In this document: piece by piece, positions 1-64,000 of the stretch
How the letters are laid out: each line of letters starts with the position of its first letter
Position numbering within the stretch: the first letter of the stretch is position 1
NCBI RefSeq assembly: GCF_028641065.1
Contig: NC_073387.1
Span: 3,162,001-3,226,000 of the forward strand
Source: Leucoraja erinacea
Taxonomy: Eukaryota
DNA: 64,000 nt
Direction: 5' to 3'
Made by a program: the position numbers and the translations under genes
Notes under the pieces: model-generated
The model's database searches: none
The model's input: only the letters and a program-made list of their open reading frames with translations
What the model was told of the DNA's origin: nothing

Positions 1-544
1 TCACCTATTAACAGCGTGAGATGACAACGTTCCACAGCCAGGAAGGGGAGCAACTAAAAGACTCTGGTTACAAAGTGGGAATGTTAAAATCTCACTGAGA
101 AAATGGACATGTTAGAAACAAAGTGTAGAAGGAGTTAGTGCTCAACATCCCGTGAGAAGGTTTGGAATGCTGCACATCCAAGGGAAGGAAAGAGGGAATG
201 GGTTCAATTCCATGCAGAGCAAAGGGACAGGAATTAAACCCTCAACCCAGAGAATGATTAAAAGAAAGGCCAGCATGTCTGGAGAGGGAATAATTGCAAC
301 GCATGTGCTCAACATTCCTTCAAATGAAAACGAAGAATGCTGGAGACACTCAGCAGGTCAGGCAGCCTCTGTGAAGAGAGAAACAGAGTTAGTGTTTCAG
401 TTCAAAGACCCTCCTCTGGAGCTGGAGAGAGTTAGAGATGAGAGAAGCTTCAATTTGGAGAAAAGGAAGGATGGGTAGAGAGAACAGAGGCAAGGGTCTG
501 TAGGAAAGACTGTGTGTGTAAAAACTCATGAGAGAAATAAATGC

Positions 545-856
545 ACAGTTTCTTGCCCCGAGTAGGTGAAGAGGACTAAGGTTTAAGGTGAAGGTGAAAA
601 GATTTAATAGGAATCTGAGGGGTAACTTTTTCACACAAAGGGTGGTGGGTGTGTGGAACAAGCTGCCAGAGGAGGTAGTTGTGGCAGGGACCATCCCAAC
701 ATTTAAGAAACAGCTAGACAGGTAAATGGATAGGACAGGTTTAGAGGGATATGGACAAATGCAGACAGATAGGACTAGTGTAGCTGGGACATGTTGGCTG
801 GTGTAGGCAAGTTGACCAAAGAGCCTGTTTCCACACTGTATCACTCTATGACTCTA
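545..856 (+). mobile_element. CR1 3' fragment
   Basis: RGNFFTQRVV-coding segment and GGGCCTGTTTCC-like terminal region. Confidence 0.85.
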
Positions 857-3019
857 ATGTACAGATACTGCCTGATCTGTGTTTGATTTGATGTCGGGGT
901 TTTTACTTTGGACGCCTTATATTCCCCTCCGTGTGGTTATATGGGCGTGCAATGGGGATGCTAAATTGGGTTACAATGTCTGTACTGAGAGGGAACAGTT
1001 ATACTGTGCTGAGTGAGGCGGAGAGAGGAAGCTAGAGCACCCATGGATCAGCTGGAGGTGAATACCCACAGAGTAACTTCTCCCGGTTGCTCACTGGTGC
1101 CTCCTGCTGGTAGGTCACGGGCACGGCGATGGTCACAGGAGTTAGTAGGCAGGGGAGTGGAACGGCAAACAAGAATTGACATGGAGCTTGGAGAGGAGAG
1201 TAGCAGAGAAAAGCCAAGAAAATGGCAAACGGGTGGTTTAGAAGAGGAGGCTTGTTGCTTGCTGTGCAGACTAAAGCTGGAGAGATATCCTTGTGTGTTC
1301 TGCTAACCCCCTGCACAGGTATCTACCTGGGAGTCCCACTGAGACGCGAGTCTCCTGGGAGGATGTTATGAAAAGTAATCAATAGCCACTTTATGCTGTC
1401 TAGTGTCTACAGTCAAACAAAGGCAGGCAATTGCTTTGTGGTTTCAGATATCCAATGCTGAGTTTGAGAGTCAGAAATCAAATTGCGAAGTGATAGAGAA
1501 GGCCTGTGGCTCTTGTTCAGGACTGTAAAGCCCTGCCTGACTGAAGAAGGAAAATACACCGACTCCCCGCGCCTACAATCGAACCATCCATCACTCTGAT
1601 TGATCGGCTTTGTACATAAAGACCGCTGTCAATTATTCAAACAAGCCGGAACAAGGCCCCGAGGCGTGCAAGGTGACAGCTTTGCAAGTCCCTTACTTTG
1701 TCCTGCTTTGAGTATCAAATTAACAGCACATGATGGAAGAGGATGTCTACACTTGCCGGACCCTGCAATTGCTCCACCGAGACTGTGTCCCCCTTCTTCC
1801 TCTGTTGACCTTTGCTTTGGTGTGACTGCCATCTGGTCCACAAGCTCTCCGCCCGGCGACTGCGGCCGGTGATTCGGGTTTTGTTTTGAAAGTCATCAGT
1901 GTTCTTTCTCTACGATATTAAAGCCCGCGGAGAGGAAAGGGAACAGGTTCTGAATTGAGGCGAGTGCAGGTGCCCTCTGGTGGATATGTGGCAGTGTGCG
2001 TGGCCGCTCTCAACGTTGCCTCTGCACACAGGAAAGATTTCAGCCCAAATCCCGTCTAAATGCTGGATTGTGACCAAACATTGATATTGGGACGGGATAG
2101 AACTGAGTTTAGGAGGGATCTCGGCGATTGAAAATAACTGTCCTATCAAAACAAACATCTCGACGAGCAAAGATGGAGAGGAAAACAAAATAGAAGTGAT
2201 CTCTCTACAAGTTTGTCATAATAGACAAACAAAACTCTGCTTCTTACGGTTAACAAATCAGACCATTTGCACACCCTGCTACCAGTGTCCCCCCCTAACC
2301 ACTGCAACCATCCAGTAACCGGTCCACCCCAGCCTTTTCACCGATCCACTGGCTTCCAACCTATACACATGGGCCTGGGACTGATATCTGTTGTGTGCTG
2401 AACTAGAGATTAATTTTGGCCACTGCCGTTCAACTAAAGATATAACGGTTTTATAGCGTTGCTTGAAGAAACGCAGGTGAATTCTCACTGAAACCTGGCC
2501 AGCGTTATCCCAGAACTAGCGCTCCCCCCCAAACAGATTAGTTATTCTCTTCTCCCTCTGGATGATAGTGGGATCTTTCTCTGTAACCAGCTGGCTGCCA
2601 GATTTTTGCCTTCAGAACAACTTCAAAGTTTGACTTTGAAGCCTGCGGTTTGTTTTGTGGATGTGAGAGACGCGGCGAGGACACACGTTCTCGCCGTCTA
2701 TTCACAAGAACGAAGATAGAGGAGCAATGATTCTGCTTACGTCAGGCCTACCATGTTTACTAGCTCGCTTTGCCTGGCCGCCCGCTGTCCACCAGGCTTG
2801 TACGTGGAGGTGGGCTCAGTGACCGGATTGCCTGTTCTAGCTGCAGAGAGAGTGTAGCTCAGTGGGAAATTGGTCAAGCATCAGACGAATGCCATCCAGT
2901 AACGGCCACAGTGCACCTTATCCCCTGCCTCTCCTGCACTTGCCTCCTACATTCAGTTGATAACTGAGGAGCTCACACCTTCGGCCAGCAATGCGCTGCA
3001 TCTATCAGCCAGTTCTTAC

Positions 3020-3197
3020 CATACTTGTTCCCATCCTCGCCCTTGGCACTGATCCTCCTGCCCAGCACTTGCAGGTGTTTGCCACTAGTGCGACTGTACA
3101 GCTGGTACAGCCGCACATACTTGCGGCTCGTCTCGTCCCTCAGCCTGGTGTGGTTCTCCACGTGAGGCCAGAAGTCCGTGTCCTCCTCCAACGAGGC
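3020..3197 (-). CDS. FGF18: FGF18-like coding exon 3, ASLEEDTDFWPHVENHTRLRDETSRKYVRLYQLYSRTSGKHLQVLGRRISAKGEDGNKY
   Basis: cag|GCC...TATG|gtaag, 178 nt, phase 0 to 1. Contains the RLYQLYSRTSGKH hallmark. RRISAKGEDG and EExxDF resemble FGF18, ENHTR resembles FGF24. Remaining exons not seen and presumed left of the window. Confidence 0.9.
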
Positions 3198-3564
3198 CTG
3201 TGATCAACACCAACACAAGAGCGGCGAGATGTAACACGGCGTGTTTCCCAGCACCAGCACAGCCCCGCAACCCACCCAACTCTTAAAACAAACATTCCCC
3301 AAATCGTGAAACAAAGGTTGCTTGTCCTGCACCTGGGATATGAAAGCAGGCAGCTGGGAGTTCCATTCCTTGTGGCTTCCTCCTTCTGTTGCCGTGGCTC
3401 AGTGGCTGGCATTCTGGCCTCACGCACGGAGACCTGTGGCTTTTGTTCCATTCCAGAGACACCTGCACTCGGTCTGAGCTGCCATGCGTGCAGCACACAG
3501 AGAGAAGGGCCCTGGGTGAAACTTCAAACCTGGGTTCATTTGCCCATTCAGCTGGGATGTGCCA

Positions 3565-3812
3565 CAGAGTCATGGACTCCTAGAGTGATGCAGCGTGGAA
3601 GCGGGCCCTTCGGCCCAACTTGGCCACACCGGCCAACATGTCCCAGCTACACAAGTCCCACCTGCCCTCGTCTGTTCCATGGTTCCTCCAAACCTGTCCT
3701 ATCCATGTACCTGTCTAACTGTTTCTTAAATGCCCCAATTAACTCCTCTGGCAGCTTGTTCCATACACCCACCACCCTTTGTGTGAAAAAGTTACCCCTC
3801 AGATTCCTATCT
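3565..3812 (-). mobile_element. CR1 3' fragment
   Basis: ORF 3647-3859 NFFTQRVVGVWNKLP. Confidence 0.85.
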
Positions 3813-4194
3813 ATATTGTTCTTCCTGCCAGAAGAACCAAATGGGACCAAAGAGTTCAACTGGAGTGTGAGCTAATATTCATCCTGCGGTTAACATTATC
3901 AAGCAGATGGTCTGATGCCACTGCAATTTCAGACATCCCAGAGCACCTGACAGCTAGTGAAGTGTATCTGGAGTGTGCTCCCTGCTGCATCACAGAATGT
4001 GAATGTGCACAGCAACATCCCACAAAGAGCAGCATGGTGGTGGTCATGTAAATACATCTGATGAGTGATCTCCCATTCTGTTTTAAGCAGTCACTTCACC
4101 TAACAGGGGAGAAGGAAACAAGGTTTCTGCCCCTTCCAAAAGTTGGTACCTTGTGTCTGAAGCAGGATGTGACTCATGACCTGCTGACTGAGAG

Positions 4195-4762
4195 GAGATG
4201 GATAGGACAGGTTTGAAGGGACATGAACCAAATACTGGCAGGTGGGACTAGTGTAGCTAGGACATTGTTGGCCGGTGCGGGCAAGTTGGGCCGAAGGTCC
4301 TGTTTCCACGCTGTATTCGGCTTGTACTCGCTAGAATTTTGAAGATTGAGGGCGGATCTTATAGAAACATACAAAATTCTTAAGGGGTTGGACAGGCTAG
4401 ATGCAGTAAGATTGTTCCCAATGTTGGGGAGGTCCAGAACAAGGGGTCACAGTTTAAGGATAAGGGGGAAATCTTTTAGGACCGAGATGAGAAAAACATT
4501 TTTCACACAGAGAGTGGTGAATCTGTGGAATTCTCTACCACAGAAGGTAGTTGAGGCCAGTTCATTGGCTATATTTAAGAGGGAATTAGATGTGGCACCT
4601 TGTGGCTAAACGCATCAGGGGGTATGGAGAGAAGGCAGGTACAGGATACGGAGTTGGATGATCAGCCATGATCATATTGAATGGCGGTGCAGGCTCGAAG
4701 AGCCGAATGGCCTACTCCTGCACCTATTTTCTATGTTTCTATGTATCACTCTATGACTCTAT
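4195..4762 (+). mobile_element. Two nested CR1 3' fragments
   Basis: An older CR1 tail (4195-4313, resuming near 4743) split by a younger CR1 fragment (ORF 4346-4609 DLIETYKILKG...FFTQRVV). Confidence 0.8.
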
Positions 4763-5602
4763 GTGAGGCACTACCCTCTGAGGCATGAGCGGACAACATT
4801 GCACATGCCAAGCAGTTGTCTCTGCTGGTTTTACACTTAGAAAGTTGCATTTGTGTTATTGCAAACTCCCTGTTGTGTCCAGTGCACTTCACTGTTTCAC
4901 TCTGTCTAAAATTATTGTTGGATTTCAATCTAAACTTTGGTCTGATGGTTTGTTCATTCATCCAATTACTAATCGGTTGCAGCTGGTGTTACATTGAACC
5001 ATCTCCGGGCCCCAGTGACAATGGCTGCAGCAATCCGGTCCAAACCCAAGCTCTTGGGGTGAAGGGAGACAGATTCTTGGTGGCAGGGTCTATGAAATCT
5101 GCTCGTGGGACTGACTCCCTCTGAAAATGTCGGGTGTAAGGGAAGCCAAAAGAGCCATCAATGTGTCCTAAAACGAACTGCTGAGATTTTTAAATCAGTT
5201 TCAAACGCTGATGAATTTTAAATCAAATTATTTACTTTTGCAGCATTTCACTGCAGATGGACTGTGGATTAAGTTCTGAAACCATCATACTCGATAATGT
5301 TGAAAAAAATAGCATTGGATTTTCTCGGTACAATTTCTTTGAGTCACTGTTCATGCTAATATTGCCCCAGAGAATGTGAGTGGGAGCCATCGTTTTAGTC
5401 CTGTTTGATACATCTCAATTGCGAGTTGGTGCAGTACAGATCAAAAGTTATAGGAACCCCCCCCCCCAAAAAAGGGCAACAAATTTCTGTCTGTGAAACC
5501 TGACAGACTTGCTGCTCACTGTCACTGTCACCTTTAATTGCAGGTTTACTTAAGCAGCCCAGGGGTGGCGGTGAGATTTAAACCGACCAGCACCTACATA
5601 GA

Positions 5603-6307
5603 AGGTAGACAAAAGTGCTGGAGAAACTCAGCGGGTGCAGCAGCATCTATGGAGTGAAGGAAATAGGGCGGAAACGTTGCCTATTTTCTTCGCTCCATAG
5701 ATGCTGCTGCACCCGCTGAGTTTCTCCAGCACTTTTGTCTACCTTTGATTTTCCAGCATCTGCAGTTCCTTCTTAAGCACCTACACAGATACGTCTTGGA
5801 GAAGGAAGTCAATCTCTTTCGGGGGAGTATAGATTTAAGTAGGCGTAGGAAGCAACTGCAGATGCTGGTTTAAACCGAAGGTAGACACAAACAAGCTGGA
5901 GTAACTCAGCGGGTCAGGCAGCATCTCTGGCGAGAAGGAATAGGTGGCGTTTTACAGTCGAGACCTGAAGAAGGGTCTCGACCCGAAACGTCACCTATTC
6001 CTTTTTATCCAGAGACGCTACCAAGCCCGCCAAATTACTACCTTCGGTTTAAACCAGCATCTGCAGTTCCTTCTTACACTATATGTCATTTATTATTATG
6101 TCATTTTATACCCGATACTGTGTTTTTGTTTAAGAAGGAACTGCAGATGCTGGAAAATTGAAGGTAGACAAAAATGCTGGAGAAACTCAGCGGGTGCAGC
6201 AGCATCTATGGAGCGAAGGAGATAGGCAACGTTTCGGCCCGAAACGTTGCCTATTTCCTTCGCTCCATAGATGCTGCTGTACCCGCTGAGTTTCTCCAGC
6301 ATTTTGG
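5603..6307. mobile_element. Cluster of three Penelope-derived foldback repeats (5603-5775, 5845-6078, 6126-6307)
   Basis: Inverted arms of TGCTGGAG(T/A)AACTCAGCGGG..GCAGCATCT. The first copy has a duplication AGCACCTACA(T/C)AGA. The same sequence abuts GIY-YIG fragments elsewhere in the window. Confidence 0.75.
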
Positions 6308-6584
6308 TCTGCTGTGTTTCTATTTGTCGGTTGCTTTGTGCACTAGTATAGATTGCAAGTTCTTCCTGGTTTCATGTACAAAGCGTGAAGGGCAAGTGCC
6401 TCACACCGGTGACCCTCCAGCTGGCTATTGGGTTGTTTTCGTGAGAAACGGACAAAATGTTCGTCACCCTACCGGCTGCATGTTCGGAGTCCTGCATGCG
6501 GGGCCAGGACACGAAGCAGCGGAGAGAGAACCGCTGGGCGGGGAGGAACGGGGAGCGCACTCTACATTCTCGCCTTCCCTGGGG

Positions 6585-6830
6585 TGTTTCACATAGAGAG
6601 TGGTGAATCTCTGGAACTCTCTGCCACAGAGGGTAGTTGAGGCCAATTCATTGGCTATATTTAAGAGGGAGTTAGATGTGGCCCTTGTGGCTAAGGGGAT
6701 CAGGGGGTATGGAGAGAAGGCAGGTACGGGATACCGAGTTGGATGATCAGCCATGATCATATTGAATGGCGGTGCAGGCTCGAAGGGCCGAATGGCCTAC
6801 TCCTGCACCTAATTTCTATGTTCTATGTTT
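6585..6830 (+). mobile_element. CR1 3' fragment
   Basis: Same young-subfamily tail as 4320-4745. Confidence 0.85.
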
Positions 6831-7659
6831 ATGTCCGAGTTGTGGGGGAGAGCGCGGAGGATTGCCCTGCGAGCAATGTTTGCAGGCAACCCGTGTGCTG
6901 CCCGCCCGCAGTCTCTCAACCCGTGTGCGCCCCCCTTCTCGTCTTGAAGGAGCTACATTTACACAGTGGCTGAAAATGCCCTTGTTTCGGCCGAGCCTGT
7001 CGAGCGGGGCAGGTGCTGATGTGCGCGTCTTGTGGAACCTCACCTCGTCGTATCTACCTCCTAGTTTCGCAATGTTAGTGTTCTTTCCGCTAGCACCAGT
7101 TCAAGGGAAGATGGACACAAATTGCTGGCGTGACCCAGTGGGACAGGCAGCATCTCCGGAGAGAAGGAATGGGTGGCGTTTCGGGTCGAGGCACTTCTTC
7201 AGACTTCCCTCGGCGGCAGCAAGAAAGGTCGCCGCCGTGAAGTGGTGGAGGAGGGAGTTTCTGATCGATAAGCGACTCCTGACTGAAGCAACCGGTCACA
7301 TCTGGAAAATCCGAGTTACAACCCCCCCCCCCCCCCCCCCCCCCTCCTCCCCTCTCTGTGTTTAGGACGTCTATTTCGCTCCGTAAGGCGCACCATCTTT
7401 ACAATCGACAATCCAAACGATAGCACAAAACCTCAAGCCAAGTAAAGATGACAACCTCTTTATGGAAATACAATGGAAATATTTAGATTGTAGCTTAAAA
7501 CACTTTTGTAGACTCGGCTGTCGAGGAGTCCAATTTTGGAAACTAACATTCCCACGTCAGCGCCTTATTCCAATTTATTAAACACATATCTCCAACCCAG
7601 TCAAATAATCGCAGTTCCACTATGCCAGTAAAGTGTAAACTGCTAAATAAAGTCCTTAC

Positions 7660-7696
7660 CTCGATTCCAAAGCGTAGTAGCCACACGTGTAAACAT
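7660..7696 (-). CDS. FGF18: FGF18-like coding exon 2, (L)CLHVWLLRFGIE, signal peptide
   Basis: ttcag|ATGTTTACAC...ATCGAG|gtaagg, 37 nt, the characteristic FGF8/17/18 micro-exon (FGF18 CLHFLLLCFQVQ). Frame continues from exon 1 into exon 3. Confidence 0.85.
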
Positions 7697-7842
7697 CTGA
7701 ATGGAAAAATGCAGGAAAAGATCAGTTGGATTCTCCGCAGGTTAAACCTGGCTTAATTTCCTCTTTATTAAAATAAATGAATAACATGAGCATTAAAAAA
7801 CATCCATTAGTCTTAAACGATATAAAGTTCGAAAATGCTTAC

Positions 7843-7874
7843 AGGCAGACGAAGGTTGAATGGACCGGATTCAT
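7843..7874 (-). CDS. FGF18: FGF18-like (FGF8/17/18/24 subfamily) coding exon 1, MNPVHSTFVCL
   Basis: GCAGCC-ATG Kozak context, 32 coding nt ending CT|gtaagc. Size and phase match FGF18 exon 1 (MYSAPSACTCL). Followed by a 146-nt intron. Confidence 0.8.
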
Positions 7875-9250
7875 GGCTGCGACCTGTGGATGGTGTGGGT
7901 GATGAGGCTGGCGGCTCGGCAGCGCTGCAGAGTCGGGCAGGGTGCAGGACTCAGTCGGGGCTGATGCCCAGAGGTGTGTCAGGGCGGGGGCTGCTCTTGC
8001 ACCGAGCCAGTGTGCGCGGGGGCGGGGGGCAGTCGGCTTCTTCTCGGCTTGCACTCAGAGAACCACCCTTCAACCAGCCAGCCCTGCCGAGTGCATCTCT
8101 TGCACGGCGGACGCGACTGCGATCAATCTACCGACCGCGGCGAATATCCGCCTTCACGGCCTTTGCTGGCTCTCAATATCCGAGCATCCGAGCATCAATC
8201 CTTTATCCAGAAAGTCTCTCTACCTTCTGAGTCAGTCGGCGTGTGGGTTTGCAGTGCGAAGCGAAAGTGCTCTCTCTCCGCTCTCCCCGTCNNNNNNNNN
8301 NNNNNNNNNNNNNNNNNNNNNNNNNNNNNNNNNNNNNNNNNNNNNNNNNNNNNNNNNNNNNNNNNNNNNNNNNNNNNNNNNNNNNNNNNNNNNNNNNNNN
8401 NNNNNNNNNNNNNNNNNNNNNNNNNNNNNNNNNNNNNNNNNNNNNNNCTCTCTCACACACACACACGCTGAGGAGGAGGTGGGGAGACACAGAGTGACAG
8501 CTCTCCTCCACGCCAGCCAGGACCCTGCTTGCTTCCCCTCCCGAACAGGCGCTCAGTGCCCTCGTTGGCCGCTTGCTCAGCCAAACATCCTCGCCTTCCC
8601 CCTGCAGCAGCGAGCCAGCCCCTGCAATCCACAGCTCATGGGCGCACCGGCAAACGTCTCCCTGAAGGGACAAGTACTGAATCCTGATCTATCCCGGGAA
8701 TCCCTTCAATTCAGTCGGCAAACCCGGCTCTGGAGTCCCCCGCGTCCCCCGCGTCACCTCCCGTCTCCCCACCACCAGCCTTCCTCACTTTAACAGGGAT
8801 CAGACCATTCCCTCGCCCTGTTCACTGAGCAGTGCGAGTCTTTAGTGTTTGCCTGGTCGCGGGGGTGGGCGAATGAAGCAACGAGGGGAGAGAATCAGTC
8901 GACAGACAACAGACGTGAGAGTGGAGGAAAAACACAGGCTTAACGAGAGAAAGAGAGAAAGAAAGAATAGGCGGAGAGTGTAAAGGAGAAACACAGTCCT
9001 GAGCGGGAAGAGAGAGGTACGCTGGCAGATGAAGGATTCGCTGCTATCTGAATCCCTCCTCCCCGCCAGTCTCGCTATCCACAGCCAGCCCCGTACACCC
9101 ACCCACCTTCCTGTACGGGAAATCAGCGGAGAGACAGATAGCTCGCTATCCAGAGACCCGCACTACAAACGGAGTAACAGCCAACCTCCACGCACGGCGA
9201 CCGACACCTTTCCCTATCGGGTTCCACCGCTATCTGTCGACCCCCCTGTA
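7875..9250 (-). promoter_or_regulatory. CpG-rich 5'UTR/promoter region of the FGF gene
   Basis: GC- and CpG-dense, largely repeat-free stretch directly upstream of the ATG, with a GC box (GGGGCGGGG near 8020). Contains the assembly gap. Confidence 0.6.
8292..8447. other. Assembly gap (156 N)
   Basis: Run of n flanked by CT/CA microsatellite. Confidence 1.
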
Positions 9251-9847
9251 CTGATACATACGTCTACACATATACAGCTCCGTGCACTGTTACCTACACC
9301 GTTGCAATACAAAGGTAGACAAAAAATACTGGAGTAGCTCAGCGGGACAGGCAGCATCTCTGGAGAGAAGGAATAACCCAATTCCGTTACCATACAGCTC
9401 CCCCACTTGCCACCTACACAGTTACCTATAGAGTTCCATGCACTGCTACCTACAGAACTCCCAGGACTTCTACCTACAATGTTCCTAGAGAGCCCCCTAC
9501 ACTGCAACCTACATTTACCCATAGAGCTGCCTGCACTGGTACCTAGCCATTACATATGCAGCTCCCTGCACTCCTACCTACATTGGTCCAGACAGAGCTC
9601 CATATACTTCGACCAACATTGTCACTTGTAGAGCTGCCTGCATAAGCCACCTCCAGTTGCACAGAGCTCCTTTCAGTGCTACCTACAGACTTACCTACAG
9701 ACCTCCGTGCACATCTGCCCACAGTTATCTATGGACTTCCCTGCACAGATACCTGTACCATCACCTAAAGACCTCCCCAAACTGCTGCCTATCATTAATA
9801 ATAATAATAATAAACTTTATTTTGGACTCAAGGTTCAGACAAAGGAC

Positions 9848-11027
9848 ATAGAAACATAGAAATTAGGTGAAGGAGTAGGCCATTCGGCCCTTCGAGCCTG
9901 CACCGCCATTCAATATGATCATGGCTGATCATCCAACTCAGTATCCTGTACCTGCCTTCTCTCCATACACCCTGATCCCTTTAGCCACAAGAGCCACATC
10001 TAACTCCCTCTTAAATATAGCCTATGAACTGGCCTCAACTACCTTCTGTGGCAGAGATTCCAGAGATTCACCACTCTCTGTGTAAAAATGTTTTTTCAAT
10101 CTCGGTCCTAAAAGATTTCCCCCTTAGCCTTAAACTGTGACCCCTTCTTCTGGACTTCCCCAACATCGGGAACAATCTTCCTGCATCTAGCCTGTCCAAC
10201 CCTTTAAGAATTTTGTAAGTTTCTATAAGATCCCCCCTCAATCTTCTAAATTCTAGCGAGTACAAGCCGAGTCTATCCAGTCTTTCTTCATATGAAAGTC
10301 CTGACATCCCAGGAATCAGTCTGGTGAACCTTCTCTGTACTCTCTCTATGGCAAGAATGTCTTTCCTCAGATTAGGAGACCAAAACTGTATGCAATACTC
10401 CAGGTGTGGTCTCACCAAGACCCTGTACAACTGCAGTAGAACCTCCCTGCTCCTATACTCAAATCATTTTGCTATGAATGCAAACATACCATTCGCTTTT
10501 TTCACTGCCTGCTGCACCTGCATGCCTACTTTCAATGACTGGTGTAACATGACACCCAGGTCTCGTTGCATCTCCCCTTTTCCTAATCGGCCATCATTCA
10601 GGTAATAGTCTACTTTCCTGTTTTTGCCACCAAAGTGGATAACCTCACATTTATCCACATTATACTGCATCTGCCATGCATTTTCCCACTCACCCAGCCT
10701 ATCCAAGTCACCTTGCAGCCTCCTAGCATCCTCCTCACAGCTAACACTGCCCCCCAGCTTCGTGTCATCCGTAAACTTGGAGATGGTGCATTTAATTCCC
10801 TCGTCCAAATCTTTAATATATATTGTAAATAGCTGGGGTCCCAGCACTGAGCCTTGCGGTACCCTACTAGTCACTGCCTGCCATTGTGAAAAGGACCCGT
10901 TTACTCCTACTCTTTGCTTCCTGTCTGCCAGCCAGTTCTCTATCCACATCAATACTGAACCCCCAATACCGTGTGCTTTAAGTTTGTATACTAATCTCTT
11001 ATGTGGGACCTTGTCAAAATCTTTCTG
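9848..11027 (-). mobile_element. CR1 LINE 3' fragment nested in the RTE-X-like element
   Basis: ORFs 10464-10952 and 10068-10430 ([15 protein letters not shown]); TTCTATGT tail. Confidence 0.93.
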
Positions 11028-11561
11028 ACATTACATAAAAATGCATTGCATATTAAAAAACATCATAAAATACATATAAAATCTTAGTATATCACTTATA
11101 AAAGCATCATAAATTATATATTAAACAAAAACACAATACATTAATTAAAATCCAGAATAAAAAAGAAAGATCAGTGTCCTACAACGAGACAGCGATACCA
11201 GTGTCTCCACAACTGGGATTCGTAGCGTGTCGTGCTAAACCTTATGATTGACAAGGCCACAATAATTACGTTTTTAGAGTCATTTATCCTGCAAATGCAT
11301 TTATACATATGATTTCTTAGGATAGCTTCTAAAGTACTGACTCCTGCAGCCACAAACATGTTACTAGCACTACACCATCTAGGTTTCCTTAGCAGTGTTC
11401 TCATGTCATAATTATGACACCTTTAGTCTCTGCAAACTTGTCTTTCCATAGTTCGATCACAGGTGCGCAATATATTCTAAATAGCGACATCTTCACCACA
11501 TCTGCACACGCGCCAAACTTACGCTAGAGAATATGCGCCTGTACATACGGCATACATCATT

Positions 11562-12600
11562 TAGGTATGTTACAAAACCTACCTGAATCGTGGCTGAGCA
11601 TCTGCCCCACCCCTTGTGTGTGATTTTGGCGCTGTTTAGAGGGGGCGGGTTTAAAACGCGATTTTTACTAGGCTGTTCCAATCGAAAATGTTCAGCCTAG
11701 TAAATCATTAACGGAAAATCGCTGAAAGACCCCGTCGCAAAAGGTATTATTATTTTTTATGGCCTTGTATAATATTTATAGTAGTTTAAAAATCACTCTC
11801 TCACTGCGCAACCTCTCGCAGCCCCAGGGTTTTATAAAGCAAACAATTAAAGGTATGTACCTTATTTTTACATTAAATGGGGCTTGTGTATAACCCTGTA
11901 TATAAAGTTTTCCTAGGCGAGTAGTTCATTTTGGGCTCTTTATATCCCGCAGTATTTTTCTGGGCACTCGAGGGCACAAATCCAGTGCAATGTGAACGTT
12001 TTAAACCAGCGCGTTCACAGGAACCCAATAGAAAGCCGATTTAAATTGACTTTAATTTACAGAAAATTAACACTAAATTCCTTCCATTTGGCCTATAAAT
12101 TGATGTAAATGAGATTTAAAAATCATGTTTTATTGTAAATTATTTGTGAATATTATTTGGACACTTGGGCTATTTAAAAATGTTAATCATTTATTAAGAA
12201 ATGGATAGATGTTTAGATTCAGTAATTGAAGTTTGAAATTAGCTACAATTGGGTAACTAACTAATTATATGCTTTAATTTCAGGTCATCCAAGTAAGATT
12301 ATTTTATATTTGTTTCAGAATGCTTCAATCTATGATAACTGAAAATTTCATTCAGTTTTCTTAATTTTTAAGAAGGTTATGGGCTTTTGACTGTCCACGA
12401 TCACAGCTTTTTTGTCTTGTCCATAGAAAATTAATAGGGAACAAGATGCTAATTTCCGAGTATGAAAATGGCCATAACTTTTTTATTACTTGAGATATGA
12501 AAGTGAATTATGTGTCAAATTAAACTTATTGTTATGCTTTATCTGATGGAATAAATTGCAGACTTGATTTTTTAAATCTCAAAATTTTGTAACATTGCTA
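11562..12600. mobile_element. Non-autonomous DNA transposon (~1040 bp)
   Basis: Imperfect TIR TAGGTATGTTACAAAA / TTTTGTAACATTGCTA; duplication CATCATT on both sides; splits the RTE-X-like ORF. Confidence 0.75.
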
Positions 12601-12979
12601 CATCATTGCCTATAATTATCCTCATCATCTGTCATTTGTTCTGTAATAAAATGCCCTAGATATTTTATCTTATTACAGACACTATTATTACACATACATT
12701 ACCTGCAGAGCTCCCTGCACTGGCATTAACTGTTATCAAGGCAGCTCTTCACACCCCTACCTATACTATTTACCTATACAACGGCTACAGTGCAACCTAC
12801 ACTGTTACCAACAGAGTTCCCTGTCACCTACACTGTCACCTATAGACCTCCCAACTTCTACCAATACAATTCCTAGGGAGTTCCCTATTCTGCTACCTAC
12901 ATTTATCTATAGAGCTGCCCGCCCGCACTGCTACATACCATTACCCACAGAGCCCTCTGCTTTACCACCTACTGTTATG

Positions 12980-13460
12980 TTTCAAAGGTTTCAAAGATCT
13001 TTTATTGTCAAGTGTACATGTACAAGGTACAGTAATATGCGAATTACCATACAGCCATACGAAAAAAAATCAACAAGACACACAACTACATAAAAGATAA
13101 TATAAACATCCACCACAGCAGATTCCCCACATTCCTCACTGTGATGGAAGGCAAAAAAAAGTCCAAACTTCTTCCTCTTTATTCTCTATGTGAGGTTATC
13201 CACTTTGGGGCAGTTGAACCATCTGTCAGGGCGGTAGAAACTCCCGGGGCTTGGAGTGTCGGTGTCGGCGTCTGAGGTCGATCCCTGGCAAAGGATCGCG
13301 GGCTCCACGATGGTAAGTCCGCAGGCTCCCGCGGTGGAGCTCTCGAAGTCGGTCTCCAGTAAAGGCCGCTAACCCCTCGATGTTAGGCCGCAGTGCGGAC
13401 AGAGATACGATACGGAAAATAATCGCATCTCCTTCGAGGTAAGGGATTAGAAAGTTGCTT
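12980..13460 (-). mobile_element. GC-rich non-autonomous retroelement fragment
   Basis: Shares AACATCCA(C/T)CACAG...CTGTGATGGAAGGC and a TGACAATAAA plus short-repeat tail with 18180-19250 and 19352-20120. Confidence 0.6.
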
Positions 13461-13808
13461 ACATTGTTATGTACAGAGTTCCCTACACTGTTACATACCA
13501 TCACCTATGCAGCTCCCTGCACTCCTACCTACACTGTTACCTACATAGCTTCCCGTGCTTTGACCAAAACTTCGGGAGCTGCCTGCACACCTACCTACAC
13601 TTACCCACAGAGCTCCCCAGATTACTACGCAGAAATATACACACAGAGCTGCCTGTACTGCTACCCTTCATCCCCCTGCACTGCTAACGACACTGTTACC
13701 TGCATTGTTAACTGCACTTTCACCCACTCTGCTACCTATTATTAGTTTGTAACCTACAATCCAACCTGAACTGCACTGTTTCTTATTCCAATACATTGTT
13801 TCCTGCAG

Positions 13809-13861
13809 GGGGAGGAGATTGCAACCTTCACGTGGTCCGCCCTGTTTCAACTAATGCAATT
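13809..13861 (+). ncRNA. Minimal HDV-like self-cleaving ribozyme fold (best-preserved copy)
   Basis: P1, P2, P3, L3 (UUCACGU), single-pair P1.1, minimal P4 and J4/2 CUAA occur in HDV order. One A.G mismatch in P1. Confidence 0.75.
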
Positions 13862-13954
13862 AACTAATGCAATCGACTAATGCACAATCAAATAAGATCA
13901 AATAGAATACATTGTCCTACAACTTTAGGCTGTGCACGCCATACGCAAGAAGAA
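13809..13954 (+). mobile_element. Short non-autonomous retroelement with 5' HDV-like ribozyme, copy 1
   Basis: TSD GTTTCCTGCAG (13798-13808 and 13955-13965); 5' GGGGAGG-A-GATTGCA-ACC-TTCACGT-GGT-CCGCCCT-G-TTTCAA-CTAA-TGCAATT; 3' tail CATACGCAAGAAGAA. Confidence 0.85.
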
Positions 13955-14234
13955 GTTTCCTGCAGTGCTTCACAAACCTCTTCCTACAGTATATATCTGC
14001 CTATACATTACCCACACTTCTGCCGACACCGGGATCTACACCACTATCTCCACTGCTAGGTAACCTACTACTTAAATTGTTACTTAGTGTACTGTCTCAA
14101 CTGTTAGCTAGACTGCTACCTACACTACTATCAAAACACCAGCACCTACATTGGCACTTACAGCGTGTTCTATTCATCTACCTATACTGTAACTACGTAG
14201 CTACCTACACTACAGGAGACGCAAGTAAATACAG

Positions 14235-15232
14235 ATACAGGTTAAACGGAGTAACTCAATATCCCGCAGCTTCGCTCTTGCTCCCTCTCCCCAATTCGCA
14301 ACAAGGACAGAGTCCCCCTTGTCCTCACCTTACACCCCATCAGCCGTCGCGTACAGCATATAATCCCCCAACACTTTTGCCACCACCAATGGGATCCCAT
14401 TACTGGCCACATCTTCCCATCTCCACCCCTTTCTGCTTTCAGCAGAAACCATTCCCTCAGAAACTCCCTGCTCAACTCGTCCCTTTCCACCCAAACCACC
14501 CCCTCCCCAGGTACTTCCCCTGCAACCGCAGGAAATGCAACACCTGTCCCGTTACCTCCCCCCTCGACTCCATCCAAGGACCCCGACCGTCTTTTCTGGT
14601 GAGGCAGAGGTTCACGTGCACCTCCTCCAACCTCATCCACTGTATCCGCTGTTCCAGGTGTCAACTCCTGTGCATCGGCGATCGTTTTGCTGAACACCTC
14701 CGCTCAGACCGCCTTCACCTACCCGTTCTCCTGGTTGCTCAGCACTTACTAACCCTAACCCTAACCACAACTCCCTCTCCCATTCCCAATCTGACCTTTC
14801 TGTCCTGGGCCTCCTCCATTGTCAGAGTGAGGCCCAGAGCAAATTGGTGGAACAGCACCTCATATTTTGCTTGTAGACAAAAATGTTGGAGAAACTCAAC
14901 GTGTGAGGCAGCATCTATAGAGCGAAGGAAATAGGCAACATTTCGGGTTGAAACCCTTCTTCAGACTTCATATTTTCCTTGGGCAGCTTACACCCCAGCG
15001 GTATGTATATTGACTTCTCTAACTTCACATAACCCTTGCTTTCCCTCTCTCTCCATCACCTCCATCTTCCCAGTTCTCCCACCAGTCTTATTGTCTCCGA
15101 CTACATTTTATCTGTCCTGCCCGCTCCCCTGACATCAGTCGGAAGAAGGGTCTCGACCCAAAACGTCACCTATTCCTTCTCTCCAAAGATGCTGCCTGTC
15201 CCGCCGAGTTACTCCAGTATTTTGTGTCTACC
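14235..15232 (+). mobile_element. Penelope-like element fragment (GIY-YIG endonuclease region plus terminal repeat)
   Basis: PCNRRKCNTC...QRFTCTSSNLIHCIRCSRC...GDRFAEHLRS in ORF 13912-14934. Confidence 0.85.
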
Positions 15233-15685
15233 AAACAAAAGATAACTTGAAACATTAGCTCTGGAAAGATACACATCCATCGGATTCTCAAATAATTGTT
15301 GGAGCACTGCTGCCCCTTAGACCTTCAGTTTGCAATGGGATTGGTATTTGCATTGGTTTATTATTGTCATGTGTGCCAAGATACATTGAAAAACTTTGTA
15401 TTGCGTGCTGTCCAGTCAAATCTTACTATACATGAGGACAATCGAATCACACAAAAGCACAAAGGGAAAAATACCAGAGTAATGAATATAGTGTTACAGG
15501 GTTACAGATACAAAGAAAGTGCAGATAATGAAAAGTGAAGTGGCGCAATGAGGTAGTTTGGAAAATCAGGACCACCCTTAGCTGATGAGCTCTTGATCTC
15601 ATGGTCGAAGGCTGCACTGTTGTACTGAATGTGACAGTGAGTTTCATCATCTATATCCACTGCGTCTAACTTGCTCTGTTGCCAC

Positions 15686-15818
15686 TTCTTCTTTCGTGTG
15701 GCGTGCACAGCCTAAAGTTGAAGGACAACTTGTTCTATTTGATCTTCCGTTTTTGCACATCGAGTTGATTGCATTAGACGAAACAGGCGGACCACGTGAA
15801 GTTGCAATCTTCCACCCC
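15686..15818 (-). mobile_element. Short non-autonomous retroelement with 5' HDV-like ribozyme, copy 2
   Basis: TSD GCTCTGTTGCCAC (15673-15685 and 15819-15831); same body, with single-C deletions in P3 and P1'. Confidence 0.85.
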
Positions 15819-16522
15819 GCTCTGTTGCCACAAACATACTACAATCCAAAACCCAAATGCACTCGAGCAGACAATGCATCATTTTTTCCACGGGTGCACG
15901 CATTTCTACACACAGGTTGACACTGGGAAATCTTGCCCCATGCAATGTGCCCTCCTCACACAGAGACCGGATCCATGGCCTGCCACATTCCCGCTCCATC
16001 ACTCATTGTAGGGACATGTCTCGGATATGGTGCAGCACACACGTTTCTACAGGACCAGTCAAAACACTGGTCCTCCGGTGTCCATCCCTTCCCTGGCTCA
16101 CAGGAAGCAGCTGACTCATCTTGAGGAAGCCGTGCCTGCCTCATCCCATGCCAAGGCATGGTGTGATGTTTGCTAAGGCATGAATATCAATCAGTGTTAC
16201 CTTCTCTCTCGTTAGCTGGCCATGGATGTCCAGAAAGCTGTGGGTTTTATTCTAGTTGTTGACTTTAGTTGGTTTTGGGCAGCCACGGTAGAGTCATCAG
16301 TTGTTATTCAACACTGGATTGAGTTGACTGGAACAGGCAGGGTTTTAGCCAAGAGAAACATGGAATAGCCGATATTGGTTTACAAAACAAGACACAAAAT
16401 GACTCAGTGGGTCATCCCTGGAGAACTTGTATAGGTGACATTTCCAGTTGGGACTCTTCTTCAGGCTGATTCACACTGATTAGTCATGAGGACCAAGTGT
16501 TGAAGGAGCTCAGAGCCTGCAT

Positions 16523-16659
16523 GGGGTGGGAGATTGCAACCTTCACATGGTCCGCCGTTTCGACAAATGCAATCAACCTGGCGTGCACAATCAAGTAAGA
16601 TCAAATAGAACAAGTTGTCCTACAACTTTAGGCTGTGCACGCCATACGCAAGAAGAAGA
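16523..16659 (+). mobile_element. Short non-autonomous retroelement with 5' HDV-like ribozyme, copy 3
   Basis: TSD AGAGCCTGCAT (16512-16522 and 16660-16670); same body, 2-nt deletion in P1'; (GAA)n tail. Confidence 0.85.
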
Positions 16660-18284
16660 AGAGCCTGCATACGATCATAAGTGGTAGGAATAGATAAATC
16701 AAGACCTTGGCTGGGTGCTCTCCTCATTTTGAGCCAGATTTGAAGAAGAATTACCCACTGAGGCAAACTGGGTCCATACAGTGCGTAATGTGGATGCGGC
16801 TGCAGTGGATGTTCAGCTCATTCTTTGTGTTGCAATTCTGCAGATGGTGAATGTGACCAGTATTTTGTTGGATTTAGTTGAAAGTTGACCAGTATTCAGG
16901 CAAGACCAATGATCTGCACAAAGTCCTCCGGCATTACACTTACAATGGTATTGATTGATTGCATTAATATTATAAAGATTGTCAATCTCACTGTATTTCG
17001 GCAGGTTGCTCCATTTGATAGCTGAAGTTTCTCCTCATTGCAGGAAGACTAGTGAAGTTCCTCGTGTTGAAGATCTTCCAACGCCCTCGCATTGGCATCT
17101 TTACAAAAACACTGGTTGGTGGAACGAGGAGCACTGTGTGTACTTCTGGTCACCAGTCTGTAGTGAGGGATTGTCCTGGAGAGAGTGCAGACCAGATTCA
17201 CCAGATATTGACTTAAACTGGAAGACTTCAGAGTATGGGGAGTGGTGGAAAGGCTGAGCTTGTGTTCCCTGGTGTGAAGGAGGCTGTCGGATGACCTGAG
17301 GGAGGTGTACAACATTTTGAGAGATATAGATAGGGTAGATAGAAACATTTTCCTGTGTTAAGGGTATCAAGAGGACATGGGTTTAAGGTGATAAGAAAAG
17401 TGTTTTAAAGGTTTTTCGTTTACACAGAGAGTGATCGATACTTGCAGAGGAGGTGGTGGGGTAAAATATAATCACAACATTACACAGATATTTATACTGA
17501 CGCCTAAAAATGCAAAGCATTTAAGGGATACAGGCAAATGGGGTTAGTAGATGGGCACAGTTGTTGCCATGGATTTGGTGGGCTGAAGGGCCCATTTCCG
17601 TGCTGAATGGCTCTAAGACTCGATGATAGAGAGTATTTGCATTGCGGTGAGCAACTTGGTATTTCACAAATTTAGCCTGTTGTTACATAGAATGTGAAAC
17701 ATTGCAGCACAAGAACAGGACGTTCGGCCCACAATGCTTGTGCCAAACATGATCATAAGGTCATAAGCGATAGGAGCAGAATTAGGCCATTCGGCCCATC
17801 AAGTTTCCTCCGTCATTCAATCATGGCTGATCTATCTCTTCCACCTAACCTAATTCTCCTGCCTTCTCCCCATAAGCCCTAACACCCGTACTAATCAAGA
17901 ATCTATCTCTGCTTTAAAAATATCCATTGACTTGGCCTCCACAACCTTCAGTGGCAAAGAATTCAACACCTTCTGACTAAAGAAATTCCTCCTCATCTCC
18001 TTCCTAAAAGAACCTGCTTTAATTCTGAGACTATGGCCTCTGGTCCTAGACTCTCCCACAAGAGGAAACATCCCCCCCCCACATCCATGCTCTTTAAGCC
18101 TTTCACTGATGTTTCAACGAGGTCCCCCCTCATTCCTCTAAACGCCAGCGAGTACAGACCGTCAAACGCTCATCATTGTATGTTCAAAAGTTCAAAGGGT
18201 CACATACCAATCAAGGTGCAGTGAAACTCGATTTACCATACAGCCATACTACACAAAGCAACAAGACACACAACTACATAAAAG

Positions 18285-19105
18285 ATAAGATAAGATAAGA
18301 TACATTTATTGTCATTTGGACACCTTGAGGTCCAAACGAAATGCCGTTTCTGCAGCCATACATACAAACACATAGACCCAAGACGCAACATAATTTACAT
18401 AAACATCCATCACATCGCTGTGATGGAAGGCCAAATAAACTTATCTCTCCACTGCACTCTCCCCCCCCCGATGTCAGAGTCAAAGTCAACACCCCCGCCT
18501 GGCGATGGCAATTGTCCCGCGGCCATTAAGCCACGCCGGGTGGTGCGAGGTCGCACACCGGATTCTTGGTGTTAGAGCCCCCGGCGTGCGCTCGCAGAGT
18601 CCCGCAGCCATTCCAAGCCGCGCGGGGCGGTGATGTAGGCCCTGCTCCAGGAGCTCTTCAACCCCGCAACTCGGGGGAAGTCGCCGTTGCGAGAGCCCTG
18701 AAAAGCGGTCTCCCTCCAGGGACCCGCGGGCTCCCGGTGCCGCCGTCCACAGACCTGCCGTTGGGGCCTCCGACTCTCCGGTCGGGCCGCAGCAGCAGCA
18801 GCGCTCCTCCACCGCTCCACCCGCTCCGGACTCGGCCAGCCCCGCGACGGCGACAGTGAGTTGTAGCACCAGAGTCCCCGGCTTCTTCCTGTTGGAGGCC
18901 GCTCCTCGTTGCAGCCCCAACGACAACGGCCGACGAGAAAAGGTCGGGTCTCCAGTGCAGGGAGAGATTCAAAAGTTTCCCCCCACCCCCCACCCCCCCC
19001 CCCACCCCCCCCCCACCCCAACAAAAAATAACAAAAACTACATTAAAACACAGACAGAAAAATAATAAAACGCGGACAGACTGCAGAGGCCGCGCCGCCC
19101 ACCGG
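18285..19105 (-). mobile_element. GC-rich non-autonomous retroelement (821 bp) nested in a relative (18180-19250), itself inside a CR1 fragment (17750-19350)
   Basis: TSD ATAAAAG (18278-18284 and 19106-19112); TGACAATAAA plus (TCTTA)n tail. Confidence 0.7.
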
Positions 19106-19351
19106 ATAAAAGTTAACACAAACATCCACCACAGCAGATTCCCCACATTCCTCACTGTGATGGAAGGCAATAAAGTCTAATCTTCTTCAATCTTTATTCT
19201 CCCGGGGTCTAGGCAGTCGACCCATCCGTCGGGGCAATCTAAGCTCCCAAACGCACTCATTCCTGGGATCATTCTTATACACCCCTCGGGACCATCTCCA
19301 GAGCCAGTACATCCTTCCTCAGATATGGGGCCCAAATTTGCTCACAGTACT

Positions 19352-20122
19352 CGTTTATTGTCATTTGAATAGTTCAAACAAAATTAGGTTTCTGCAGTCA
19401 TAATACAAACAAAAAGCCAAAACACACAATGATACAATTCCACACAAAACATCCATCACAGTGAATCCCCAAACACCTCCTCACGGTGATGGAAGGCAAA
19501 GTCTCATCTCTTCCCCGTTCTCTGTGCCCATTCCGCTCCCGCAGTCAAGCAGCCAAACTGCTGCATCGAGTCGATCTAGGTTCCTGATGTCAAATGTTAG
19601 AGCCCCCCCCGGCGGGCGATGGTAAGTCCCGCGGCCGTTTAAGTCACGCCGGGCGATGTAAGGCCCCACTACGGGTCGATTTAAACCCCTCGATTTGGCG
19701 GAAGAAGCTGCCGTTGCGAGAGCTCCGAGAATCGGTCTCCAACCAGGGACCCGCGAGCTCCCGATGTTACCGTCCACCTGCAGCCGAAGCCTCTGAAGCT
19801 CCGAAGTCGGGTCGCAGCCGCGCGCCACCACAGCGCTCCGCACTCCAAAGTCGGCCAGATCCGCAATGGTGAGTCCGCAGGTCAATTCCGGTTGGAGGCC
19901 GCTGGCTCCACGATGTTAGGCCCAACGACAACGGAGACTCGACAAGGAAAAGTTGGGTCCCCCGTACAGGGAAGAGATTAAAAGTTTCCCCCAACCTCCG
20001 CCCCACACATATACGCAGTTAAAAATAATATAAAAACTAAAAACAAGGCATCCACTTAACAAGACAAAAAGAAATAAAAGACAGACGGATAACAGAGGCC
20101 GCTACTGACAGACACCGCCACT
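19352..20122 (-). mobile_element. GC-rich non-autonomous retroelement, same superfamily
   Basis: Collinear similarity to 18285-19105. Confidence 0.6.
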
Positions 20123-20492
20123 GATGTGTCTCTAAAAAGCATCTCAAACACCTGCCACATTTGCTTCTACCATCACCCGAGAGAGCACGTTTAAGGCATC
20201 AGCATTCTCTGTGTAAACATCTTGCCAGCACATCTCCTTTAAACTTTCTGGCCTTAAACCTATGCCTTCAAATATTTGACATCTCCATCCTGGGAAAAGG
20301 GTTGTGTTTGCCCTCTCCATGCCTCTCATTGTTTTACATTCTTCTATCAGGTCTTCTGTCAACCTGCAAAACTCCACAGAAAATGATCCAAGACTGAGAT
20401 TCAACAAGATGCAGCTGAGGGATCACTGAGGATGAAACACCTGCAAAGCTCATGGAGGAGGCAACGCAATGAGATTGATTGTATATTTGTCT

Positions 20493-20745
20493 GGGCAGCA
20501 CAGTGGTAGAGTTGCTGCCTTACAGCGCCAGAGACCCCGGATTCGATCCTGACCACAGGTGATGTCAGTACAGAATTCGTACGTTCTCCCTTTGGCTTCA
20601 TGGGTTTTCTCCGGGTGTTCCAGTTTCCTCACACGCTGGCTTTGGTAAAATTGTAAATTGCCCCAAGTGTGCAGGATAGTGCAAGTGTACTGGCTGATCG
20701 CAGGTCAGTGCTGACTCGGTGGGCCAAAGGGTCTGTTTCTATGTG
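20493..20745 (+). mobile_element. tRNA-derived V-SINE (HE1-like)
   Basis: A/B-box head (GTGGTAGAGTTGCTGCC...TTCGATCC), V-domain GTACGTTCTCCC...GGGTTTTCTCCGGG, CR1-type tail. Confidence 0.8.
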
Positions 20746-20926
20746 TAGGAAAGAACTGCAGATGCTGGTTTAAATCGAAGGTAGACACAAAATGCTGGAG
20801 TAACTCAGCGGGGCAGGCAACATCTCTGGAGAGAAGGAATGGGTGACGTTTCGGTCAAGCATGAAGAAGGGTCTCGACCCAAAACGTCACCCATTCTTTC
20901 TCCCCAGAGATGCTGCCTGTCCTGCT

Positions 20927-21121
20927 TCTTCTACTTGCGTGTGAGGCAGCAGAAGTCTGCAGCAGGGTGATGCCATCCGGTTCGACATCCATAGGTGCCC
21001 GCCCTAAAAAGGGCGCATGCTCCGAGTTGGCGCCAAGCTGCAGTGCTGCTGCTGTCTCTGTTTGTTGTCGTTCGCCTGTCTGAGGTCAGTTGACGGGACG
21101 CACCATGGGGAAGTCGACAAC
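20927..21121 (-). mobile_element. Second short retroelement with an HDV-like fold and GAAGAAG tail, inserted in a Penelope-derived repeat
   Basis: TSD CCTGTCC(T/C)GCT (20916-20926 and 21122-21132); tail CACACGCAAGTAGAAGAAG; P2 GTTGTCG/CGACAAC with J4/2 GCGAA. Confidence 0.75.
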
Positions 21122-22606
21122 CCTGTCCCGCTGAGTTACTCGAGCATTTTGGGACTGTTTCTATGCTGTACCTGCAAAGAGTATATCTTGAGCCTGAGGC
21201 TTGTCATAGAAACATAGAAAATAGGTTCGGGAGTAGGCCATTCGGCCCTTCGAGCCTGCACCGCCATTCAAAATGATCATGGCTGATCATCCAACTCAGT
21301 ATCCCGTACCTGCCTTCTCTCCATACCCCCTGATCCCTTCAGCCACAAGGGCCACATCTAACTCCATCTTAAATATAGTCAATGAACTGGCCTCAACTAC
21401 CTTCTGTGGCAGAGAATTCCACATATGCACCACTCTGTGTATAAAGTTGTCGATGCAGCTTCAAAGATGTGGCAATGGCTGTTGTCTTTAGACCCCCAGC
21501 AGGTAGTTCGACCTTGCGCAGCAGTCAATGATCTCAGCCTGATCTGAATGTCTATGGTGCAGTATGTAAAAATTGTAAATTGTCCCTCGTGTGTAAGATA
21601 ATACATGTATGGGGATTGCTGGCCAGTGTGGACTCAGAGAGCTACAGGGTCTGTTTCTGCACTGTATCTCTAACTTAATGTGTGTTAAATGCAAGGATGT
21701 TGGTGAGTTGCACACGTGGAAACAATGGATGTAGCGGCAAGAGTGAATGTGGAAGCAATTGATACTAATGAGAGGACTGAATAGAATCTGAGGAATGATG
21801 TAGCATGGATTATACCTACAGGAATAGGAGGTAGATATACGATTACTACAGTACAGATGGGTTGGAATCAGGAGTCGGAGTTAAACACCAGTGTGGGTTA
21901 GATCAGCAACATGGGATAGAAAGTGGAACACAGATCAGTCAAAATGTAAGGTAAGGGAGAGCTTTGTGGGTTGGAAACCACACCACGGGTTAGACATAGC
22001 TTCCTGAAAGAGATATCTGTTAAATAAATGTTCAGTAGATACAGATACACTTTTGTATATAGGCACATGGCTTAACCATAGGAATATGTATGACAAAAGA
22101 ATCTGGGTTGGATACAGAACATAGGAAAGATACTCGAATATGCTGGGATTTAGGTTGGATATATGAACAAACGTTGGGTGCAGGAACATGGGTTAAATAC
22201 AGGAATGTGGAATAGCACTAGAATTTGATTGGAAGATACATGAACTGGGGTCGGACACGGGAACATGAATAAGATATGAGAACATATAGACACATGAAAC
22301 TGCAGATGTTGGAATCTTGAGCAAAACACAAAGGGCCATAGGAACTCAGTGGGCCTGGCAGCATCTGTGGAGGGAATGGACAAAGAACGTTTCATGTCAG
22401 ACCCTTCTTCAGACTGTGACAAGAACAGGTGTTAGATAAACATGGGTGAGTCAGAAATGTAAATTAGATTTAGGACCATGTAATTATAATGCATTTTGTT
22501 GTCTCTGTACTGTACAATGACAATGACAATTAAAATTGAATCTGAATCTGAATCTGTACTGGTTCCAGGAATATTGGCCTGATTGAAGAACATTGGATAA
22601 ATCCAA

Positions 22607-22607
22607 T

Positions 22608-22649
<42 letters not shown>

Positions 22650-22990
22650 GGGGGGGGGCGGGGCGGGCAGCTCGCGGCCGTACAGCTCGTGGGGGGGGAG
22701 GGGGCGTCACTCGCAGCACGCAGAGCCATTGTGATGTCATCAGTCAAAGACGCTCTGTTTTATTTTCAAAGTTATTTCAGATTCTTGAACATTTTGATTA
22801 ATAACGAGAAATAATGCATGAAATTTTCAGATAAGGCGAATTTTGACCACGGCATAAATCTCTATCGGAATATGTGAAATTTCTACCATTAGCGCGTAGT
22901 TTTTTCGAGAAGATGTGACAACACACAAACAAATAAATACACACACACACACACACACATGATCAGCGCTTTATAGTTATATAAGGATAT
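22607..22990 (+). mobile_element. Possible Helentron/DINE-like non-autonomous element end
   Basis: GCGTAGTTTTTTCGAGA + (ACAA)/(CA)n microsatellite + TTTATAGTTATATAAGGAT terminus. Confidence 0.4.
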
Positions 22991-22994
22991 ATAA

Positions 22995-24215
22995 AAACAG
23001 AAAAATAGTTGCTGGAGTAGGCCATTCGGCCCTTCAAGCCAGCACCGCCATTCAATATGATCATGGCTGATCGTCTAAAATCAGTACCCCCCGTTCCTGC
23101 TTTTTCCCCACATCCCTTCATTCCTTTAACCCTAAAAGCTAAATCTAACTCTCTCTTGAAAACATCCAGTGAATTGGCCTCCACTGCCTTCTGCGGCAGA
23201 GAATTCCACAGATTCACAACTCTCTGGGTGAAGAAATGTTTCCTCATCTCAGTCCTAAATGTCCTGCCCCTTTTTCTAAAACTGTGACCCTTGTTTCTGC
23301 ACTCCCCCAACATAGGGAACATGTTTCCTGCATCGAGCCTGTCCAACCCTTTAAGAATTTCATATGTTTCTATAAGATCCACTCTCATCCTTCTAAATTC
23401 CAGTGAACACAAGCCCAGTTGACCCATTCTTTCATCGTAGGTCAGTCCCGCCATCCCGGGAATTAAGCTGGTGAATCTCCGCTGCACTCCCTCAATAGCA
23501 ATAATGTCCTTCCTCAAATTAGGAGACCAAAATTTCACACAATACTCCAGATGCGGTCTCACCAAGGGCCTGTACAACTGCAGTAGGACCTCCTAGCTCC
23601 TAAACTCAAATCCTCTTGCAATGGCCAACATGCCATTAGCTTTCTTCACTGCCACCTGTACCTGCATGCTTACTTTCAGTGACTGATGTACAAGCACACC
23701 CAGGTCTCGTTGCATCTCCCCTTTTCTTAATCCGACACCATTCAGACAATAATCTGCTTTCCTGTTCTTTCCATCAAAGTGGATAACCTCACATTTATCT
23801 ACATTATACTGCATCTGCCATGCATCTGCCCACTCACCCAACCTATGCAAGTCACCCTGCAGCCTCATCGCATCCTCCTCATAGCTCACACTGCCACCCA
23901 GCTTTGTGTCATCCGCAAACTTGGAGATGTCACATTAAATTCCCTTGTCTAAATCATTACTATATATTGTAAACAACTGGGGTCCCAGCACCGAGCCTTG
24001 CGGCACCCCACTGGTCACTGACTGCCGTTCCGAAAAGGACCCGTTAATTCCTACTCTTTGTTTCCTGTCTGCCAAGCAGTTCTCTACCCATGTCAATACC
24101 CTACACCCAATACCCTGTGCTCTAATTTTGCACATTATTCTCTTGTGTGGGACCTTGTCAAAGGCTCTTTGAAAGTCCAGATACACCACATCCACTGGCT
24201 CTCCCTTATCCATAT
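22995..24215 (-). mobile_element. CR1 ORF2 3' fragment (frameshifted)
   Basis: ORFs 23935-24213, 23593-23889 and 22963-23577 with RT motifs. Confidence 0.93.
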
Positions 24216-24601
24216 TAGTAAGGCATTTGATAAGTCTCCCATGGTAGACTGATCCAGAAAATTAAAATGCATGGGATTAATAGTGACTTGGTCCAATGAA
24301 ATAGGAACTGGTTTACTGCTAGAAGACAGGATTGCAGTGGAACGACAATATTCAGGCTGAAAGTTACCAATGAAGTGCCACAGATACTTGTGCTGGGATC
24401 TCTGCTGTTTGTGATGTGTACATAAATGCATTGGATGTAAATGTGGACGGGTTGGTTAGTACGTTTGCAAATTACACTAAGACTGCTGGGGTCACATATT
24501 GTGAGGAAGACTGTCAAAGTATACAGCAGGATATAGATCAGCTACAGAATCGGGCAGAGAAAAATCATATGGAGTTTGATCTGAGCAAATGTGAGGTTTA
24601 A

Positions 24602-24890
24602 TTGAGTTTAGTTTGGAGATACAGTACAGAAACAGGCCCTTCAGCCCACCGAGTCCGCACCGACCAGCGATCCCCAACCATTGACACTACCCTACACACA
24701 CCAGGGAGATTGTTTTTTCACTTATGCACGTCTTTGGGGTGCAGGAAGAAACCGGAGATCTTGGATAAAACCCACACGGTCACGGGGAGAAAGTACAAAC
24801 GCCGTGACCCGTAGTCAGGATGGAACCCAGGTCTCTGGCTCTGCAAGTGCTGTAAGGCAGCAAGTGTACGGCTGCATCACCGCGCTGCCT
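24602..24890 (-). mobile_element. V-SINE (HE1-like)
   Basis: Reverse complement of the 20493 and 47112 family. Confidence 0.75.
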
Positions 24891-25024
24891 CGAGGTGTTG
24901 CACTATGGGAGGGCAAATGTAAGCGGAAAATATACAATTAATTTCATGGCCATTAACAGCATTAATGTTCACGGGGTTCTTGGGCTCCGAGTCTGAAACT
25001 CCCTGAAAGTGGCGACACAAGTGG

Positions 25025-25290
25025 AAATGAAATTAAATGAAATGATTCAATTTATTGTCATTGTCAGTGTACAGTACAGAGACAACGAAATGCATACCAT
25101 CTCCCTTGAAAGGGAGACCCAGGGCGTCGCGGTGTGCCCGCGCCTGCCGCCGTACATTCCATTCCAGGCAAAGGTGGGTGAAGTGTCTTGCCCAAGGACA
25201 CAACGACAGTATGCACTCCAAGCGGGATTTGAACCGGCTACCCTCCCGGTCACCAGCCGCGACTCTTAGCCCATTGTGCTATCTGTCGTC
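25025..25290 (-). mobile_element. tRNA-headed CORE-type SINE with a Rex1/Babar-like tail
   Basis: A box TAGCACAATGGG, B box GGTTCAAATCCC, core GTGTCCTTGGGCAAGACACTTCACCC, tail CATTTCGTTGTCTCTGTACTGTACACTGACAATGACAATAAA. Confidence 0.75.
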
Positions 25291-27544
25291 ATGAACGAGT
25301 GTAAAGAAGGCATATAGTATGCTAGCTTTCAAAACTTAGGACATTGATTATAAGAGTCAGGAACTCATAATGCAGCATTATAGGACTTTGGTTAGGTCAC
25401 ATTTGGAGTATTATGCGAGGTTCGGGTGCCTCCATGACAGAAAATATGTTGCGTCTTGGGAAAGGATGCAGGGGGTAGTTTACCAGAATGACGACTGAAT
25501 TAGGGGGTATTAGCTGCAGGGACAGACTGTTTTCTCTGGAACGCTGGAGGCTGTGGGAAGACCCAATTAAAGTACATATAATTATGAGGTATAGATGGAG
25601 TAGTCAGAATCTTTTTTCCCCCATTATGGACAAAATCAAATAGGAGAGTGCATAGCTTCAGGGTTTGGGAAGTACTCTCAGAATAGCATAGTCAATATAT
25701 GTTGTACACAATACAGCCAGTCAAGCAGTGGTTGAAGGAGTGCTGCTACAGTGACAGGCACAAAATGTAATTGTAATTGTAATTGTAATTGTAAATCTTT
25801 ATTGTCATTTCCTGAGTATTCGCATACTCAGAGGAAACAAAAAAACGTTTCTCAACCAGTGTCCGTTCAGTTTTCGTTACAAAATAAATAGCAATTAAAA
25901 TTAAAATACAGTCATGAACAATTTAACCCTCTAATCACATTCAATAACATTCAACAGCCGGAGTAACTCAACAGGACAGGCAGCATTTCTGGAGCGAAGG
26001 GACTCGACCCAAAATGTCACCCATCCCCATTCTCCAGAGATGCTGCCGGGCCCACTGAGTTACTCCAGTATCCATCTTTGGTTTAAACCAGCGCCTGCAT
26101 ATTTTGGCTGCTCCAGTGAGCTCCCTTGATTGTGTGAATGTTCAAACTGCATTCATCCAGGCCAATGGAGGGTATTACATCATCCCCCCCGGATTTGAGC
26201 CGGAAGGATTTTGGGATGTCAGAAGACAAGTCACTCATTACAGGATACCCAGTGTCAGACTTGCTCTTTCAGACATGGTGTTTAAGTGTAGGAAGGAACT
26301 GCAGATGCTGGATTAAAACGAAGATAGACACAAAATGCTGGAGTAACTCAGCGGGACAGGCAGCATCTCTCGAGAAGAATGGGTGACGTTTCGGGTCGAG
26401 AACCTTCTTCAGACTAGTGCCCGATGCAGCTCACTTTCTGGTTATCAGCAGGTGTGGACATTGGGGGCTTGGTGAAGTTAATGCTGGTAAAAATCGTAGG
26501 CAGGTGGATGGACACGCTCATGTTAAAGACTTTCATTGGCTATTTGACTTCATTTAATGCAAGTTGATGTGTTGAATCTGATTTCTAGAAAAGCAGCACC
26601 ATCTAGTGTGCAACCTAAGCCATTGCAAACAAAGGAATAAACTTTTAATTATTTGCAGACATAACTTCCTCAGATATATTTCATTTACAAAAGTTGTTTT
26701 TATCCCATACTTGGAGTAACAACTTGGATAATGGGTCAGATATGCATCATAGCTTGGGGATTATTAAGTAGCTGCTTTCTATGTGAACTGCTTAGTTAAG
26801 CTCATGAGTGACAGGAGCAGAATTAGGCCATTCGGCCTATCGCGCCTGCACAACCATGGCTGATCTATCTCTCCCTCATTACCCCATAACCCCCGACACC
26901 CGTACTAACAGCAACAGTCCACATCAAGAAGGATGCAGCCTGAAAAAGTATAGGAAGGAGCTGTAGATGTTGGTTTAAACCGTAGACACAAAAAGCTGGA
27001 GTAACTCAGCAGGTCAGACCGCATCTCTGGAGAAAAGGTATAGGTGACGTTTCGGGTCGAGACCCTTCTTCAGACAGATTGTGGTGAGGGGGAGGGGAGA
27101 AGAAGCTTGAAGATCTATTCCTTTTCGCCAGAGATGCTGCCTGTCCCGCTGAGTTACTCCAGCTTTTTGTGTGTATCTTCTGAAAGAGTGCTGGAGTAAC
27201 TTAAGCAGGTCAGGTTTAGGTCTTTAGAGAACATGGATGGGTGATGTTTAGGGTTGGGACACTTCTTCAGACAGATTGTGGTGGGGGGGGGGGGAAGAAA
27301 GATGGGAGACGGAGGCAGGCCGAAGCCTGACAGGTGGTACAGGTGAGGGGTTTTTGATAGGCAGATGGTTTGACAATAGTCAGATGAAAAGCTAAGGTGT
27401 GAGATAAGGAAAGAAGAGGTGCAAATTGTGAAACCAGAGGAAGGAATATAAATGGAAAGGGAATAGGAGGGATGCAAATGTAGATGGGGCACAATGCAAA
27501 TGGGTGCAAATGTAGATAGGGCAAAGGGCAAAGGGGCAAGGAAG

Positions 27545-28570
27545 GATGGGCACAAACTGCTGGAGTAACAGCCGGGCAGGCAGCATCTCTGGAGAGAAGG
27601 AATGGGTGACGCTTTGGGTCAAGACCCTTCTTCAGCCTGATGTCAGGGGAGTGGAATAGAGATAAAATGTAGTCGGAGACAGGAAGACTGATAGAACTGG
27701 GAAGGGGATGGAGAGTGGGAAAGCAAGTGTTTCTTGAAGTTAGGGAAGCCAATGATCATCCTGCAGGGGTGCAAGCTACCCAAGTGAAATATGAGGTGCT
27801 GTTCCTCCAATTTGCACCGGGCCTCACTCTGACAATGGAGGAGGCCCAGGGCAGAAAGGTACCAGTGTGGGATTGGGAGGGGGAGTTAAAGTGTTGAGCA
27901 ATTGAGAGATCAGGTGGGTTAAGGCGGACTGAGCGGAGGTGTTCAGCGAAACGATCGCCGAGCCTGCGCTTGATCTCGCCGATGTACAGGAGCCCACACC
28001 TGGAATAGCGGATACAGTAGATGAGGTTGAAGGTAGTGCAAGTGAACCTCTGCCTCAACTGAAAAGAGTGTTGGGGTCCTTGGACAGAGTCGAGTGGGTA
28101 GGTATAGGGATAAATATGGTTGCAGGGGAAATTTCCTGGGTGGGAAAAAAAGGGTGGTCTGTAGGTGAGTTACCTATAATTGGAGAATTCATTTATTAAT
28201 ACCATTAACTTGTTTGCCACCAAAGTGGAATATGACGTGTTGTTCCTCCAGTTTGGCGACTCCCACTGGCATTGGAGGGGGCACAGGGCAAAGGTCAGTA
28301 TAGGAACAAGGAGAGGAGTTAACATGGTTGTCAACTGGGAGATCCTGCAGGCCATGGTGGCCAGAGCACAAGTGTTTGGCTGAACAGTTGGAAAATCTAC
28401 ATTTTGTCTCATTGATGTGAACACCAGATGGAGTAGATGAGGTTAGAGTAGGTGCACGTCAACCTCTGCCTCACCTGGAATGACTGCTGGGACCCCTGGA
28501 TGGAGGTATAGGCGTTACATTTCCTGCATTTGCTGGGGAAAGTACCCAGGGAGGGGATCGTTTGGATGGC
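27545..28570 (-). mobile_element. Two Penelope-like GIY-YIG fragments in tandem
   Basis: ORF 27756-28058 QRFTCTTFNLIYCIRYSRCGLLYIGEIKRRLGDRFAEH; a more decayed copy at about 28170-28570. Confidence 0.85.
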
Positions 28571-28582
28571 AAAGGATGAGTG

Positions 28583-28985
28583 GACTCCATTTATACCTCA
28601 CGCTGCCTCGGCAAGGCCAGCAGCATAATCAAGGACGAGTCGCACCCTGCCCACTCCTCTCCCATCAGGCAAAAGGTATAGAAGTGTGAAAATGCACACC
28701 TCCAGAATCAGGGACAGTTTTTTTCCCAGCTGTTATCGGGCAACTGAATCATTGTACCACAACCAGAGAGCAGTCCTGAACTACCATCAATCTCATTGGT
28801 GACCCTCAGACTATCCTTACTCAGACTTTACTGGCTTTACCTTGCACTAAACATTATTCCCTTATCCTGTACCTATACACTGTAAATGGCTCGATTTCAA
28901 TCATCAGTCTTTCAGCTGACTGGCTAGCATTTAAAAGCTTTGCACTGTACCTCAGTACACGGGACAATAAACTAAACTGTTCCAA
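28583..28985 (+). mobile_element. Rex1/Babar-like LINE 3' fragment
   Basis: RCLGKASSIIKD..LPSG.RY coding remnant; ACAATAAACTAAAC tail. Confidence 0.7.
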
Positions 28986-29306
28986 CTAAACCAAGGAATT
29001 GTGGAGGTTTCTGTGGAAGGCAGAAAGGGGTGGAGATGGGAAGATACTGGAGGTGGTGATCATGTTGGAGAATATTGTTTTGGATGTGGAGGCTGGTGAG
29101 GTGAACAATAATGTCCAAGGGAATTGATAATCATGGAATTACAAAATTTTGCAATAGAGCACTCTGGGACTAACATCTCCCCCATGATCTGTACCGTTGC
29201 TAGTTCTGGTGTATCAATGCTCCATCAGATACAGAGGGGGAATAGTTGCTCCCTTCATCTTACTTTTAGCCAGCAAGGGGCCGATTCCCAGAGCCTTCTA
29301 GCTGTA

Positions 29307-30136
29307 AACATAGATGGAGGAGTAGGCCATTCGGCCCTTCGAGCCTGCACCGCCATTCAATATGATCATGGCTGATCATCCAACTCGGTATCATGTACCT
29401 GCCTTCTCTCCATATCCCCTTATCCCTTTAGCCACATCTAACTCCCTCTTAAATATAGCCAATGAACTGGCCTCAACTACTTTCTGTGGCAGAGAATTCC
29501 ACAGATTCACCACTCACTGTGTGAAAAAAAAATTCTCATCTCGGTCCTAAAAGACTTCCCCATTATCCTTAAACTGTGACCCCTTGTTCTGGACTTCCCC
29601 AACATTGGGAACAATCTTCTTGCATTAGATTCCCTCATCAATCTTCTAAATTTCGGCGAGTGCAAGCCGAGTCTATCCAGTCTTTCTTCATATTAAAGTC
29701 CTGCCATCCCATAAATCAGCCTGGTGAACCTTCTATGTACTCCCTCTATGGCAAAAATGTCTTTCCTCAGATTAGGAGACCAAAACTGTACGCAATACAG
29801 GTGTGGTCTCACCAAGGCCCTGTACAACTGCAGTAGAACCTCCCTGCTCCTATACTCAAATCCTTATGCTATGAATGCTAACATACCATTCGCTTTCTTC
29901 ACTGCCTACTGCACCTGCATGCCTACTTTCAATGACTGGTGTACCATGACACCCAGGTCTTGTTGCATCTCCCCTTTCCTTAATCAGCCGCCATTCAGAT
30001 AATAGTCTACTTTCCCGTTCTTGCCACCAAAGTAGATAACATTTATCCACATTATACTGCATCTGCCATGCATTTTCCCATTCACCCAGCCTATCCAAGT
30101 CACCTTGCAGCCTCCTAGCATCCCCCTCACAGCAAA

Positions 30137-30171
<35 letters not shown>

Positions 30172-30252
30172 TCTTCGTGTCATCCGCAAACTTGGAGAGG
30201 TTGCATTCAATTCCCTCGTCCAAATCATTAATATATATTGTAAATAGCTGGT
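29307..30252 (-). mobile_element. CR1 3' fragment
   Basis: KFADDTK and WQMQYNVDKC remnants plus CR1 tail. Confidence 0.9.
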
Positions 30253-31349
30253 AAAAAGCACTTTCTCATCTTCCCTCCCACCCCACTAACTCAAATCTAT
30301 CTCATGGTTATTGACATCTTTGCCATGGGTAAAAGGCCCTTCCTATTCACCCAACCCAGGCCTTTCAGTCTGAATGCCCATGATCAAAGTTCCCTCTGCC
30401 TCAAGAAACAATCCCTACCCAGCCAATCCATCCGTGTGATTATACTTCTGAAACCCAAGCATTAACCACAAATTTCATTTGCATTTAACACAAGGCGTGG
30501 CAGCAGCAGGCTTTAGTGTCTGCTTTTGCCATTCAATGAGATAATAGAACAGTACATCACAGAAACAGGCCCTTTAGCCCTCATTGTAGCAAACATGATG
30601 CCAAGTTAAACTGATCTTTTCTGCCTGCTTGGGATCCATATGCTTCCATTCTCCTAAGACCCTTGTGCCTATCTAAAAGCCTCTTAAGTGGTACTACACC
30701 ACACTCATCACCTTGTGCAAACGTGCCCTGTACATCATCTTTAAACTTTGCCTCATACCTTATTGCTGTGCCTGCTAGCCTTCTGATATTTCCATTCTGA
30801 GAAAAAGGTTATCTACCCCATCTATGCCTCTCAATGTTATATAATTAATCATGACTGAAGATTGTATTTTTGACAGGATAACTCAAGTTGGCTTTGTCAG
30901 TAACTTTGTGGATGAATTCCAGTGTATAAAGAAGAGCTTAAATCAGTGTGGAATCGCCATGGATAAGGCTTTGTCGATCTGGTCAGGTGTAATTAGAGAA
31001 TAAATTCATGATTTCACAATAATTCACATTGAGGGAGAGTGATTGTAAATGAATATGGTTTTATATTTAGTTTTAAATCGTGAAACTGGGGTCTGAAGCA
31101 GTATCTTAAACTTAATAAGTGTTACAAAGGAAGCGTTGGTTAGAAAAGAATATGAAAAGAGAAAAATGGGAAATTAATATAATAAAAGTATTTCAGAAAT
31201 CGCAACAGTCTTGAAAAATTACAATAAATATCTCTGTGTGGCTAAGAAAACTGAGGATTGCATGGGAGGCCAGTGTCTTCACTATTTATCTATATTGCCA
31301 ATTTAGTGGAAGGGACAAAATGCATTACAGCCAGACCTTCTGACTATAT

Positions 31350-31885
31350 GACACACACAAAATGCTGGAGCACCTCAGTGGGACTGGCAGCATCTCTGGA
31401 GAGAAGGAATGGATGACGTTTTAGGTCAAGACCCTTCTTCAGACAAAGTCAGGGAAGGGAGAGGCTAGAGAAATGTGGAAGGCCAAGGTGGAGAAACGAC
31501 AGATCAAAGCAGACACCCATCAAGGAAATATGGAATGGATCATTGATGAAGGTGACAACAATGCATTCAATTAGCAAAATTAATCAGGAGTGAAACGTCA
31601 GAAAACTAGAGTGGGAGAGGGACAGAGAGAGAAGCAAGGGTTACTTGAAGTTGGAGAAATCAATATTCATGCCGCTGTGTTGTAAGCTCCCCAAGCAAAA
31701 TATGAGGTGCTGTTCCTCCAATTTGTGTTTGGCCTCAATCTAACAATGGAGGCAGCCCAGGACAAAGGTCAGAATGGGAATGGGAGTTAGTGTTTAGCTA
31801 CCGGGAGACTGCATAGGCCGAGGCAGACTGAGTGGAGGTGTTCCGTGAAACAATCACCGAGCCTGTGCTTGGTCTTGCTGATGTA
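31350..31885 (-). mobile_element. Penelope-like fragment with terminal repeat
   Basis: Collinear with 27545-28000. Confidence 0.75.
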
Positions 31886-31890
31886 CAAAC

Positions 31891-32278
31891 CAAAGATCCT
31901 ATAGCGGAGCAAGATAGACCACTCCTAAATGCAATGGGCTGACGTGTAGTACACAACGGAGCGGAACGTGGGCCTTTTTTTCATCCATTTCAGTAACCCA
32001 ACCCGCAGTGTAATCAACGTTGCGGGGAAACAGTTTGTGTTAATAAATTATAATTCTGAAAATGAGAAGATTTTTAGCAAAGAACTTTTATTTTTACGAG
32101 GATGTTTCCGTAACCGGCTTCCGTCTCCGCACTAGTATCTTTGCTCCAATATGAGATCTTTGGTGCAGAGACGGAAGCCGGTGACGGAAATGGGGCCAAA
32201 AATGACCCATGAATCTGCCCATGACCGTACTACGTATTTTTCGGCGCGTGATCTATCTTGCTTGCTATAGGAACTTTG
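31891..32278. mobile_element. MITE, ~28 bp TIR CAAAGATCCTATAGC..GCAAGATAGA, 8-bp TSD
   Basis: Flanks GTACAAAC / GTACAAAA; second copy at 37255. Confidence 0.85.
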
Positions 32279-34134
32279 GTACAAAATGCTAAGCTGTAAA
32301 GGAATAAAAAAATAACAGTAAGACAGCAATGATTATAGGGATTCTATTGAAAGGAAAGCAGACAGGTCTGTGTGTTTGCAGGTATTGCAATTCATTCCTT
32401 GAAGGTTTGTTGGCTCCCTAGGGCCATTGTTAAGATAATTGTGGGGTGGGGGAAGGTTCACAGCCAGAATCACAGACCACAACAGTGCTTAATCAGGTAG
32501 ATAAGAAGTTCCATTTACAGCATTCAAATGCTGGATCAGTCACTGGAAGAATTTTCAGTGTTGTACTCAACTAGATTTTACTTAGTTGATGTAGTAGATT
32601 CAACGTGTCAAATAGCCTCCCTGTGCTGTTATCATTCTTGTGATTCATACCACTGTTTTGTATTAAAATATTAATTTAACATTAATTTAGACTGCAGATT
32701 ATTTTTTTCTGCACCAATTGGAGCTACCCCTTCCTCTGCCATCTTTATAGCCTTTATTTAGTTAAAGATTTTGCATCATTTTTGCGTGTCATTTGCTTTG
32801 ATACTTTTGAAATTAATCTCAATTCTTTATATCTCTCTTGGCTTTCCAGCGCCGATGTCCCAGTAAGTCGTAAGCTTAATTTTGGTCTCATCTTACACAC
32901 CGTAACACCCAAGACCTAACACTCATTTTGGTCTCATCTTACACATTCCCCAACACCCAAGATATTAAGGGACACATCTTTCCCTTTCTTGATGGAACAT
33001 ATTTGCTCCTTCAATGTTTCCCTATGCTATGAAAGAACTGCCTTTAAGGTAGAATCTTGAACCCACTTCACCTCCATCATCTCCAACCCCACTAGTACCC
33101 CAATTTACTTGTTATCATACCGTTATCTTACCTGTGACACTGTTCTGGTAACTCACAAAAACTGAATTCTGATACTACCTCCAGACAAACCTTCCACCAG
33201 CTCCATTCATTCCTTAAATTCTTACCTCAAGGACTGAACCACTTGTCCCGTTCCAACGAAGCTACGATGCCCCATGGTTCATAAATGATAGGAGCAGAAT
33301 TAGGCCATTCAGTCCATCAGGTCTACTCCGCAATTCACTCATGGCTGATCTATCTCTCCCTCCTAGCCCCATTCTCCCGCCTTCCCATAACCCTTGACAC
33401 CCGAACTAATCAATAATCTATCTATCTCTGCCTTAAAAATATCCACTGACTTGGTCCCACAGCCTTCCGTGGCAAAGAATTCCACAGATTCACCACCCTC
33501 ATTCCTAAAGAAACGTCCTTTAGGGACGTTCTGATGCTATGGCCTCTAGTCCGAGACACTCCCAGTAGTGCAAAATATTCTCTCCACATCCACTCCATCC
33601 AAGCCTTTCACTAATTCTCCCTACACACCTATCCCATGTATAGTGAATCATGCATCACATAGACAATGCACAATAGGTGACCATGGGGGGGGGGGGGGGG
33701 GGGGGGGAGGAAATTGGGCTCAGGGATGAAAATAGCCATTCTCAACATTGGTCTCAATACATCAACAGAAACCAAGATCCACCAGATCATGTTTTAAAGT
33801 CCAAAAATCAGGACTGCCCCCATTAACATTAGGCGGACTATCATTCGCAACCTCATTTGAGGGTTTACTTTGAACATGCAAGTTGTTAATACTAAATCAC
33901 TTGAGTATCTGAGTAAACCCCAATCTCATCATCACCCAAAGATCGTTTTAGTCCAGAACAGATCAAGCGACAGTCAAGCACAAAGTAGTAATCTTTGTTT
34001 GACCACAGGGAAAAGAAGCCCAATTGTTACCACCGCTGACAAAGACCAAGAATCAAATCCATCTTGTAACAGCCCAGCTGGATATAGCTTTCAATTTGTT
34101 CTAAAGAGGTCCCAAAAGAACAAGACTCAAATAA

Positions 34135-36936
34135 AATATATTCTTAAATATGGTTTTAATACTCTTCTCCATTTCTGTACATCACAACACCAAGTTGCTG
34201 CTTGGGATCTTTCTGCAGAGGCTGTGGTGCATAAAAGCTGAAATCTACCCCTTTCTGTGAATTCAAAGATCACTTCCATTGCTGGAGAATACATTGGTCA
34301 AAGGAATACAAAATAAACACATTTTGGCATCATCTCCAAACTTAAATAGTAAACATTAAAACTACAAAAAGAGCTGCATACTTTCCAATGCATACTTCTT
34401 ATACCAAGCAGTGGGATATTCGAAAAAGTAATATATATTTTTTATATATATATCCTCGTTTTATGTATCAAAATGGCCCCATTTACACAGTTCACACAAC
34501 CCAGTGCTGAAAGCATGGTCCACCACAACTCTCCCTCTTGGACAAGGACTGGAGAGGACAAGTAGAACACTGCAAATGTGCACGAACTCAACGTGAGTTC
34601 TACACATATCCTTGAGCACTGAAAATCTCAGAGGCCAAAATGAAAAAAAAAAACAATTGCAATCATGTCATGAATACCATACAATATTCGGAACATCTTA
34701 ATTCTACTTTATATAGTCGGCACAAGAAATCTGACCGCTTTGAAACAAAAAACATTTTTGGATATTTTGACAAGAGAAACACGTTGCAAATAGATTTCAG
34801 TATTTGGAGGGTTTTTGAAAATATATTCTAATCTTAACAGTGAACAGAAGAGCATTGGTATGCTAGTTTTAAATTCACAACTCTGTGTATAACTGTGTTA
34901 AATTAAATATGCATCTACTTAGAAAGATTTTGGGATCTGTGCACGTTACCAGCACTACAAAGTAGTACAGGTCATTGCTCATATGGAATAGGAAGGTCTT
35001 GCTAATTAATGGCAATGGTGCTATGCATTAGATGTGTGTCACATCAAAGTCTGATAATAGTGGCCTGTGAACTGTACTATACACATTCAAATCGAATAAG
35101 GAGCTTGAATAAGGTAATCTGTGTTGTTGCAATCTGTATAATCTGACCCATCTTCCCGCATTATTTCATAAATATCACATTTCAACATAATCACAAGCAT
35201 GTTGATTAAACAAAACAAAAATCATTGCTTTCCTTTTGGTCTTCACTGGTTAGAAGAACTGGGATAGATTGATTCCAACATAGTGTCCGCTACAAGCAGT
35301 CACTAAATAAGATGCTGCTTGTGATCCAAAATGTACAGTAACTTGTCACACCACTACTTTACATGAACTCATTCCACTTTTGAGCACTTAAATGTTTGAA
35401 ATGTGATGCAATCCAATTAATAATCCTAATGACTAGTTTATTAACGTGATTGCTTCAGGCACGACATGGAATTTGCTAGACCCCGACCATTTTGATTTCA
35501 GTGAATTAGCTATTTAACAAGGCTCTTGACATTTGTTCCCCAATGATTTCTCAATCATATCCAAGATTATTAAGCTCCAGCCCGACACCAATGCTCAAAG
35601 CCACTTTGTACTAATATGACCTCATTCTGTACAGTTTTAATGTTCTATTTTTTATTTGTTAATAGATTGTAAGAAACCAGATTCCTGATAACCTCGTAAC
35701 TCGAGAGAGAGAAAGAAGCAATTTTCTTGCTAATCCTCTTTACGCTATTCAAACTAATAGGCTGAATCACCACACCAGAGGTTTAAGATGCGAGCCTTCG
35801 TCCATGCTCAACAAATGCCCAAACCCCAACAGATGTGCGATACCAGAGTTTCATGAGTTGGTGGATGGCTGACTTCACTAAAATTTAGGATTGTTTCAAA
35901 GAAACTCAGACATATCAATTTTCCGACACAGTCTGAAGATGGCATGACAAAGACTGTGTTTTGCAGCATGATTGCAAGGGTGCACCCAGTTCAAGTCCAT
36001 GCTGTACCAACAATAAACCCCAATATGGAGCAGATCCTATTAACCCAATACACCTTCACCCAGATCAAAACTAAAGTTAAAGCTTGGTGGTTTCTCACTC
36101 ACAAGCAACCAAAAGGCTGGCCTTACAAGAAAATGGGGAAAGTCTCCAACTTTCAAGACCAGTGCAGGAACAAAACCCGCTCAAGGATTGAATATTTATG
36201 ACATTAATTATCACTAGGGCATATCTGGCGATACCCAGCAAACCGACAAGTCTGCTCAAGCATCCCCAATATATATTAATTCTTAATAAAAGGCATGTAG
36301 GATTCTTTGCAACTCTGCTCCCTCTGCAACTCAGAAGTCCAAAAAATGCAAACCTGAAAATTTACCCCCACTACTTTAATTTGGAGATTAACATTAATTG
36401 TTTAAATAACAATAGGCATATTCTTCAATCTCCCCTAGGTACAACCATGTTTAGTGGTGTCCATGTAAACGGGGTCATTCACTACAGTTGGTCAAGACAT
36501 CTAACTGCTTTGATGTGGAAACTCTTTCCAAGGGGGCAAACAGAGCTTATATCCAGTCAGCCTGCAGAAATGAAATTCAATAGCATTCCATTTTTATTAT
36601 TTGCCTCTACATTTGGAGGTAAAAAATGTTTCAATTTCATAAAATACAACAGCAACAAAAATCCCATTGAAGTAAAAATTAAAAAAAAACGTCTCTCAAA
36701 AGATTAGTCCAAACTGGCATTAGGAACAGTAGTTTGGTGTTGCTGCTGTATTGACACTTTGACAAATCTATGTGTGTTATTTGTTTTTAAATTCACCATC
36801 TCCAATGTATTTAGATATCACAAGTTGTGATAATGTCTGTTCTAAGGCAGGGATTGATTATTCTGTTGTGGATCTTCACTTCTTGGGTTGGATGTTGGAG
36901 GGTTAGGCACCTGTAACCAGACCAATTCCAGACTAC
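34135..36936 (-). other. ETF1: ETF1 3'UTR (~2.8 kb, no recognisable repeats)
   Basis: AT-rich, transposon-free block after the stop codon, ending at a candidate poly(A) site. The 3' end is inferred. Confidence 0.65.
34155..34160 (-). terminator. Candidate ETF1 polyadenylation signal ATTAAA
   Basis: ATTAAA followed ~25 nt later by U/GU-rich TTTTATTTGAGTCTTGTTCTTTT. Confidence 0.55.
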
Positions 36937-37019
36937 CTAGTAGTCATCCAGGTCATAAAAGTCGTCCTCATCTCCTTGGTACTCCATTCCTTGAAAGTCC
37001 ACACGGTATCGTAGAATAC
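36937..37019 (-). CDS. ETF1: eRF1 last coding exon [27 protein letters not shown]
   Basis: cag|GT ATT CTA...TAC TAG, 83 nt, GILRY motif and acidic tail. Confidence 0.97.
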
Positions 37020-37254
37020 CTGTTAAAAAAACATTTATTACTGTGGCGCCCTTCACAACCTTCAGTCATATAGCATGAAAACAGGCCCTTCAGCCCACCT
37101 TGCCCATGCCGACCAAGATGTCCCATCTACACTTCCCATCCACCTGCCCTTGTTTGACTCGTATTCCTCTAAACCTTTCCTATCCATGCACTTGCCCAAA
37201 TGCCTTTTAGTTGTTATAGTACCTGCCTCAAATACCTCCTCTGGCAGTTTGTTC

Positions 37255-38401
37255 CAAAGATCCTATAGCAAGAAAGATAGATCACTCCTTCTAAATGCAA
37301 TGGGCTGACATGTAGTAGGCAACGGAGCAGAACGTGGGCCTTTTTTTCATCCATTCCAGTAACACGACCCGACCCGCAGTGTAATCAGCGTTGTGGGGGA
37401 ACAGTTTGTGTTAATAGAAACATAGAAAATAGGGGCAGGAGTAGGCCATTTGGCCCTTCGAGCCTGCACCGCCATTCAATATGATCATGGCTGATCATCC
37501 AACTCAGTATCCTGTACCTGCCTTCTCTCCATACCCCCTGATCCCTTTAGCCATAAGGGCCACATCTAACTCCCTCTTAAATATTGCCAATGAACTGGCC
37601 TCTACTACCTTCTGTGGCAGAGAGTTCCAGAGATTCACCACTCTCTGTGTGAAAAATGTTTTTCTCATCTCGGTCCTAAAGGATTTCCCCTTTATCCTTA
37701 AACTGTGACCCCTTGTCCTGGACTTCCCCAACATCGGGAACAATCTTCCTGCCTATCCAACTCCTTAAGAATGTTGCAAGTTTCTATAAGATATCCCCCC
37801 CCTCAATCTTCTAAATTCTAGCGAGTACAAGCCGAGTCTATCCAGTCTTTCTTCATATGAAAGTCCTGACATCCCAGGAATCAGTCTGGTGAACCTTCTC
37901 TGTACTCCCCCTATGGCAAGAATGTCTATCCTCAGATTTGGAGACCAAAACTGTACGCAATACTCCAGGTGTGGTCTCACCAAGACCCTGTACAACTGCA
38001 GTAGAATCTCCCTGCTCCTATACTCAAATCCTTTTGCTATGAATGATAACATAGGATAACATTCGCTTTCTTCACTGCCTGCTGAAACTGCATGCCTACT
38101 TTCAATGACTGGTGTACCATGACACCCAGGTCTTGTTGCATCTCCCCTTTTCCTAATCGGCCACCATGTAGATAATAAATTATAATTCTGAAAATGAGAA
38201 GATTTCTCCCAAATAATTTTTATATTTATGAGGATGTTTCCGAAACCAGCTTCCATCTCCTCACTAGTATCCTATGGGATATTTGGTGCTGAGACGGAAG
38301 CCAGTTACGGAAATGGGGCCGAAAATTACCCATGAATCTGCCCATGACCGTACTACGTCTTTTTCGTCGAGTGATCTATCTTGCTTGCTGTAGGATCTTT
38401 G
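37255..38401. mobile_element. Same MITE, with a CR1 3' fragment (about 37415-38170, minus) nested inside
   Basis: Perfect TSD GTTTGTTC (37247-37254 and 38402-38409); the MITE sequence resumes after the CR1. Confidence 0.88.
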
Positions 38402-39029
38402 GTTTGTTCCAAAGACCTAGCACTTTGCAAACAATAACTTTGTAAAGTCATTATAATAGATGAAAGGGACAGCTCATTAACAAGGAGGTAGCTCCAAACT
38501 GCACTATAATGAATAGATTATCTATTTCATTATCAGTTGAGAGACAGGTCAGGTCACCAGGGAGAACTTTCGCAATCTTCTTTCACTCGTGCAAGCCATA
38601 AAAGGGCAAGAACCAGCATTTTTTGCAAGAATTGGTTATAAGAATTTGTTAAAAATCAGTCAAACGCTCTGGGAATGAGAGAGCAATAAATTTATACTCG
38701 ATAGGAAGGAACTTTTTACATAAATACATTTGGAAAGAAAATAGTTTGACTGCACAATGGACTGAGTAAAACGTCTCTATGGCCATGCCTATTCTGGGCA
38801 TCAGCTGATCCCAAATGTACAATCTACAGAGCACTACGAGATCTGATGAGCATGCCCAAAATTATTTAAATATAAACTCCCCATCAGAGCTCAGATTTAC
38901 TGTACATGATCTTTGCCCATGTGTTATTTACAGAAATGAAATTAGGAGAACAAATAAGAAACTTAGAAATAGCTTGATTAGTTAAGGGGTTGGTTATCGG
39001 GACATGGATGAGAAAATAAACGTAGTTAT

Positions 39030-40530
39030 AGTCAAGAGGGTGATACAGTACACAGGCCGTTCATGCAAGTCCAGGGTGCCCATCTAAGATGGATCCATTT
39101 GGCCCATATCCCTTAATGATCCCATCCATGTACCCGTCCAAACTTTGTTTAAATGCTGTTATTGTACCTGCTGCAACTACTTCCTCCAGCAGCTCATCCC
39201 ATATACACACCAATCTGTGTGTTAAACCATTGGGTTCCTATTAAATGCCAAACTTATGTCCTAGTTCTTGATTCCCCTAACCTGGGAAAAAAAATTGCAT
39301 TCATCTTACTCGTATCCCTATTTGTTTCATACACCTCTATAACATTACCTCTCAGCCTCCTGTGCGTCAAATAGCCATAGCATACCAGACCTCTCCCTTT
39401 CGCTCAGGTCAAGTCTTGCAAACATCATAAGTCTTCTCCACACTCTTTCCAATTTAATGACATCCTTCCTGCAGCAAGCAGGATGACCAAAAGGGATCAC
39501 AATATTTCAGTACTTGTACTACTCGATATCCCCCTGCTCCACAACTTTCACCAGGGCCCCACCATTCACTGAAGGGCTTCCCTGGTTTCACATACCAAAA
39601 TGCAAGACTTCATTTATCCAAATTTGACTCCATTTGCCATTCCTTGGCCCACTTGCCCAGCTGCTAAGATCCCTCTGTAATTCTAGATAACCATCTTCAC
39701 TGTCCACAATACAACCCATTTAAGTGTCACCTCACCTAATCATGCCTTGTACATTCTCATCCAAATCATTGATATAGATGACAAACAGCACTGATCTGAG
39801 ACACAGCACCTGTCACAGGCCTCCAGTCTGAAAAAACAACCTTCCACCACTACTCTGCTGAAACATCAAACCAATTCTGTATCATACACAATACACAATA
39901 CAATTTATTTGTCACTTGAACCTCAAATGAAATGTTGGCTCTAGATCCTATGGGATCTAACCTTCCAGAGCAGCCTACTTTGCAAAACCTCAAAGGTCTT
40001 GCTGGAGTACAGATAGACCGTGTACACCTGACCCATGTCCCCTTTTTCCTGACCGGAACCTCAATTTATTTTGTTATTCATAGTTCCTTACTCCTAACCA
40101 GCCTTGTCCTACATTCTAGCAGAAACATGCATACCTTGAACTCTCACTATCACATTCAAATGAATCCTATCTTCTGGACATCCCTTTGCCCACATACAGC
40201 CTACAATTAATATTTGCAAGTTCCTGTTTAATACCATCAAATCTGGCATTGCCCCAATTTAAAACTTTAAATTGTGCACTGAAATAATTACTTTGAAGCT
40301 AATAGAACAGTGGTTGCTGGTCCCAAAATGCTACTAACACGAATACTTCAGTCCTTCCTAATAATAGTACAAACATTGCCCTCTCCCTTGTAGGGCCCTC
40401 TTTATATTGTCTGAGGAAACTCTCCTGAAATCATTTGACAAATTCCACCCCATCTAAACTTTTGGTATTATTACAGTCCTATTAGACAAGTTAAAACCTC
40501 CTACTATGACAACCCTACAGACCCAGCTAT
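39030..40530 (-). mobile_element. Old decayed CR1
   Basis: Degenerate CR1 tail, RT and endonuclease (VGGFN) remnants. Confidence 0.6.
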
Positions 40531-40724
40531 GACCATGGGTAGAAATCCTGGAGGGAGGGTTTGAGAGGTAGGGAACAATCTCCCCCCCCCCCATGTTTTG
40601 TGAAACATGTTGCAGCAAAACCACCACCACAGCCTCTGAAGTCAGCCGGCTCAGTGATGGCAAGTCCACAGACTGCGAGCCCTCAAGGTCGATTCCAGAG
40701 TCCAGCTCCTAGAATCTAGCAGCC

Positions 40725-41069
40725 TGGGACTAGATGCACTTTCCAGGTCGGCTCGCCCGCCTCGGAACTGGCTGCAGTTCCCAGGTCAGCTCGCTTGCCC
40801 CAGGTCTGGCTGTAGCGTCCAGGTCACCTGCGTGCCCCGGGACTAGCTGCATGTTCCCAGGTCGCCTGCGTGCCCCAGGTCTGGCTGTAGCGTCCAGGTC
40901 ACCTGCGTGCCCTGGGACTAGCTGCAGTTCCCAAGTCGCCTGCGTGCCCCGGGACTAGCTGCAGTTCTCAGGTCGCGAAGACGAATTGGAAAGAAAAGCG
41001 CCTGTGGGCCGGATGATTTTGGGTTACGGGCCGAATCCGGCCTGTGGGCCGTAGGTTGCCAACCCCCTG
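40725..41069. mobile_element. hAT/Charlie-like element end with an internal ~37-bp minisatellite
   Basis: About 7 units of CAGTTCCCAGGTCGCCTGCGTGCCCCGGGACTAGCTG, then GGGCCGAATCCGGCCTGTGGGCCGTAGGTTGCCAACCCCCTG followed by TCCTAGAT. Confidence 0.65.
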
Positions 41070-41279
41070 TCCTAGATGCCAGGCATCATTGTGTTAAATG
41101 TTTTATATTGTTTTAAACACCATGTTTTAAAAGCGATTTCTGCCCAAGAGTTGTCTGCAATACTCAGCATATTAGTTCCTCTAATTCCTGTTGAGTATTT
41201 GGGGATCTACAGTACAATCTTAACAAGGTTCATAGATGCTGCCTCACCCACTGAGTTACTCCAGCATTTTGTGTCTCCC

Positions 41280-41678
41280 TTCCATTGACTCCATTTATAC
41301 CTCACGTTGCCTCGGCAAGGCCAGCAGCATAATCAAGGACGGGTCGCCTCCTGGCCACTTCCCCTTCTCTCCCCTCCCTTCTGGCAAAATGTATACAAAT
41401 ATGAAATCACACACCTCCAGATTCAGGGACAGTTTCTTGCCAGCTGTTATCATGTAACTGAATCATTCTACGACAACTGCTAACTACCTCAATGATGACC
41501 CTCAGACTATCTTTGCTCAGACTTTACCTAGCACTAAACGTTATTCCCTTATCATGTATCCATATGCTGTAACTGGCTCAGTTGTAATTATCCAATGTCT
41601 TTCCACTGACTGGTTTAGTCCACAAAAGATTTTCACTGTACCTCGGTACACGTGACAATAAACTAAACTGAAACTGAA
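41280..41678 (+). mobile_element. Rex1/Babar-like LINE 3' fragment
   Basis: ORF 41236-41457 SIYTSRCLGKASSIIKD...TSRFRDSF; near-copy of 28583-28985. Confidence 0.72.
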
Positions 41679-42004
41679 TAATAAGAGTAGGTATTGATCC
41701 TAATTTGCAACCAATGTTAGCCGTAGCCAAACTACATTCAATTCAAGATGACAAGCAAAGAGAAGAGCCTGCTGCTCGCTGCTGGTACTAAGCCACACAA
41801 CCACATACTGCCTGCTTATCTAATGAACAGTTCTGGATTGCATGTTTTGTTTTGCCTAAATTGTTTGCTTTTTAAATTAAAGTAATTTTCATCACTTTAT
41901 GACCCACTATTTGCAGCCCTGTTCTTGGAATCTTGATTGAACTCGACAACATTTACATCTGATGGCTTTGGTGATGCCGTGCCTACTCAAATATGCAAGA
42001 GAAG

Positions 42005-42680
42005 ACATTGGAGAGGCCGCATTTGCAGTAGTGTGTTTGGTTTTGGTCACCCCACAATAGGAAAAATGCCATTAAGCTGAAAAAAATGCAGAAGACTTAC
42101 GATGAGGGGCTGAGCTATAGGAAGAGAATAGACAAACTAGGACTTCATTCCCTGGAGTGTAGGAGGCCAGGGAACGATCTTATAGAATTGTACATAATCA
42201 TGAGGGGAATTGATAAGGTGAATGCAGTGTATTTTATTCTGGGTCGGGGAATCAAGAACCAGAGGACAAAGCCTTAAGATGAGAGGAGAAAGATATAATA
42301 GGAACCAGAGGGACAATATTTTCATTCAGAGGGTGGTGGGTACATGGAATGAGCTGCCAGAGGAGGTAGTTGAGGTACATTACCAACATTTAAAAGACAC
42401 GTAATTTTGGTGCAGCAGTAGAGTTGTTGCACCAGAGACCTGGGTCTGATCCCAATTATGGGTGCTGTCTGTATGGAGCTTGTACGTTCTCCCTGTGACC
42501 GGAGGTTTTCTCTGGTTGCTCTGGTTTCCACCCACACTACAAAGATGTACAGGTTTGTATACTAATTGGCTTCGGTAAATTCTAAAATTGTCCCTAGTAT
42601 GTAGGATCGTGATACGTGGTGATCGCTAGTCGGCATGGACTGTGGGCTGAAAGGTCTGTTTTTGTGCTGCATGACTATAA
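42005..42680 (+). mobile_element. CR1 fragment followed by a V-SINE (about 42408-42680)
   Basis: DLIELY..MRG and QRVVGTWNELP remnants; SINE head and V-domain. Confidence 0.75.
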
Positions 42681-42728
42681 GCCCAATTTAGCACAGGTCA
42701 GGTTTTTTTTTAAAGATATGAATTGTAA

Positions 42729-43231
42729 AGGGCCTGTCCCACTTGGACGACGTAATCCACGAGTTTAGACCTGAGACGAGTTGAAAAAAATGTCAAGGTC
42801 GTGTTGACTCGCCGAAGCAAAAGACCTCCTACAACTATGTCTACGACCTCCTAGGACTATGTCTACGATCTCCTACGACCCCCCTCGACCTTAGTCTGCC
42901 ACACCCAAGACCAACTACGACTAGCTAAGAGTGGAAAATGATCACATGATAAAATGATGTCATGTTTACATTTTTTTTCCTCGGGCCAGATACCGACCTA
43001 TGACTACCCATGACTACCATCACGACCTACCTATGAGTAAAAAGTATCAATTTTTTCCATGCCGACCTTTTTTTTTTAGTCGTGGACATTTTTGATCAGG
43101 CTGGAAAAAACGCCGCGGCCTACTTGAGGCCACGAGTGCACGGAGATCACTCACGAGCATGAGGAAGAGTTACGAAGACCTCCTACGACCATGCTGCGAG
43201 TACAAGTCAAGGGCAAACTGGGACAGGGGGT
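42729..43231. mobile_element. PIF/Harbinger-like MITE
   Basis: TIR AGGGCCTGTCCCA / TGGGACAGGGGGT; flanks TAA and TCA; many internal CTACGAC repeats. Confidence 0.55.
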
Positions 43232-43722
43232 TCACATATAAAACAAAATAGTTATTCCCTAACAATCTATTATTTTGCCTTTTTTTCACAGCTTCAAAAT
43301 TAGGTCAAATCTTGAACACTCCAATTTGACAGTATTGGATATTTGTGGTGAGGGAATAGGAGCAGGCAATGAACTATATTAGCTGCAGCTACACATGTAC
43401 ATCCAGGCAACAAACACAAATATTCTAAAGTTATGATGCTCTTTAGTTACAACACTTTTGTTAGCTTGACTTAATGCCCTATATTTAGTGTGATTTTTGA
43501 AATCTGTCACTTGATTCTGTTAGAAAGCACCTAAATCACCAAAATAGTTGTGCTGCAATAATTGATAGTCATCCCCCACATGCATCTCCTTAGCAGCATT
43601 TTGCAATATCTAATTTGATTATCTTAGTTATAAATCCTCAACTAGTAGTCAGACTGAATTTACTGGACTGGTAAATGACATGGATGGAAAAGTAGGCCAC
43701 AGATATAGTCTCTGAGATTCTA

Positions 43723-43926
<204 letters not shown>

Positions 43927-44644
43927 CTAAATTTGTATTTTTAAAAAGAAAATTTAAATGTTTACCTTGTTAATTAAATGAAACCTGAACTATATTTTAA
44001 GTTTGCACAATTTAACATCATACATTCTGGACTAATAATTCAACTTTTATTTCATTCAAGAGACTCAGTTTTGTAAAAAGCATACAAAATGATCAGCCCA
44101 CCAACCATTTCATCAGTTCTTACCCATGAGCAGCGCACTACAGCATTTGAATAATCTCTAAACAGCTCTCCATTTAACCTGGTCACTCCCATTTTGCTGA
44201 CATGTAAAGGGAAGAATTTCAAGTAAAGATTACAGCATTGTTGGTAATGTCACTCAACAATGCAAACCTATTCGTTACAAGGAAAATCGGATCCAAAATA
44301 GGTTTTGCAATGATGGTGAGAGTGATGGAGAAGTATTGGAGAGTGATGGTGGAGGGTCGCTTTTGTAACAAGGAGCATTGACCATTAGTGTACCGGTTTG
44401 TAGAGGTGTTGGGACCCTTGCTGTTTCAAGAAGGTATCATTGGTAAGTTCATAGATGACAAATTGATACAAGGTGATGCACATTGGAAAGACTAAAGTAT
44501 TGGAAATGCCCATATGTGGCAGGGTCCAAGGGAGCAGTGTCCTTGAAGCACAAATCCGCAGATAAGAGGGATTGTTGTTTTCATTAGCTGGGCCAAGAAC
44601 ACAAGAGTGACATGAGGTGGATCTGGCAGGCAAGGCAAAGTAAA

Positions 44645-44875
44645 ATCCCCAAACAATTCTACACACTACAGACAAATTGCCAAATCTACCAAAGCCAATT
44701 AACCTACAAACCTCTACGTCTTTGGAATATGGGAGAAAACTGGAGTGCCCTGGGAAAACCCACGGGGTCAGAGGGAGAACATACAAACTCCGTAAAGACA
44801 GCACCCATGGCGAGGATCAAACCAGGGTCTCTGGTGCTGTAAGGCAGCAACTCAACCGTTGTGCCACCACGCCGT
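44645..44875 (-). mobile_element. V-SINE (HE1-like)
   Basis: Family match to the other copies. Confidence 0.75.
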
Positions 44876-45227
44876 CACTTGGGCGCTGGAGAGTATCGTA
44901 GAACAGAAGCACATGGGCGTACAAGTACATATAGTTCCTTAAAAATGACATGACAGTTGGACAGGGTGGTGAAGCCACCATTTGGCACCATGCCCTTCAT
45001 GAGTCAGGGCATTGGGTACAGGAATTGGGACAATGTGTTGCAATTATACAAGGCTGTGGGGGTGCCTGAGGATGGTGCTTTTTCCCAGGAAGAAGAATCA
45101 AGAACAAGAGAGCATAGGTTTACGGTGAGAGTGGAAAGATTTAAAAGGGACTCAAGGGTCGATTTCTTTACTCAGAGGGTGGTGCTTATTAGAGCCAGAA
45201 ATATGTCATTAGAGCCAGTTACAATAA

Positions 45228-46716
45228 TAATAATAATAACTTTATTTGTTAAGCACCTTAAAAACAACCAAAGCTGACCAAAGTGCTGTACAGAAAAAAG
45301 AAAACAAGCAAGACATCATAAAACAGGCAGAACAACAGAACATACAACTAACACGAGGCGCATAAATTACATACAAAAATCCAAACAATAAATTAAAAAA
45401 CATAAAACACAAGTACAAACAACGCAGCAAAACCAAGCAAATAAAGTTAATAAACAATTCGACACCTCACTGGTCTACAAAGGCCATGGAGAATAGATAT
45501 GTCTTCAGGAGTGATTTAAAAACAGCTAGAGAAGGGGCCTGTTTAACGTGCAGAGGCAATTCATTCCACAATCTCGGAGCCGACACAGCAAAGGCACGGT
45601 CCCCTCTGAGCTTCCGCTTAGTCTTTGGCTCAATCAGGAGCAGCTGATCATCTGACCTGAGAGAGCGGGAGGGCGAATAAGGGTGAAGAAGCTCAGATAG
45701 GTAGGACGGGGCAAGACCACTTAGGGATTTAAAAGTAAATAAAATAATTTTAAAACGAATCCTATACTGAATAGGCAGCCAGTGGAGAGAGGCCAAAAGG
45801 TGAGAAACATGATCATGCTTTCGTGTGCCTGTCAAAAGACGAACAGCTGCATTCTGTACCATCTGGAGACGGGCGATGGAGGACCGACTAACCCCCAGAT
45901 ACAGTGCATTGCAGTAATCCAGCCGGGTGGTAACAAAGGCATGGATTACCGTCTCAAAGTGCTTCCTTGACAAAATCGGCTTTATTTTTGCCAGCTGCCT
46001 CAGATGGAAAAAACCAGATTTAACAACAGCCCTTACCTGACAGTCAAATCTAAGCTCAGGGTCCACTTTAATCCCCAGGTTCGTGATGTTAGGTTTGAGA
46101 TATGCAGACAAAGAGCCTAGATCAACAGGGGGGGCCCCAGAGGTGCCACCAAAGATCATTACCTCTGTCTTGTCATCATTAAATTTTAAAAAGTTCAGTG
46201 ACATCCAGGCCTTTATGTCACTGAGACACTCAAGCAAGAGCCCGACAGAGTGTACACCCCCCTTTCCCAGAGGCACATAAAGCTGACTGTCATCAGCATA
46301 AAAGTGGAATGAAATCCCGTGCTTCCTAAGGATGGAACCGAGTGGGAGCAAATAGAGTGAAAAGAGGAGAGGGCCAAGAACTGAGCCCTGTGGGACCCCA
46401 CACGACAGAGGAGCAGAGGAGGATACAGAGTCCCCAAGGCTGACACAAAAAGTTCGATCAGCCAAGTACGACCTGAACCACTCCAGTGCTATGCCCCTGA
46501 TACCCACCCACTGCTCCAAACGGGAGATCAAAATTTCATGATCCACTGTGTCAAAGGCAGCTGACAAATCTAAAAGCACGAGGACAACACAGTCACCTTG
46601 ATCAGTAGCCAAAAAAATATCATTAAAAACCCTCAAAAGGGCCGATTCTGTGCTGTGCCGGGACTTAAAACCGGACTGGAAAACCTCCAAAACGTCATGT
46701 TCCTCCAAAAAGGCCA
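45228..46716 (-). mobile_element. L2 LINE, 5'-truncated, with uninterrupted RT/C-terminal ORF (stop at 45467)
   Basis: [54 protein letters not shown]; AATAAA plus (TTA)n tail; TSD ACAATAA (45221-45227 and 46717-46723). Confidence 0.92.
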
Positions 46717-47111
46717 ACAATAACATTTGCAGTATTGTTTACCCTGCTATAGGAAATATGTCATTAAGCTGGTCAAAGTACAAAGATGAATATTGCCACC
46801 GCGCCTCAGGGGCAGAGCATAGGGAGAGGTTGACAGGTTCAAACTTGATTCCGGAGAGAGCAGTAGATTGAGGGGTGACCTTAGAAAGATAGATAAAATA
46901 AGGCGGGGCAGAGATAAGGCTAACGTAATTTTTTTCCCAGGAAGAAGAATCAAGAACAAGAGAGCATAGGTCTAGGTGAGAGTGGAAAGATTTAAAAGGG
47001 ACTCAAGGGTCGATTTCTTTACTCAGAGGGTGGTGCCAGGGAAGTGGTAGAGCCAGTTACAATAACATTTAAAAGACATTGAGAGATGAACATGGAAAGG
47101 AAAAGATTTAA

Positions 47112-47425
47112 CGGCAGTCACAGCGGCGCAGCGGTAGAGTTGCTGCCTTACAGCGACTGCAGCACTGGCGATCCGGGTTTGATCCCGACTACGGGTGCTG
47201 TTTGTATGGAGTTTGTACGTTCTCCCTGTGACCTGCGTGGCTTTTCGCCGAGATCTTTGGTTTCCTCCCACACTCCAAAGACGTAGTTTGTAGGTTAATT
47301 GGCTTGGTAAATGTAAAAATTGATCCTAGTGTGTGTAGGATAGTGTTAATGAGCGGGGATCGCTGGTCAGCGCGGACACGGTGGGCCGAAGGGCCTGTTT
47401 CAGCGCTGTATTTCTAAACTACTAA
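47112..47425 (+). mobile_element. V-SINE (HE1-like), full length
   Basis: tRNA head, V-domain, tail GGGCCGAAGGGCCTGTTT...CTAAAC. Confidence 0.85.
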
Positions 47426-48216
47426 AAAATATATATAAACTAAACAGGATGCGGGTCTATGACAGACAAATGGGTTTTGCTGAATAGCCCTCCATCTCAT
47501 TTAGCCCAGTACCAGGTCTTTAAAAAACGAATTGAAATTTTACTTAGCCTCAGTAACTTCATTTTTGTTTGTGCTCAAAATAAAATGGTGTTTCTTGTGA
47601 TTTGCAATTCAAAATGTTTTGGATTATGTAGTTGGTGTACCTTTCAGGAATAAAAACCCAAATGCCACTTGCTTCAGTTTTCTTCCTCTAGCAATATTCT
47701 ACAGTAGGTCTAACCTGGTCACCTTCAAAAATGATTCTTCCTTGGTTGCTATTAACTGTTGTCCCCCCCCAGTCATGCACCAGGAAATAATGCATGGGGT
47801 TCAGACATTAACCTACCAACCACGAGGCCCTACACAAAAAAAGTCAATAGCATCTCAGGAAAATATAAGTACATTCAAATGGAAGGTAGACACTAAATGC
47901 TGGAGTAACTCAGCGGGACAGGCAGCATATCTGGATGAAGGAATGCGTGTCTTTTCGGTCAAAACCCTCCAGAGATGCTGCCTGTCCCACTGAGTTACTC
48001 CAGCATTGTCTACCTTCCATTTAAACCAGCATCTGCAGTTCTTTCCTACACACTAGTACATTCAAATGTTTTGCAATGGTGCCTTTTACAAGAGTCTTGC
48101 TACCATTAGTCACTGAATTGAAACCCTAACATTTTTAACTAGACAACGTTTTGAAAGAAAAGCAAAACACATAGCATTCAATTCTTTTATAACTGCTGAA
48201 CAGAATGAAATTGTAC

Positions 48217-48281
48217 CTCTTTGTCCGTGAAATGGGATTTATCCTTCTCTTGTTCAGGTGTCAGATACAAGATTTTCTCTT
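48217..48281 (-). CDS. ETF1: eRF1 exon [22 protein letters not shown]
   Basis: cag|AA GAG AAA...GAG|gtac, 65 nt. Confidence 0.95.
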
Positions 48282-48332
48282 CTGGGGAATAAAGGATACA
48301 GTGAAGCCGTCTATTGCATCCAATTGACATTA

Positions 48333-48569
<237 letters not shown>

Positions 48570-49188
48570 TTACACATTGCTTAAGCTAAGCATTCTAACC
48601 CATATCAATTAAACATTTTAAAATGCACTAGTGCCAACAAAATAACAGCTCCCAGGACTTTTATGGACAAGGTTACTGCCTAAAATAGTCCACATATATG
48701 GATGGCAGGCAAGATCAGACCACGTTCTTTTTAATGCCCAATGGCCCCAGAGAAACATAACAAAAATACTACCAGTAATATTGTACAAATTGTTTCATGT
48801 GTAATACAGGAACCATTACAATTTGAAATCAGCTGATTTGCCATAAAAACATGCGTGCACAACCTATGGTGAGAGCATGAACAACACGATGCACTACTCA
48901 AAGTGTGGCATTCAATTAAGGCATCATGTCAAGGATGTAAAAGGTTTCATTGAAGATTGGAGATCGAGAACCATCTTCAGCTATCACTCCAAAATCTGTT
49001 CCTTAATTGATAAGAAACCATCATCCACTTGTCATTATCATACTGTGGTTTGCAACAACGGAATTCAATAACCAAGTTCATTACAAAACAGTTGAGAATT
49101 AAAAAAAAAAAGTTGTTCATTAAGCACTCTGGCCATTCAGAGATTGTGAACGGGGTGTGTAAGTTGAAGCTCTTAACTTATCCAATCA

Positions 49189-49521
<333 letters not shown>

Positions 49522-51943
49522 TCATACATAGTCCACGTTATTTATCATTAGTTGTGATAAATTATACCAAAATCTCGCGGACATTTACAAATTAAATTCA
49601 AAATTCAGATGTCAAGAATCTGAAGTGCTAGAAATACTCGGGTCGGGCAGCATCTGGGGATAGGCGATGGGGTTAACATTTCAGCTCGGAGTCTTAGCAT
49701 TAATTTGGTTTCTCTTTTTTACAGACACTGCCCAAATTGCCGACTGTTTCTAGTAATTTAAACGTTGGTCTGACTGGATTTTTCTTTAGCAAAGGAACAA
49801 AACTCATTAGGAGTGGCCTAATCCCAGGCTCCAGCTGAGGGAGTGGTGGCCAAGGTTGCTATTGTGGCAGACGAGAAAATCAGAAAGATGGAATCGAATA
49901 ATTGGAAGCTCTGAATTCAGTGGTGTCAGACAATTCTCTTCCCTGCATTAGTATTAAACTCTTCACAGGACAGCTCAGATCTAACTTCCACACCTCTAGA
50001 GAAATGCAGGATTCAGAGTTAAGCTGCTGGCACATCCAAACTCTTTTACTGCTCAGTTGGATTCAACACACTGATTTCTGCGGCCCTGCATAGCAACATA
50101 TTCTCCACAGCTATCCCATGAAGCAGAGCCTTGATCGAGCACTGACTTAGCCTCAAGCGACGAACCCTGAGACTGTTTGGACTGCATAGGACAGGGAGCC
50201 ATTTAATATATTTGAAGACTAGCTACCATTAAAAAACAGCTTGAAGATTAAAAACAATGAAGTAAAAATTAACAAGCAGCGAATGTATTTAAAAATTCAT
50301 CTACGTGCTACATTAAAAACATTAATATTTAACAAACCAGTTACCTTTCCTCACAGATCAGAAACCCAGTTTAAAACAATGCCAGGGTCAGATACAAAGT
50401 GCATGCAGATGGTCAATTAAGCACAACTGAGCTCTACAGCTTGTACACAAAATAAACACAAACGCTGGAGCAACTCAGCGGGTCAGACAGCATCTCTGGA
50501 TAGACGATATGGGTGACATTTCAGGTGTCTTCAGACATTCTTCAGAGTAGGTTCTCGATCCGAAACATCATCATACCTTCTATCCAGAGATGCTGTCAGA
50601 CCTGCTGTGTTACTCCACCATTGTGTGTCTATCTTCAATGTAGACCAGCAGTTCCTTCCTACATTGTACAGCTTTGTAATTGGTTTCAACACTGTGACAG
50701 GATAAGAATGGCATAACTCGATTTCCAACGAGTTCCATGTTGCACCATGCAAACACAGAAATAAGGTAGGCACTGGCTGCTCACTACTGAACTGCCAGCA
50801 AACAAAAAACAAAAAAAACAGAATTTTTCAGCCCAGTTACATTTAAACATATTTTACAATTCTGTCGGAGGAAAAATATTGTTCTTTGACAATGCACATC
50901 ATTATGAATAATGGTCTTTTGGAAAATTGAAACTATCCCTCAAAGCCAGGAACTTTAAAGAAATGGATAAGGAAATTCCAAATGCTTTCACCATTATTTT
51001 CCACTGTCACATTCACAAAACTTTGGTGTAGAAGGTTTCCCGCCAAGTTCTTTACTTTAACCATGACTACTGATCATAGCTTTTCTTTGCCTATATTCTC
51101 GTTAATGAAGACAGATTGTTCCATTAATCAAAAGTTACCAATCCTCCTCTTTTAGTTCCATATATTTCTGATTTCGCACCCTAACACTCATTTAAAACCA
51201 GTTACAATCATGAGTTTGTAATGAACCTGTATGGGTTCCAAATTTCACAATCTGAAATCAAAATGAAAATCAGGGGGAAACGGCAAAATGCATTGTGGAA
51301 GTTAACATTTTACATTAAATTTTAATATAACTAGCGGAATACTAAAAAATTTGCAAACCATACTAAGCAATGTCTGACAAGCATCAGACACTGCCATTTT
51401 AGGGCAGCAAAACTAAGTAATCGACTCGTGCTGATCTAGCCATTTACATATAGAGCGTGGGATGAATTTGTGCTGTTTCCAGGCAAGAAAGCCAGCCTTG
51501 ACAATGCCCTCTTCTCCTATGGTTATCTATCAAATCCCATTAGAAGGCAGATCTGAGATCCCCAGAGAAGAAAGGACAATGTTTCCATTTGAAGAAGGGT
51601 CCCAACCCAAAACATGGCCTAACCATGTTCTTCAGAGATGCTGCATGGCCAGTTGAGTCACTTCAGCACTCTTTTTTTGTAAACCAGCACCTGCAGAACC
51701 AACCGTTAGCACAATGAAGTATGCATTAAGATTGACCAAATGGAGGAAAAACCTACAAAACTGTAGATTTAATTGCTGATTCCAGAGGGAAGACAGAATA
51801 CCATACTTTCACCAGAAATAATATCCATGTCGGGTCATGGATCACCCAATCACTCAACATTCACCGAATCATAGCAGAATTTAACCATAGGAATGCTGTG
51901 TAAATGGAATTTCAGTGTTTTCACTCAATACGTTTCTGATTTA

Positions 51944-52183
<240 letters not shown>

Positions 52184-53839
52184 TTAATTCAAATATTGAC
52201 ATTGAAAATAAACAGCAAACTCCATATTAACCATATAAACCATATAACAATTACAGCACGGAAACAGGCCATCTCGGCCCTACAAGTCCGTGCCGAACAA
52301 ATATTGTCTGATATCTCAGAGCTGCCAGCATGACAAACTACAAAAAGCAATGGTTAATTAATATGATCTCTCAACAAGTATTTGGATAAAAGAAGAATTA
52401 TTTGAATAGTATTGATAAAGGGAAGAATCTAACCCAGGACACCCACTGTTCTTGCTCAAAATAATATTCTCGAATTTGAAATGACCAGTCTTTATATGGA
52501 AGTACAACTTGGAACATGAGTATAAATTCCAAGCTCCAGCAAGTTTGCATATTTCCAATCACAGGGCATATGTTACCAGTGTAGCTATATAAACATCACA
52601 AATAATACACATTGCAATTGGATGGGATTCTTCATCAATTCATGCCTTGCATCGTCATTTATTTTAAGTAATTTGCTCAAAATTATCCTCAACTTCAGAT
52701 ACAATTAAAAATCAATGCTTTCCAAAAAGGAATTTCAAGTGTAATACAGTCTGAGAAATCACCAACAGGAACTACCCCACAGGTTTTCATAGAAGGGTGT
52801 TCTCTATTTTAGAGCCCCATCAATTATAGGATGGCTCACATGAAGATAAGTATATTTATCCTCAATCATCACCTTTGAAATTCATCCTCAATCACACAGC
52901 TTTGAAACTCCCACCAAGCTCCATCATTCTTGATTTTGGGAATAGCAGGAAGAAATTGTTCCAAAATTCTACTACTATTAACATTAAGCGGTTTCTGATA
53001 TCTGCATTTTACTGCAGATTATGCTTTTTTATATTCAAATCTCCCTCCAAAAGGAAACAACAGGTAGGATTCCATCAACTGTTTAATTATAAAAGTGTTC
53101 CTTAAACTGCTGCATAAACCTTGTATCTCCTAAAAGTTATCCATACAATCTATCCTGGTATTTCAGTCATTTTGATTACAATTTGGCACATTTGCGATCT
53201 TGACAAAGGGAACCTTTTTGAGGTGTGGCACAAACATGAATGGAATATCCGAGACAGTCGAACCAGACAAAAGAAAACTAAATTAAGTGCTCAGCAAAAT
53301 CAATGGTGGAAGGTGGAGCTAAGCTTAGTGACCCATTATAAGAAATGGAAAAATTGAGTGGACAGATTTTAAGATGAAGAATAATGGGGAGTATAGGAAA
53401 CTGATTGGCATTAGAGATTGAAAGGTAAAAAGGGTCATCAGACAATATTGGAAATCTAAAAACTGTTGGAAACGGTCAGTTCCATGTTCAGTCTACAATA
53501 CTGTAATATACTGAATGAGAAGGTGCCATCCCTCAAGTATTGTTGAGCAAAATGCAGTGAAGGCAAATAGGCTAATTGGAGTGAAATGAAGAACTGAAAT
53601 GAATTTAAGGTCTAATCAAACATTGTTAAACTGTGAACAGTTCAACCACTCTAATTGGGGTCTCAAGATTAAAGAGTCCATCAGCATTTTCAATATTTGT
53701 TGCACATCAACAACTTTGTGTTCCATGCACAATTACAGTGCCTAGAATCTAGCCAATTAGAAAACAGTCTGAAAATGCTCAGTAACTATTGATCGCACCT
53801 ATCGACTAGCAGGATGTCAGGCTAGCACTTTACACCTGG

Positions 53840-55455
53840 TGCAAAAGTGCTATTGAAGGTAGGAATAGGAAGATATACGACAGGTGAATGTGTGGCTGAG
53901 CAGATGGTACAGGGGCCAGGAATTTAGATTTATGGGAACTCATCTGGGACTGATGTGATCTGTACAACGACAGGTGGCATCTAAAGAGGAAGGCAGGTTT
54001 GCAAGTGCTACTCAGGAAGGTTTAAATTAAATTGGCAGGGGGTAGGATCTAATGTAGTGAGACATGTGGGAGGCTGGAAGTCAACAGAAGCAAGTTTAGT
54101 GGAAAGGATAGGCAAGAGTATGGCAGGGAGTGAGGAAAGATTAAGGGATCCAATTGGATTTACTTCAATACTTGAGGCCTGACAGGTTAGGCAGATAATC
54201 TCAGGTTGTGGTTAAGTACATGCGAATGGGATGTTACAGCCATTATGGAAACATGGCTAGGAAAGCACAAATGTACTAGGATATAGGTGTTACAGGCATG
54301 ATAGAGGTGGGGGTAAGAGGAGAGTGAATTGCTTTACTGATTAAGGTGAACATCACAACAATAATCAGAGATGACATTACTGGAGGGTCGTCCACAGAAT
54401 GTTTATGGGTAGAGTTGAGAAATAACAAAGGGGGTGGTCACCTTGTTGGTATTGTGCTATTGTGCCCCCAACTAGACAACAGGACTGAGGAAGAAATATG
54501 CCGGGAGACAGTTGATCTGTTTCTCAGAGGCCTGTGACTGGTGGCGTGCCGGGGGGGGGGGGGGGGGGGAGGTCGATGATGGGCACATTGTTGTTTGTCA
54601 TCTATAGAAACGATTTGGATGAGAATGTTCAAGGATGAAACTAAAATATGTGGTATTGTAGACAGTGGAGATGGTTATCAAGAATTTTATCAAGCATTAC
54701 AGTTGGATATTGGTCAGTTGGGCATAAGAATGGTAATTTAGGTAAATGTGAAATGGTACATTTAGGGAAGTCAAACGAGGGTAGGACCTTCACAGAAAAA
54801 AGTCAGATCCTGGGGAAAGTTGTAAAGCAGAGTGATCTTGGAGTACAGGTACACAGTTTACTGACAGGGGTGCTACAGGTAGATGGGTGAAGCAGACATT
54901 TGGCACATTGGCCTTCCATCAGGGAGATGAATAGAGAAATTGGGACGGTATATTATAGTTGGGGCCACAACTATACCTGGCATTGTTGTGTTGAGTTTTG
55001 GGTCACCCTGCTATTGGAAAATTGCCATCATGTTGCAAATAGTGCAGAAAAGATTCCTGCCATGACTTCAGGGTCTGGCGTATAGAGTATAGACAGGTTA
55101 GGACTATTTCTTTGAGTGCAGGTGTCTGAGAGGTGATCTTATAGAGGTGTATAAATCAGGAGGTCTTTTTCCCCAGGGTAGGGGAAATCAAGAACTAGAG
55201 AGCATAGGTTAAGATGAGGGGTAAACCCGAGCGCTAATTTTTCCATACAGATGGTGGGAGGATATGGAATGACCTACCAGAGGATGTAGTTGGGGTAGGT
55301 ACAATAACATATAAAATTTGGACAATTGGACATTGATGGAAAAGAGTTTCAGGAAAATAGGGCAAACATAGGTAAATGGGGCTGGCTTACATGGGGCATC
55401 TTGGTCACATTGGATGAGTGGGCCAAAGGACCCGTTTCAGCTGTGGATGGCCATG
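53840..55455 (+). mobile_element. Old, internally deleted CR1
   Basis: Esterase-like remnant, SSTECLWVELRNNKG, GKCEMVHLGKSN, CR1 tail. Confidence 0.65.
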
Positions 55456-56084
55456 AGTCAAAGATAATTTTACCATAAGGCCCTCCATTCAGTCAACATA
55501 TCAAGAAATATAAAATTAGGCATAAACAGCCAAAGAGCAAATAACCAATATTTCCATTCTGTCTCCTACCCATTTAACATTCTAGTCAAGAAATATTGGA
55601 CCAATTACGTCCACCTTTTTTGTTACAGTTTCTTATTCAATGTCTTCTCGAAGTCCCTATTAACATTCACACCAAAACCTTTATTTTTACATCCTTAAGA
55701 AATATCAAATGTGTAATTTTAGTGGTCTATTCTGGCTCACTATTCGTCTCACACTGTTCCAATGTTCTGTCACACTATCCATAATAAGAGATTCCATTAA
55801 CAAAATAAAAGAAATAAGCATATAGTCTCCTCGTTTCCAAAATTTTCAGATAAATATTTCACTTTGCTCCTTTGATTGCTCTACTTAAGTAGACATCAGG
55901 GAGTAATAGAAGAATAGAGAATGTCAATACAGCAAAATGTAATTGTTCAACCTGTATCCAAAGCACTTTTCTATTCAGATACAAGTATGACACAATACAA
56001 GCCAATTATGCATTAATCAGGGCCTGTAATGACAGAGCTGTATGATGAAACAGAGTTCCATTCAACATGGACTGAAACCCATGG

Positions 56085-56386
56085 CCTTTCTGTCCTGGGC
56101 CTCCTCCATGGCCAGAGTGAGGACCACCGGGAATTGGAGGAGCAGCACCTCATATTTTGCTTGGGCAGTTAATACCCCAGTGGCATGAACATTGACTTCT
56201 CCAATTTCAGGTAGCCCTCACTGTCTCCTCCCTTTCTCAGCTCTCTGGCTCCTCCTCTTCCTTTCTTCTTCCCGCCCCCACCCTACATCAGTCTGAAGAA
56301 GGGTTTTGGCCCGAAACATTGCCTATTTCCTTCGCTCCATAGATGCTGCCGCACCCACTGAGTTTCTCCAGCACTTTTGTCTACCT
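56085..56386 (+). mobile_element. Penelope-like 3' fragment with terminal repeat
   Basis: LEEQHLIF.LG-coding segment followed by CAGTCTGAAGAAGGG...CCCGAAAC. Confidence 0.8.
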
Positions 56387-56542
56387 GCCATCTAGTCCTG
56401 CCTGAGATTGAGATCGTTAACATCAAATTTCAAGGTTGACAATAAACTAGGCCATTAGCATAACTTCAGGACATAATCTCTACAACATGATATAAAAGTT
56501 TGATATAAAAATACCTAACTACAAAAAGTAAATTACTCTTCT

Positions 56543-56835
56543 CAAAGGAGTTTGAGCAGTTAGGGAATAAATTAAAAAGCAGAACCTCGAGGGTACTGAT
56601 CTCCGGATTGCTACCTGAGCCACGGGCCAAATCGGCGAGGGTACGTAAAATTAAAAAGCTAAATGCGTGGCTCAAAGACTGGTGTGGGAATAATGGGTTT
56701 GGTTTCTTGGGCCACTGGCACCAGTACTGGGACAGGGGGGATCTGTTCTGTAAGGACGGACTTCACCTGAACGGTGCTGGGACTGGGGTCCTGGCAAATC
56801 ATATAACTAGGGCAGTAGAGAGGTCTTTAAACTAA
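56543..56835 (+). CDS. CR1 ORF1 C-terminal fragment (SGNH/GDSL esterase)
   Basis: VLISGLLP...NAWLKDWC...DGLHLN (DxxH), typical of the CR1 ORF1 esterase. Confidence 0.85.
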
Positions 56836-56926
56836 GTAGCGGGGGGGAGGTATCAAGGGGGGGGTAATAACGGCAGGGGTAGAGGAAATAGAGCAGGGTA
56901 TCAGTGGGGAAGCGGAAAGTCAAAAT

Positions 56927-59821
56927 GTGACAGGAGACAGAATGTGTGAAGATAAAGCTTTAGATGTAAAAGGGGCAAAAACGGAAAGGAAGGGTAGTAA
57001 AAATCATCTGAAAGTGCTTTATCTAAATGCACGGAGTATTCGTAATAAGATAAATCAATTAACGGTGCAATTAAGTATATATAGTTATGATATCGTGGCC
57101 ATTACGGAGACATGGCTGCAAGGGGATCAGGACTGGGAGTTAAATATAGAGGGGTACTCGACAATTAGGAAAGATAGACAGGAAAGAAAGGGAGGAGGGG
57201 TGGCCCTTTTAATAAGGGAGGGAATAACGGCAATAGAGAGGAAGGATATTGCGTTGAAGGATCAGGATAGTGAAACAGCTTGGGTACAGATAGAGAATAA
57301 TAAGGGGAAAAAAACACTAGTGGGTGTAATTTATAGACCTCCAAATAGCTGTGACGCTGTTAGTCAGAACATAAATCTGCAAATAGTTGACGCATGTAAA
57401 AAGGGAACTGCTGTAATCATGGGGGACTTCAATTTTCATATTAATTGGGCAAACCAAACTGGGCAGGGTAGACTAGAGGAAGAGTTTATAGAATGTATTA
57501 GAGACGGGTTTCTAGAACAGTATGTCACAGAACCGACAAGGGGGGAGGCAATCTTGGATCTGGTCCTGTGTAATGAAGCAGGATTAATTAAAAATGTCAT
57601 AGTTAGGGACTCGTTGGGAACAAGTGACCACAATATGGTCGAATTCCATATTCAAATAGAAGGGGAGCAGGTTGAAACTCAGGCTAGGGTGCTTAGTCTA
57701 AATAAGGGGGATTATGAAGGTATGAGGACTGAGCTGATCAAAGTTGACTGGGATAGCAGACTCAAGAATAAGACGGTACATGAGCAGTGGTGTACGTTTA
57801 AGGGTATACTGTATACCCTTCAAGAAAAATTTATTCCTATGAAGAAGAAAAGGGGTAAGGGTAAGAACAGTCAGCCATGGCTCAGTAAAACTATAAAGGA
57901 TAGTATTCGGCTGAAGGCAAGGGCATATAAGGTAGCCAGAGATAGTGGGAGGGTAGAGGATTGGGAAGCATTTAAAGGTCAGCAAAAAATAACTAAGAGA
58001 TTAATTAAGACGGGGAAAATAGACTATGAAAGGAATTTAGCGAACAACATAAAAACTAATAGTAAGAGTTTTTATAGCTATATAAAAAGAAAAAGGGTGG
58101 CTAAGGTGAACGTTGGTCCATTGGAGGGTGAGACTGGAGAGTTGTTGGTGGGGAACATGGAAATGGCAAAGGCATTAAACAAGTATTTTGTATCAGTCTT
58201 CACCATAGAAGACACAAAAAATATTCCAACGCTGGATAAACAGGGGGCGGTAGGAATGGAGGAGCTAAATACTATTAAGATCACCAAGGAGGTGGTATTA
58301 GGGAAATTAATGAGACTGAAGGAGGATAAATCCCCTGGGCCTGATGGATTACATCCAAGGGTCTTGAGGGAGATAGCGGTGGGGATTGTGGATGCATTGG
58401 TGATAATTTTCCAAAACTCCCTGGAGGCAGGAACGGTCCCAGTGGATTGGAAAATGGCCAATGTAACACCTATATTTAAAAAAGGAAGTAAACAGAAGGC
58501 AGGTAACTATAGACCGGTTAGTCTAACATCGGTGGTGGGTAAAATGTTAGAGACAATTATTAAAGAAACACTAACGGGGCACTTGGATAAACATGACTTC
58601 ATCGGACAGAACCAGCATGGTTTTGTGAAGGGGAAGTCCTGTTTAACGAATCTGCTCGAATTCTTTGAGGAAGTAACAACCCGGGTGGATAAAGGGGAAC
58701 CGGTGGATGTGGTATACTTGGACTTCCAAAAGGCTTTTGACAAGGTGCCACATAAGAGACTATTGCTAAAAATAAAAAATTATGGGATTGGGGGTAATAT
58801 ATTAGCATGGGTAGAGGATTGGCTAACAAATAGGAAGCAGAGAGTGGGGATAAATGGTTCATACTCGGGATGGCAACCGGTAACTAGCGGGGTTCCGCAA
58901 GGGTCGGTGCTGGGACCCCAGTTGTTCACAATTTATATAAATGATTTGGAGGAGGGAACCAAGTGTAATATATCAAAATTTGCGGACGATACAAAAATGG
59001 GAGGAAAAGTAGGGGATGAGGAGGATAGGAAGAGTCTGCAAAAGGATATAGATAAGCTAGGTGAGTGGGCAACAACTTGGCAGATGAAATTTAATACTAA
59101 TAAATGTGAAGTCATTCACTTTGGGAAAAAAAATGATAGGGCAAGTTATTTTTTTCTAAATGAGGAGGAGCTGCGTTGTAATGCAACGCAAAGGGATCTA
59201 GGGGTATTAGTACATGAATCACTGAAAGTTAGTATGCAGGTGCAGCAAGCAATCAGGAAGGCCAATGGAGTTTTGGCCTTTATTGCTAGGGGGATTGAGT
59301 ATAAAAACACGGAGGTCTTGCTGCAGCTGTACACAGTATTAGTGAGACCACATTTGGAATACTGTGTACAGTTCTGGGGTCCATACTTAAGAAAGGATGT
59401 ACTAGCCCTGGAGGCAGTGCAGCGAAGGTTTACAAGATTAATTCCTGCAATGAGGGGATTGACGTATGAGGAAAGGTTAAGTAGGCTGGAACTCTACTCT
59501 TTGGAGTTTAGAAGAATGAGAGGCGATCTCATTGAAACATATAAGATCGTGAGGGGCCTTGATCGGGTGGATGCACCGAGGATGTTCCCAATGATCGGGG
59601 AGACTAGAACTAGGGGACATAGTTGCAGAATAAGGGGGGGCTCTTTTAAAACTGAGATGAGGAAGAACTTCTTCACCCAGAGGGTGGTTAATTTATGGAA
59701 TTCACTGCCCCAGGGAGCAGTGGAAGCAGAAACTTTAAATATATTTAAGACTAAAATAGATGGTTTTTTAGCTGCCAAGGGGATAAGGGGCTACGGGGAG
59801 AGGGCAGGGATATGGACCTAG
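56927..59821 (+). CDS. CR1 ORF2: AP endonuclease plus reverse transcriptase (964 codons; first ATG at 56942)
   Basis: [50 protein letters not shown] and FADD, with no stops or frameshifts. Confidence 0.97.
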   Translation: MTGDRMCEDKALDVKGAKTERKGSKNHLKVLYLNARSIRNKINQLTVQLSIYSYDIVAITETWLQGDQDWELNIEGYSTIRKDRQERKGGGVALLIREGITAIERKDIALKDQDSETAWVQIENNKGKKTLVGVIYRPPNSCDAVSQNINLQIVDACKKGTAVIMGDFNFHINWANQTGQGRLEEEFIECIRDGFLEQYVTEPTRGEAILDLVLCNEAGLIKNVIVRDSLGTSDHNMVEFHIQIEGEQVETQARVLSLNKGDYEGMRTELIKVDWDSRLKNKTVHEQWCTFKGILYTLQEKFIPMKKKRGKGKNSQPWLSKTIKDSIRLKARAYKVARDSGRVEDWEAFKGQQKITKRLIKTGKIDYERNLANNIKTNSKSFYSYIKRKRVAKVNVGPLEGETGELLVGNMEMAKALNKYFVSVFTIEDTKNIPTLDKQGAVGMEELNTIKITKEVVLGKLMRLKEDKSPGPDGLHPRVLREIAVGIVDALVIIFQNSLEAGTVPVDWKMANVTPIFKKGSKQKAGNYRPVSLTSVVGKMLETIIKETLTGHLDKHDFIGQNQHGFVKGKSCLTNLLEFFEEVTTRVDKGEPVDVVYLDFQKAFDKVPHKRLLLKIKNYGIGGNILAWVEDWLTNRKQRVGINGSYSGWQPVTSGVPQGSVLGPQLFTIYINDLEEGTKCNISKFADDTKMGGKVGDEEDRKSLQKDIDKLGEWATTWQMKFNTNKCEVIHFGKKNDRASYFFLNEEELRCNATQRDLGVLVHESLKVSMQVQQAIRKANGVLAFIARGIEYKNTEVLLQLYTVLVRPHLEYCVQFWGPYLRKDVLALEAVQRRFTRLIPAMRGLTYEERLSRLELYSLEFRRMRGDLIETYKIVRGLDRVDAPRMFPMIGETRTRGHSCRIRGGSFKTEMRKNFFTQRVVNLWNSLPQGAVEAETLNIFKTKIDGFLAAKGIRGYGERAGIWT

Positions 59822-60249
59822 GTATGGTTAGTATAGTAAGACCCGAGTGATCTCCTGGACAAGTGCCGATCGCCTAGATTGGGGTCGGAGAGGAATTTCC
59901 CGGATTTTTTTCCCCGAATTGGACCTGGGTTTTTATCCGTTTTTTTGCCTCCCCCAGGAGATCACGAGGTTCTTGGGGTGGAGAGGGGTGATAGCGGTAT
60001 AAAGGGGAGGGTAGTGTCTTGTGTTCTGTGTCTTGTGTCTACTGTTTGTGGGTAAGTGTGTCTGTTTAGTGTTCAGCCATGAGCGAATGGCGGTGCGGGC
60101 TCGATGGACCTGGTGGTCTGCTCTCGCACCTACTTTCTATGTTCTTATGTTCCTTAAGTTCAAGTATTAAATGCCCTAACCAATGTAGTATAGCCACAGA
60201 TACTGAAACTTCAATCCTGTTGTCTTCAACCAGTAAATCTATGCAGCAG

Positions 60250-62350
60250 TATACAAAATCTGCTGGAGGAACTCAGCAGCTAAAGCAGCATATGTGGAAG
60301 GAAATGGACAGTTGACATTTCAAGCTGGATCCCTTCACCGGGACTGAAAGAATAGAAGGGAGATAGCCAATATGAAGAGCTGGGAGCTGGGCTGAGAAAT
60401 GATAGCTGGAGGCAAAAGGCTGCTTATGATAGAATATATGGAATCTGGGAAGAAAAGATGAGGCCTTGATCCAAGGGGAGGTAAAGTGGGCAGGGACCCA
60501 GTGGGACGTACAGATGAGTGGTTTGGGGTAGGGAAAGAATCACGTGTGTTAGAGGAAAACCCGGTTAGATCAGAATGAGAAAGAAAAAGCCGCAGATTAT
60601 CTGAATATGGAGAATTCAATGTTCAAACCATTAGGTTATAGGTGGAATATGATGCCGTCTTTCCAGTATGCGTTTGTCCTCGGCCTGGCAATAGAGAAGG
60701 CCGAGGACAGACAGATGGGTGTGGAATTGAAAAAATAATTAGAATCCGAAGCTCCTGATGGTCAAAGCGGACAGAACACAGAGGCTCGGCAAAGCGGTTC
60801 TTTAGGCTGTTGGTCTGACTAATGTACCGGAGACCACATCGAAAAAACACAATGCTATAGGCAAAGTTGAAGGCAGTGCAGATGAATTACCGCCTCAACT
60901 GGAAGGCTGTTTAGGTGCCTATGATAATGGAGGTAATGTAGGGAGGTAGTGTAGGGACAGACAGGGGAACCTGCCTTGGGAGGAGAAGGGGTGAGCAAAC
61001 CAGTATTCACAGAGAGAGTGGGAAGGAAGTGCAGATGCTGGTTTAAATCGAAGATAGGCACAAAATGCTTGGAGTAACTCAGTGGGACAGGCAGCATCTC
61101 TGGATAGAACACCTCTGCTCAGTCCGCCTAAACCTACCTGATCTCCTGGTTGCTCAACACTTTAAATCCCCCTCCCATTCCCACACTGACCTTCTGTCCT
61201 GGACCTCCTCCATTGTCAGTGAGGCCCAGCACAAATTGGAGGAACAGCACCTCATATTTCGCTTGGGTAGTTTACATCCCAGTGGTATGAACATTGGGTT
61301 CTCTAACTTCATGTAGCCCTTGCTTCCCTCTCTCTCTCTATCCCCTCCCCGTTCTCCTACCAGTCTCACCATCTCCGACAACATTTTACCTCTATACTGC
61401 CAACTCCCCTGACATCAGATACGTTATCCACCAGGTGGCGCCGTATTCCACCGGGTGACTCCGTACGATGGCAGCCTTGCAAACAGTCGGTCTTGACCAT
61501 TATTTCTTTTATTGTTTTTAGTCTATTGTTTTAGTGTATCTTTAGTCTTGTATCATGTTGGGGGTGGGAAAACTGTTTTTTAACTCTTTCCTCAATGGAG
61601 ATGCAACATTTTCCGTATCGTATTTCCGTATGTTATGTTGTTATGTTAATTTTTATGTAGTTGTGTGTCTTGTTGCTTTTTTTGGTATGACTGTATGGCA
61701 AATCAAATTCTTTGTATGTTTATACATACTTGGCTAATAAATTAATTACAATTACAAGAAAGGTCTGGACCCGAAACGTCACCTCTTCCTTCTCTCCAGA
61801 GATGCTGCCTGTCCCGCTGAGTTACTCCAGCATTGTGTGTCTATTCACGGGGAGAGTGCTCAACATGGAAACTAGAAAGCTGTGGAATGGGGAAAATCCA
61901 ACTGATGGTGGGATCACTCTGTAGCTGCGAAATATCAATGATTTACTGAATGAAGAGGCAGATGGGGGTGAAAGGTAAACATTAACACTATCTACCAGGC
62001 AAGGATGTGGACAAAGGTTCCAACATCCACAGTGCTAGGGAGAGGAGAAAAAGGAGTCAGTTTCCTGAAAGTGAAGGACATCTCAGATCTCTGGAATGGA
62101 AGGCCTCGACTCAAGAACAGTTGCAGCAGAGATGGAGGTAATTAGAGATATAGATGACATCCTCACAGGAGAGTGTAGGAGGAGGCTTAGTCTAGGTAGC
62201 TGTGGGAGTCATTGGGTTTGCAGTAAGGGTCAATGGATAGTGTGTCTTGAGATGGCAACAGTGATCAAGCAAGGGGCGAGAGGTATCAGAAATGGCCCAT
62301 GTGAATTTAAGTGCAGGGGTGAAGTTGATGAATTGAGTTCCACGCAAGTG
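60250..62350. mobile_element. Pile-up of Penelope-like fragments in both orientations, with a small insertion at about 61425-61757
   Basis: RFAE-, EHL.SVRLNLP- and KLEEQHLIFRLG-coding remnants and terminal repeats. Confidence 0.65.
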
Positions 62351-62750
62351 TTGCTGGGCTATGGCAAGAATACGGGGATAGGGAGGTATTCAACAAAAAG
62401 TGACTATTCAAATCTGCTCTTTGATCACACAGATATATATAGTCATGCCTCGATAGGGTTAGCTTGTGAATAAAGAGGTGGGGCAAGATTGGGATTGGTT
62501 CCATTGGCCTGCTCTACTTCGCCCCAGCATCCGAGTCATTCTTTTAAACCAAATAACGAAAGCTTGCATCTTAGATCAGATACTGGGACTCTTGGCGTCA
62601 AAGGAATGGATTCAAAATATACATTTGCCAGACTTCTTGATAAAAGGGAAACAATTCAAGTAACAATTCAACATGCACGATAACAAATTCAGACATTGCA
62701 ATATTGAGGGGGTGGTGGAAATCTGTAGAAACTAATAGCTCTGCCCATAC

Positions 62751-62889
62751 CGTGCTTCTTTGGTAGATCCACTGTGAATTTGTGTAGTACTTCCCGTGTG
62801 TTTCCCTGTAGAGTACCGAACAAAGCTCCAGTACCATCAATTACGATGAACCCAAATTTGCTGTCATCCGATAGAAGCGCAGTAAGAGC
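62751..62889 (-). CDS. ETF1: eRF1 exon [46 protein letters not shown](G)
   Basis: ag|GCT...CACG|gtatg, 139 nt, near-identical to vertebrate eRF1. Earlier exons presumed right of the window. Confidence 0.97.
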
Positions 62890-63502
62890 CTTCCAAGAAA
62901 AGAAACAATTTATGTCAATTTCAAAATGAAAAATAACTATGAATGTTGTGCAAGAGATCAGAAGCAAGTCCCATTTGACAGCGACTGTTTTGATGGAAGA
63001 TCAGAATGGTTGTTCACTTCAGTTAACAAAGAGTTGGCTAAATACCAGGCCCTCAAATCTCAACCTACAGATGGTGCACCTGTGGTCCATTTCAGAGTTG
63101 AAAATTCCTGTGTTTCTACAGAATAATTCTGGATAAGCACACGGTGCGACCTTAAATGAATGCTGGTCTACTGCCATCCTTGAGAACAATCAGATCTGGG
63201 GCTCATCGACTTTATTAGATTTGTATTAGTACCCTCTCAGGCATGGTGACTAGCATTTCTCTCTCAACACAGGTAAGGAAATTATCTGGATCCTTTGAGG
63301 GAACTTACAATGTGCAGATTGACTGCAGCATTTAATATACTGCAACGGAGAGAACTAGACAAATTTACTTTATTTGTTTAAAGTCCCAATGAATGCTCAT
63401 TTTCTCGGGCACCCCATAGAGGCCAGAAACACAGAAAATGTTACGGGAAACAAGTATTAAAAACAGCATTCCCCATTATTTCTGAATCTCAACGGGTACT
63501 CT

Positions 63503-64000
63503 CAGATTCAGATTCAAACGTTATTGTCATTGTGCAGTGTACAATACAGACAACGAAATGCAGTTAGCATCTCCCTAGAAGAGCGACATAGGATATGAGC
63601 AATAAATAAATATATTTACGTGCATACAGTCACAGTAGTGCAATTATTTATTTATTTTCCTGGTGAAAGGAGTGTCTGAGAAGGAGTGACTGGCAATCAC
63701 CGAGGTACAGTGTTGAGTAATGTAACAGCCGCAAGGAAGAAGCTGTTCCTGGACCTGCTGGTCCGGCAATGGAGAGATCTGTAGCGCCTCCCGGATGGTA
63801 GGAAGGTAAACAGTCTGTGGTTGGGGTGAGAGCAGTCCTTGATGATGCTGAGCGCCCTTCGCAGACAACGCTTGCTTTGGACAGACTCAATGGAGGGGAG
63901 TGAGGAACCGGTGATGCGTTGGGCAATTTTCACCACCCTCTGCAGTGCTTTCCGGTCGGAGACAGAGCAGTTGCCATACCATACTCAACAGCTGGAAAGA
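63503..64000 (-). mobile_element. Rex1/Babar-like LINE 3' end, running off the window
   Basis: VWYGNCS..DRKALQRVVKIAQRITG..LP...HP..LF..LPSGRRYRS; (TGAATC)n tail. Confidence 0.85.

Follow-up and report, generated by a model that had tools for sequence, protein, structure and literature searches.

A short retroelement of Leucoraja erinacea with a predicted HDV-like head, probably an internal-deletion derivative of a Vingi-like LINE

Known ribozyme-headed short elements and the window copy

The NARTc, RIME, and SIDER elements of trypanosomatids (L1Tc/Ingi clade) are short, non-coding retroelements that combine the HDV-like 5′ head of their parent with a short 3′ end. For these elements, PMC3383444 places the cleavage site at +1 and gives target site duplications (TSDs) of 11–12 nt. 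Similarly, R2 SIDEs of Drosophila join a 5′ HDV-like ribozyme to the 3′ end of their parent and are moved in trans (PMC3414825). A bipartite structure of 5′ and 3′ parts is also found in non-autonomous deletion derivatives of Vingi, such as Vingi-1_EE (Kojima et al. 2011, as cited in PMC5786205), and Vingi itself is described in PMC13708176 as a compact single-ORF APE element without RNase H. No statement of a Vingi ribozyme was found in the literature searched, and Kojima 2011 or Ruminski 2011 may already report one.

The elements described here, termed family 2, are of this known kind (NARTc, RIME, R2 SIDE), extended to an abundant vertebrate case. As in Vingi-1_EE, their two ends come from a compact LINE with a single ORF, an APE domain, and no RNase H. 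They differ from NARTc, RIME, and SIDER in occurring in a vertebrate, in having a parent that lacks RNase H, an (AAG)n tail, and a 29-codon ORF remnant, and in that cleavage is only predicted. Unlike R2 SIDEs, which derive from a site-specific, RLE-type element and are rare, they are dispersed and abundant.

The window analyzed comprises 64,000 nt of contig NC_073387.1 (positions 3,162,001 to 3,226,000, assembly GCF_028641065.1). One member of this dispersed ~200-bp family lies on the minus strand at 21121–20927, and its insertion split a host palindromic repeat with long inverted arms (approximately 20782–21150; host families D1, D4, and D7). We consider it very probable that this window copy is a decayed, ~200-nt non-autonomous internal-deletion element of a ~3-kb Vingi-type LINE, from which its predicted HDV-like head was likely inherited. 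A preliminary description of the locus had also read it as a short retroelement with an HDV-like head, and the 11-bp TSD on which that reading drew is present with one mismatch (21132–21122 upstream and 20926–20916 downstream on the minus strand).

Segment positions and comparison with family copies place the head at 21064–21121 (minus strand, as for all parts below) and show that the first 9 nt of the family are missing, in line with the earlier suspicion of a lost 5′ end. The P2 5′ strand GTTGTCG (21121–21115) pairs at 7/7 positions with CGACAAC (21070–21064), and P3 ACT/GGT (21114–21112/21104–21102), L3 TCCCCAT (21111–21105), and J4/2 GCGAA (21075–21071, predicted catalytic C at 21074) were all located as first described. 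The P1 3′ strand (21101–21095) carries three private changes and P4 (21089–21076) one mismatch. Following the head are the remainder of the parent 5′ leader, shortened by deletion (21044–21063, from alignment to the long parent copy L137 and to longer variants), 29 codons of the parent ORF N-terminus, which end within the first endonuclease motif (ITLLQ; 20957–21043), and the parent 3′ UTR with its (AAG)n tail (20927–20956). The codons are identical at 15 of 28 positions to residues 7–34 of P0004 (pairwise E 1e-7), an intact 1013-aa public protein used as the ORF reference, and as DNA they match locus L203 at 95%.

Relative to the family, the copy starts at position 10 and carries 12 substitutions over positions 10–200, including L3 G (to A) and the three in the P1 3′ strand; the J4/2 C is kept, the L3 G is lost, and P1 fails. 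A pseudoknot descriptor written for this analysis, and tuned after the site had been seen, matches here with P1 at 5/7 pairs; in 30 runs of first-order Markov controls, such matches numbered 0.07 per 64 kb, both strands counted. Rfam, run on the window only, returned no HDV-family match at E ≤ 1. Nested MFE folding of the head, a model that leaves pseudoknots out, gave no advantage over shuffles (z +2.0 and +0.15). Because it is 9 nt short, having lost the first P1 strand, this 5′-truncated and decayed copy is predicted not to cleave; taken by itself, the locus is just an ordinary dead repeat.

The letters GGGACAG, initially taken for the P1 5′ strand, are host sequence inside the upstream TSD (21122–21132) and recur in uninterrupted copies of the host repeat at 9324, 26333, and 47895. 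That pairing with target DNA (GGGACAG with GCGUCCC) restored a functional P1 in this copy has a probability close to negligible, even though two of its three private P1 3′-strand changes create a perfect inverted repeat of 6 nt with the flank of the insertion. Only 5/7 pairs would form across a 1-nt linker, L3 G has become A, the flank would already pair at 4/7 positions with the family strand, and the variant is unique in the genome. When the P1 3′ strand of the window copy and close variants of it were searched as a pattern, three genome places matched, and GCGTCCC was present in one only, the window copy, which leaves the proposed original start GGGACGC without a counterpart. The inverted repeat, between 21095–21101 and the flank at 21125–21130, is attributable to chance or to a template-switch mutation.

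Family 2 and its parent LINE

Searching the genome with window positions 20927–21122 gave 922 first-look candidates, of which 40 were scored and 30 fetched; besides the self match, the best 40 were at 90%–93%. These copies start with GGGGCTC, not with the anticipated GGGACGC: 24 of the 30 begin at the same G, which places the element boundary at the first nucleotide of P1, and their flanks differ from copy to copy. In two other public runs, loose contig ends stack before this same G (84 and 71 contigs). The exact 42-nt head pattern starting GGGGCTC was found at 42 genome places (control 0); a GGGACGC subfamily, considered as a candidate, has no member in the genome. TSDs are about 9–12 bp long in the family, with a TSD score of ≥8 in 16/30 copies versus 7/870 mismatched-flank controls. 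With their own TSDs and dispersed locations, family 2 copies result from independent retrotransposition.

The tail reported for the window copy is present, although its CACAC and GTAG letters are private to that copy, the family tail being CAAACGCAAGAAG. Seven of the 30 loci selected by their head are longer forms; their frame continues through LLQLNAEG, which is a first motif of an endonuclease, and then WLQRLEGVT to a stop and the tail. In one locus (L050), a unit of ~31 nt in the leader/ORF start is tandemly expanded. No pol III RNA gene (tRNA, 7SL, or 5S) was matched by Rfam at the window site, and a classic SINE head was rejected, because the head here is the 5′ end of the LINE itself.

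A partner LINE ending in ACGC(AAG)n had been predicted, and a LINE ending with the same tail was found. LINE 3′ ends with the family 2 tail numbered 3667 candidates, of which 150 were scored and 30 listed, and in those 30 the tail follows the end of the ORF. A pattern for the 5′ continuation of the parent had 0 genome matches because the parent reads differently there; it was reached from the 3′ side instead, after which RT-bearing loci with the same head were recovered. In L137 the complete head precedes an ORF that is colinear with P0004 residues 1–963, L133 covers residues 4–989 plus the tail, and in L204 the final third of the head, residues 12–983, and the tail occur together in one locus. 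All three are broken, and no single parent copy was seen with every part intact.

The parent is a ~3-kb element with a single ORF encoding APE, RT, and zinc finger domains, and it shares both ends with family 2. Pfam matches on five pieces were to Exo_endo_phos_2, RVT_1, and, weakly, zf-RVT; RNase H was matched on none of the five, and there is no room for it between RT and zinc finger. Close homologues among public proteins have a single ORF of ~1000 aa and no RNase H, and the distant P0022 carries PF00075. The best named match of the C-terminal piece is from a skate, and a PDB search returned distant L1/R2 RTs only. We regard the parent as likely a Vingi-like LINE. The Vingi link rests on the 5′ end of Vingi-2_Gav (Repbase; given in the supplement of PMC5786205), which matches the head of the sister lineage L218 at 33/35 nt by eye and has the same fold.

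Many long parent copies share one upstream flank and are therefore duplications of one insertion that was amplified inside a larger repeat. These copies (L132–L142, L207, L208, and L222) are spread over many contigs, tandem or rearranged; several have lost P4–J4/2–P2 by deletion, and others read GCAAA in J4/2.

Family 2 has its 5′ end, the remnant of the ORF start, and its 3′ tail in common with this parent, and these features, together with the nested deletion variants, point to an internal-deletion derivative. In the proposed route, a source copy would be transcribed by read-through from a host promoter, cleavage by the ribozyme 5′ of G1 would free a unit-length RNA, and the parent protein would bind the 3′ tail in trans, with insertion by target-primed reverse transcription; at the window site, cDNA synthesis or joining would have stopped 9 nt short. 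The release and trans-insertion steps are modeled on the L1Tc and R2 cases as presented in PMC3383444, PMC3414825, and PMC6765202.

Head fold within the family and across lineages

The head of family 2 is predicted to be a self-cleaving ribozyme with an HDV-like fold, composed of P1 GGGGCUC/GAGCCCU (first pair G-U), a 2-nt J1/2 (AU), P2 GUUGUCG/CGACAAC, P3 ACC/GGU, L3 UCCCCGU, P4 CUGAC/GUCAG with a CUCA loop, and J4/2 GCGAA. A P4 hairpin had been described correctly, but not its form, given as CUGA/UCAG around 2 nt. In this fold 93.5% of 689 stem cells are paired, versus 26%–47% when it is slid along the sequence. The J4/2 C is kept in 27/30 copies, and all core features in only 9/30. P1.1 is a single pair, C-G in 29/30 copies and U-G in one; it shows no covariation, so its support is weak. 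Covariation, suggested as a check of the fold, was absent within the family (0 two-sided changes in 30 copies) and present across lineages (below). Likewise, once inserted, the head was no better conserved than the body, with non-CpG change at 46/1499 head and 76/3386 body positions. Both absences, which weigh against the ribozyme reading, are expected of dead copies.

An endonuclease search revealed further lineages at about 47%, 37%, and 30% identity, and among 20 fetched stretches, those with 5′ ends kept begin with the same core. Four further lineages have HDV-like heads, with P4 regions of about 25 to 45 nt. One locus (L217) covers P0004 residues 25–984 in a single alignment. The genome holds at least five further Vingi-like lineages (L213:408, L215:511, L218 and L220, both on the minus strand, and L210/L211/L214).

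We compared six heads, those of family 2, family 1 (the other family in the window with an HDV-like head), and the four other Vingi-like lineages. Stem cells paired in 99/102 cases (P1 41/42, P2 40/42, P3 18/18), counts that are inflated by the picking of segments for best pairing, and two-sided changes occurred at 15/17 positions of P1, P2, and P3. Strands paired at 6–7 positions with their own partners versus means of 4.4 (P1) and 3.4 (P2) across lineages. All six have the J4/2 C, the L3 U..G, and a purine at G1 in common, while the stems turn over. The conserved J4/2 C and L3 U...G are features of HDV-like ribozymes, and a constant core with stem turnover is the pattern expected of their catalytic core.

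Family 1 has three copies in the window (13808–13955, plus; 15685–15818, minus; 16523–16660, plus) and 2043 first-look candidates in the genome, with TSDs in 28/30. Intact copies have almost no P4 (GTTTCGA) and a J4/2 of CGAA, and the body ends in letters reading VVLQL, which may correspond to the endonuclease motif where family 2 variants also break. Families 1 and 2 were initially called sequence-unrelated, which is wrong for the core: they share the GGGG start, ACC/GGT, an L3 of TYCMCGT, CCCT-GT, and CGAA. Tails of the form CA(A/T)(A/T)CG..AAGAAG also recur across lineages. In an RT tree with two long-branch outgroups and no named Vingi, from which L219 (126 aa) and other long loci were left out, the RT pieces of head-bearing lineages group in a single clade (100/99) that excludes both an RNase-H-bearing relative and a CR1-like piece.

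The preliminary description took the two families as independent origins of the ribozyme. It is very unlikely that unrelated short elements gained or evolved HDV-like heads separately. Families 1 and 2 do differ in P1, P2, P4, and body, and a parent of family 1 was not found among the pattern matches examined (7/7 and 15/90, none with a Vingi-like ORF). Against this, family 2 derives by deletion from a LINE that itself has this head, both the core letters and the type of tail are found again in four more lineages belonging to a single RT clade, and the VVLQL body end of family 1 resembles, on our reading, the family 2 break motif. On this comparison of sequences, the ribozyme fold is likely a single trait that the clade inherited, and the short elements arose separately by deletion. 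The statement that such elements arose more than once thus applies to deletion events, not to the fold; in the same way, family 2 does lend support to the reading of family 1, through between-family covariation and as homology rather than convergence.

Activity and reach of the heads

A different role for the head would be that of an internal promoter, 5′ protector, translation aid, or protein-binding site that keeps an HDV-like fold and cleaves slowly or not at all, its sharp 5′ end being a transcription start. We consider this improbable, given that the J4/2 C, the L3 U..G, and the G1 purine are kept in all six heads while the stems turn over. In its favor, the 2-nt J1/2 and one-pair P1.1 count against efficient cleavage of the family head; a different ribozyme cleaved little when its linker was 1 nt long, and the 2-nt case was not reported (PMC4908430). 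The 77-nt head of L1Tc is both promoter and ribozyme (PMC3383444), and some well-folded SIDER heads are inactive (PMC4035085). In a poly(A) RNA run there was no pile of read starts at G1, and 10 reads extended into upstream sequence (41 reads on both strands, from about 6% of the run), a result that is weak given the many copies and antisense reads.

Returning to the HDV-like ribozyme as the preferred reading of the head, a broader proposal is put forward tentatively, at rather less than even probability: the whole Vingi clade may carry an active, compact HDV-like 5′ ribozyme with a 2–3-nt J1/2 and a one-pair P1.1. At least five lineages, plus family 1, would keep it here, and mini copies would have scattered thousands of heads, some intact and able to cut host transcripts. 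If Vingi heads do cleave, the clade would join its sister Ingi among ribozyme-bearing LINEs, the bipartite derivatives of Vingi would be explained, and Vingi-derived insertion tools could be affected (PMC13708176). A clade-wide ribozyme would also bear on Vingi-based gene-writing templates that keep the native 5′ UTR. The six heads compared offer naturally occurring covariants that can be tested as they stand.

Elsewhere in the window, four distant RT fragments (58289–59377, 45827–46735, 23632–24216, and 10380–11018), at 26%–30% to P0004, are probably pieces of CR1-like LINEs. The host palindromic repeat carries the pattern CTGAAGA-stem-GAAAC, with three window matches (5965–5989, plus; 27049–27073, minus; 56293–56317, plus) and none in 100 shuffles, which we take to resemble the minimal hammerhead of Penelope-like elements.
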